Virus record (IMG/VR): IMGVR_UViG_2541047930_000003
From: a virus
Taxonomy: Duplodnaviria; Heunggongvirae; Uroviricota; Caudoviricetes
Direction: 5' to 3' (one strand)
Length of the DNA: 51,780 bases
Below the pieces are notes generated by a model that saw only the letters and a list, made by a program, of their open reading frames with translations, did not search any database and was not told the DNA's origin. Shown here one piece after another: positions 1 to 51,780 of this stretch; position 1 is the stretch's first letter, and each line of letters begins with the position of its first letter. Made by a program: the position numbers and the translations under genes.

Positions 1-1236
1 CTACGATAACCGCGCATTCAACATAGCTACCTGTTCGTCGTTCATGTCATCAATCCACATACCGTAAATTTCATACACCATCTGCGCAGTTTCATGCCCC
101 ATCTGGCTGGCTATAAATGCCGGGTTCGCTCCTGCCGTCAACAGCCAGCAGGCAAAAGTATGTCGCGTATGGTACGGATTACGGCGGCGAATACCAGCAC
201 GTTTTACTGCTGCATTCCATCTCGCACCCAAACTGCTTACCGAGTAATAAGGTTTCTGTTTTCCGTTACACATCCTGGGCATGAAAACAAAATGCAGTTT
301 TTGCTTTTCGGTTCTGCCGTACTCCCGATGATAAAAAGTGATTTCGCTTTTGCGATGATGCCCGGTCAGTTTGTATTGCTCCTTCAGTGCTTCAAGAGCT
401 GGCTGTAGTAGTGTTACCGTCCGGATCCCCGCATTTGTTTTTGGGGGACCGAACATATCAAGTATCGTCAGGTTTCTTCTGACATTCACAATTCCCTTCT
501 CGAAATCCACATCCTCCCACGCCAGAGCTGCCAGTTCCCCGTGACGAAGCCCGGAGTAAACGGCAAATTTCCACAAGTTTTGGCTCTGTCCTTTTTCACT
601 TTCCATTAATGCATTGAATTCTGTTTTAGATAACGGGTCAGGCTTTATTCTGTTTCGCTGTAATTTTTTTACTCCTTCAAATGGTTTGGTTGATATAAAT
701 CCCGACTGATACGCAAAACGTAACAACGAACAGAGCAGGGCGATATAGTTATCAACTGTGCGCACGGTTCTTCCTTTTTTGTTGGATCTTGGATTATCCA
801 GGTAAAGCGTTTCTCCATGCAGCAGTTCATTCCGGTAGTTTAAGATATCGCTATAACGAATATGCGATATCGGGGTACTCTCACAAATTATTATCCTGAG
901 TGTTTTTAATTGTGATTTCGTTTTCTTCATTGTGTTTGTTGTTAACTCTGTCTCTTTAATTTTTGTCCAGATATCACAAAGCTCCCCGAACGTTTTTATG
1001 ACTCTCGTTGTCACCATTTTTGCCCCAGTGCTGGACTGGGGAAAACGTCTTAAATACTCAAATTCACCGGAACTGATTTCATGAACTATCAACGCTCTTA
1101 AATTCCCGGCCTTTTTAATGTTACTGTTAGTAATCTCCCAGCCTTTCAATGTTTCCCGACATCGTTTGCCTCGAAACATGAACCAGATGCGAATGTATTT
1201 ACCTCGAATCTCGACACCTGTTGGTAATTTAGACAT
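1..1236 (-). CDS. intR: Tyrosine-type phage integrase (Rac IntR-like, 411 aa)
   Basis: ORF track 411 aa starting MSKLPTGVEIRGKYIRIWF; ATG at 1236; ends at window start; adjacent excisionase; length matches Rac IntR. Confidence 0.85.
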   Translation of the reverse strand: MSKLPTGVEIRGKYIRIWFMFRGKRCRETLKGWEITNSNIKKAGNLRALIVHEISSGEFEYLRRFPQSSTGAKMVTTRVIKTFGELCDIWTKIKETELTTNTMKKTKSQLKTLRIIICESTPISHIRYSDILNYRNELLHGETLYLDNPRSNKKGRTVRTVDNYIALLCSLLRFAYQSGFISTKPFEGVKKLQRNRIKPDPLSKTEFNALMESEKGQSQNLWKFAVYSGLRHGELAALAWEDVDFEKGIVNVRRNLTILDMFGPPKTNAGIRTVTLLQPALEALKEQYKLTGHHRKSEITFYHREYGRTEKQKLHFVFMPRMCNGKQKPYYSVSSLGARWNAAVKRAGIRRRNPYHTRHTFACWLLTAGANPAFIASQMGHETAQMVYEIYGMWIDDMNDEQVAMLNARLS

Positions 1237-1237
1237 A

Positions 1238-1453
1238 TCATGAGTCTTTGATAAACTGATTTATCTTCGGATAGTTGTACCAGATAATCCCTCGCTTACT
1301 GTCTGGCTTCCCTAAAGGAGATACTCGTTTGAAGTGGAAGCCTTCCACCCAACAGTTCTGGCGGTATGCTTCAATTTGTCTGGCACCCAGACCAGTGCGA
1401 AGCATCAGGCCGTATTCAACCATCCACTCTTCATTAAAGATTACTTGTGCCAT
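1238..1453 (-). CDS. xisR: Excisionase (71 aa, XisR-like)
   Basis: ORF track 1238..1477 begins with a non-ATG start; the first ATG is codon 9, giving 71 aa [15 protein letters not shown]...; stop 1 nt from the int start. Confidence 0.7.
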
Positions 1454-1552
1454 CGCATCACCTCTGGCAGGCGCCAATGTTAGGCTGAAATTGACGCCCG
1501 ATGTTGATGATTAATAATCAGCTATGAAGTTTTAATTTGAATACAATGCAAT

Positions 1553-1741
1553 TCACGAGGACTGAAGTTTCTCGCAATTAAAATTTATCAGTTTTACTTT
1601 CTGCTCTCTGGAAACGCCCGCTTCTTTTTTACCTGAGAGCATTTTTTCGCATTCTGATTTCGTTAGTTTAGATTTTGAATATCTTGTCCAGTTAGTAGGA
1701 GTGCCACCTTCCTTTTCAATAGTGGCGGTAATTTTATACAT
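1553..1741 (-). CDS. ydaC: Small prophage protein YdaC-like (62 aa)
   Basis: Internal Met25 of ORF 1553..1813; GGAGG RBS 4-5 nt upstream of this ATG on the minus strand; same position as Rac ydaC. Confidence 0.55.
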   Translation of the reverse strand: MYKITATIEKEGGTPTNWTRYSKSKLTKSECEKMLSGKKEAGVSREQKVKLINFNCEKLQSS

Positions 1742-1928
1742 GAACACCTCCATTATTATTTCCAGTGGTTCGTTTATTCCATCTTTCGAGTGCTTCTTTT
1801 TCACTTCCACCATAACCGGTTCGGGATTCGCATCCGTTACACTTCGCTCGGTAATATCCTGAAATGGCTTTCACCGTTACTGATGGACAACCACAAAATG
1901 GACATGGTTTAACATTGTCATATCTCAT
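1734..1928 (-). CDS. ralR: Lar-family restriction alleviation protein (64 aa)
   Basis: MRYDNVKPCPFCGCPSVTVKAISGYYRAKCNGCESRTGYGG... Cys-rich Lar signature; start taken at Met14 of ORF 1734..1967 to give the 64-aa RalR length; upstream ATGs at 1940 and 1967 are possible. Confidence 0.7.
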   Translation of the reverse strand: MRYDNVKPCPFCGCPSVTVKAISGYYRAKCNGCESRTGYGGSEKEALERWNKRTTGNNNGGVHV

Positions 1929-1984
1929 AATTTTTCTCATAAAAAATATTTCAAGTTGGCGGTGCATTACACCGCCAGGCTGAA

Positions 1985-2794
1985 TTATTCCTCTGAATTA
2001 TCGATTACACTGTATTCCCCGGTTAATACAGAGGAATCTGCAGGATCGATTGTCAGTGGTTCCTTTTCATCCATTGATACTGCACGCTGGATCTCAATTG
2101 ATACGGGCAGATATTTGAACAGGCGACGAATAGCCGTTTTCTTTGCCATTTCTTCCCAGTGAGTTACCCACGGCCCGTTATTACCAGCTTTACTCAGGCT
2201 GCGCACCAGCTCAATCTGTTTGCGCGTCATAACTTCAAACTGAGTACCTCCGTCTTTCAGTCTTGCGACAGCATAGACGTGGGTAACCGGGGCATCTTCG
2301 TTTTCTCCCGGGCGGTGTATTAACTTTTCATCAAGGCCAAATTCGAAGCTAAACTCGTCACCTTCACGGACAACACGGGCTGACAGGCTGGCGATTTGAC
2401 CAGAACGGCGAGCCAGATCAATCATGCCGCGATAGCCAATGATTAGCTGAACGTTCTTTTTACCGCTCTTTTCGTTTTTATTACCAAAAGGCAGTAAATA
2501 TGCATGACCGAGGGCGCTACCTGGCTCAAGTCCGAGCTGTGAACACTGTACGATCGCACTGACAAAACTCATAGTGTCACAGTTTCCTAACGCCGGAACT
2601 TTACGAATTTCTGTGGTGGCGATACGGATCATACGTTCAGCCGTCATATGGCGTGGAAGAGCTGCTGCCAGTTGCTCTTTCATTGATGGCTGGTTAATAA
2701 AACTAATCACGTCGCTATTTTTAACTGCTGCTGGTGCACGGTTTCCCTGAGTTTTTTGCAGATCGGCTTTTGCGATTGGTGGTTGCTTAGTCAT
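1985..2794 (-). CDS. recT: RecT single-strand annealing recombinase (269 aa)
   Basis: [57 protein letters not shown]... recognised as E. coli RecT; start at Met20 of ORF 1985..2851. Confidence 0.92.
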
Positions 2795-5387
2795 TTGCAT
2801 ATTCCTTAGCCCAGCGGGGCAGTGATAATGTCTTAATAGCTGGCCATTCATCGGTATTCAGGCAGTCAGACAGGGTTCGCAGATTGCGGTGATATTCCTG
2901 TTGACCTGCCAGTTTTGCTTCTTCGCCCATCATGAAAATTTCAACCGGATAACGTCCGCATTCAATAGTTGTGCTGGCAACCAGAAAAACGAAAGTTGGC
3001 TGCACTCCAAACTGTGCTTCATAACCGTCACTGTAGAATGCATCCTGAACGTGATAGCGGTAGTCGTAATAAGCGGTTTTGAATCGTTGAATATCCGCCG
3101 TAGTTTTCACGTCCATGATCCAGTGAAATTCAGGGATAATTTTGTCCGGACGGCACCGACACAAAATTCCTGTTTCAGGATCTTCCCAGTAAATTGATGA
3201 TTCAGCGTGTCCGGCGCTTTCAACAAGCCATTGCCCCAGCGGCAAAGCCATAACGCTTTGATACATGAGTTCAATTTTCCGGCCTTCTTCCGCAGTGATA
3301 ACCGTTTTTCCTGTGCTTGCGCATTCCATCAGAAACGCTTTCTCTTCTTCTTTTCCGGCGTTTGTACGGCGGTTAAATTCAGGTGCTACGATAAAGCGGT
3401 TACTGAATTCTTCCGGTTCAAGTACCCGGCAGTGGAAAGCGGCTCCTAAATCGAGCGTTTTTGTCTTTGTGGTGTCCACGGGGGCATTTTTACGCCACAA
3501 ATATAGTGCCGGAGTATCAGCAATGTCATCGAGCTGAGACTTACTGACACCGGGACCCGCGTGGTAATTCTCATTCGAAATTCCGTAATAAATACCTGGC
3601 TCTATGTCTTCTACGATTACGGGATCTGCGACTTCGCCAGTTTCATCACTGCAATCGCGATGCGGATCGCTGCCAGCATTCTCATTGTGCGGATGTTCAG
3701 CGCCTTCCATTTCCTCCGGATCATTTTCCTTAGCTTCAACCTGACTCTCTTCATCGAATGTTTCCTGGTATGTTGCGTCGCCCATCACCGCACCACAGTC
3801 AGGGCAGTTATCCCCGCCAGTCTGGCCGCAGGCATTGCAGGCTATTTCCGGTTCCTGTTGCACTACTGGCTCAGGTTGATTCATATCCGGGCTGGTTTTT
3901 TCCGTTTCTGGCTGGTTCTGGTACACACAATCGCGAGTCTGGATCCCCTTTACCCATTTCGGATCGTTCGGGTCGCTAATTCCGTCAACAAATTCACCAC
4001 GTGATGCAGCAAGCAATTTATCGGCATCGACAGGATTTTTTGATGGAATGTTTTTCCGGGCTTCATGGAGTTCTGCCCGCAGTTCCTGATATTTCGCATC
4101 AACAGAATTTACCTGTGACTGAGCATCCAGCGGCTGCGTGTCCTGATGATGTTCAGTTGCGTCCGGTTCCATTGTTTCAGCCTCTCCCTGTTCAACTGCC
4201 GTTGTTCCAGATGGTTGCGGTTTTTCTTCATCATCCTGTTTTCCTTCTTCTGTTACTCGCTGCGGCATCGGGGCAGAGGAGCGACCGCAGGCAATATCCA
4301 CGATTTCCGGATCAGGGTTGGCATGATCGGTTTCAGTCAGTACTTTGTTCAGATATTCAGTGACGTGCGCGGGGATGACCTCGATCCCAATTGGTGCTTC
4401 TTTTACGGACGCAACCACGATGGCGCGGGAATAATCCAGCCCGCCAGGCATGGTGATGAATTTGTCGCGGAAAACAGAAAAGGGCGGTTTATTTTCAGCG
4501 ATAATTTCCTCAATGCGTTTAGCGTGTGCCGGATGAAGGTTATAGATGTCCAGATCCATTGAACGGGCCAGTACGCCAGTGGCTACGTCGCGCGCCAGTG
4601 ACGTCAGATCGTGTACGAAACCTTCGCCGCGATCGGTGAGGTTTCCGCCGCCAGCATTAGCACCGGAAGCCGTGCGAGTGATGTGTGAAACACGATTACC
4701 CTTCATCCACTCTTTTGTCAGCAGTCCTCGATCGGTGTAGTCAGCGTTCAGGTATGCTTCGAAAAAAGCAGTTATCAGTCCCAGGTTTGAATTACCAGGA
4801 TTAGGGAAAACTTTGTCAGTGTCACGAACCAGTTTGTGGAGTTCGCGAATTTCCAGCGGGTCGAGCAGGCTGGTTTTGTGGGAAACAGCCAGGGCAGTAA
4901 CAGCCGGTAGTTCTTCAGCCCGAGCAATGTGTAATGCCTGGAGTCTGTCGCGTGAAACGTGCGTTACCGGTTTTTCGCTGCCGTGTTGAGCAAGCCAACG
5001 AATGGGCAGTTCTTGGCCAGAAATTGGGAGTAGCATATTCTCCTCAATCTCAGTCATGTCTTCGCCGTTGACGTTGGTATTGCCTTGATAGTGAGCGTTG
5101 TCTGGTGCTGCTCCCGGTTTTAGTTCCCATGTCATGGAGTCTTTGCTGAGTTGATAGCGTTCACTCCAGGTAAAATCGATCTCACCTTCAGCGGGCAGGT
5201 CATTAACGACAGGAAAATTCGTGGCAACAGCTTTAAAATAGCTGCTCAGTTTTTTACCTGACTTAACGATCAGGTAGTCCAGAGTGGCACAGGTCGATTC
5301 AAAATCGTTGCTTGCCCACAGGACGACGTCAGGTTCACCGGATGATTTTTTCGCTTTCCGTAACAGGAAGAGTGGTTTTGTGCTCAT
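2787..5387 (-). CDS. recE: RecE exonuclease VIII (866 aa, full length)
   Basis: 866-aa ORF starting [52 protein letters not shown]; length and sequence match RecE; overlaps recT start by 8 bp. Confidence 0.93.
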
Positions 5388-5488
5388 TGTTTTTTAACCT
5401 CAACTCAGATTAAAATTCGTTTTGTTCAGTGAATGATCTTGCCGGATACACACTGTTCATAGCCTGCGCCATACGCAGGCTATTTCTT

Positions 5489-5764
5489 TCAGATTTCACC
5501 TTTTAATTTCATTGCAATCAGAGTTGCCAGAAATCCGGCTTTTTTTTCTGCGGGCAGATTCTTTCCGATATGCACCAGGCTCATTTTTTTGACACCTTCG
5601 TGAAGTGTTTTAACGTTGCCTGATGGACCGTCGATATCAACTACAGTGAATGGGGTTTCTTTATTTTCTGTTTTAATCACGTAGCCAATACGCTTTCCTT
5701 CCAGATTAACCTCGTGAACAATGTCATCAGTAGTTACAATAGTGGTTTCATAATTAGTAATCAT
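5489..5764 (-). CDS. racC: RacC protein (91 aa)
   Basis: MITNYETTIVTTDDIVHEVNLEGKRIGYVIKTENKETPF...; start at Met17 of ORF 5489..5812, with an AAGGAG RBS read on the minus strand. Confidence 0.8.
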   Translation of the reverse strand: MITNYETTIVTTDDIVHEVNLEGKRIGYVIKTENKETPFTVVDIDGPSGNVKTLHEGVKKMSLVHIGKNLPAEKKAGFLATLIAMKLKGEI

Positions 5765-5838
5765 GTTTTTCTCCTTAATTAAGGTTGAGCGAATCCCTGC
5801 CATTGCTGGCATGAATTCAGTTTCGCATAGTCAGTTAA

Positions 5839-6009
5839 TTAAAGTTCGTGTGCCATCTGGTCTTTTTCGGCACAGATTTCACTACAATATTTTTTCATTT
5901 CCGTCGTTGGTATAACTCCACGCATGAAATGAAGTGGTCTTTTAATGCTTTTGCTTTCTTCAACTCCTTTATTGCAAAGGTGGTAAGCACATTTTATTTT
6001 CTCAGTCAT
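5839..6009 (-). CDS. ydaE: YdaE-like small Cys-rich protein (56 aa), below ORF-track size cutoff
   Basis: Hand translation of minus strand: [56 protein letters not shown]; its ATG overlaps the kilR stop (ATGA). Confidence 0.6.
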   Translation of the reverse strand: MTEKIKCAYHLCNKGVEESKSIKRPLHFMRGVIPTTEMKKYCSEICAEKDQMAHEL

Positions 6010-6230
6010 CACCATGATTCCGCCTTTACAGGTAAGCCATCACGACCGAGGAAAACTTTAATCATGCAGTCAGTAATGCATGTTTTTGTGGTCAGGTTAC
6101 GAATATAAAGTTTTCGCTTTTTAATATTGTTTGCCGAGGCAATATATGTCCGGCCGTTATGAAGAACATAATCACCAGGAGTCACACACTGACGTGGTAT
6201 TTCATCAGTTCCGAAGTGATGAGCAATCAT
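6009..6230 (-). CDS. kilR: KilR cell-division inhibitor (73 aa)
   Basis: [54 protein letters not shown]...; Met7 of ORF 6009..6248; GGAG RBS 7 nt upstream. Confidence 0.88.
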
Positions 6231-6660
6231 AATTATCTCCATTTTCACAAATGAACTTTGTTGATGCGGTGCCTGGTGCCTCCAGGTGACGTTAACCAGT
6301 TAACAATTAACGCCGGATAATCCACCCATAACTCTGATGCTTTTAACTGTTCCGCGTGCGCTTAGCCGCATTCACCGCATCACAAAATTCACTTTAAAAA
6401 GGGCGGACATCAGCCGAACTTCAAGAAAAAACTGATGCCGCCAAGGCTACACACAGCAATGTCGTTATTTACAACCGGAGGCGCACTCCCACCATTTAAA
6501 TTTAACAGACAAGACCGACTCTTTATGGATACCGGAAATGCGCCTTCGTGTTGTGCCCGGTTTTATTTCACCACCTCCGGGCTTCGGTGGTCTCGGCTAT
6601 ACCCCTACAGCGAGAGCTTGTGTTAACATTTCAATACCCTTACAGTTGAGAGTTATTGAT

Positions 6661-7149
6661 ATGTTGGATGTATTTACTCCATTGTTGAAACTTTTTGCTA
6701 ACGAGCCACTCGAAAGACTTATGTATACGATTATCATTTTTGGTCTCACTCTCTGGCTGATACCGAAAGAGTTTACTGTCGCATTCAATGCTTATACTGA
6801 AATACCTTGGCTCTTTCAGATTATCGTTTTTGCCTTTTCTTTCGTGGTCGCCATTTCCTTCTCAAGATTGCGAGCACATATTCAAAAGCATTATTCATTA
6901 CTACCAGAGCAACGTGTATTGCTTCGTTTATCTGAGAAAGAAATCGCTGTATTTAAAGATTTCCTTAAAACAGGAAATCTTATTATCACTTCTCCTTGCC
7001 GTAACCCGGTTATGAAAAAATTAGAACGGAAGGGCATCATTCAACATCAGAGTGATAGCGCAAACTGTTCTTATTATCTCGTCACCGAAAAATACTCCCA
7101 TTTTATGAAGTTATTCTGGAACAGCAGGAGTAGACGTTTTAATCGTTAG
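6661..7149 (+). CDS. sieB: Superinfection exclusion protein B (162 aa)
   Basis: MLDVFTPLLKLFANEPLERLMYTIIIFGLTLWLIPKEF... hydrophobic N-terminus; Met42 of ORF 6538..7149; recognised as Rac SieB. Confidence 0.85.
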   Translation: MLDVFTPLLKLFANEPLERLMYTIIIFGLTLWLIPKEFTVAFNAYTEIPWLFQIIVFAFSFVVAISFSRLRAHIQKHYSLLPEQRVLLRLSEKEIAVFKDFLKTGNLIITSPCRNPVMKKLERKGIIQHQSDSANCSYYLVTEKYSHFMKLFWNSRSRRFNR

Positions 7150-7312
7150 CTTACTGTGTGCTTCTCCAACCATCGGCGCGCACCAGTTTCGGTTTTAAAT
7201 GTTTTGCTTTTTGTATACGTCATCGCGGTGAACGTACCGTCCTGGTTGGGTAACACGCCGCACACCAGGGATTAGTTGTTGCCGAGGTCGATTTTTTGCA
7301 TTTTGGGAACTC

Positions 7313-7447
7313 TCACATCTTGTTGTTGCGGATAGAGGCTTCTGCTTGCCAGAGATCCCAGTCGTTGCTGCGTAAAGCCTGCACAGCCTGGTTGTAAGTG
7401 ATACCGCAACAATCCATCAAATACTGAATTACTTCGTAATGCACCAT
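7313..7447 (-). CDS. ydaF: YdaF-like small protein (44 aa)
   Basis: MVHYEVIQYLMDCCGITYNQAVQALRSNDWDLWQAEASIRNNKM; Met20 of ORF 7313..7504; AAGGGGA RBS upstream on minus strand. Confidence 0.5.
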   Translation of the reverse strand: MVHYEVIQYLMDCCGITYNQAVQALRSNDWDLWQAEASIRNNKM

Positions 7448-7555
7448 CTTTTTTCCCCTTAACGCCGGGGGGCGGAACGTTTTATCTACTGCGCTTTGTA
7501 TCAATCAACAACTGCCGTCATGTTCGTATGCCTCAGGCTGGCTACTTAGCCCTGT

Positions 7556-7681
7556 TCAGTGGCTGGATAACTCGAGGTATTGTCCTGCCGTTCTCCGGTG
7601 GGGCGTTGTTTGGATATGCTTATTAAACACAATTGGTTTTTGTGTGTCAACACAAAGTGTGTTTTTATAGTGGCGTGTCAT
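7556..7681 (-). CDS. Possible YdaG-like micro-ORF (41 aa); doubtful because it overlaps the operator/promoter palindromes
   Basis: Hand translation MTRHYKNTLCVDTQKPIVFNKHIQTTPHRRTAGQYLELSSH; no clear RBS; sits where Rac ydaG lies. Confidence 0.2.
   Translation of the reverse strand: MTRHYKNTLCVDTQKPIVFNKHIQTTPHRRTAGQYLELSSH
7620..7665 (-). promoter_or_regulatory. Candidate left operator/promoter (OL/PL): palindromes AACACA-AAG-TGTGTT (~7649-7663) and AACACAA-N7-TTGTGTG (~7626-7646) with leftward -35 TTGACA and -10 TTTAAT
   Basis: Same AACACA..TGTGTT palindrome recurs between the repressor and cro genes; promoter hexamers read on minus strand with 17-bp spacer. Confidence 0.5.
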
Positions 7682-7694
7682 ATGATGATGGTAC

Positions 7695-7725
7695 AAAAAA
7701 AGCCCGCCGATAGCGGGCTGATTGG
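7695..7725 (-). terminator. Rho-independent terminator downstream of the repressor gene
   Basis: Minus-strand hairpin AGCCCGCTATCGGCGGGCT followed by TTTTTTT. Confidence 0.6.
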
Positions 7726-7749
7726 CATATTACTGTGATAGCAAGATCA

Positions 7750-8169
7750 TTACTCCGGTGGGGGGGTATCTTTAAGCCTGCCCCTCAAATATTTTTCTAC
7801 ATACTCGTCGATTTCTTTTAGCCGGACTTCAAATAGCTCAATCATTCGTTGTTGTTCTGAGCCCGGTAGCTGGTTAAACAACTCAAGAAGTTTTCGTTGG
7901 GATTCATTTAACCACAATTCAGAAGAGTCTTTTTCCCCAAAGAGGAGCTCAGGAGGAGATATGCCCAGTGCCTTTCCCAGGACGACAGCATCATGCACTC
8001 CAACATTTCTGCTGCCCGCCTCATAGTTACCTATACGCGATTGCGTCCATCCGCAGATTTCAGCAAGTTTTCCTTGAGATAAACCAAGCTTCTGCCTGCG
8101 CTCTTTAAGACGCATTGCAATTTTGTCATTGAGCCTACTAGCGGCAATTTTTTCGTTTTCTTTTTCCAT
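7750..8169 (-). CDS. cI-like prophage repressor (139 aa, XRE-type HTH), RacR position
   Basis: LKERRQKLGLSQGKLAEICGWTQSRIGNYEAG HTH motif; divergent from cro-like gene; ATG at 8169. Confidence 0.8.
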   Translation of the reverse strand: MEKENEKIAASRLNDKIAMRLKERRQKLGLSQGKLAEICGWTQSRIGNYEAGSRNVGVHDAVVLGKALGISPPELLFGEKDSSELWLNESQRKLLELFNQLPGSEQQRMIELFEVRLKEIDEYVEKYLRGRLKDTPPPE

Positions 8170-8180
8170 TTCGTCCTTGT

Positions 8181-8245
8181 ATCACGAATCGTGATTTATA
8201 TAAAACACAAAATAGCTTGACCGTAAAACACAAGATGTGTTTAAA
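8181..8245. promoter_or_regulatory. Right operator region (OR) with divergent promoters: palindromes ATCACGAATCGTGAT (~8181-8195) and AACACA-AGA-TGTGTT (~8227-8241); candidate PR -35 TTGACC / -10 TTTAAA
   Basis: Perfect inverted repeats in the 96-bp gap between divergent repressor and cro-like genes; GGAGG RBS precedes the cro ATG. Confidence 0.55.
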
Positions 8246-8265
8246 ATTGTCGTCGGAGGTTTTTA

Positions 8266-8508
8266 ATGAACAAAATTTCAACATATCGAAAACAACTTGG
8301 TCTGTCTCAAAGACAACTCGCTGTTCAGCTAGGGTGGATACAAAGCCGACTAGCAAATTACGAAGCAAACTTTCGTACCCCTGGGCTAGAGGAGTGCAGA
8401 AAAATTGTTTCCACCCTTAATCGGCTTGGTGCTCATTGTGGACTTGACGATGTATTCCCCCCAGACGGTAAGCATAGCGAAAACAGCATAGGAGCGGTTG
8501 ATTCATGA
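8266..8508 (+). CDS. Cro-like HTH regulator (80 aa)
   Basis: MNKISTYRKQLGLSQRQLAVQLGWIQSRLANYEAN HTH; divergent from repressor; differs from my recollection of K-12 YdaS, suggesting a different immunity type. Confidence 0.7.
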   Translation: MNKISTYRKQLGLSQRQLAVQLGWIQSRLANYEANFRTPGLEECRKIVSTLNRLGAHCGLDDVFPPDGKHSENSIGAVDS

Positions 8509-8927
8509 AAATCAGGCATGAGCACATCGAATCAGTGTTGTTAGCCCTGGCAGCCGAAAAAGGGCAGGCGTGGGTTGCTAACGCAATTACTGAAGAATAT
8601 CTGCGCCAGGGGGGCGGCGAATTGCCCCTGGTACCAGGCAAGGACTGGAACAATCAGCAGAATATCTATCACCGTTGGTTGAAAGGTGAAACGAAAGCGC
8701 AAAGGGAAAAAATTCAGAAACTGATCCCTGCGGTTCTGGCAATTCTTCCGCGCGAGCTGCGTCACCGACTCTGCATCTTCGATACCCTGGAACGCCGTGC
8801 ATTACTGGCGGCGCAGGAAGCGTTGAGTACGGCAATTGATGCGCATGATGATGCAGTCCAGGCCGTTTACCGTAAAGCATATTTCAGCGGCGGTGGGTCG
8901 CCCGGCGATTCTGTCGTAGTGCATTGA
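8505..8927 (+). CDS. ydaT: YdaT (140 aa; reported CII-like regulator, historically called a toxin)
   Basis: MKIRHEHIESVLLALAAEKGQAWVANAITEEYLRQGGGELPLVPGKDWNNQQNIYHRWLKGETKAQREKIQKLIP... recognised as Rac YdaT; overlaps cro-like stop. Confidence 0.85.
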   Translation: MKIRHEHIESVLLALAAEKGQAWVANAITEEYLRQGGGELPLVPGKDWNNQQNIYHRWLKGETKAQREKIQKLIPAVLAILPRELRHRLCIFDTLERRALLAAQEALSTAIDAHDDAVQAVYRKAYFSGGGSPGDSVVVH

Positions 8928-9005
8928 TTGAAATTAATCGTGCCGGACTGTTTTGTTCGGTATCAGTTAAATGTAACGCTTACAGCGTTACAAGGTGAAA
9001 ACAAT

Positions 9006-9800
9006 ATGGCTTCAAACTGGATAAAGCTCGAGGTTATTACGCCGGATAAGCCGGAAATATTCAGGCTTGCTGAGATTCTGAATATTGATCCAGATGCCGC
9101 ATTAGGGAAAGTCATTCGCTTCTGGGCATGGGCGGATCAACAAATGATAGACGGTAACGCAGAGTGTAACGCTCGCGGCGTTACAAAAAGTGCAATAGAT
9201 CGCATCACTTTTATGGCTGGTTTTGCTGATGCGTTAATTCAGGTTGGATGGCTGGTCGAAAATAACGGTGGGCTTTCTCTACCTAACTTTGAACGTCATA
9301 ACGGAAAAAGCTCTAAAAAACGGGCGATTACAAACGAGAGGGTTACAAAAATACGCGAACTGAAACGAAAAGGTAACGCTGCCAGCGTTACACAAACGGA
9401 TCAAAAAGCGTTACCAGAGGAAGAGGAAGAGGAAGAGGAAGATATAAATACTGATCTCCCCCTAAATCCCCCTCGCCAAAAACGAGCATCTAAAAAATTC
9501 GAGCCGGAGGCTATTGAGTTGCCCGATTGGTTGCCGGAAACACTCTGGCATGAGTGGGTCCGGTTCAGGCAGGCATTGCGAAAACCGATTCGAACGGAGC
9601 AGGGCGCTAACGGGGCGATACGGGAACTGGAAAAATTCCGCCAGCAGGGTTTTACCCCTGAGCAGGTGATTCGACATAGCATCGCCAATGAATACCAGGG
9701 CTTGTTCGCGCCGAAAGGTGTTCGGCCTGAGACGTTGCTCAGACAGGTTAACACTGTCTCGTTGCCGGACAGTGCGATCCCGCCAGGCTTCAGGGGGTAA
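9006..9800 (+). CDS. Replication initiation protein (lambda O-like / YdaU-like, 264 aa) with internal poly-Glu linker
   Basis: Met27 of ORF 8928..9800 with AGGTGA RBS; precedes the DnaC-like loader; EEEEEEEED linker; palindromic repeats in and near the 5' part. Confidence 0.65.
   Translation: MASNWIKLEVITPDKPEIFRLAEILNIDPDAALGKVIRFWAWADQQMIDGNAECNARGVTKSAIDRITFMAGFADALIQVGWLVENNGGLSLPNFERHNGKSSKKRAITNERVTKIRELKRKGNAASVTQTDQKALPEEEEEEEEDINTDLPLNPPRQKRASKKFEPEAIELPDWLPETLWHEWVRFRQALRKPIRTEQGANGAIRELEKFRQQGFTPEQVIRHSIANEYQGLFAPKGVRPETLLRQVNTVSLPDSAIPPGFRG
9415..9438 (+). repeat. (GAGGAA)4 microsatellite encoding the poly-Glu linker of the replication protein
   Basis: gaggaagaggaagaggaagaggaagat read directly. 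Confidence 0.8.
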
Positions 9801-9806
9801 CGAACC

Positions 9807-10553
9807 ATGAAAAATATTGCGACAGGCGGCGTTCTGGAACGCATCCGCCGACTGACCCCGCCACATGTAACCGCCCCATTCAGAACGGTAGCGGAGTGGC
9901 GCGAGTGGCAACTTGCTGAAGGCCAGAAACGTAGCGAGGAGATCAACCGCCTGAATCGCCAGTTGCGGGTGGAAAAAATTCTGAATCGCTCAGGCATCCA
10001 GCCGTTGCACCGTAAATGCTCGTTTGCGAATTACCAGGTGCAGAACGACGGTCAGCGATACGCGTTGAGCCAGGCGAAATCTATCGCTGATGAACTGATG
10101 ACCGGGTGTACAAATTTTGCGTTCAGCGGAAAACCTGGTACCGGAAAAAACCATCTGGCGGCGGCTATCGGGAATCGCCTGCTGAAAGATGGCCAGACAG
10201 TGATTGTGGTTACCGTGGCTGATGTCATGAGTGCTCTACACGCCAGCTATGACGACGGGCAATCAGGCGAAAAATTTTTGCGGGAACTGTGCCAAGTGGA
10301 TCTGCTGGTTCTTGATGAAATTGGCATTCAGCGCGAGACAAAAAACGAGCAGGTGGTGCTGCACCAGATTGTTGATCGCCGGACAGCGTCGATGCGCAGC
10401 GTGGGGATGCTGACAAACCTGAACTATGAGGCCATGAAAACATTGCTCGGCGAGCGGATTATGGATCGCATGACCATGAACGGCGGGCGATGGGTGAATT
10501 TTAACTGGGAGAGCTGGCGTCCGAATGTCGTCCAGCCAGGAATTGCGAAGTGA
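9807..10553 (+). CDS. DnaC-like helicase loader ATPase (248 aa, YdaV-like)
   Basis: Walker [18 protein letters not shown], Walker B LLVLDEIG; immediately follows the O-like gene. Confidence 0.85.
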
Positions 10554-10575
10554 TTTTTACCGGGAGGAAATTTTA

Positions 10576-11337
10576 ATGGAAACCGTTTTTGATGCACTGA
10601 AAGCAATGGGAAAAGCCACGTCGGTAGAACTGGCTGCGCGACTTGATATCAGTCGTGAAGAAGTGCTGAATGAGCTGTGGGAACTTAAAAAGGCTGGCTT
10701 CGTTGATAAAAGCGTATACACCTGGCGTGTGGCTGATAACAACGTTCAGCAGGAACAGCCAGAGCAGGCAGAACTGCCGGAAGAAACCACCACGGCAACA
10801 GTAGCGAAAATCTCAGAGTGCGATTTAACCGCGACGATTGAACAACGTGGCCCACAAACGGCGGATGAACTGGCTACGTTTTTCGGCACCACATCACGCA
10901 AAGTGGCTTCAACGCTGGCAATGGCAATCAGCAAAGGCCGTCTGATTCGCGTTAATCAGAACGGTAAATTTCGTTACTGCATGCCGGGCGATGATTTACC
11001 AGCAGAGCCGAAAGCTGCATCGGTAACGGAAACTGATGGTAAAGCCTTTCCTCAACCAGCAGGTGTTGCGTTACCGGGACAGGAAGCTGCAACACAGGAA
11101 GATATTAAAACAGAAACTGTGGCGGACATTGTGCAGTCGTTGCCATCGTTTACCGAAACGCGAGCGGATGACCTCGTTCTGCCATCGCTGCATATGGCAA
11201 ACCGCGAACTGCGTCGGGCGAAAAATCATGTCCAGAAGTGGGAGCGTGTCTGCGCCGCGCTGCGGGAGCTGAACAAGCACCGGGATATTGTTCGACAGAT
11301 TACTGATTCTTCTCGCTGTGTTGCATCGGAAAAGTGA
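10576..11337 (+). CDS. Hypothetical phage protein, probable winged-helix N-terminus (253 aa)
   Basis: Met18 of ORF 10525..11337 preceded by GGGAGGA RBS. Confidence 0.5.
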
Positions 11338-11352
11338 TTGCCGGAGGCGCTT

Positions 11353-11769
11353 ATGGCAAAAGTATTTACACAAGAAGAGCGGGAAAAAATCAAGGGACAG
11401 GTTGTTGAGCTAGTACGCCGGAGTGGGCGCGAGACGTTACGGCAACTGGAAGCCAAGACAGGTGCGACAAGATATCTGATGAGCGTTCTCGCCAGAGAGC
11501 TGGTTGCCAGTGGCGATGTATACAACTCTGGCTACGGGTTATTCCCGTCTGAACAGGCTCGTAAGGACTGGCAAAATGCCCGCAAAAAACTATCTAGGGC
11601 AAAGGTGAAGAAACCATCTGTGGTTGATCCGGACCTTATCTGGTCATTACCTGACGGAGAAATACGTCGTTATGACAGGCACCAAAACATAATTTGCTGT
11701 GAGTGCCGGAAGAGCGAAGTTATGCAGCGCATACTGGCATTTTATCAGAGAAATTTTCGTTATTTATAG
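11353..11769 (+). CDS. Hypothetical phage protein (138 aa)
   Basis: Met6 of ORF 11338..11769 preceded by GGAGG RBS. Confidence 0.5.
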   Translation: MAKVFTQEEREKIKGQVVELVRRSGRETLRQLEAKTGATRYLMSVLARELVASGDVYNSGYGLFPSEQARKDWQNARKKLSRAKVKKPSVVDPDLIWSLPDGEIRRYDRHQNIICCECRKSEVMQRILAFYQRNFRYL

Positions 11770-11932
11770 ACGTTACTCGATTAAAGAGCATTAGTTCAGA
11801 TGTGAATTGACATTTTCACGGCACAGGATTGAGCTAGCGTGGTTGTCTGCTTTGTGTCAAAAGCAGATATTACCAGATTTAGACATCTATTCCCGATAGC
11901 CCTGCTCTGATGCTACACTCTGTGCTATTTTC

Positions 11933-12619
11933 ATGACCCCAATAAAAATATTTATGACTATTGCTGATTTCAAACGGCCTAAATTGGAGCTCCCAAACGG
12001 GGCAAACAAACTACTACTGCACTCTTGCTGTGCTCCATGTTCCGGTGAAGTGATGGAGGCGCTTCAGGCCTCGGGAATCGACTATACCATCTTTTTCTAC
12101 AACCCGAACATTCATCCTCAGAAAGAGTATTTAATTCGTAAGGATGAGAATATTCGCTTTGCTGAACAACACGGCGTGCCATTTATTGATGCTGATTACG
12201 ACACAGACAACTGGTTTGAACGTGCCAAAGGAATGGAATGGGAGCCCGAGAGGGGGATCCGTTGTACCATGTGTTTTGACATGCGTTTTGAGCGGACAGC
12301 GCTGTACGCTGCTGAAAATGGTTTCAGTGTGATCAGCAGTTCACTGGGCATTTCACGCTGGAAAAATATGCAGCAGGTTAACGACTGTGGGCGGCGAGCC
12401 GTCGCGCATTATCCGGGCATGGTGTACTGGGATTATAACTGGCGCAAGCAGGGCGGCTCGTCCCGCATGATTGAAATCAGCAAGCGCGAAAAATTCTATC
12501 AGCAGGAATATTGTGGCTGTGTGTATTCTCTGCGCGATACCAATCTACACCGCAAATCTCAGGGACGCCCTCTTATCAAAATTGGTCAACTCCACTACGG
12601 TAAAGAAGAGAAGGAGTGA
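11933..12619 (+). CDS. DUF208 / QueH-like protein (putative epoxyqueuosine reductase family, Fe-S), 228 aa
   Basis: N-terminal [11 protein letters not shown] motif, which I recall as the DUF208/QueH signature; further Cys (CTMCFD, YCGC); alternative start at 11954. Confidence 0.5.
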
Positions 12620-12875
12620 TTTTATGGAGCACCTTTCTTATTGATTTCATATTGGCGAGGTAGCGGGAGTTAAGTAAAATTGCTGCGGGTGCTTGAGGCT
12701 ATCTGCCTCAGGCATGAACACCAAAAGGCAGATAGAGAAAAGCCCCAGTTAACATTACGCGTCTCTGCAAGACGCTTAACATTAATCTGAGGCTCAATCT
12801 ATGCTGAACACATGTAGGTTAGCCTCTTACGTGCCGAAAGGCAAGGAGAAGCAGGCTATGAAGCAGTAAAAGGCG

Positions 12876-13013
12876 ATGTTAATCGCCCTGATCGTCATCG
12901 GTTTAACCGTCATAGTGACGGCACTGGTAACGAGGAAAGACCTCTGCGAGGTACGAATCCGAACCGGGCAGACGGAGGTCGCTGTCTTCACAGCTTACGA
13001 ACCTGAGGAGTAA
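12876..13013 (+). CDS. Hok-family type I toxin, HokD/RelF-like; canonical start disrupted by TAA at codon 4, leaving a 45-aa ORF from an internal ATG
   Basis: atg aag cag TAA aag gcg ATG tta atc...; product MLIALIVIGLTVIVTALVTRKDLCEVRIRTGQTEVAVFTAYEPEE matches the Hok TM and periplasmic domains. Confidence 0.6.
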   Translation: MLIALIVIGLTVIVTALVTRKDLCEVRIRTGQTEVAVFTAYEPEE

Positions 13014-13087
13014 GAGACCGGGCGGGAGAGTAATCTCCCGCCACCTCTGATATGTCAGGCATCCTCAACGCACCCGCACTTAACCCG

Positions 13088-13110
13088 CTTCGGCGGGTTT
13101 TTTCACGTAC
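13088..13110 (+). terminator. Rho-independent terminator after the hok locus
   Basis: cccgcttcggcgggtttttt hairpin plus T-tract. Confidence 0.65.
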
Positions 13111-13221
13111 TGTGGTTGTGAATACGATTGGTATTAGGCTATGCTAACAACATTAGCCTGACTAATTTTGTATTGACTTAATTTTTGTTAAAGAACAGGA
13201 CGAAGACGTAAGGGTACACCA

Positions 13222-13401
13222 ATGAGCTACGCACTAAAAAAACACCCGCGATTGACTATTCCCCCTCGCGATAAAAGCGTTGTGGCAGCTCCGCGCCCGG
13301 CTATCGATGAAAATTGCACTCATCGTGAGCAGGTGAAAAATGCTTTCGATTTCGGTTTTTCTCGTTACGAGAAGGCAATGGAAGATCTTTCAAAAGTGTA
13401 A
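13222..13401 (+). CDS. Small ORF (59 aa) upstream of the Doc toxin; candidate cognate antitoxin, not Phd-like by eye
   Basis: Hand translation MSYALKKHPRLTIPPRDKSVVAAPRPAIDENCTHREQVKNAFDFGFSRYEKAMEDLSKV; AAGGG RBS; stop 19 bp before the Doc ATG; below ORF-track cutoff. Confidence 0.4.
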   Translation: MSYALKKHPRLTIPPRDKSVVAAPRPAIDENCTHREQVKNAFDFGFSRYEKAMEDLSKV

Positions 13402-13419
13402 TGATGGGTATTGTGCTCT

Positions 13420-13905
13420 ATGGCTGAGATTGTTGAAGGAGTGCACTACCTTTCGGTTGATGATCTTACTGAAATTAATCGCCTTTTAATTGAGCTTCAA
13501 ACACCAGATGAACCTGTTGGTGTGCTGAGTGTTGATAATTTAAGTTCTTCTCAGTCTCGTCCCAGTATGGTTCGATGGTATGAGCAAACCAACGACATGT
13601 TTGTACTGGCATCGGTATTGATTGAAAGTCTGATTCAGAATCATCCATTTGCCAATGCAAACAAGCGCACAGCAATGATGGCTGGTGCGGTTTTTTTATT
13701 GTTAAATGGATACGAATTAACCGCACCAGGCGATGAAGTTGTGGAGATGGCTGAGGGGCTGGCCTGTAAAATTTATACACGAGAAGAGCTTGAAAATTGG
13801 TTGTGTTATTGGTCTCGTGCGTATGACAGTCGGGAATTATGTAAAACAGGCGCAACTATTGTTTTGTATGAAACTATCAAGCTTAAAATAGAACAGCAAA
13901 ACTAA
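13420..13905 (+). CDS. Doc-family (Fic/Doc) toxin (161 aa)
   Basis: HPFANANKRTA matches the Doc motif HxFx(D/N)(A/G)NKR; N-terminal region resembles P1 Doc; ATG is Met4 of ORF 13411..13905. Confidence 0.75.
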   Translation: MAEIVEGVHYLSVDDLTEINRLLIELQTPDEPVGVLSVDNLSSSQSRPSMVRWYEQTNDMFVLASVLIESLIQNHPFANANKRTAMMAGAVFLLLNGYELTAPGDEVVEMAEGLACKIYTREELENWLCYWSRAYDSRELCKTGATIVLYETIKLKIEQQN

Positions 13906-13920
13906 AGATGCTTCTAATGA

Positions 13921-13944
13921 AAACTCGCTTCGGCGGGTTTTTTG
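13921..13944 (+). terminator. Rho-independent terminator after the Doc gene
   Basis: ctcgcttcggcgggtttttt; near-identical to the terminator after hok. Confidence 0.65.
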
Positions 13945-14128
13945 TTGCGTGCTGAATATGCAGGGTGAAAAATAACCATATATTTGATTATATACACAGC
14001 CAAAAATAAAAGTCATTGTACCTGCACATTAAACAATCAAATATACGACGTGAAATAAATATTTTTCAGATTAATATTTTTGTCTCTATGTGGATATAAC
14101 CTTTTGTACTTATAAACCTGGAGGCATC

Positions 14129-14341
14129 GTGGAAAAAATAAAGAAACTATTTAGTAGCAAATACGCAGTCATACGTCGTGATGACCTGTCAGTTATAGTC
14201 GAAATGGATTACTTCCCTGAAACCCCAAAATCAATGATGTATCGTAATGGTCGAAAGGCAATTTTTTTACCGATGAGGGTAAGTGACATTATGGGAAATG
14301 ATAAACTGCTGGATGAATTGCGAGTCAGAGCATCCTGTTAG
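14129..14341 (+). CDS. Hypothetical small protein (about 70 aa) in an AT-rich moron
   Basis: ORF 14090..14341; GGAGG RBS 5 nt before GTG at 14129; AT-rich flanks distinct from neighbouring phage DNA. Confidence 0.35.
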   Translation: MEKIKKLFSSKYAVIRRDDLSVIVEMDYFPETPKSMMYRNGRKAIFLPMRVSDIMGNDKLLDELRVRASC

Positions 14342-14412
14342 TATTGGCATTAATTCTGATATACTACATAACGGGCTGAACACCCATTCTACTGCGCCAG
14401 CGGAGAACTACG

Positions 14413-15012
14413 ATGGCGCATATACAACTGGTCAAACAAACCTCTTCCGGATTACTTCTCCCGGCGACGCCGGAGAGTTGCGATTTTCTGCATCAAATCA
14501 AAATAGGCGAGTGGATACACGCTGACTTTAAGCGTGTTCGTAACTACGCATTCCACAAGCGTTTTTTCAAACTCCTGCAACTCGGATTCGATTACTGGAC
14601 TCCGGTCGGTGGGGCGATCACTCCTCGCGAACGAAAACTGGTGTCCGGTTTCGTTGATTATCTGTGTGAATCAGTAGGCCGGGAACATACGCCAGCTCTG
14701 AGCGAAGCCGCAGAGCAATATCTGAATACAGTTGCGACACGCAGAACCCGAGATACAGCATTGCTAAAGTCGTTTGAGGCTTTCCGCGAGTGGGTAACCA
14801 TTCAGGCCGGATTTTACACCGAGCATATTTATCCGGACGGTAGCCGTGGGCGCAGGGCGAAATCCATCTCGTTTGCGAATATGGACGAAACCGAGTTTCA
14901 GCAGGTTTATAAATCTGTGCTGAATGTACTGTGGAACTGGATTCTGTTCCGTAAATTTTCCTCTCCGGAACAAGTCGAAAATGTGGCCGCGCAGCTACTG
15001 GAGTTTGCGTAA
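14413..15012 (+). CDS. Hypothetical nin-region protein (199 aa), possibly DUF1367-like
   Basis: ORF with ATG at 14413; position upstream of YbcO-like and Q genes; family assignment from memory only. Confidence 0.45.
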   Translation: MAHIQLVKQTSSGLLLPATPESCDFLHQIKIGEWIHADFKRVRNYAFHKRFFKLLQLGFDYWTPVGGAITPRERKLVSGFVDYLCESVGREHTPALSEAAEQYLNTVATRRTRDTALLKSFEAFREWVTIQAGFYTEHIYPDGSRGRRAKSISFANMDETEFQQVYKSVLNVLWNWILFRKFSSPEQVENVAAQLLEFA

Positions 15013-15302
15013 TGGTGGATTTACGTAAAGCGGCGCGGGGGCAGATGTGCACCGTCAGAATTCCTGGCTACTGCAATCACGATCCGGAAACGTCTGTGCT
15101 GGCGCATTACCGACTGGCGGGAACGTGCGGAACAGCGATAAAGCCACACGATATGCAGGCAGCGATTGCCTGTAGCTCGTGCCACGATTTAATCGACGGG
15201 CGGGTAAAAACCAGCGATTACACCAAAGAAGAATTACGCCTGATGCATGCAGAAGGTGTTTTTCGCACGCAAGAAATCTGGAGAAAGGAAGGTTATTTAT
15301 GA
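15012..15302 (+). CDS. YbcO-like putative Zn-binding nuclease (96 aa, DUF1364-like)
   Basis: 96 aa, several Cys/His (CTVRIPGYCNHD, CSSCHD); same length and position as DLP12 YbcO; TAATG overlap with upstream gene. Confidence 0.5.
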   Translation: MVDLRKAARGQMCTVRIPGYCNHDPETSVLAHYRLAGTCGTAIKPHDMQAAIACSSCHDLIDGRVKTSDYTKEELRLMHAEGVFRTQEIWRKEGYL

Positions 15303-15835
15303 TTTACCCAACAAATACAGGCAAAAGCGGGGAACACCTTCGTCTCACCACGCTGGAAAGTGTCTGGATTCAGGGAAAACTGCGCATGTGGGGGCGCTGG
15401 TCGTATATTGGCGGCGGTAAGACGGGGAATATGTTTAACCAGTTGCTGGCGTCAAAAAAATTGACGAAAACAGCCATCAATGAAGCCCTGCGCAGAATGA
15501 AAAAAGCGGGAATAGAGAAAGCTGAGCTGGAAGCGTTTTTGCGAGAGATGATCAACGGCAAGCAAAAGAGCTGGCTGGCGCATTGTACTGATGCAGAGGC
15601 ACTAAAAATTGATAGTGTTATAGGTGAAGTTCTGGCGGATCATCCAGGACTACTAAATGTCCTGAGTCAGCGTTATGTGGGGCGAGGGATGAGTAAGAGA
15701 AGGATGGCCGAGTTATTAAACGAACAGTACCCAGAGTGGGCGTTGATTACATGCCGACGTCGTGTTGATCAGTGGTTGCGTGTTGCTGAGTTCATTTTGT
15801 ATTCACCTATGAGAGAAGCGTTCGATTATGCTTAA
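15299..15835 (+). CDS. Late-gene antiterminator Q-like protein (178 aa)
   Basis: Met41 of ORF 15179..15835 with AAGGAAGG RBS; last gene before a promoter/terminator pair and the lysis cassette; not lambda-Q-like in sequence. Confidence 0.55.
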   Translation: MIYPTNTGKSGEHLRLTTLESVWIQGKLRMWGRWSYIGGGKTGNMFNQLLASKKLTKTAINEALRRMKKAGIEKAELEAFLREMINGKQKSWLAHCTDAEALKIDSVIGEVLADHPGLLNVLSQRYVGRGMSKRRMAELLNEQYPEWALITCRRRVDQWLRVAEFILYSPMREAFDYA

Positions 15836-15843
15836 AAAATCAT

Positions 15844-15871
15844 TGCAAAATGAGCCACAAACTGCTTCAAT
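15844..15871 (+). promoter_or_regulatory. Candidate late promoter PR' / qut region
   Basis: TTGCAA -35 and TTCAAT -10 about 16 bp apart just downstream of the Q-like gene. Confidence 0.35.
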
Positions 15872-15930
15872 TTCGGTACGCTTCGCATAGCTGTATCGCG
15901 AGGCAAATTAAGCGCATGAACTTTAATACA

Positions 15931-15960
15931 ACCCGCCATTGAGCGGGTTTTGTTGTTTCT
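15931..15960 (+). terminator. Candidate tR' terminator
   Basis: acccgc-cattga-gcgggt hairpin followed by ttttgttgttt, roughly 70 nt downstream of the candidate PR'. Confidence 0.55.
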
Positions 15961-16197
15961 GTGGCGTGATATCAGAAACGACATTTAATAATCGCCTTCA
16001 AAATAAATTTGTTTATACATTGTCATGTATATTTTAAGTGAAAGTGAATTATTCACATAAAATAAAAACACATAAATAAATTTACATAACTTGACGCAAA
16101 GTGTTGTTGCGATTGGAATATTAAATCGTATCATCGAAAACGGTTCTGAGGGGGAACTCTTCTTTGCTCGGTGATATCGCTCCCCTGAAGAACCAAT

Positions 16198-16273
<76 letters not shown>

Positions 16274-16276
16274 TAT

Positions 16277-16351
<75 letters not shown>

Positions 16352-16707
16352 GCATTTGAAACAAGCCTTATTGTATTGCGGCACTGGCGTATTTTTTTAT
16401 TACGTGGGAGCAGGTTGTTTTGAAAAAGCATTCTGTTCTCTGGCTATGATTTGAGGCCGAGTGTAGCCTCAGTGCTGATTTTTTACGGCAGCAGAATGGT
16501 GCATTATCGGTGGAGATTTTGTATTTCCTGGCAGGGTCGGTGATGCATCATTCTGGTGTTGTAAAAGCACCGCAGAGGCGTTCCTCAGGGCGAGGGTGGT
16601 TTAAAGAGTCGGTTTAGCGGGAAACCACAGTATCCATACGGCACGGAATACTTCGGGAGGCACCCGACGCCTCGGTTTTATAACAATTAAATAATTCATC
16701 CCTTAAT

Positions 16708-16740
16708 TGACCAACCGCCGTATCAGGCGGTTTTTTTTAT
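16708..16740 (+). terminator. Rho-independent terminator in the tRNA-to-lysis gap
   Basis: accgccgtatcaggcggtttttttt. Confidence 0.6.
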
Positions 16741-17127
16741 TCCTTTCTCAGGACAAAAAAATACACGAGCATCCAGGAATACTCGTGGGACAACGTCCTT
16801 TGGATAGCAATTTGCGAGAGGGTGAAAAGTAGCGCGGTCGTCGGATTAAGACCGCGGGACAAAGTCCATGAAGAAGAATAAGTATCGGTCTCCTTCCGGA
16901 GACGAGTTGATATTACTAAGCTTTAAAAATGGTTTAAATCCTCAGATCAACCTTAATTTCAGATAAGGTTTATTTCATTTTCTCCGCGTCACATCCGACG
17001 CACATCACATCAGATAACACCACACAAAAGGCATCTGCGGGTGTCTTTGACGGGGTGTTTTTTACGGGCCGCTGGTGGCCATTTTTTGTTTCCATTACAC
17101 AGCGCCCGCATCTGCGAGGTGGGGGTT

Positions 17128-17343
17128 ATGAAATCCATGGATAAGTTAACAACGGGTGTCGCCTATGGCACCTCCGCAGGCAGTGCTGGCTACTGGTTTT
17201 TACAGCTGCTCGATAAAGTCACGCCCTCACAGTGGGCAGCAATAGGTGTGCTGGGTAGCTTGGTATTTGGCCTGCTGACGTACCTGACAAACCTTTATTT
17301 CAAGATTAAAGAAGATAAGCGCAAGGCTGCGAGAGGTGAATAA
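17128..17343 (+). CDS. Phage-21-type pinholin with dual start (antiholin from 17128, holin from 17137)
   Basis: [71 protein letters not shown]; Met-Lys-Ser-Met dual-start motif; GAGGTGGGGG RBS. Confidence 0.85.
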
Positions 17344-17840
17344 TGCCTCCATCATTACGAAAAGCCGTTGCTGCTGCTATTGGTGGCGGAGCAATTGCTA
17401 TAGCATCAGTGTTAATCACTGGCCCAAGTGGTAACGATGGTCTGGAAGGTGTCAGCTACATACCATACAAAGATATTGTTGGTGTATGGACTGTATGTCA
17501 CGGGCATACAGGAAAAGACATCATGCTCGGTAAAACGTATACCAAAGCAGAATGCAAAGCCCTCCTGAATAAAGACCTTGCCACGGTCGCCAGACAAATT
17601 AACCCGTACATAAAAGTTGATATACCGGAAACAACGCGCGGCGCTCTTTACTCGTTCGTTTACAACGTGGGCGCTGGCAATTTCAGAACATCGACGCTTC
17701 TTCGCAAAATAAACCAGGGCGATATCAAAGGCGCATGTGATCAGCTACGTCGCTGGACATATGCTGGCGGTAAGCAATGGAAAGGTCTCATGACTCGTCG
17801 TGAGATTGAGCGTGAAATCTGTTTGTGGGGTCAGCAATGA
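17343..17840 (+). CDS. SAR endolysin (lysozyme with signal-arrest-release N-terminus)
   Basis: N-terminal hydrophobic Gly/Ala-rich segment [20 protein letters not shown] followed by lysozyme-like domain; TAATG overlap with holin. Confidence 0.85.
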
Positions 17841-18301
17841 ACAGAGTAACCGCGATTATCTCCGCTCTGGTTATCTGCATCATCGTCTGCCTGTCATGGG
17901 CTGTTAATCATTACCGTGATAATGCCATTACCTACAAAGCGCAACGCGATAATGTGAAGGAAAAACTCAACCAGGCGACCGCAATCATTACTGACATGCA
18001 GATACGCCAGCGTGATGTTGCTGCACTCGATGCAAAATACCTGAAGGAGTTAGCTGATGCGAAAGCTGAAAATGATGCTCTGCGTGATGATGTTGCCGCT
18101 GGTCGTCGTCGGTTGCACATCAAAGCAGTCTGTCCGTCCGTGCGTGAAGCCACCATCGCCTCCAGCGTGGATAATGCAGTCTCCCCCAGACTGGCAGACA
18201 CCGCTGAACGGGATTATTTCACCCTCCGGGAACGACTGGTAATGATGCAGGCCCAACTTGAAGGTGCTCAGCAATACATAACCGAACAGTGTTTAAAGTA
18301 A
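17837..18301 (+). CDS. Rz i-spanin
   Basis: [24 protein letters not shown]-terminal TM, then coiled-coil; Met5 of ORF 17825..18301. Confidence 0.85.
18057..18242 (+). CDS. Rz1 o-spanin lipoprotein embedded in Rz in the +1 frame
   Basis: [20 protein letters not shown] lipobox followed by Pro-rich region; nested entirely within Rz. Confidence 0.85.
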
Positions 18302-18438
18302 AATCTTAACTACAATATGATTCATTTTGATGATTGTTTCATAAGGAACAGTGAAGTAAGATCTAAGATGAGTTAAATTTTATACAGTATAATCATAATG
18401 TTGCAGCAAGGTGGTTATAATTGAAAGAATATTTAGAT

Positions 18439-19896
18439 ATGAATACATCTCATGTAAGAGTTGTTACTCATATGTGTGGGTTCCTGGTTTGGCTCTATAG
18501 TCTTTCAATGTTGCCACCAATGGTTGTAGCATTGTTTTATAAAGAAAAAAGCCTGTTCGTTTTCTTTATAACTTTCGTTATATTTTTTTGCATTGGTGGC
18601 GGAGCGTGGTATACAACTAAGAAATCTGGTATTCAATTACGTACCCGTGATGGGTTTATTATAATTGTAATGTTTTGGATTTTGTTTTCTGTTATTAGTG
18701 CATTCCCTTTATGGATTGACTCAGAACTTAATTTAACGTTTATTGATGCTCTATTTGAAGGGGTTTCTGGAATAACAACAACAGGAGCAACTGTAATTGA
18801 TGATGTTAGTTCATTACCTCGGGCATATTTGTACTATCGGTCACAGTTAAATTTTATAGGTGGCTTAGGAGTTATTGTTCTGGCGGTTGCTGTATTGCCA
18901 TTATTGGGTATTGGTGGTGCAAAGCTTTATCAGTCAGAAATGCCAGGGCCATTTAAGGATGACAAACTTACTCCCCGCCTGGCCGATACGTCACGGACAC
19001 TTTGGATAACTTATTCTTTATTAGGTATTGCTTGTATTGTCTGTTATAGACTTGCAGGAATGCCTTTGTTTGATGCTATTTGTCACGGGATATCCACAGT
19101 TTCGCTTGGTGGTTTCTCAACTCATAGCGAGAGTATCGGATATTTTAATAACTATTTGGTTGAGCTGGTGGCTGGTTCTTTTTCCCTGCTATCGGCTTTC
19201 AACTTCACCCTTTGGTATATTGTTATTAGCAGGAAAACGTTAAAACCTTTAATCAGAGATATTGAACTTCGTTTCTTTCTGTTAATAGCCTTAGGGGTGA
19301 TCATTGTTACCTCTTTCCAGGTCTGGCATATAGGTATGTATGACTTGCCTGGAAGTTTTATTCATTCGTTTTTTCTTGCCAGCTCCATGCTCACTGATAA
19401 TGGTTTAGCTACGCAGGATTATGCAAACTGGCCCACGCACACGATAGTGTTTTTGCTGTTGTCAAGTTTCTTTGGGGGATGTATAGGTTCAACTTGTGGT
19501 GGAATTAAGTCACTTCGATTTCTTATACTTTTCAAACAAAGCAAACACGAGATAAACCAGCTTTCTCATCCCAGAGCGTTGTTGAGTGTAAATGTAGGAG
19601 GGAAGATAGTTACAGATCGTGTAATGAGGTCTGTATGGAGTTTCTTTTTTCTTTATACTCTCTTCACGGTGTTTTTTATACTGGTGTTAAATGGTATGGG
19701 ATATGATTTTCTTACATCATTTGCAACAGTGGCTGCATGTATTAATAATATGGGATTAGGTTTTGGGGCTACTGCATCGTCATTCGGAGTGCTTAATGAC
19801 ATTGCAAAATATTTAATGTGCATAGCTATGATTCTTGGTCGCCTTGAAATTTATCCTGTTATTATATTGTTTTCAGGTTTTTTTTGGCGCTCCTAA
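18439..19896 (+). CDS. trkG: TrkG potassium uptake protein (485 aa)
   Basis: Polytopic membrane protein recognised as Rac TrkG; Met7 of ORF 18421..19896; markedly AT-rich gene. Confidence 0.9.
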   Translation: MNTSHVRVVTHMCGFLVWLYSLSMLPPMVVALFYKEKSLFVFFITFVIFFCIGGGAWYTTKKSGIQLRTRDGFIIIVMFWILFSVISAFPLWIDSELNLTFIDALFEGVSGITTTGATVIDDVSSLPRAYLYYRSQLNFIGGLGVIVLAVAVLPLLGIGGAKLYQSEMPGPFKDDKLTPRLADTSRTLWITYSLLGIACIVCYRLAGMPLFDAICHGISTVSLGGFSTHSESIGYFNNYLVELVAGSFSLLSAFNFTLWYIVISRKTLKPLIRDIELRFFLLIALGVIIVTSFQVWHIGMYDLPGSFIHSFFLASSMLTDNGLATQDYANWPTHTIVFLLLSSFFGGCIGSTCGGIKSLRFLILFKQSKHEINQLSHPRALLSVNVGGKIVTDRVMRSVWSFFFLYTLFTVFFILVLNGMGYDFLTSFATVAACINNMGLGFGATASSFGVLNDIAKYLMCIAMILGRLEIYPVIILFSGFFWRS

Positions 19897-20033
19897 TATA
19901 TGGCTGATTTATAATTGTGAGTTTAATATTATATTGACTCACTCATTGATCCAATACCTAACTTTACCAGCAACACCTCCGCCCCCAGTAGCACTGGCTG
20001 CTGGGGTGCGTTTTATTCATAAAGCAAGGCTGT

Positions 20034-20825
20034 ATGAGCGAGAAATTGAAGATCGTCTATCGCCCTTTACAAGAACTGTCTCCGTATGCACACAACGCCA
20101 GGACACACAGCCCTGAGCAGGTGGCACAACTGGTAGAAAGCATTAAGCAATTCGGCTGGACTAATCCGGTGCTGATTGATGAAAAGGGCGAAATTATTGC
20201 TGGTCACGGTCGCGTTATGGCGGCTGAAGTGCTCAAAATGGATTCCATTCCGGTCATCGTTCTGTCTGGTTTGATGGATGATCAGAAAAAGGCGTACCGC
20301 CTGGCAGATAATCGCCTGCCGATGAATGCTGGCTGGGATGAAGATCTGTTACGGATGGAGCTGTCGGACCTAATCAATGCTGATTTTGATGTCTCCCTGA
20401 CAGGCTTCAGCCCGACAGAAATTGATGAACTGTTGACGGATGTTTTGCCCGGTACAGAAAATGAGGAGGAGCCGTATACGACGAAAATTGATACGCCTGT
20501 TTATGAGCCGTCGGGCGGTAAACCGGATATCAGTGAACTGTACGACGATACGAAAACTCAGGAGCTGATCAGCCGGATACGTTCGGCGTCTCTTGAGCCT
20601 GATATTGAGAAATTCCTCCTGTGTGCGGCAGAACGTCACACGGTGTTTAATTTCAGCAGAATTGCGGACTATTACGCTCACGCCCCCGCTGAAATTCAGT
20701 GTTTTTTCGAGGAGTCGGCGCTGGTGATCATTGATTATCAGCAGGCTATTGAAAATGGATTTGTCCGGATGACGCAGCGCATGGTGGAGATCATGCATGG
20801 TGGTGAGGAGGAGGAATATGCGTGA
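20034..20825 (+). CDS. ParB-like nuclease (ParB N-terminal) domain protein (263 aa), YnaK-like
   Basis: IAGHGRVMAA resembles ParB box II; ATG at 20034; C-terminal ~150 aa unassigned. Confidence 0.65.
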   Translation: MSEKLKIVYRPLQELSPYAHNARTHSPEQVAQLVESIKQFGWTNPVLIDEKGEIIAGHGRVMAAEVLKMDSIPVIVLSGLMDDQKKAYRLADNRLPMNAGWDEDLLRMELSDLINADFDVSLTGFSPTEIDELLTDVLPGTENEEEPYTTKIDTPVYEPSGGKPDISELYDDTKTQELISRIRSASLEPDIEKFLLCAAERHTVFNFSRIADYYAHAPAEIQCFFEESALVIIDYQQAIENGFVRMTQRMVEIMHGGEEEEYA

Positions 20826-21750
20826 TGATTTTTGCGCCTTTATTCTGACTCACGGGCGACCGGACAAAGTTCTGACTTACCGGACGTTGCGTCGTGCTGG
20901 CTATACCGGGAAAATTTTTATCGTTGTTGATGATGAAGATAAGACACGGCATCAGTACATGGCTGAATTTGGTGAACAGGTGCTGGTGTTTTCCAAAGCC
21001 GATATCGCCAGTCGTTTTGACGAAGCCGATAATTTCGGTGACCGCCGCTCAATTTTTTACGCCCGTAATGCCTGTTTCGACCTGGCAAAACTGGTCGGGT
21101 GTAAATACTTCATTCAGCTCGATGATGATTATCACGAGTTCCAGTTTCGGGTGGATCGCAACTATGACCAGGCCTATTTTCCGATAAGGAAACTGGATGC
21201 GATCCTTTCTGAAATGCTGGCGTACTACGAATCAATACCTGCTCTTTCCATCGCTATGTCGCAGGGCGGGGATTTTCTTGGTGACAATGGCGGCCATGCT
21301 TCGTGGGTAAAACGCAAGGCAATGAACAGCTTTATCTGTTCGGTTGACCGACCGTTCTCATTCATGGGGCGCATTAACGAGGATGTGAATACGTACACGA
21401 ATCTCGGTCGCCGTGGTGAATTGTTTATGACGATCGGTGCTGTCCAGTTAGGGCAGAAACAGACGCAGAAAAACAGCGGCGGAATGACCGAGCTGTATCT
21501 GGATTCCGGAACCTACGTTAAAAGTTTTTACTCCGTCATGTATGCGCCGTCGTGCGTAAAAATCTCACTGATGGGAGCCAGCCATAAACGCATTCACCAT
21601 CAGGTCACCTGGAACAACGCTGCAGTAAAAATCCTTCACGAAAAATACAGGAAGAAGACACCCTGCATATCAATAGGGGTGACAAATGATTCCGTATTCG
21701 AAAGTCGAGTCTCTGGCAGCGTGCCGGATGACTGCACAACAAATCGCTGA
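20818..21750 (+). CDS. Hypothetical protein with GT-A glycosyltransferase-like motifs (310 aa)
   Basis: FILTHGRP...IFIVVDDEDKTRH...KYFIQLDDDY resembles GT2 N-terminal strand, acidic patch and DXD motif; no TM helices; GAGGAG RBS; overlaps the ParB-like gene. Confidence 0.4.
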   Translation: MRDDFCAFILTHGRPDKVLTYRTLRRAGYTGKIFIVVDDEDKTRHQYMAEFGEQVLVFSKADIASRFDEADNFGDRRSIFYARNACFDLAKLVGCKYFIQLDDDYHEFQFRVDRNYDQAYFPIRKLDAILSEMLAYYESIPALSIAMSQGGDFLGDNGGHASWVKRKAMNSFICSVDRPFSFMGRINEDVNTYTNLGRRGELFMTIGAVQLGQKQTQKNSGGMTELYLDSGTYVKSFYSVMYAPSCVKISLMGASHKRIHHQVTWNNAAVKILHEKYRKKTPCISIGVTNDSVFESRVSGSVPDDCTTNR

Positions 21751-21937
21751 CGTTCTGGATGTTGATCTGAACCGACTGAAAGAAAATCGGGAAGCAATGA
21801 CAGATTTTTATGCGGCCATCCGTAAGGGCAGAGCGAAAGGTGAAGCCGAGTTACGGGCGGCATTGTTTAAGCTTGCCAGAAAAGGGGATGCCTTTGCTCT
21901 GCGCGAACTACTCAGGGTGGATAAAAATCAGGACTAA
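21728..21937 (+). CDS. Small hypothetical protein (69 aa) immediately upstream of terminase small subunit
   Basis: Met15 of ORF 21686..21937; helical, basic. Confidence 0.35.
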   Translation: MTAQQIADVLDVDLNRLKENREAMTDFYAAIRKGRAKGEAELRAALFKLARKGDAFALRELLRVDKNQD

Positions 21938-21940
21938 CTG

Positions 21941-23035
21941 ATGAGCAGACCGGACTGGGGGGCGTTGCAGCAGGAGTATATTGCTGAATACACCCGCTCC
22001 GGTATATCTCCGGTGGCATGGTGTGAAGCAAGGGGACTGAATTACGCAACAGCCCGTCGTTACATCAAAAAACCTCCGAAAAATGCGCAGACAGAAATGC
22101 GCAAAACTGCGCAAAAAAGTGCGCAGAAAAAATCTGCGCAGACTGCACAAAAGCGGAACGAAAAATCTCAGGAAAAAAAGCCAGTATTCGATGCGGGCCT
22201 GAATGAGGGCGACGCGGAGGAATTTTCGTTCTGTCCCGATGAATTCGGCATTTCTGACCAGCAGGCTAAGTTTGCGATGCTTGTTGCTCAGGGGAAAAAG
22301 CCGACAGAGGCGTACCGACTAGCCGGTTATGAGGGGCAAGGTGCGACAGCTAACAGCAACGCCAGTCGTATGCTTAGAAATGCCAGGGTTTTTCGCGCTA
22401 TCAGCTACTTCCGCAATCAGTACCAGAAACGCTATACCGCAGACCTGGATTTACTGGTGAGTCAGTTGATGGCCATTGTCCTGGCCGACCCCAATCAGCT
22501 TGCACAATTTCGCCGTGTTAACTGCCGTTATTGCTGGGGCGAGAATCATCTCTACCAGTGGCGCGATATAGCAGAATTCGACAAGGCAGCGGCGCAGGCT
22601 TCCAGAGATGGCAAACCCGAACCGGAATATGGAGGCCTCGGCTTTGTTGATAACGCCATACCCAATCCGGACTGCCCGAAGTGCTGCGGTGAGGGAACGG
22701 GACAGCTTTATATGGCTGATACCACTCTGCTTGATGGGGATGCGCGGCAATTATATGCAGGGGCAAAACTCGGAAAATTCGGCGTTGAGATCCTGCTGGA
22801 GGATAAGGCTGCCGCCCGGCGTGAATTGTTGCGTTTGCTTTCTGCTGGTGGGGCTTTATGTGCAGATAAGCGGCTACAGGAACTGGAAATTGAACGGCGC
22901 AGAATGGAAAACCAGAAGCTGCGCAAAGAGATCGAAACGGTGGAAGATAATGAACATCCCCAGCCTGTGGCGATCAATATTAATGTGGTTGATGCCAGAG
23001 TAAGGAGTGATGAAGATGATCTCTCCGACGCTTAA
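21941..23035 (+). CDS. Terminase small subunit (364 aa) with N-terminal HTH and C-terminal Cys-rich zinc-ribbon-like region
   Basis: GLNYATARRYIKK HTH typical of TerS; CxxC pairs (CRYCWGE, CPKCCGE); directly upstream of large terminase. Confidence 0.7.
   Translation: MSRPDWGALQQEYIAEYTRSGISPVAWCEARGLNYATARRYIKKPPKNAQTEMRKTAQKSAQKKSAQTAQKRNEKSQEKKPVFDAGLNEGDAEEFSFCPDEFGISDQQAKFAMLVAQGKKPTEAYRLAGYEGQGATANSNASRMLRNARVFRAISYFRNQYQKRYTADLDLLVSQLMAIVLADPNQLAQFRRVNCRYCWGENHLYQWRDIAEFDKAAAQASRDGKPEPEYGGLGFVDNAIPNPDCPKCCGEGTGQLYMADTTLLDGDARQLYAGAKLGKFGVEILLEDKAAARRELLRLLSAGGALCADKRLQELEIERRRMENQKLRKEIETVEDNEHPQPVAININVVDARVRSDEDDLSDA
22084..22140 (+). repeat. Five TGCGCA motifs at 10-15 bp spacing inside terS (candidate pac/terminase recognition array)
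   Basis: aaatgcgcagacagaaatgcgcaaaactgcgcaaaaaagtgcgcagaaaaaatctgcgca. Confidence 0.45.
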
Positions 23036-24317
23036 TGTGCCTCAGGCGCGATTTCTTTCAATGCCCCATAAATTTAAAGCCTATATTGCTGGTTTTGGCT
23101 CGGGCAAAACATGGGTTGGGTGTGGCGGCATATGCAAGGGGATTTGGGAGCATCCAGGTATAAATCAGGGATATTTTGCGCCAACGTATCCCCAAATTCG
23201 CGATATTTTTTACCCTACAGTGGAAGAAGTTGCTGCTGACTGGGGATTGAACGTAAAAATTAATGAGGGAAATAAAGAGGTTCACTTTTATTACGGACGC
23301 CAGTATCGGGGAACCACTATCTGCAGATCGATGGAGAAGCCACAAACGATCGTCGGTTTCAAAATTGGTAATGCGCTGGTGGATGAACTGGACATTTTGC
23401 CGAAGGAAAAAGCCAGAACGGCGTGGCGCAAGATAATTGCGCGTATGCGTTATAAGATTGATGGACTTCGCAACGGTATTGACGTTACAACCACGCCGGA
23501 AGGATTCAAATTTGTCTACGAGCAGTTTGTTAAAGCCGTGCGTGAAAAAACAGAGCTGGCCTCACTGTATGGTCTGGTGCAGGCATCTACTTTCGATAAT
23601 GAAAAGAACCTGCCAGCAGATTACATTCCTTCGCTTCTTGAATCATACCCTCCAGAGCTGATTAAAGCCTATCTTCGAGGACAGTTTACTAACCTGACAA
23701 GTGGTACTGTTTACCATCAGTTTGACCGGAAACTGAATAATTGCGAAGAAGTGGAGCAGCCAGGGGAGCCGATTTATATTGGGATGGATTTTAACGTTGG
23801 AAAGATGGCGGGGATCGTCCATGTGCTGCGTTTGGGGCTTCCATGTGCGGTAACTGAAATCATCAATGCCTACGATACGCCGGATATGATCCGCATCATT
23901 AAAGAACGCTTCTGGCTGTATGACGGGAATGATTACCGGAAAGTGAGGGAGATTTATATTTATCCAGATGCTTCCGGAGATTCCAGAAAATCAAGTAACG
24001 CAAGTACGACGGATATAGCCCAGCTTAAGCAGGCTGGTTTTAACGTTGTGGTGAACAGCTCGAACCCGCCAGTAAAAGATCGCGTTAACTCAATGAATGC
24101 AATGTTCTGCAATGCCAATGGTGAGCGTCGCTATAAAGTTAATGTGAAGCGTTGTCCGGTATATGCCGAATCTCTGGAGCAACAGGTCTGGGATGATAAG
24201 GGGGAGCCTGATAAAAAATCTGGCAATGATCACCCGAATGATGCCGGAGGTTATTTCATCGTTAAGCAATTCCCTATTGTCAAACCGACCGGAAGAGTCA
24301 CATCACTTCGGATTTAA
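23016..24317 (+). CDS. Terminase large subunit
   Basis: Walker A GFGSGKTW; 436-aa ORF; start chosen 8 nt after an AGGAG RBS (alternatives 23007 or 23010). Confidence 0.85.
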   Translation: MISPTLNVPQARFLSMPHKFKAYIAGFGSGKTWVGCGGICKGIWEHPGINQGYFAPTYPQIRDIFYPTVEEVAADWGLNVKINEGNKEVHFYYGRQYRGTTICRSMEKPQTIVGFKIGNALVDELDILPKEKARTAWRKIIARMRYKIDGLRNGIDVTTTPEGFKFVYEQFVKAVREKTELASLYGLVQASTFDNEKNLPADYIPSLLESYPPELIKAYLRGQFTNLTSGTVYHQFDRKLNNCEEVEQPGEPIYIGMDFNVGKMAGIVHVLRLGLPCAVTEIINAYDTPDMIRIIKERFWLYDGNDYRKVREIYIYPDASGDSRKSSNASTTDIAQLKQAGFNVVVNSSNPPVKDRVNSMNAMFCNANGERRYKVNVKRCPVYAESLEQQVWDDKGEPDKKSGNDHPNDAGGYFIVKQFPIVKPTGRVTSLRI

Positions 24318-24319
24318 TT

Positions 24320-25726
24320 ATGGCTGATATATCAACACCCAACCTCGACTATAACGATATGCTGGAGGCGTGGGATATTAACGACGCATTGATGGGCGGT
24401 ACGCTTGAAATGCGCAGGCAGGGGGAAAATTATCTCCCCAAATGGCCTAATGAAGATGAAGACGCTTATAAAAAACGCCTGTCTGTGGCTACGCTACTTC
24501 CTGTGTATGAAGAAAGCATCAAACAAAATATTGGGCGCATATTTGCAGAGCCGACAGTATTGAGTGAGGAAACGCCGGAAAAAATCAGGGAATATGCAGA
24601 AAATATCGACATGGAGGGGAGCCGACTGGATGTGTGGGCGCAGCAATTTTTCAGTCTCGCATTTCAGTATGGTGTGGCACATGCGCTGGTGGACTATCCA
24701 CGAACGGATATGAAAGAGATTCGGACAAAAGCCGATGAAAACGCGGCCGGTGGTCGCCCGTACGTTACGATGCTGAATCCACGCCAGGTTATTGGATGGA
24801 AATCGAAAGTTGAAAAAGGGAAAGTTGTTCTCACTGATTTGCGTATAAAAGAGGTCATCATTATTGATGGTGATGATTTCGGGCAGAAGAAGGTGGAGCA
24901 GATCCGCCATATTATGCCCCGTCGAGTTGAAATTTATCGACGCAGCGAAGGTACTAATGGCGAATCTGTCTGGACGCTTCATGAGTCATGGAATACCAGC
25001 CGTGATGATATTCCTCTGGTAACACTGTATACGAAGAAAACAGGGTTTATGCGTGGTACACCGCCATTGCTTAATCTTGGCTTGCTGAATATCAAGCACT
25101 GGCAAAGCCAGAGCGAGCAGGACAATATTCTTCATGTTGCCCGCGTTCCATTGCTGGTGGCCTACGGGCTGGACAGGAATGAAGAACTGACGGTTGGTGC
25201 ATCCACCGCTACGATTTTTGAGGACAGAACAAAAAATGGCCTCGAATATGTTGAACATAGTGGCGCAGCGATAGAATCTGGCGAAACATCACTTGAGAAG
25301 CTGGAAAATCAGATGCGTCATGCCGGCGCTAAACTTCTGCGGGCTGAAAATACATCCACCAAATCTGTTGATCAGACTAATGAAGAGCGGATGCAGGAAC
25401 ACTCGCCGCTTTATACAATGGCGAACTCCCTCGAAGATGCCCTCGATAATATTCTCCAGATAATGGCGGAATGGAGCGGAGAGAGTTGCGGTGGCAATGT
25501 GGATGTGCGCACTGAACTGGATGTATCTGCCCAGGTGTTTGACTCATCCTCCGCGCTGGCTGTTCAGTCATTGCGTCAGGGCGGTGATATACGTCAGATT
25601 GATGCGGTTCGGGTGTTGCAGGCGTTGAAATTTATCGATCAGGATTCCCGTCCAGAGGAAGTGATCGATGAATTAAAAAATCAGAGTGTAATGCTGATGG
25701 AAATCAATGATGCAAACCGTGAATGA
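24320..25726 (+). CDS. Portal protein (468 aa)
   Basis: Size and position directly after large terminase. Confidence 0.75.
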   Translation: MADISTPNLDYNDMLEAWDINDALMGGTLEMRRQGENYLPKWPNEDEDAYKKRLSVATLLPVYEESIKQNIGRIFAEPTVLSEETPEKIREYAENIDMEGSRLDVWAQQFFSLAFQYGVAHALVDYPRTDMKEIRTKADENAAGGRPYVTMLNPRQVIGWKSKVEKGKVVLTDLRIKEVIIIDGDDFGQKKVEQIRHIMPRRVEIYRRSEGTNGESVWTLHESWNTSRDDIPLVTLYTKKTGFMRGTPPLLNLGLLNIKHWQSQSEQDNILHVARVPLLVAYGLDRNEELTVGASTATIFEDRTKNGLEYVEHSGAAIESGETSLEKLENQMRHAGAKLLRAENTSTKSVDQTNEERMQEHSPLYTMANSLEDALDNILQIMAEWSGESCGGNVDVRTELDVSAQVFDSSSALAVQSLRQGGDIRQIDAVRVLQALKFIDQDSRPEEVIDELKNQSVMLMEINDANRE

Positions 25727-26822
25727 ACGGCTGCGTGATGAATCAATTGCTCATGCAGTCTGGATATCCCGCTATAGCACTGGTGTGGCTGCCAGAATGG
25801 TGAAAATACTGAATGACAGCGATGCGGAGCTTACAGCTCGCCTGCTGGTAGCACTGGACAGCCTCGATCCTGGTAGTTTTACCGTTACGCGCCTGGAGTC
25901 ACTTCTGGCGAGTGTCAGAGAGGTTAACCGCGCTGCTATTAACAGCATGTTTACCAGTCTCTCCGGAGAGCTGAACGAGCTGGCAATTTATGAGGCTGGT
26001 TATCAGTTAAGTCTGTTTGATTCTCTGCTACCTGATTTTGTTGCTGATGTTCACCCTCTGGTTGGTATCTCTTCTGATGCACTTTACGCCGCTGCAATGG
26101 CGCGACCATTCCAGGGACGACTGCTCAGTGAGTGGGCCTCAGATCTTGAGGCGGATCGGCTCAGACGCATAACAAATACGGTGCGTCAGGGTTTTTTGCT
26201 GGGGGATACCAATGAGCAGATCGCAAGAAAAATTCGGGGACATGTCAGTAAGGGATTTCAGGATGGTGCATTGCAGATGAGCCGGGCTAATGCGGCCAGC
26301 ATTGCAAAAACAGCGGTTGGACATCTTGCTGCTACTGCTCGTGAGAGTTTTGCACGCGCGAATAATGATTTGATTAAGGGTAAGCAATGGTTATCAACGC
26401 TTGATAATCGTACTACGCCACAATGTCGAATCAGGGATCGCCTCAAATATACGCTGGATAATAAACCTGTAGGTCACAGCGTGCCTTATTTGCAGGGGCC
26501 GGGAAAAATTCATTTCTGCTGCCGCTCAACGGAAACGTTCATTCTGAAATCAGCGAAGGAACTGGGTATTGATGTTCGTGATATTTCCCCGGTTGAGCGG
26601 GCCAGCATGGATGGCGTGGTGGCCGGAGATACAACCTACAGGGAATGGTTTTTGCGTCAGCCTTACACCAGACAAAAACAGATTGTGGGGGAAACCCGGG
26701 CAAAGCTGATTCGGGATGGTGGTATGTCGCCAGATGAATTTTACACCGATAAAGGCGAATGGCTGACGCTGAAGCAACTCCGTGAGCGTGATGCACAGGT
26801 ATTCAGAAAAGCAGGGATTTAA
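25707..26822 (+). CDS. Head morphogenesis / minor head protein (371 aa)
   Basis: Position after portal; overlaps portal 3' end. Confidence 0.6.
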   Translation: MMQTVNERLRDESIAHAVWISRYSTGVAARMVKILNDSDAELTARLLVALDSLDPGSFTVTRLESLLASVREVNRAAINSMFTSLSGELNELAIYEAGYQLSLFDSLLPDFVADVHPLVGISSDALYAAAMARPFQGRLLSEWASDLEADRLRRITNTVRQGFLLGDTNEQIARKIRGHVSKGFQDGALQMSRANAASIAKTAVGHLAATARESFARANNDLIKGKQWLSTLDNRTTPQCRIRDRLKYTLDNKPVGHSVPYLQGPGKIHFCCRSTETFILKSAKELGIDVRDISPVERASMDGVVAGDTTYREWFLRQPYTRQKQIVGETRAKLIRDGGMSPDEFYTDKGEWLTLKQLRERDAQVFRKAGI

Positions 26823-26926
26823 ATAAATCATTTATTACAACAGGCTACCTTCGGGTGGCCTTTTTTATTGCTGCGATCCGGATGGTGAGCAGCGTAACTG
26901 TCAGAAGACTTAAACCAGGTACTAAT

Positions 26927-27691
26927 ATGAAACTGAAAACGGTCGAGATTAACGGAAAACAATACGCAGAAATTGATACTGCTGGCCTGCCAGTCTATGT
27001 GCACGACGATGGTAAAGAAATCGGCTTCGATGCACCGCTGGCGACAAAAAAAATTACAGAGCTTAATGGCGAGGCAAAAAATCATCGCCTGGCTAAAGAA
27101 GCTGCAGAGGAAAAACTGGCTAAGTTTGCCGCTATCGAAGACCCGAAGAAGGCGATTGAGGCACTGGAAATGCTGTCAAAAATCGACCAGAAAAAGCTGA
27201 TCGATGCGGGACAGGTTGACCAGGTTAAGGCAGAAATTACGAAAAATTTTCAGCAGCAATTAGATGAAGAAAAGCAACACTCTCAGATGCTGGAGAAGCA
27301 GCTTTACGATTCTATGATTGGCGGTAGTTTTGCGGGTTCAAAATATATTGCCGATAAAATTGCGATCCCGGCAGATTTATTACAAGCCCGCTTCGGACAG
27401 GCATTCAAAGTGGAAGAAGGGAAGATCGTTGCTTATGACGCTTCCGGCAACAAAATTTATTCCCGCGCGAAGCCAGGAGAACTGGCGCAGTTTGATGAGG
27501 CGCTGGAGTTCCTCGTCGAAAATTACCCTCAGAAAGACTACATCCTGAAAGCCAGTGGCAACAATGGCTGCGGCTCCCGTCCGACACAGCATGATATTGG
27601 TCAGAAAACGATGAAACGCTCTGCTTTTGATGCACTGGATGTTGCCGGTAAGCAAAACGCACTGAAAGACGGTATCACAATCGTTGATTAA
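26927..27691 (+). CDS. Head scaffolding protein (254 aa)
   Basis: Predicted coiled-coil, charged; Met25 of ORF 26855..27691; directly upstream of major capsid. Confidence 0.6.
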   Translation: MKLKTVEINGKQYAEIDTAGLPVYVHDDGKEIGFDAPLATKKITELNGEAKNHRLAKEAAEEKLAKFAAIEDPKKAIEALEMLSKIDQKKLIDAGQVDQVKAEITKNFQQQLDEEKQHSQMLEKQLYDSMIGGSFAGSKYIADKIAIPADLLQARFGQAFKVEEGKIVAYDASGNKIYSRAKPGELAQFDEALEFLVENYPQKDYILKASGNNGCGSRPTQHDIGQKTMKRSAFDALDVAGKQNALKDGITIVD

Positions 27692-27789
27692 TACATTTGC
27701 CAGCTTCCGGATGGGAACTGGTGTCAGGGCTGGATAGCTCACTACTCAATCAATTCACAATTACGCAAATTTTTAAGGAATATTTAATT

Positions 27790-28929
27790 ATGGCTGGAAA
27801 TACCCTGACCGGGTTGATCCCGACTATTTACACCGCCCTGGATGTTGTATCCCGTGAGCAGGTAGGTTTTATCCCTGCGGTAGCAAAAAACGCAAAAGCT
27901 GACGCCGCAGCAAAAGATCAGACGGTAACCGCGCCAGTTGCGCCTGAGGCGAGAACCGAAGATATCGTACCGGGGCCGTCAGCTCCGAATACCGGTGATC
28001 AAAATATTGGCACTGTTGATGTGAAAATTACTAAATCCAAAATGGCACCGGTTAAATGGAATGGTGAAGAACAACTGGCTCTTGGCCCTTCAGGGACTTA
28101 CAACACCATTCTGGCTGATCAGTTCAAGCAGGCTTTTCGCGCCCTTGCAAACGAGGTTGAGGCTGATCTTGGTGCGTTGTATTTCGGTGCTTCCCGCGCC
28201 GTGGGAACCGCAGGGACAACGCCGTTTGGTGTTAAAGATGATCTTTCTGATGCTGCTCTGGCTCGTCAGGTTCTGGAGGATAACGGCGCACCGACAACCG
28301 ATCTGCAGATGGTGCTTGGCTCCACTGCCATTGCTAATTTGCGCGGAAAACAGTCTGTACTGTTTAAAGTGAATGAATCCGGCACTGAACAGCTACTGCG
28401 TGAGGGCGTGTTGGGGCGTCTGGAGGGATTCAATATTCACAGTTCGGCAGGTGTAAAACGAGCGCCAAAGGTTGCTGCAACTGGTTATCTCGTGAATGGC
28501 GAGAAAAAAGAAGGCGATGTTCTTATTTCCATTGATACTGGTTCGGGGAGTATTTCTGCAGGTCAGATTGTTACGTTCGTTGGCGATCCGAATCAGTATG
28601 TTGTGGCAGCAGCGACCAGCAATCTGATTACTCTTGCAGCGCCCGGACTGCGTCAGGATCTGGCCGATGATACTGCAATCACAGTTGTTGGCTCCTTTAC
28701 TGCAAATATGGCGTTTGATCGCAACGCGTTTCTGCTGGCATCCCGTACTCCGGCAATGCCGGAAGGTGGCGATAATGCTGATGATGTAATGAATGTTACG
28801 GACCCGATTTCAGGGATTACGTTCCAGATTGCACTGTATCGTCAGTATCGCCAGGTGCGCTATGAAGTTGGACTGGCATGGGGTGTTTCATCAGTGAAGC
28901 CGGCACATGGTTGTCTGATTCTTGGTTAA
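27790..28929 (+). CDS. Major capsid protein (379 aa)
   Basis: Met32 of ORF 27697..28929; strong terminator directly downstream, as expected for a highly expressed head gene. Confidence 0.7.
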   Translation: MAGNTLTGLIPTIYTALDVVSREQVGFIPAVAKNAKADAAAKDQTVTAPVAPEARTEDIVPGPSAPNTGDQNIGTVDVKITKSKMAPVKWNGEEQLALGPSGTYNTILADQFKQAFRALANEVEADLGALYFGASRAVGTAGTTPFGVKDDLSDAALARQVLEDNGAPTTDLQMVLGSTAIANLRGKQSVLFKVNESGTEQLLREGVLGRLEGFNIHSSAGVKRAPKVAATGYLVNGEKKEGDVLISIDTGSGSISAGQIVTFVGDPNQYVVAAATSNLITLAAPGLRQDLADDTAITVVGSFTANMAFDRNAFLLASRTPAMPEGGDNADDVMNVTDPISGITFQIALYRQYRQVRYEVGLAWGVSSVKPAHGCLILG

Positions 28930-28936
28930 ACATTCA

Positions 28937-28960
28937 AACGGGGCTTCGGCCCCATTTTTA
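28937..28960 (+). terminator. Rho-independent terminator after the major capsid gene
   Basis: ggggcttcggccccattttt. Confidence 0.65.
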
Positions 28961-28971
28961 ATGGAGGGCAT

Positions 28972-29148
28972 ATGGCCGGATTAACTAAAGAGCAAAGAGC
29001 ACAGCGTGAAGCCGCACAAAAAACGCAAATTGAGTTAGTGGTTATGGTGACCGATTATCAGATGTTTCCCGGCGCACCAACTATCGCTAATGTTCATCCT
29101 GATGAAGTTGACAACTGGAAAGCTATGGGCTGGAAAACTCAGGAGTAA
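28972..29148 (+). CDS. Small head-associated protein (58 aa), below ORF-track cutoff
   Basis: Hand translation MAGLTKEQRAQREAAQKTQIELVVMVTDYQMFPGAPTIANVHPDEVDNWKAMGWKTQE; GGAGGG RBS. Confidence 0.45.
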   Translation: MAGLTKEQRAQREAAQKTQIELVVMVTDYQMFPGAPTIANVHPDEVDNWKAMGWKTQE

Positions 29149-29151
29149 CAC

Positions 29152-29547
29152 ATGATCACTTACGTGACCTGTGATGACGTTGATAATGCGTTTGGGAACG
29201 CCTGGACGAGTGAGAACGCTAAAAATAAAGCTGTTTTAATGGCTAATGCCTGGCTTAATGGCTTCAACCTGAAAATTAACCCATCCCGTATTCCGGAAGA
29301 GGTAAAACTTGCGGGAGCATATGCAGCCAGAATTGCCTCATTCGGTAAGTTGTTTCAGCAGAAAAATGATTCTGGCGTTGTTATCAGTAAAGCCGTGTCG
29401 GCTGACGGGGTCAGTGTATCGAAATCATTTGCTGAGTTGCCAGCAAACAGCACTGCATTGCTTGAACCCGATTTACAGCTTGCGATAGCACTGCTGAAAC
29501 CGTACGGACTTAGTCGCTCACAAGTCAGGGTTGTGAGGGGGGGATAA
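29152..29547 (+). CDS. Head-tail connector / DNA packaging protein (131 aa)
   Basis: Position and size in head-tail joining block. Confidence 0.5.
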   Translation: MITYVTCDDVDNAFGNAWTSENAKNKAVLMANAWLNGFNLKINPSRIPEEVKLAGAYAARIASFGKLFQQKNDSGVVISKAVSADGVSVSKSFAELPANSTALLEPDLQLAIALLKPYGLSRSQVRVVRGG

Positions 29548-29930
29548 TGGGGCTTCGTGAAGAGATTCAGTCAGAGGTTGCCGCTGCTTTTGATGAGGAT
29601 TTAGCGGACGCCGTGAGTGATTTTTCTGGTTCTTACGTTACGCACCGGCACTGGGATCCTGTGACGGAAACTGGCGGCGAATCCACCGCAATCTATACCG
29701 GGCGAGGCGTGTTGACACGTTATAAGCTGGGCAGAATTGATGGGATTAATATTTTGCATGGTGACCTTAAATTAACCGCTCTGGTATGCGAGGTTACGGA
29801 TAAACCCGCTGTCGACCATATTATTGAGATTTATGATCCTGTATCAAGGCAGTTACAACGATACGAGGTAATTACAGCGAGTGTAGATCCTTCCGCATCA
29901 GTTTACTCTATCCAGTTAAGGAGAGCGTAA
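29547..29930 (+). CDS. Head-tail adaptor / head closure protein (127 aa)
   Basis: Translationally coupled (TAATG) in head-tail joining block. Confidence 0.5.
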   Translation: MGLREEIQSEVAAAFDEDLADAVSDFSGSYVTHRHWDPVTETGGESTAIYTGRGVLTRYKLGRIDGINILHGDLKLTALVCEVTDKPAVDHIIEIYDPVSRQLQRYEVITASVDPSASVYSIQLRRA

Positions 29931-30311
29931 ATGGAAAAGGCATGGGATATAGAACCGTCAATATTTGCCGGGATGATTGAGGAAGATGTGGGGCTGAAGA
30001 TTCGCTACATCGCTATGCAGATTCTTACTGCTATTGATATTGCTGCTCCGGTTGATACCGGACGTTTCAGAAATAACAACCTGGTGTCGTTACAGCATCC
30101 CGATTTTGGTATATCTGATAACGTGGATCCGAACGGTACGATTGCGGTTCAGCGTGGGATCGGGGTTATTTCGAAAGCTGCAAATTACGGAGTTATTTAT
30201 ATCCAGAATAACCTTCCTTATGCAGAGGCTCTTGAAAACGGTCATTCACAACAAGCGCCAACTGGCGTGTATGCCAACGCTTTTCATAGTGTTTTACAGG
30301 CTTACAAATGA
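29931..30311 (+). CDS. Neck / tail completion protein (126 aa)
   Basis: Position; translational coupling with neighbours. Confidence 0.5.
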   Translation: MEKAWDIEPSIFAGMIEEDVGLKIRYIAMQILTAIDIAAPVDTGRFRNNNLVSLQHPDFGISDNVDPNGTIAVQRGIGVISKAANYGVIYIQNNLPYAEALENGHSQQAPTGVYANAFHSVLQAYK

Positions 30312-30700
30312 CGTTTACTGAAATCAGAAATACGGTTATTTCCAGAATGACGGCACAGACGATTATTGATGGAAAAGACGTATTGTATCCGAACGGGCCA
30401 ACGTTCGATCCTTCCGGTAAATTAATCTGGGCGCGGTTAAGTAATATTCCCGGGCAGGCTGGAGTTAATGAAATTGGCGCGGGGCCGGTTGTTTATCGCA
30501 CGGGGATAATCATTATTCAGTTATTTGTCCCCGCAGGTTCTGGTTCAAAACTCATTACTGAGACAGCCGATAAATTGCGGGAACTGTTTGAGTTTCAGGA
30601 TGACGATCGTCTCAGTTACCAGGCTGTTTCCTCAATAGCCGTTGGCGAAAAGAATGGCTGGTTCCAGCTTAATCTTCAAATTCCATATCGCGCGCTCTAG
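30308..30700 (+). CDS. Tail terminator / tail attachment protein (130 aa)
   Basis: Position immediately upstream of major tail protein. Confidence 0.5.
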   Translation: MTFTEIRNTVISRMTAQTIIDGKDVLYPNGPTFDPSGKLIWARLSNIPGQAGVNEIGAGPVVYRTGIIIIQLFVPAGSGSKLITETADKLRELFEFQDDDRLSYQAVSSIAVGEKNGWFQLNLQIPYRAL

Positions 30701-30726
30701 CGCAATTAATGACATAGGAGGCTCCT

Positions 30727-31689
30727 GTGAGTTCAGGTGCAAAGGTTATCTCGGCATTTATCCGGGAGACAGTTGCAGGCACTACGCCAGCAAGTGGTGA
30801 CTGGAGTTTATTAAAACGAACAAGCTGGGGAGTAAAACCCACCCAGAATAAAGGCGAAAATAATGAGATTGGTGGCTCCCGGATGGCTCAGGGGGCGACG
30901 CCTGGCACTGTGGATGTCGGCGGTGATGTTGGTACCAAATTTCGCTGGGGTCAACATGATGATTTTCTTGCATCCTGTTTCGGCGCGGAATGGTCAGGCG
31001 ATTCTCTGACAATGGGGAATGAGCGAATAACATTTTCTCTGGCGACCTATGCGTCCGATGTCGGAATTGCCTCTGTCGTCAGAGGAGCGCAGGTTGGCTC
31101 ATGGAAAATGCAGATCCCTAACGACGGCGATATTACAGCGACCGTAACCTTTGCCGGGCTGGACTGGGAATCAAAGGCCGATGATACGAATTTTATCAAA
31201 GGCGAACCTGTGGATAGTGCAGGAAAGCTACGTTATTCGTTTAAGGAGGTTTCAGCAGTAAGCCTGAATGGTGTTGCCGGAGGTAACGGTTTTTGTATCG
31301 ACAGTTTTGATATTCAGTTCGATAACAAACTCCAGACACAGCGTTGTATCGGGACTGGCTCGCCTTATGCAGGAGCAAATATTCCGACTACTTTTACACC
31401 GTCCGGTACGGTGACGCTTTCATGGTCTAAAGCTGCGTGGGAAATCTGGAGTAAAACACTGACTGGAGAAACAGTTCCGTTCAGCTTCACGCTTTCGAAT
31501 GGAGAGGGGGCATACACTTTCAGTTTCCCGAAGGTTCAGGTGTCAGGTGAATGGCCTGATGGGGGTAATACCGACATTATCCAGGTTCAATTGAGCATTA
31601 CCGCAGCAGATGAAGCACCTACGATAACCAGAAAAAAAGCCTCCCCGGCTGCCGTGATCGCAAAAGCCAGTGCTGAGGCGATTAGTTGA
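30727..31689 (+). CDS. Major tail (tube) protein (320 aa)
   Basis: GTG start preceded by GGAGG RBS; position upstream of G/GT chaperone and tape measure. Confidence 0.65.
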   Translation: MSSGAKVISAFIRETVAGTTPASGDWSLLKRTSWGVKPTQNKGENNEIGGSRMAQGATPGTVDVGGDVGTKFRWGQHDDFLASCFGAEWSGDSLTMGNERITFSLATYASDVGIASVVRGAQVGSWKMQIPNDGDITATVTFAGLDWESKADDTNFIKGEPVDSAGKLRYSFKEVSAVSLNGVAGGNGFCIDSFDIQFDNKLQTQRCIGTGSPYAGANIPTTFTPSGTVTLSWSKAAWEIWSKTLTGETVPFSFTLSNGEGAYTFSFPKVQVSGEWPDGGNTDIIQVQLSITAADEAPTITRKKASPAAVIAKASAEAIS

Positions 31690-31737
31690 TTTTCCGTTAT
31701 TCCCCCTGTGGTACTGCACTACAGGGGGGCGCATTGA

Positions 31738-32199
31738 ATGAGGTTATGGATGTTTATTCTTAATCAGAAAATTATCATCGGTGGTGAACGCTGGTTTACC
31801 CCAATGAAGGACTTAAAACCTGTAGACGGGTTAAAACTGTTGGTGGCAAGCAGCGATAACGATCAGTATCGCTCCCGTAATGCATTAATCCGTCGCCACA
31901 TTGAGAAAATGGATGCCAGTTTGCACGTCGGAACGAAGGAGTTTGATATTGCAAAGGTTTCCGAGGTGGATTCTGTTGATGATTTACTCATTGATAATGC
32001 TGCTCGTTATCTGCTGAAAGACTGGAAAGGGGTTGGTGAACTGGTTGATGGTGTTGAGGTTGCACTGGAATATACGCCAGAACGAGGGATCGCGCTGCTT
32101 AAGCAGAATCCGGAGTTGTACTGGCAGATCCTTGCAGAAGCAGCCAGCATCGCCCAGGGTAAAGAGCAGCAGAAGCAGGATACGATAAAAAAGCCATAG
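31738..32199 (+). CDS. Tail assembly chaperone (gpG-like, 153 aa)
   Basis: Position; ends in slippery heptamer A AAA AAG followed 2 codons later by stop. Confidence 0.7.
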   Translation: MRLWMFILNQKIIIGGERWFTPMKDLKPVDGLKLLVASSDNDQYRSRNALIRRHIEKMDASLHVGTKEFDIAKVSEVDSVDDLLIDNAARYLLKDWKGVGELVDGVEVALEYTPERGIALLKQNPELYWQILAEAASIAQGKEQQKQDTIKKP

Positions 32200-32507
32200 C
32201 CGCCCAGCGGTGGTTATCGGAGTTCGGGGGAGAAAAGGGTGAAAAGGCAAGATGGAAGCGAGAAAAACTCAGGTTGCCACCGATACCGGAACCAGAAATA
32301 GACCCGGTGCTTAAGGAATTGTTGTACGCCTATTCGGTAATATCCCGTGCCCGACGTTATGCTGGAATGACTGGGGTGCCTTTGCCTTTATCTCTGACAG
32401 AGATAAATGAATATTTAGCCACTCATCCGGTATTGATTGAGCGCGATGAATTTGAAGCAGTGATCTTTGCACTGGATGACCAGTATTTTCAGGAGCAGTG
32501 TGTGTAG
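31738..32507 (+). CDS. Tail assembly chaperone G-T fusion made by programmed -1 frameshift at A_AAA_AAG (~32187-32193)
   Basis: -1 frame is open from the slippery site through ORF 32274..32507. Confidence 0.65.
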
Positions 32508-32625
32508 TTGTTAATTACGTACACTCTGTTACAGAGATGTGATGGTGTCTTTAATTAAATCGATGATGCTCCTGGAGAAAAGCATTGCGTGGCCTCGTAA
32601 TCGCTATATCTACTATTATGTCGCC

Positions 32626-32650
32626 TGAAACCCACTTCGGTGGGTTTTTT
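32626..32650 (+). terminator. Terminator-like hairpin just upstream of the tape measure gene
   Basis: aaacccacttcggtgggttttttg. Confidence 0.45.
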
Positions 32651-32670
32651 GTTGTCAGGAGTTTTAATAA

Positions 32671-35600
32671 ATGGCAGAGCAAACCTCGCGTCTCGCAATA
32701 ATTATTGATAGCACTGGAGCGAAAAATAATGCTGACAATCTGACCTCCTCATTAGTCAAAATGACGCAGGCTGGGAAAACTGCTGCAAATAGCGCAGGGA
32801 AAGTGACTAAGGCAACAGAAGATGAGAAGAACGCGCTCGCAAAATTAAAAGCAGCTATTGATCCAGTTGGTGCCGCAATTGATACTGTCGGTCGACGCTA
32901 TTCTGAATTAAAGAAATTTTTCGATAAAGGGCTTATTGATAAAGAAGAATATGAATTTCTTGTCCGTAAACTTAATGAAACCACAGAGGAATTGAGCGGG
33001 GTTGCGCAAGCGCAGAGAGAAGCCGAGAAGGCCGGAAAACTTGCTGCCGCCCAGCAGGAAGCGCAGGCTCAGGCCTTTCAAAGAATGCTGGACAAGATCG
33101 ACCCTCTGGCTGCGGCGCTAAGAAATCTTGAACAACAGCAGGATGAACTTAATGCTGCGTTTGCATCCGGGAAAATAAATGGTTCTCAGTTTGAGAATTA
33201 TAGCCGAAAAATACAGGAAACACGGCGAGAGCTTACCGGAGAGGCTCAGGCAGAGCGAGAAGCAGCAAAAGCGCATGATGAACAGGTTGTTGCTTTGCAA
33301 CGTCTGATTGCTCAACTTGACCCTGTCGGAACTGCTTTTAACCGCCTGACAGAGCAGCAAAAGCAACTCAGCGAAGCAAAAGCCAAGGGGATGCTTTCTC
33401 CTGAAATGTATGAGGAGCTTTCAGGAAAACTTCGTGCTATGCGGAGTGAGCTTGAGGCTACTCAATCGCAACTAAGCAAAACCGGAATGTCGGCAAAACA
33501 AACGGCTTTTGCTATGCGCATGTTGCCTGCACAAATGACGGATATTGTTGTTGGGTTGTCCACTGGTCAGTCGCCATTTATGGTGTTAATGCAGCAGGGC
33601 GGCCAGCTAAAAGATATGTTCGGTGGGATTGGCCCGGCAATCAAAGGTGTAGGTTCTTATGTGCTGGGATTAATTAATCCTTTTACCCTGGCCGCAGCAG
33701 CCGTTGGCGTCTTAGGGCTGGCTTACTATAAAGGCTCTCAGGAGCAGAACGAATTTAATAAATCTCTTATTCTTACCGGAAATCAGTTGGGGACAACCAG
33801 CGGGCAATTGGCCGATATAGCTCAACGTGCCGGGAATGCGGCTGATTCGACAACTGGCGCTGCGGCGGCAGTATTAAACCAGCTTGTGCGTTCGGGAAAG
33901 GTAGCGAGCAGTTCGCTGGAGCAAGTGACGACAGCGATAGTAAAAACGAGCGAAGTAACAGGAATATCAACCGAACAACTGGTTAATGACTTCAATGAAA
34001 TTGCAAAGGATCCTGTCAGTGCTATATCAAAACTTAATGATCAGTACCATTTTCTGACACTTGCGACTTATAACCAAATTAAGGCGCTACAGGATGAAGG
34101 GAACCAGCAGGAGGCCGCCCGCATTGCGACAGAAGCATACTCATCCTCAATGATCCAGCGCACCAACCAGATTAAAGAAAATCTTGGTTATCTTGAGACT
34201 GCATGGAAAGCTGTCGCAGACTCCGCAAAATGGGCATGGGATTCCATGCTGGATATTGGCCGTGAGGCCTCCCTTGATCAAAAAATCTCAGATGTTCTCC
34301 GTCAAATTGATGAAATAGAAAAAAATACCCGACCCGGAGTTTTCGGGTTAGGTGGCATTGGAGATGGCGGAGCTCAAAATAAAAAGCTGGCACGATTAAA
34401 GCAGCAATTGGGCGTACTTCAAGCAGAAAAAATTGCTCAGGACGTACTAAATTCATCAATAAACGATTACAACAAGCGACAACAGGAAGGAATTGAACTC
34501 AGACAGAGAGCAGATGCTTTTTCAAAACAATATCAGACCCGGGAGCAGCAGAGAGCTAGTGAACTTGCAAAACTGGAAAAGCTAAAGAATCAGTATTCAA
34601 AGGAAGAATATAATAATCTTATCGCTCAAATAAATGAGCGTTACGAAGATCCAAAGCAACCAAAGGCGAAAGGTTATTCGGATGATGCTGCCCAACGAAT
34701 GATTGATCATCTGAATCAACAGAATGCGTTACTAAGTTCACAAGCTGAATTGACCGTTAAATTAAGTTCCTCTGAACAGGAACTGGTTAAGTGGCGTCAG
34801 CAGATTGCCGACCTGGAGTCACGACCGTCATCGAAATTAACCCAAGAGCAGAAATCACTTCTCTTACACCGGGAAGAAATAACCGCGTTGATGGAGAAAA
34901 ATGTTGCGATTGAAAAAAATAACAGGCTAATCAAAGAATCCGCCGAAATAGCCGCATGGCGTGATTCATTGCAGGCTTCGATTGATAATCGTCAGCAGGG
35001 GTATGATATTCAGATTGCTGGTTATGGGGTTGGCGATAAAAATCAGCAACGCCAGCAGGAATTACTGCGGATTGAACGTGAATATAACAATCAGCGTCTG
35101 CAACTTGAACGTGACTATGCAGATAAATCCCGTGGAATGTCAAATCATGTTTTTCAGGAGAAAATGCAGGCTCTGAATGATGCTCTGGAACGAGAAAAAG
35201 AAATTGTCAGCCAGAAAAACGAGCAGCTCGATATTCTGGCAGGAGACTGGATTAGTGGTGCCTCCCAAGGATTCAATAACTGGCTGGATGACACTAAGGA
35301 TATCGGTGCGCAGATAAAATCAACCACGACTCAGATGTTTGATGGGATGACCGATGCGCTAGGTGATTTTGTCACGACAGGCAAGGCAAATTTTCGTTCT
35401 TTCGCTACTTCCGTGATTTCGGATCTTAGTCGAATTGCATTAAAGGCTTCAATTACTGGGATTTTCGACAGCATTAGTAACAGTTCTTCTGGGGGTATTT
35501 TAGGAACTATCGGGAGTGCTATTAGTAAATTTATTCCGAATGCAAAGGGCGGTGTTTATGAGTCTCCGTCATTGAGTACATATTCGAACGGTATTTATGA

Positions 35601-35904
35601 CTCCCCGCAATTTTTTGCTTTTGCAAAAGGAGCTGGTGTTTTTGGTGAGGCTGGACCGGAAGCTATTATGCCATTAACGCGAACTTCCGATGGTTCTCTT
35701 GGTGTCAGAGCTATTAATAGTAAAAGTGGTAATGGAGGCAGAGATATTACTTATGCCCCTGTATACCAAATCACTATTCAAAATGACGGCCAGAATGGAG
35801 AGATTGGTCCTCAGGCAATAAAAGCACTTATGGGGATGGTTGATCAGCGGGTGCAGGGCGCTCTGTTAAATATGCGACGTGATGGAGGAATGTTAAGTGG
35901 CTAA
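32671..35904 (+). CDS. Tail tape measure protein (1077 aa)
   Basis: Very long helical, Ala/Gln/Glu-rich protein; position between G/GT and gpM-like gene. Confidence 0.9.
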
Positions 35905-35938
35905 TACGGAAGAATTTTACTGGTTACCAGAGGATGGA

Positions 35939-36235
35939 ATGAAAACAGAAAATAAGCCATCGATAAAAACTGTAAGATTTGGCGATGGTTATGAACAACG
36001 AAGCCCAAACGGACTTAATCATTCTCTGCGTGTTTTTACCTGTGATTTCAGGGTTGAGGCGAATGAACGTAATTCATTTGAACTGTTTCTGGCTCGGCAT
36101 GGAGGCTATAAATCTTTTTTTTGGCGCCCGCCGGGTATTAACAGAAAAATCAGAGTGGTGTGTCGAACGTGGTCAGCGACAGAACATATCACCTATACCG
36201 ATTTTTCATGTCAGTTTGACGAAGTGGTGATCTGA
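35939..36235 (+). CDS. Minor tail protein M (lambda gpM-like)
   Basis: KTVRFGDGYEQRSPNGLN ... HGGYKSFFWRPP ... FDEVV resemble lambda gpM; Met15 of ORF 35897..36235 with RBS. Confidence 0.85.
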   Translation: MKTENKPSIKTVRFGDGYEQRSPNGLNHSLRVFTCDFRVEANERNSFELFLARHGGYKSFFWRPPGINRKIRVVCRTWSATEHITYTDFSCQFDEVVI

Positions 36236-36933
36236 TGCAGGACATACGACAGGAAACACTGAATGAATGTATCCGTGCGGAGCAGTCGGCCAGCGTGGTG
36301 CTCTGGGAAATTGATCTGACAGAGGTCGGTGGGGAGCGTTACTTTTTCTGCAATGAGCAGAACGAAAAAGGTGAACCGGTTACCTGGCAGGGGCGAAAGT
36401 ATCAGGCGTACCCCATTCAGGGAAGCGGCTTTGAGATGAACGGTAAGGGCAGCAGCGCACGTCCCACACTTAAGGTATCAAACCTGCACGGCATGGTCAC
36501 CGGGATGGCGGAAGATCTGCAGAGTCTGGTCGGCGGAACGGTGGTCCGGCGTAAGGTTTACGCCCGTTTTCTGGATGCGGTGAACTTCGTCAACGGAAAC
36601 AGCGAAGCCGATCCGGAGCAGGAGGTGATCAGCCGCTGGCGCATCGAGCAGTGCAGCGAACTGAACGCGGTTAGCGCGGCCTTTGTGCTGTCCACGCCGA
36701 CGGAAACGGATGGTGCTGTTTTTCCGGGGCGCATCATGCTGGCCAACACCTGCACCTGGACCTATCGCGGTGATGAGTGCGGTTATAGCGGTCCGGCGGT
36801 CGCGGATGAATATGACCAGCCGACGTCCGATATCACGAAGGATAAATGCAGCAAATGCCTGAGTGGCTGTAAGTTTCGCAATAACGTCGGCAACTTTGGC
36901 GGCTTCCTTTCCATTAACAAACTTTCGCAGTAA
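36235..36933 (+). CDS. Minor tail protein L (lambda gpL-like, 232 aa)
   Basis: Lambda gpL-like sequence and position after M. Confidence 0.85.
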   Translation: MQDIRQETLNECIRAEQSASVVLWEIDLTEVGGERYFFCNEQNEKGEPVTWQGRKYQAYPIQGSGFEMNGKGSSARPTLKVSNLHGMVTGMAEDLQSLVGGTVVRRKVYARFLDAVNFVNGNSEADPEQEVISRWRIEQCSELNAVSAAFVLSTPTETDGAVFPGRIMLANTCTWTYRGDECGYSGPAVADEYDQPTSDITKDKCSKCLSGCKFRNNVGNFGGFLSINKLSQ

Positions 36934-36938
36934 ATCCC

Positions 36939-37682
36939 ATGACAGAGACAGAATCAGCGATTCTGGCGCACGCCCGGCGATGTGCGCCAGCGGAGTCGTG
37001 CGGCTTCGTGGTGAGAACGCCGGAGGGGGAAAGATATTTTCCCTGCGTGAATATTTCCGGTGAGCCGGAGGCGTATTTCCGGATGGCTCCGGAGGACTGG
37101 CTGCAGGCAGAGATGCAGGGTGAGATTGTGGCGCTGGTCCACAGCCACCCCGGTGGTCTGCCCTGGCTGAGTGAGGCCGACCGGCGGCTGCAGGTGCAGA
37201 GTGATTTGCCGTGGTGGCTGGTCTGCCGCGGGGCGATTCATAAGTTCCGCTGTGTGCCGCATCTCACCGGGCGGCGCTTTGAGCACGGGGTGACGGACTG
37301 TTACACGCTGTTCCGGGACGCTTACCATCTGGCGGGAATTGAGATGCCGGATTTTCATCGCGGGGATGACTGGTGGCGTAACGGCCAGAATCTCTATCTT
37401 GACAATATGGAGGCGACTGGTTTTTACCGTGCCGCACTGACAGAGGCGCAGCCGGGCGATGTGCTGCTGTGCTGCTTTGGTTCATCGGTGCCGAATCATG
37501 CCGCCATTTACTGCGGCGACGGCGAGCTGCTGCACCATATTCCTGAACAACTGAGCAAACGAGAGAGGTATACCGACAAATGGCAGCGACGCACACACTC
37601 CCTCTGGCGTCACCGGGCATGGCACGCATCTGCCTTTACGGGGATTTGCAACGATTTGGCCACCGCATCGACCTTCGTGTGA
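36939..37682 (+). CDS. Tail assembly protein K (lambda gpK-like, JAB/MPN plus NlpC/P60)
   Basis: HSHPGG JAB motif; Cys/His peptidase motifs; position. Confidence 0.85.
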   Translation: MTETESAILAHARRCAPAESCGFVVRTPEGERYFPCVNISGEPEAYFRMAPEDWLQAEMQGEIVALVHSHPGGLPWLSEADRRLQVQSDLPWWLVCRGAIHKFRCVPHLTGRRFEHGVTDCYTLFRDAYHLAGIEMPDFHRGDDWWRNGQNLYLDNMEATGFYRAALTEAQPGDVLLCCFGSSVPNHAAIYCGDGELLHHIPEQLSKRERYTDKWQRRTHSLWRHRAWHASAFTGICNDLATASTFV

Positions 37683-38227
37683 AAACGGGAGCCGAAGCTA
37701 TCCGGGCGCTGGCCACGCAGCTCCCGGCGTTTCGTCAGAAACTGAATGAGGGCTGGTATCAGGTGCGCATTGCCGGGCGTGATGCAGGCGAAAACGAATT
37801 ATCTGCCCGTCTTAATGAGCCGCTGGCAAATGGTGCCGTGATCCACATCGTACCGCGTCTGGCGGGTGCCAAAAGTGGCGGTGTTTTTCAGGCAGTGCTG
37901 GGGGCTGCGCTGATTGCGGTGGCATGGTGGAACCCTGTGGGCTGGCTGGGTGCCGCGGCTGTATCGGGTATGTATGCGGCAGGGGCCAGTATGATCCTGG
38001 GCGGTGTGGCGCAGATGCTGGCACCGAAAGCCAGAACTCCCCGCACACAGACAACGGATAACGGCAAACAGAACACGTATTTCTCCTCACTGGATAACAT
38101 GGTTGCCCAGGGGAATGTTCTGCCCGTTCTGTACGGTGAAATGCGCGTGGGGTCACGCGTGGTATCTCAGGAGATCAGCACGGCAGACGAAGGGGATGGT
38201 GGTCAGGTTGTGGTGATTGGTCGATGA
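37580..38227 (+). CDS. Tail assembly protein I (lambda gpI-like)
   Basis: Lambda gpI-like sequence; overlaps 3' end of K. Confidence 0.8.
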   Translation: MAATHTLPLASPGMARICLYGDLQRFGHRIDLRVKTGAEAIRALATQLPAFRQKLNEGWYQVRIAGRDAGENELSARLNEPLANGAVIHIVPRLAGAKSGGVFQAVLGAALIAVAWWNPVGWLGAAAVSGMYAAGASMILGGVAQMLAPKARTPRTQTTDNGKQNTYFSSLDNMVAQGNVLPVLYGEMRVGSRVVSQEISTADEGDGGQVVVIGR

Positions 38228-38287
38228 TGCAAAATATTTTATGTGAAACCGCCTCCGGGCGGTTTTGTCGTTTATGGAGCATGACGA

Positions 38288-41200
38288 ATGGGTAAAGGCA
38301 GCAGTAAGGGGCATACCCCGCGCGAAGCGAAGGACAACCTGAAGTCCACGCAGTTGCTGAGTGTGATCGATGCCATCAGCGAAGGGCCGATTGAAGGTCC
38401 GGGGGATGGATTAAAAAGCGTGCTGCTGAACAGTACGCCGGTGCTGGACAGTGAGGGGAATACCAATATCTCCGGCGTCACGGTGGTGTTCCGGGCAGGT
38501 GAGCAGGAGCAGACACCGCCGGAGGGATTTGAATCCTCCGGCTCCGAGACGGTGCTGGGTACGGAAGTGAAATATGACACGCCGATCACCCGGACCATCA
38601 CGTCGGCAAACATTGACCGTCTGCGTTTTACCTTCGGTGTGCAGGCACTGGTGGAAACCACCTCAAAGGGTGACCGGAATCCGTCGGAAGTCCGCCTGCT
38701 GGTTCAGATACAACGTAACGGTGGCTGGGTGACGGAAAAAGACATTACCATTAAGGGCAAAACCACGTCGCAGTATCTGGCCTCGGTGGTGGTGGATAAC
38801 CTGCCGCCGCGCCCGTTTAATATCCGGATGCGCAGGATGACGCCGGACAGCACCACAGACCAGCTGCAGAACAAAACGCTCTGGTCGTCATACACCGAAA
38901 TCATCGATGTGAAACAGTGCTACCCGAACACGGCACTGGTCGGCGTACAGGTGGATTCGGAGCAGTTCGGCAGCCAGCAGGTGAGCCGTAATTATCATCT
39001 TCGCGGGCGCATTCTGCAGGTGCCGTCGAACTATAACCCGCAGACGCGGCAATACAGCGGTATCTGGGACGGAACGTTTAAGCCAGCATACAGCAACAAC
39101 ATGGCCTGGTGTCTGTGGGATATGCTGACCCACCCGCGCTACGGCATGGGTAAACGTCTTGGTGCGGCAGATGTGGATAAATGGGCGCTGTACGTCATCG
39201 GCCAGAATTGCGACCAGTCGGTGCCGGACGGCTTTGGTGGCACGGAGCCGCGCATCACCTGTAACGCTTACCTGACTACGCAGCGTAAAGCGTGGGATGT
39301 TCTCAGCGATTTCTGCTCGGCGATGCGCTGTATGCCGGTATGGAACGGGCAGACGCTGACGTTCGTGCAGGACCGACCGTCGGATAAGGTGTGGACCTAT
39401 AACCGCAGTAATGTGGTGATGCCGGATGATGGCGCGCCATTCCGCTACAGCTTCAGCGCCCTGAAGGACCGCCATAATGCCGTTGAGGTGAACTGGATTG
39501 ACCCGAATAACGGCTGGGAGACGGCGACAGAGCTTGTTGAAGATACGCAGGCCATTGCCCGTTACGGTCGTAATGTCACGAAGATGGATGCCTTTGGCTG
39601 TACCAGCCGGGGGCAGGCACACCGCGCCGGGCTGTGGCTGATTAAAACGGAACTGCTGGAGACGCAGACCGTGGATTTCAGCGTGGGTGCTGAAGGGCTT
39701 CGCCATGTACCGGGCGATGTCATTGAAATCTGCGATGATGACTATGCCGGTATCAGCATCGGCGGGCGCGTGCTGGCGGTAAACAGCCAGACCCGGACGC
39801 TGACGCTCGACCGTGAAATCACTCTGCCATCCTCCGGTACCACGCTGATAAGCCTGGTTGACGGAAGTGGCAATCCGGTCAGCGTGGAGGTTCAGTCCGT
39901 CACCGACGGCGTGAAGGTGAAAGTGAGCCGTGTTCCTGACGGCGTTGCTGAATACAGCGTGTGGGGGCTGAAGCTGCCGACGCTGCGCCAGCGCCTGTTC
40001 CGCTGCGTGAGTATCCGTGAGAACGACGACGGCACGTATGCCATCACCGCCGTGCAGCATGTACCGGAAAAAGAAGCCATCGTGGATAACGGGGCGCACT
40101 TTGACGGCGACCAGAGCGGCACGGTGAATGGTGTCACGCCGCCAGCGGTGCAGCACCTGACCGCCGAAGTCACCGCAGACAGCGGGGAATATCAGGTGCT
40201 GGCGCGCTGGGACACGCCGAAGGTGGTGAAGGGCGTGAGCTTCCTGCTCCGTCTGACCGTAACAGCGGATGACGGCAGTGAGCGGCTGGTCAGCACGGCC
40301 CGGACGACGGAAACCACATACCGCTTCAGGCAGCTGGCGCTGGGAAATTACAGGCTGACAGTCCGGGCGGTAAATGCATGGGGACAGCAGGGCGATCCTG
40401 CATCGGTATCGTTCCGGATCGCCGCACCGGCAGCGCCGTCGCGGATTGAGCTGACGCCGGGCTATTTTCAGATAACCGCCACGCCGCATCTTGCCGTTTA
40501 TGACCCGACGGTACAGTTTGAGTTCTGGTTCTCGGAAAAGCGGATTACCGATATCAGGCAGGTTGAAACCACAGCCCGCTATCTTGGTACGGCGCTGTAC
40601 TGGATAGCCGCCAGTATCAATATCAAACCGGGCCATGATTATTACTTTTATATCCGCAGTGTGAACACCGTTGGCAAATCGGCATTCGTGGAGGCCGTCG
40701 GTCGGGCGAGCGATGATGCGGAAGGTTACCTGGATTTTTTCAAAGGCAAGATAACCGAATCCCATCTCGGCAAGGAGCTGCTGGAAAAAGTCGAGCTGAC
40801 GGAGGATAACGCCAGCAGACTGGAGGAGTTTTCGAAAGAGTGGAAGGACGCCAACGATAAGTGGAATGCCATGTGGGCTGTCAAAATTGAGCAGACCAAA
40901 GACGGCAAACATTATGTCGCGGGTATTGGCCTCAGCATGGAGGACACGGAGGAAGGCAAACTGAGTCAGTTTCTGGTTGCCGCTAACCGTATCGCATTTA
41001 TTGACCCGGCAAACGGGAATGAAACGCCGATGTTTGTGGCGCAGGGCAATCAGATATTCATGAACGACGTGTTCCTGAAGCGCCTGACGGCCCCCACCAT
41101 TACCAGTGGTGGCAGTCCTCCGGTATTTTCCCTGACATCAGACGGAAAGCTGACCGCTAAAAATGCGGATATCAGTGGCAGTGTGAATGCGAACTCAGGA

Positions 41201-41701
41201 ACGCTCAACAATGTCACGATTAACCAGAACTGTACGATTAAGGGCATGCTGGAGGCGACCCAGGTCAGAGGGGATTTCGTTAAAGCTGTATCAAAAGCCT
41301 TCCCGAAAAAAGTCGGTACGTGGGGTAACACGGAAACACCAGACGGTACGGTTACAGTCACCATCAGCGATGATCATAACTTTGACCGCCAGATTATTAT
41401 TCCGCCCATTATTTTTAACGGTATAGCGTATGACGATCCGGGGAGCGGAAATAACCCAGGAGGCACGCGATACACGGGTTATGGTTTTGAAGTTCGCAAA
41501 AACGGCATATTAATCGCATCCAGAGAAACTAAAGGGGCCATTCCCGGTAGTTACAGTGCAGTTATTGATATGCCTAGTGGTGGTGGTAGCGTCACTCTGG
41601 AGTTTAAGATTTTCCAGAAAGGCAATCAGGGGGCAGGCAATATCACCGACTGTACGGTGATTGTGACCAAAAAAGCGGCTTCCGGCATCAGTATTCGTTG
41701 A
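38288..41701 (+). CDS. Host specificity protein J (central tail fibre, 1137 aa)
   Basis: N-terminus [37 protein letters not shown] matches lambda J; length 1137 aa. Confidence 0.92.
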
Positions 41702-41721
41702 AATATTTATAACCCCAATAA

Positions 41722-41750
41722 AGGGCGTCAGGAATGACGCCTTTTTTATT
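41722..41750 (+). terminator. Rho-independent terminator after J
   Basis: aaagggcgtcaggaatgacgccttttttatt. Confidence 0.65.
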
Positions 41751-41771
41751 GCAGAAAAGCGAGAGGTAATT

Positions 41772-42371
41772 ATGCGTAAAGTTTGTGCAGCAATTTTGTC
41801 CGCAGCCATTTGTCTGGCCGTATCCGGTGCGCCTGCATGGGCGTCTGAACATCAGTCCACGCTGAGCGCGGGGTATCTTCATGCCTCGACGAACGTCCCC
41901 GGCAGTGATGATCTGAACGGGATTAACGTGAAATACCGTTATGAGTTTACGGATACGTTGGGGCTGGTGACGTCATTCAGCTATGCAGGAGACAAGAATC
42001 GCCAGCTGACCCGTTACAGCGATACCCGCTGGCATGAAGATTCCGTTCGTAACCGCTGGTTCAGCGTAATGGCGGGGCCGTCTGTGCGCGTGAATGAATG
42101 GTTCAGCGCGTATGCGATGGCGGGTGTGGCTTACAGCCGTGTGTCGACTTTCTCCGGGGATTATCTCCGCGTAACTGACAACAAGGGGAAAACGCACGAT
42201 GTGCTGACCGGAAGTGATGACGGTCGCCACAGCAACACGTCTCTGGCGTGGGGAGCTGGCGTGCAGTTTAACCCGACCGAATCCGTGGCCATTGATATTG
42301 CTTATGAAGGCTCCGGCAGTGGCGACTGGCGCACTGACGGTTTCATCGTGGGTGTCGGTTATAAGTTCTGA
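41772..42371 (+). CDS. lom: Lom-like outer membrane protein (Ail/Lom family, 199 aa)
   Basis: Signal peptide, beta-barrel ending in aromatic residue (GYKF); position downstream of J. Confidence 0.85.
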   Translation: MRKVCAAILSAAICLAVSGAPAWASEHQSTLSAGYLHASTNVPGSDDLNGINVKYRYEFTDTLGLVTSFSYAGDKNRQLTRYSDTRWHEDSVRNRWFSVMAGPSVRVNEWFSAYAMAGVAYSRVSTFSGDYLRVTDNKGKTHDVLTGSDDGRHSNTSLAWGAGVQFNPTESVAIDIAYEGSGSGDWRTDGFIVGVGYKF

Positions 42372-42395
42372 TTAGCCAGGTAACACAGTGTTATG

Positions 42396-42425
42396 ACAGC
42401 CCGCCGGTTCAGGCGGGCTTTTTTG
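42396..42425 (+). terminator. Rho-independent terminator after lom
   Basis: cagcccgccggttcaggcgggcttttttgtgg. Confidence 0.65.
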
Positions 42426-42435
42426 TGGAGTGGAT

Positions 42436-44814
42436 ATGGCAGCAGTAAAAATCTCAGGTGTGCTGAAAGATGGTGCGGGAAAACCAATACAGAACTGCAC
42501 TATTCAACTGAAGGCAAAGCGTAACAGCACCACGGTACTGGTGAACACGGTGGCCTCTGAAAATCCGGATGAAGCCGGACGTTACAGCATGGATGTTGAG
42601 TATGGCCAGTACAGCGTCACCCTGCTGGTTGAAGGTTTTCCGCCTTCACATGCCGGGACCATTACCGTCTATGAAGGTTCCAGACCAGGTACGCTGAATG
42701 ATTTTCTCGGCGCCATGACGGAAGATGATGTCATGCCGGAGGCATTGCGTCGTTTTGAGGAAATGGTGGAAGAAGCGGCACGCAACGCTGAAGCCGCCTC
42801 TCAGAGCGCAGCGGCGGCAAAGAAATCCGAAACTGCAGCGGCATCATCGAAGAACGCGGCGAAAACCTCAGAAACGAATGCAGCTAACAGCGCACAGGCG
42901 GCAGCGACCTCACAGACTGCATCGGCAAACTCCGCGACAGCAGCCAAAAAATCAGAAACCAACGCGAAAAACAGCGAGACAGCCGCAAAGACGAGCGAAA
43001 CCAACGCAAAGTCCAGCCAGACGGCAGCGAAGACCAGCGAAACGAATGCCAAAGCCAGTGAAACTGCGGCAAAAAACAGCCAGGTTGCAGCAGCCCAAAG
43101 CGAGAGCGCGGCAGCCGGTTCTGCGACTTCAGCAGCTGGATCAGCAACTGCTGCGGCTAACAGCCAGAAAGCTGCGAAGACGAGTGAAACTAACGCAAAG
43201 TCCAGCCAGACGGCAGCGAAGACCAGCGAAACGAATGCCAAAGCCAGTGAAACTGCGGCGAAAAACAGTCAGGATGCTGCAGCCCAAAGCGAGAGTGCCG
43301 CAGCTGGTTCTGCAAGTGCGGCGGCTTCTTCTGCCACTGCATCAGCCAACAGTCAAAAAGCTGCAAAAACCAGTGAAACCAACGCAAAGGCGAGCGAGAC
43401 TGCGGCGGCTAACTCGGCGAAAGCATCCGCTGCAAGCCAGACGGCTGCAAAAGCAAGTGAAGACGCAGCCAGAGAGTATGCAAGCCAGGCTGCGGAGCCG
43501 TATAAACAAGTTTTGCAGCCGCTTCCAGATGTGTGGATACCGTTTAACGATTCACTGGATATGATTACGGGCTTTTCGCCATCATATAAAAAGATTGTTA
43601 TTGGTGATGATGAAATAACGATGCCTGGTGACAAGGTTGTTAAGTTTAAACGCGCATCGAAAGCAACCTATATTAATAAATCTGGTGTGCTGACAGAGGC
43701 TGCCATTGACGAGCCGCGATTTGAACGTGATGGCCTGCTTATTGAGGGGCAAAGAACTAATCTTCTGCTTAATTCAACAAATCCATCTAAATGGAATAAG
43801 TCAGGCAATCTGGAACTCACAGAAATATCCACGGATTCTTTTAATTTTACTTATGGGAGATTTACTGTAAAAGATACTCTTATTGATCAGACAAGTGCGA
43901 TTAATATCGTAACGGTTTCTGGCAGTAAAGGATTTGATGTCACAGGTGATGAAAAATATGTGACCATTTCATGCCGTGTCAGAAGTGATGTTGAAAATAT
44001 AAGGTGTCGTTTAAGATTTGAACATCATGATGGTTCTACTTACACTTTTTTGGGAGATGCTTACCTCAATTTATCAACACTTGTAATTGATAAGACTGGT
44101 GGTGCAGCAAATCGTATTATTGCAAAGGCTGTAAAAGATGAGGCTACTGGTTGGATTTTCTATCAGGCTACAATTAATGCACTAGATACAGAGAGCATGA
44201 TTGGTGCGATGGTTCAATATGCTCCAGTAAAAGGTTCAGGCACAGCATCTGGAGACTATCTGGATATCGCAACTCCACAAGTGGAAGGTGGATCAAGTGC
44301 TTCGTCATTTATTGTAACTGATATAACTGCAAGCACTCGCGCAAGCGATATGGTGACAGTCCCAATCAAGAATAACCTTTATAATCTTCCTTTTACGGTT
44401 CTTTGTGAGGTACATAAGAACTGGTATAAAACGCCAAATGCAGCGCCACGTGTTTTTGATACCGGTGGTCATCAAACCGGAGCGGCTATTATTCTTGGCT
44501 TCGGTCGTTCAACAGATTATGACGGATTTCCTTATTGCGATATTGGAGGAGCTAACAGACGGGTAAACGAAAACGCATTGCTTGAAAAAATGGTTATGGG
44601 GATGCGTGTAAAGTCAGATCAGTCTACGTGCTCAGTAAGTAACGGGCGTATATCCAGCGAAACAAAAGCCACATGGTCCTATATTCAGAACACCGCAATT
44701 ATCCGTATTGGAGGCCAGACTACAGCCGGGTTACGTCATTTATTTGGTCATGTCAGGAATTTCAGAATATGGCACAAGGCATTGACTGATGCTCAGGTGG
44801 GGGAGTTAATCTAA
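42436..44814 (+). CDS. stf: Side tail fibre protein (Stf-like, 793 aa) with lambda-Stf-like N-terminus, SETNAK tandem-repeat shaft and divergent AT-rich C-terminal domain
   Basis: MAAVKISGVLKDGAGKPIQNCTIQLKAKRNSTTVLVNTV... matches lambda Stf N-terminus; Met3 of ORF 42430..44814; C-terminus ends FRIWHKALTDAQVGELI. Confidence 0.85.
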   Translation: MAAVKISGVLKDGAGKPIQNCTIQLKAKRNSTTVLVNTVASENPDEAGRYSMDVEYGQYSVTLLVEGFPPSHAGTITVYEGSRPGTLNDFLGAMTEDDVMPEALRRFEEMVEEAARNAEAASQSAAAAKKSETAAASSKNAAKTSETNAANSAQAAATSQTASANSATAAKKSETNAKNSETAAKTSETNAKSSQTAAKTSETNAKASETAAKNSQVAAAQSESAAAGSATSAAGSATAAANSQKAAKTSETNAKSSQTAAKTSETNAKASETAAKNSQDAAAQSESAAAGSASAAASSATASANSQKAAKTSETNAKASETAAANSAKASAASQTAAKASEDAAREYASQAAEPYKQVLQPLPDVWIPFNDSLDMITGFSPSYKKIVIGDDEITMPGDKVVKFKRASKATYINKSGVLTEAAIDEPRFERDGLLIEGQRTNLLLNSTNPSKWNKSGNLELTEISTDSFNFTYGRFTVKDTLIDQTSAINIVTVSGSKGFDVTGDEKYVTISCRVRSDVENIRCRLRFEHHDGSTYTFLGDAYLNLSTLVIDKTGGAANRIIAKAVKDEATGWIFYQATINALDTESMIGAMVQYAPVKGSGTASGDYLDIATPQVEGGSSASSFIVTDITASTRASDMVTVPIKNNLYNLPFTVLCEVHKNWYKTPNAAPRVFDTGGHQTGAAIILGFGRSTDYDGFPYCDIGGANRRVNENALLEKMVMGMRVKSDQSTCSVSNGRISSETKATWSYIQNTAIIRIGGQTTAGLRHLFGHVRNFRIWHKALTDAQVGELI
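42975..43320 (+). repeat. Roughly 189-bp near-identical tandem direct repeat (2 copies) inside stf
   Basis: gcaaagtccagccagacggcagcgaagaccagcgaaacgaatgccaaagccagtgaaactgcggc... recurs 189 bp later. Confidence 0.8.
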
Positions 44815-45095
44815 TGAAAGATTTAACACTCAAATTTGTCGACAGGGCCGACTTTTCGGCCTTTATGGAGAGTATCGGCTATTATGATGATGAGTCGATG
44901 CAGGATGATATTCTTATTGACGTGATAGGTAACGTGTACAAAGAAACCGGAGAACTTACCGAAGATGGCGAGCCGGTATGTGTTAAGGAAGACGGATATT
45001 TTGTAAACGTGCGCATCATTAATGATGCAAAAAAATCGTCAATATTCGATGAATACGTGGTTGCTGTTGAGCATCAACTTCGTGGCTGGATGTGA
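44814..45095 (+). CDS. Hypothetical acidic protein (93 aa) between the two fibre genes
   Basis: ORF 44814..45095, overlaps stf stop; no family recognised. Confidence 0.4.
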   Translation: MKDLTLKFVDRADFSAFMESIGYYDDESMQDDILIDVIGNVYKETGELTEDGEPVCVKEDGYFVNVRIINDAKKSSIFDEYVVAVEHQLRGWM

Positions 45096-45104
45096 GGAAG
45101 AAAA

Positions 45105-46145
45105 ATGGCTACATCGACAGTAATTCCTGAAGACATCAAAACGCTAAAATCCGACGTTAGCAAATTAAAAAACGATCAAGGAAGCTACGCAACAAAATCA
45201 TATGTAGACAGCAAAGATGAAACCGTTGGTGACTGGTCTGCTTCATGGTATCAGCAGGTATTGCCAACTAGCGGAGCTATATTTGGGAGAAAACTCCGCT
45301 CAACTCACAGGACGGCAGGTGTTGAGGATGCGTATTGCGAACTATACCTCAAAAAATGGATAGACAGTCCAGGTAACGCAATGGCGCGCCTTAACCTGAA
45401 CGATAACGGGACAAACATTTGCTGGGACTTTACCAACCTTTATGGCGGTACGATGATTTTTCCCGGTGACAGCGGATACCTCAAAATGGGTAACTGCCTT
45501 ATGTCATACAGTAAGCGTGGAAGTAACGCGCTTATTAAATTTGATTACACCGACACATTACAGATCAAATATGCCAATCATGGGTCAACCATGACATTAA
45601 ACACACAGGGAACCGCTTATGCTGGTGTTACTGCTCAATTGTGGGGCAACTCCAGCCGTCCTGTTGTTTATGAAGTCGGTGTTGATGGTGGCGCTTATAT
45701 GTTCTATGCGCAGAAAACTACCAGCAATACCTACGAATTAACGGTTAACGGCGCGTGCAATGCAAGTGCATTTAATCAAGGCTCTGACCGGGATCTGAAA
45801 GACAATATTCAGGTGATCGATAATGCAACCGACCGCATTCGTAAAATGAACGGCTATACATACACGCTTAAAGAAAACGGTATGCCTTACGCTGGTGTTA
45901 TTGCACAAGAAACCCTGGAAGCCATCCCCGAAGCCGTAGGGTCTATGATGAAATATCCAGACGGCGGGAGTGGATTAGATGGAGAAGAAGGTGAACGGTA
46001 TTACACTGTAGATTATTCTGGTGTTACTGGCTTGCTTGTTCAGGTAGTCAGAGAGTCAGACGACAGAATAACAGCACTGGAAGAAGAAAACGCAGAATTA
46101 AGACAAAGATTATCTGCAATTGAGGCGGCGCTTGCGTCTAAATAA
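45105..46145 (+). CDS. Tail fibre / tailspike-like protein with C-terminal S74 intramolecular chaperone domain (346 aa)
   Basis: C-terminal SDRDLKDNIQVIDNATDRIRKMNGYTYTLKENGMPYAGVIAQE then coiled coil, matching the S74 auto-processing chaperone signature. Confidence 0.6.
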   Translation: MATSTVIPEDIKTLKSDVSKLKNDQGSYATKSYVDSKDETVGDWSASWYQQVLPTSGAIFGRKLRSTHRTAGVEDAYCELYLKKWIDSPGNAMARLNLNDNGTNICWDFTNLYGGTMIFPGDSGYLKMGNCLMSYSKRGSNALIKFDYTDTLQIKYANHGSTMTLNTQGTAYAGVTAQLWGNSSRPVVYEVGVDGGAYMFYAQKTTSNTYELTVNGACNASAFNQGSDRDLKDNIQVIDNATDRIRKMNGYTYTLKENGMPYAGVIAQETLEAIPEAVGSMMKYPDGGSGLDGEEGERYYTVDYSGVTGLLVQVVRESDDRITALEEENAELRQRLSAIEAALASK

Positions 46146-46150
46146 TATTA

Positions 46151-46178
46151 AGGGGCCGAGCGCCCCGTTTTATTGGGT
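46151..46178 (+). terminator. Rho-independent terminator after the second fibre gene
   Basis: ggggccgagcgccccgttttatt. Confidence 0.65.
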
Positions 46179-46181
46179 AGG

Positions 46182-46478
46182 ATGAAAATGGATATAACAC
46201 CTTTCCTTCATGCTCTTTGTGCTGTGGCTGCGCAGCTACTGATTGGTCTTTTTACCGGGAACTGGGCTTACGGAGCGATAGCCGGTTGTACGTTCTTCAT
46301 TGCGCGTGAACACACCCAGGCAGAATATCGCTGGATTGAAATGTTCGGGCATGGCAAGCGGATTAACATGCCGTGGTGGGGCGGTTTTGATCCGCGCGTG
46401 TGGGATGTGGCAAGCATGATGGATTTTGCTGTGCCGGTGGTGGCGTGTCTGCTGGTCTGGCTGTTGGTTAATCGCTAA
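46182..46478 (+). CDS. Hypothetical small inner-membrane protein (98 aa, 2 predicted TM segments)
   Basis: Met4 of ORF 46173..46478; hydrophobic stretches at both ends. Confidence 0.4.
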   Translation: MKMDITPFLHALCAVAAQLLIGLFTGNWAYGAIAGCTFFIAREHTQAEYRWIEMFGHGKRINMPWWGGFDPRVWDVASMMDFAVPVVACLLVWLLVNR

Positions 46479-46990
46479 AGTCATCATATCAGGGGAACAC
46501 AGCAGGGGCTGGTTTTACATAAAAAAGCCCACCAGTGAGGTGGGCAACAGGAATGATTAATTATCTCAAAGAGAAACATCATGTTTCTCTTTGCAACTTC
46601 TAACATGAAAATGTGGAGAAATAATGGAGTTTATATTAACTGGTGATTATGCAACCAACTTCTTATGCAAAACAATATAGTTATTTATACCTGACTGGTC
46701 TTATGCATACACCTAAACAGGTGTATTACGTAATGAAACAGACTGGCGAATATGTTTGAGCAAACTCCACTGAACCGCAGACGTTATGGTCATGTTGCAT
46801 AGTGTTTTGGAATATAAAGAATTATATATGAGTTCGCTGTTTGTAACCTGAAAAACAATAACGAATGTTATAATAAACTTGTTTGTTGTGCTGCTTTCAC
46901 ATTTTCTCATTAATCTTACCAGTAATATTTTTGTTGCTTTGTTGTTTCTGTTTTTTTATAAAAAAGAGGTGGTGCAGAGGAGGAAATATA

Positions 46991-47704
46991 GTGGATAAAA
47001 AACTAATTGCATTTTTGTGCACACTTATAATTACTGGTTGCTCGGATGGGATCGGTGATTCACCTTCGCCACCGGGAAAGAATGTAGAATTAGTCGGAAT
47101 TCCAGGGCAAGGTGTCGCTGTTGCTTCAAATGGCACATCTCCAACATTTGGGAGCAACAGTACTGACTTTCCTGATGTTTCAATAATGAGCACAGGGGGA
47201 GCGATGCTTACTGTTTGGGCCAGACCTGTCCGTAACTGGCTTTGGGGATATACTCCGTTTGATTCAGTAAGTTTTGGAGAGAATCGGAACTGGAAGGTTG
47301 TGGATGGTAAAGATGCCGGTACAGTGAAATTTGTTAATGTTGCCCAGGGGACTTGCATGGAGGCCTTTAAAAACGGGGTGATACATAATACCTGTGATGA
47401 TAATTCGTTATCTCAGGAGTTTCAGTTACTGCCTTCTACTAATGGTAATGTGCTTATAAGAAGTAGTGCCTTGCAGACGTGTATAAGAGCAGACTATTTA
47501 AGCAGAACTATACTGTCACCGTTTGCTTTTACAATCACCCTTGAGAAGTGTCCTGGTGCAAAAGAAGAAACGCAAGAAATGCTATGGGCAATAAGTCCAC
47601 CTGTCAGAGCGGCAAAACCAAATCTGATTAAACCAGAATTAAGACCATTCAGACCATTGCCAATTCCACCTCATGACAAACCTGATGGAATGGAGGGAGT
47701 ATGA
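46991..47704 (+). CDS. cdtA: Cytolethal distending toxin subunit A (lipoprotein, 237 aa)
   Basis: GTG start (Val37 of ORF 46883..47704) 7 nt after GAGGAGG RBS; lipobox LIITGCS; ricin-B-like CdtA sequence; 714 bp consistent with CDT-I cdtA. Confidence 0.88.
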   Translation: MDKKLIAFLCTLIITGCSDGIGDSPSPPGKNVELVGIPGQGVAVASNGTSPTFGSNSTDFPDVSIMSTGGAMLTVWARPVRNWLWGYTPFDSVSFGENRNWKVVDGKDAGTVKFVNVAQGTCMEAFKNGVIHNTCDDNSLSQEFQLLPSTNGNVLIRSSALQTCIRADYLSRTILSPFAFTITLEKCPGAKEETQEMLWAISPPVRAAKPNLIKPELRPFRPLPIPPHDKPDGMEGV

Positions 47705-48522
47705 AAAAATTATTATTCCTGTTAATGATTTTGCCGGGTATTTCTTTTGCAGATTTAAGCGACTTTAAAGTTGCAACCTGGAATTTGCAGGGCTCAAATG
47801 CACCGACAGAAAATAAATGGAACACACATGTTCGACAACTTGTCACGGGAAGTGGTGCTGTTGATATCCTGATGGTTCAGGAGGCTGGTTCAATACCATC
47901 TTCAGCTACACTAACGGAACGTGAATTTCGTACACCAGGTATCCCAATGAATGAGTATATCTGGAATACTGGAACGAATAGCCGTCCACAGCAGCTTTTT
48001 ATTTATTTTTCGCGAACTGATGCTCTTTCTAATAGAGTAAATTTAGCGATAGTATCTAACAGAAGAGCTGATGAGGTGATTGTATTATCACCTCCAACAG
48101 TGGCATCGCGTCCGATCATTGGAATAAGAATAGGTAATGATGTTTTCTTCTCAACTCATGCATTGGCAAACCGAGGTATAGATTCTGGAGCAATTGTTAA
48201 CAGTGTTTTTGAGTTTTTCAACAGACAAACAGATCCTATAAGACAGGCCGCTAACTGGATGATTGCAGGAGATTTCAACCGTTCACCTGCTATGTTATTT
48301 TCAACACTTGAGCCGGGAATCCGTAATCACGTGAATATTATTGCACCACCAGATCCAACGCAGGCCAGTGGTGGAGTGCTTGATTATGCTGTAGTTGGAA
48401 ACTCAGTGAGTTTTGTGCTTCCCCTGTTGAGGGCTTCGCTGTTATTTGGGTTGTTAAGAGGGCAAATTGCCTCTGATCACTTTCCGGTTGGCTTCATTCC
48501 CGGAAGAGGAGCTAGAAGATGA
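47701..48522 (+). CDS. cdtB: Cytolethal distending toxin subunit B (DNase I-like genotoxin, 273 aa)
   Basis: Signal peptide; DLSDFKVATWNLQGSNAP...DILMVQEAG CdtB signature; ATGA overlap with cdtA. Confidence 0.92.
   Translation: MKKLLFLLMILPGISFADLSDFKVATWNLQGSNAPTENKWNTHVRQLVTGSGAVDILMVQEAGSIPSSATLTEREFRTPGIPMNEYIWNTGTNSRPQQLFIYFSRTDALSNRVNLAIVSNRRADEVIVLSPPTVASRPIIGIRIGNDVFFSTHALANRGIDSGAIVNSVFEFFNRQTDPIRQAANWMIAGDFNRSPAMLFSTLEPGIRNHVNIIAPPDPTQASGGVLDYAVVGNSVSFVLPLLRASLLFGLLRGQIASDHFPVGFIPGRGARR

Positions 48523-51780: not shown

Follow-up and report, generated by a model that had tools for sequence, protein, structure and literature searches.

A lambdoid prophage cassette that probably encodes one composite side tail fiber with an exchangeable tip

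The 51,780-nt window, IMG/VR virus record IMGVR_UViG_2541047930_000003 (Caudoviricetes), carries two genes directly behind stf. We propose, with a probability of about 0.6, that stf and these genes form a portable lateral-fiber cassette that builds one composite side tail fiber. Throughout, A is the stf product, B the product of the 93–amino acid (aa) gene, and C the product of the 346-aa gene. C is probably an exchangeable tip plugged onto Stf and not a second independent fiber. What the sequences show is gene anatomy, S74 membership at the sequence level, cassette conservation, co-occurrence, and modular exchange; trimerization, cleavage, physical docking, binding to receptors, and the function of B are inferred.

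All parts of the cassette described here lie on the + strand. The stf gene (42430..44814) encodes 794 aa when read from GTG; in RefSeq, the start is an ATG located 6 nt downstream of the GTG at 42430. The stf stop codon overlaps the ATG of the B gene (44814..45095) in the sequence TAATG, and a 9-nt gap containing the ribosome-binding site AGGAAG separates B from the ATG of the C gene (45105..46145). A terminator-like GC hairpin followed by a T-run (46152..46166) closes the stf-B-C unit, and a matching hairpin is located at 42398-42419, after lom and just upstream of stf. The three genes are a single tightly coupled cassette. The gene set of the window is that of a full-length lambdoid phage, from integrase to J, with cdt-IV and other cargo genes downstream.

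Stf is the proximal side tail fiber, which would anchor the cassette to the tail. In a Pfam search, residues 5 to 134 matched PF08400 (phage_tail_N, E=7e-67); the N terminus also matches the solved chain 9e7m “Tail fiber protein” (E=8e-49), and the full-length protein matches PHROG 1419. The RefSeq name of the product is “prophage tail fiber N-terminal domain-containing protein.” An Ala/Ser/Thr-rich repeated shaft (42970..43407) consists of 2.3 copies of a 189-bp unit (Tandem Repeats Finder score 624, 84% matches). It is followed by a conserved C-terminal cassette (aa ~351 to 794, 43480..44811), the proposed platform for B and C, which includes a GTA_spike_fiber domain (NCBIfam NF048003, aa 437 to 638, 43738-44343, E=7e-16). 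The end of Stf is a LamG/galectin-like region: a weak Laminin_G_3 match is recorded for a homologous fragment, and the corresponding domain of Gp22 of phage IrisVonRoten has been termed galectin-like (PMC11990801). The Pfam search gave no match to Peptidase_S74 (PF13884) in Stf.

The C-terminal ~440 aa of Stf are 44 to 74% identical to those of fibers of Drexlerviridae, Seuratvirus, Nonagvirus, T5-like, and rV5-like phages, whose N termini, unlike the shared C-terminal cassette, differ by phage type; over all comparisons the range is 44 to 93%. Between the window and the T5-like phage FGS017, the last 364 aa of A are 93% identical. As revealed by tblastn, the A C-terminal cassette is present in 206 phage records.

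Over its whole length (346/346), C matches PHROG 4563 “tail fiber protein” (E=1.9e-214), and aa 227 to 278 match PF13884 Peptidase_S74 (E=6.5e-14, 52.4 bits compared to a cut-off of 22). The family matches of C and of B (see below) are far beyond chance. The sequence-only reading had suggested an S74 chaperone domain from the strings SDRDLKDNIQ and YTYTLKENG, which indeed begin at aa 227 and aa 251, and the profile match supports this suggestion. The intramolecular chaperone domain (aa 227 to 346, 45783..46142) is located at the extreme C terminus, directly after a fiber domain at aa ~165 to 222, and includes a terminal helix (residues 304 to 344) modeled with moderate confidence. In the stretch S227-D-R-D-L-K232, Ser and Lys are five residues apart, as in S-D-x-x-x-K. 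This putative catalytic dyad (Ser227, 45783-45785; Lys232, 45798-45800), on which the S74 assignment had been expected to turn, is nearly invariant in 42 homologues and lines up with SSDRRIK in 6F45, a solved chain of S16 gp37. By likeness to T5 pb1, cleavage is predicted to occur before Ser227.

The fiber domain just before the predicted cleavage site (45597..45770) is T4 gp34–like: the profile of 42 C homologues matches the C-terminal region of gp34 (4uxe/5nxf/9x3r) with E=5e-9 to 1e-7, and the same region also matches the C-terminal tips of PHROGs 6578 and 5668, which are tail fibers of 1,210 and 1,567 aa. This domain would be the exposed tip once C is processed. A short N-terminal coiled coil (aa 9 to 30, 45129..45194) corresponds to a helix in the AF2 model, with heptad positions I11, L14, V18, and L21, whose spacing was read straight from the sequence. 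The AF2 model of C is mediocre (pLDDT 63), and comparison with the PDB yielded no significant match. PF13884 was the sole match of C in the Pfam search, and no tail-attachment domain is recognizable.

The proposed N-terminal attachment motif of C, MATSTVIPEDIKTLK (45105..45149), is common to C proteins across phage lineages, with a ~15-residue consensus M-x-T-x-T-[VI]-I-P-x-D-I-x-x-L-K. No other segment is common to the C proteins from lambdoid, Drexlerviridae, Queuovirinae, and T5-like phages; after the motif, proteins of 245, 346, 351, 510, 574, and 581 aa diverge wholly. Among 115 IMG/VR matches to the motif, most of which come from E. coli prophages that are close relatives and so are not independent events, B is located immediately upstream in 114, and the other one lacks upstream sequence; wherever upstream sequence was present, no motif without B was found. 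Both a 346-aa and a 234-aa C allele occur among closely related E. coli prophages in which B is near-identical; the first ~20 residues are common to both, and both contain the chaperone domain. The body of FGS017 C (from aa 28 to 49 on) recurs in fibers of Gordonclarkvirinae and Wifcevirus with different N termini, suggesting that the first 30 to 45 residues of C are a system-specific adaptor. Since the motif travels with the Stf cassette and B across unrelated tails, attachment of C to Stf is suggested, which would yield a composite or branched fiber.

The A-B-C cassette occurs in lambdoid, T1-like, T5-like, Queuovirinae, and Dhillonvirus phages. The same gene order is seen in lambdoid HannyBb, Nonagvirus ESCO3, T5-like FGS017 and IrisVonRoten, Drexlerviridae XY3, and Seuratvirus KurtStettler, and the arrangement is found in about 190 to 200 phage records. 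Most of the B and C DNA is present in at least 520 of 5,426 complete E. coli genomes. In rV5-like myoviruses, the Stf cassette and B are present and a C-type tip is absent. Such cassettes are already widespread among phages and prophages of E. coli, and the arrangement is not unusual.

Both open reading frames had been called correctly from the sequence, as had the acidic character of B (pI 4.19; 21 Asp and Glu residues compared to 9 Lys and Arg). The description of B as unassigned holds for Pfam and NCBIfam, in which it has no match, but B does belong, over its full length, to PHROG 1361 (E=1.7e-46), a family annotated as function unknown. B homologues are present in 186 phage records. B directly follows an A-type fiber gene in the 9 modules and in the contigs examined and adjoins the A C-terminal cassette in every record opened; the taxonomic profiles of the two are nearly equal (186 and 206 records). 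B is kept where C is absent: cassettes with only A and B recur, with both genes intact, so A can do without C and B belongs with A. Since B is translationally coupled to A and kept without C, we read it as a dedicated small partner of the A C-terminal cassette, either an assembly factor or a joint subunit. The AF2 model of B (pLDDT 82.9) is an alpha/beta sandwich for which structure comparison returned no informative structural relative, so the fold gives no functional hint. The C-terminal L-R-x-W tail of B is conserved, and model confidence is low there.

That B is an assembly chaperone in the role of Tfa has a little less than an even chance. The usual Tfa gene had been noted as missing after stf, and in agreement with this, neither of the two open reading frames that follow stf has a Tfa-type match in Pfam or NCBIfam. 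B of the window is only 41% identical to that of FGS017, though the last 364 aa of A are nearly the same in the two phages; B is thus evolving much faster than its proposed partner region in A, which sits uneasily with a close and specific pairing of A and B. The type of C N terminus (MATST versus MVTKT) is loosely tracked by the B clusters, and, judging by this, B could serve C instead.

In phage T4, gp35 sits between gp34 and gp36. A comparable role for B, as a virion-resident structural adaptor at the A-C junction that is needed for C docking, is a reasonable possibility, which we hold with less confidence than a chaperone role. B lies between A and C in every C-bearing cassette, 9 to 12 nt before C, and the loose correspondence of its clusters with C N-terminal types is consistent with such a position. 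B and C are co-inherited with the last 120 aa of A in the window, HannyBb, and ESCO3; the conserved, low-confidence L-R-x-W tail is typical of a partner-binding peptide; and IrisVonRoten Gp23 is annotated as “tail fiber protein.” More tentatively, the last ~120 aa of Stf together with B may constitute a universal “socket” that accepts exchangeable, self-processing tips through the ~15-residue “plug” in at least five siphovirus groups (lambdoid, T1-like, T5-like, Queuovirinae, and Dhillonvirus). On this tentative reading, B would be a new stoichiometric joint or assembly subunit of the virion, with its own fold and a gp35- or Tfa-like role but kin to neither.

In the composite fiber that we propose, A would be held at the tail tip by its lambda-type N-terminal domain and would end in the ~440-aa cassette with a polysaccharide-binding–type domain (GTA-spike-fiber/LamG/galectin-like). 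C would be a short homotrimeric fiber composed of the attachment motif (aa 1 to 15), coiled coil, beta-rich body, T4 gp34–like tip, and S74 chaperone. The chaperone would fold the trimer in cis and then cut itself off before Ser227 using Ser227/Lys232, leaving a mature tip of aa 1 to 226 (about 24.7 kDa). The N-terminal motif of C would dock distally on A, either together with B or by way of it. Because C would dock on A, each fiber would bear two parts that could bind receptors, namely the lectin-like domain of A and the C tip, which is exchangeable. The sequence-only reading had proposed two distinct receptor-binding fibers; two different receptor-binding parts are indeed probable, but distinct fibers are not, given that C has no tail anchor and that its motif is tied to the Stf cassette and B.

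A second, separate receptor-binding fiber on the tail tip or baseplate, independent of Stf, would suit C, which is complete and fiber-like and has a coiled coil, a tip, and a chaperone domain of its own, and many phages have several separately anchored fibers. In DT57C, weak cryo-EM density was attributed by the authors to LtfB folding back to the tail tip (PMC10713586). We nevertheless consider an independent C fiber improbable. C has no recognizable domain for attachment to a tail, and the same motif occurs in phages with unrelated tail tips that have in common the A cassette and B, not the tail. The motif was never found without B upstream, and homologous fiber bodies that attach elsewhere bear different N termini. 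Less probable still is that C acts in trans as a chaperone for Stf and is not a virion fiber, a role implied by the annotations given in databases for KurtStettler (“putative lateral tail fiber chaperone”) and for XY3 and ESCO3 (“chaperone of endosialidase”). Stf lacks an S74 domain, no Tfa gene match is present in the open reading frames after stf, and the mature part of the 234-aa allele would be very small, about 113 aa. However, S74 chaperone domains, as in endoNF, T5 pb1, and S16 gp37, act in cis on an adjoining N-terminal trimeric beta-structure, and C has its own such domain, with homology to both T4 gp34 and the tips of 1,200- to 1,500-aa fibers. In addition, Stf is intact in C-less cassettes and is thus not dependent on C, and C alleles vary like receptor-binding proteins, whereas the Stf C terminus that would have to be folded is conserved.

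We regard it as very improbable that stf-B-C is inert cargo of a defective prophage from which no fiber is made. The presence of cdt-IV and other cargo downstream would agree with this, as would the frequent description of CDT-IV loci as prophage remnants. However, all three open reading frames are intact, the catalytic residues are conserved, identical copies are found in several unrelated isolates, and the window retains the full-length lambdoid gene set. B and C of the plaque-forming phages HannyBb, Tritos, 2G7b, and ESCO3 are 93 to 94% identical to those of the window.

The host range of this CDT-IV toxin–carrying prophage should thus be read in terms of what is probably one composite side fiber, which combines a conserved lectin-like domain with a swappable tip. 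E. coli prophages in which B is near-identical have at least two tip alleles (346 and 234 aa), so tip exchange behind a constant ~20-residue plug is a plausible route to host change. For engineering, a conserved plug and socket would offer a convenient way to alter receptor specificity in several phage families. B is a widespread uncharacterized component of fiber loci and is directly testable. Since this architecture is already on record for a homologous phage of the T5-like group, it will not surprise phage-fiber specialists; the window cassette adds a further case.

That phage is IrisVonRoten (Bas32, BASEL-2; PMC11990801), whose Gp22, Gp23, and Gp24 are homologues of A, B, and the C N terminus encoded by the same three-gene cassette. 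Gp22 is 54% identical to the window Stf over the BLAST match and 64% over the last 364 aa. Gp23 (92 aa) is 38% identical to B, and its gene overlaps the stop codon of the first gene; the distal chaperone-bearing fiber gene starts 9 nt later, with the motif MVTKTVIPTDITKLK compared to MATSTVIPEDIKTLK in the window. AlphaFold-Multimer predicted attachment of Gp24 to the proximal fiber Gp22, whose C-terminal galectin-like domain was considered a possible extra receptor-binding domain (PMC11990801); the small protein Gp23 is not discussed in that work. The anchors differ, being the lambda-type Stf N terminus (PF08400) in the window and the T5 LtfC collar system in IrisVonRoten. C of the window has 346 aa and a single tip, while Gp24 has 574 aa and is T-shaped, with two receptor-binding domains (Gp12-like plus T5-like). 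BLAST detected no similarity between the two past the N terminus, and the T-shaped feature varies within the cassette family.

In DT57C and DT571/2, branched L-shaped LtfA/LtfB fibers carry an anchorless, shorter, chaperone-bearing fiber on the main lateral fiber, as proposed here for C, and LtfB has been shown genetically to add a second receptor specificity (PMC4728585, PMC10713586). In DT57C, however, ltfB directly follows ltfA with no B gene between them, LtfA has an S74 domain of its own, which the window Stf lacks, and the LtfB N terminus (MSRPLMPKSGAM...) is unrelated to the C motif, its docking having been proposed to occur via phiEco32 gp14/gp15-like segments. K1F endosialidase, T5 pb1, and S16 gp37 (PF13884, MEROPS S74) have the same domain as C, with the Ser-x4-Lys dyad and the C-terminal position behind a trimeric beta-structure. 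Their N-terminal parts are unrelated to C, save for the T4 gp34–like domain, and C, a much shorter protein, has no particle anchor of its own. Compared to lambda Stf-Tfa, the window stf encodes the same N-terminal tail-attachment domain at the same place after J and lom, but the distal half of its product is the conserved cassette in place of that of lambda, and B and C stand in place of Tfa.

In the window, stf (42430-44814, + strand) is followed by a 93-aa ORF (44814-45095, + strand) and a 346-aa ORF (45105-46145, + strand), as seen both in the ORF listing and by direct reading. The sequence-only reading had reported an acidic 93-aa protein and a 346-aa protein after stf, and both were found; we refer to them as B and C. 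B has a pI of 4.19, with 21 D+E and 9 K+R residues. The TAA stop codon of stf and the ATG of B overlap by one A (TAATG); B ends with TGA, and C starts 9 nt downstream, preceded by the ribosome-binding site AGGAAG. The three genes appear to be one unit, bracketed by two terminator-like hairpins, one after lom (42398-42419) and the other immediately 3′ of C (46152-46166). The unit belongs to a lambdoid prophage that extends from integrase through J, lom, and stf and has cdtABC downstream of the fibre genes.

C was found to match Peptidase_S74 (PF13884, Pfam) at aa 227-278 with 52.4 bits (cutoff of 22) and, along its whole length of 346 aa, PHROG 4563, “tail fiber protein.” The catalytic residues of its SDRDLK motif, Ser227 and Lys232, hardly vary among 42 aligned homologues and line up with SSDRRIK of the solved S16 gp37 tip (6F45). 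The presence of an S74 chaperone domain with a Ser/Lys dyad, which the sequence-only reading had proposed together with a profile search, is thus upheld by the profile match and the conserved dyad; at the sequence level, the domain is a standard S74 member. The AF2 monomer model of C was only moderate (pLDDT 63). From the N terminus, it consists of a helix (aa 9-30), a beta-rich body (aa 58-214), and the chaperone domain, which includes a long terminal helix (aa 304-344). The model, a single chain of what would be an intertwined trimer, is of insufficient quality, and a Foldseek search against the PDB returned nothing under E = 0.049. Similarity of aa ~165-222 to the C-terminal fibre domain of T4 gp34 (E about 5e-9) emerged from a sequence profile of homologues, not from the fold search, and this profile also connected the chaperone domain with S16 gp37. 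Over its C-terminal two-thirds, C matches tail fibre families of 1,210 and 1,567 aa, at their tips. The gp34, S16 gp37, and long-fibre tip matches and the layout of the model suggest that C forms a short fibre and has a self-cleaving chaperone domain that acts in cis. If C is cut before Ser227, as the analogy with T5 pb1 suggests, the 38-kDa protein would mature to 226 aa (24.7 kDa) and lose aa 227-346 (13.2 kDa).

The three-gene arrangement is common and has already been described in a homologous phage, IrisVonRoten. DNA of B and C is present in 1,131 of 5,426 complete E. coli genomes, 520 of which contain at least 80% of it. The same gene order was found in isolated lambdoid phages HannyBb, Tritos, and 2G7b; in Nonagvirus ESCO3, Drexlerviridae XY3, and Seuratvirus KurtStettler; and in T5-like Salmonella phage FGS017 and T5-like IrisVonRoten. 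In all these phages, the C-terminal ~440 aa of the first gene product are homologous to Stf aa ~351-794 (the Stf C-terminal cassette), the second gene codes for ~92 aa and overlaps the stop codon of the fibre gene, and the S74 gene follows 9 to 12 nt further on. The N-terminal halves of the first protein vary with phage tail type, and the C-terminal cassette is 44-93% identical. In the window, the cassette contains a GTA_spike_fiber domain at aa 437-638 (NCBIfam), and its end may be LamG/galectin-like, judging by a weak Laminin_G_3 match on a homologous fragment and the description in PMC11990801. By tblastn, 206 phage records contain the cassette and 186 contain B; the two sets have a nearly identical taxonomic makeup, and B was located directly 3′ of the fibre gene in all phage records opened. 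Several records labelled as Campylobacter or Listeria phages (MG065692, MG065653, OR848352, OR847733, and others) have fibre cassettes of T5-like or rV5-like E. coli phages. They are probably mislabelled or contaminant sequences, and host counts from the searches with B, the Stf cassette, and the FGS017 C body should be read with this in mind.

The sequence-only reading had suggested that stf and C may encode two distinct fibres. The underlying observation is real, but this interpretation is probably wrong in detail, as C lacks an anchor and its N-terminal motif travels with the Stf cassette and B. A Pfam scan revealed no anchoring domain in C. Across lineages, C proteins are unrelated in sequence and length (245-581 aa) except for the first ~15 residues, which have M-x-T-x-T-[VI]-I-P-x-D-I-x-x-L-K in common. 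A degenerate DNA pattern for this motif identified 115 IMG/VR sites, which are not independent events because most come from related E. coli prophages; B was immediately upstream in 114 of them, the remaining one had no upstream sequence, and no site was without B. The common elements of all motif-bearing phages are the Stf C-terminal cassette and B rather than the tail tip. Since the body of FGS017 C (residue 28-49 onwards) recurs behind other N-termini in Gordonclarkvirinae and Wifcevirus fibres, the first 30-45 residues of C seem to be an adaptor specific to each system. Two C alleles, of 346 and 234 aa, alternate among 80 IMG/VR loci whose B is near-identical; they have the first ~20 residues in common, contain a chaperone domain each, and assort independently of Stf tail variants. 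IrisVonRoten Gp22, Gp23, and Gp24 are homologues of Stf, B, and the N terminus of C. Gp24 was predicted by AlphaFold-Multimer to attach to the proximal fibre Gp22 (BASEL-2, PMC11990801); the galectin-like domain of Gp22 may serve as one more receptor-binding domain (PMC11990801). Overall, the likely carrier of C is Stf, not the tail, with a proposed plug-and-socket attachment.

The 234-aa allele (L029, L016, and other IMG/VR loci, 6292-6996) comes from E. coli prophages with near-identical B. It consists of a long coiled coil, a nonhelical body of ~45 residues, and the chaperone domain, where S-S-I-R-Y-K is found at the place of S-D-R-D-L-K of the 346-aa protein. A similar protein, of 245 aa, is encoded by Drexlerviridae XY3.

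B matched no family in Pfam or NCBIfam and is a full-length member of PHROG 1361, a family labelled “function unknown.” Its AF2 model is confident (pLDDT 82.9) and represents a small alpha/beta sandwich with a conserved C-terminal L-R-x-W tail, where model confidence is low. A structural search returned no informative relative, and a sequence search against the PDB returned only chance matches to GAPDH (E about 0.05). Several observations suggest that B is tied to Stf. It is translationally coupled to the fibre gene in 9/9 modules examined and is intact in cassettes without C, namely, those of ev243 and of two lineages of E. coli prophages, one of which comprises 398 sequences; its dN/dS in C-less cassettes is 0.37 (a single usable pair). 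In rV5-like myoviruses, the Stf C-terminal cassette and B are kept, and the next gene is without the C-type motif. On the other hand, B diverges faster than Stf (93% identity between the window and FGS017 over the last 364 aa of Stf, 41% in B), B groups loosely track the N-terminal type of C, and the last 120 aa of Stf are co-inherited with B and C in the window, HannyBb, and ESCO3. Because the ties to Stf are set against these features, two roles are kept for B: It has nearly an even chance of being an assembly partner of the Stf C-terminal cassette, and it could, more tentatively, be a joint subunit between Stf and C.

The distance from the B stop codon to the next start codon was 9 or 12 nt in every cassette examined (window 45093-45107; compared loci L001-L007, L099, and L101), and therefore B and the following ORF, either C or a membrane protein, are always in the same frame. 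The constant gap is most simply explained by conserved ribosome-binding-site spacing. Of the 98 clusters obtained in an exhaustive profile search for B, about ten consist of large proteins (400-2,700 aa) in which 3-9 stretches each were matched. Pfam identified most of those scanned as proteins with PKD repeats and one as a CHAT/TPR protein. Matching is concentrated on the B hairpin G-Y-x-V-x-V-x-(I/V)-x-D (G-Y-F-V-N-V-R-I region), which is PKD signature–like, and the large PKD-repeat proteins (P0326, P0335, P0356, and others) were rejected as B homologues, the similarity being probably motif-level or repeat-inflated. A scan of species-representative genomes, which says little about distribution because the search patterns were narrow, yielded three loci only (Escherichia ruysiae, an Escherichia sp., and a Collinsella MAG contig, a probable contaminant). 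Single-sequence IMG/VR scans with distant B proteins added six loci only.

The stf gene itself is mosaic, with a junction inside the region that was compared with FGS017 and HannyBb (window 43720-44811). The last 364 aa of window Stf are 93% identical to FGS017 and only 73% to lambdoid HannyBb, whereas the last 120 aa are 95% identical to HannyBb, as are B (92%) and C (94%) at similar levels. This switch from FGS017-like to HannyBb-like identity suggests a recombination breakpoint ~120 codons before the stf end. With Tritos included alongside HannyBb, identity to window B and C is 92-94%. Upstream, a 189-bp tandem repeat (42970-43407; 2.3 copies, 84% matches) codes for an Ala/Ser/Thr-rich shaft of KTSETNAK type and probably contributes to the different lengths (742-868 aa) of the upstream Stf reading frames in related loci.

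Downstream of C, a ~97-aa hydrophobic, apparently membrane protein of PHROG 1443 without a Pfam match is encoded at 46185-46478 (listed from TTG at 46173). In lambdoid prophages, its gene is located 3′ of fibre cassettes with or without C. The window and HannyBb have it behind C, and in ev243 and the P0299/P0285 lineages, it is the next gene after B. The protein may serve in superinfection exclusion or be cargo. The cdt operon (46991-49091; cdtA 46991-47704, cdtB 47701-48522, and cdtC 48519-49091) lies directly 3′ of the fibre cassette. In a human blood-culture isolate of E. coli, the annotation of an identical region reads cytolethal distending toxin type IV, and the window is thus a CDT-IV–carrying lambdoid prophage. 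Genes for an alpha/beta hydrolase and an omptin-family outer-membrane protease follow at 49161-50645 and 50830-51780 (both − strand). Since integrase and DUF1627 pseudogene fragments come next in the identical genome, the region beyond cdt may be the cargo-rich end of a prophage, or two elements may be combined here.

Compared to known systems, the window cassette has only the N-terminal anchor in common with lambda Stf/Tfa. The window cassette would work like the branched LtfA/LtfB fibre of DT57C, which is genetically proven (PMC4728585), but the latter is a functional analogue rather than a system of the same type: There is no B gene, LtfA has its own S74 domain, and the LtfB N terminus is unrelated to that of window C. 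On these membership features, it was rejected as a direct model. In contrast, the cassette of IrisVonRoten is of the same type as that of the window, which differs from it in that its anchor is of the lambda type and its C is shorter, with a single tip.
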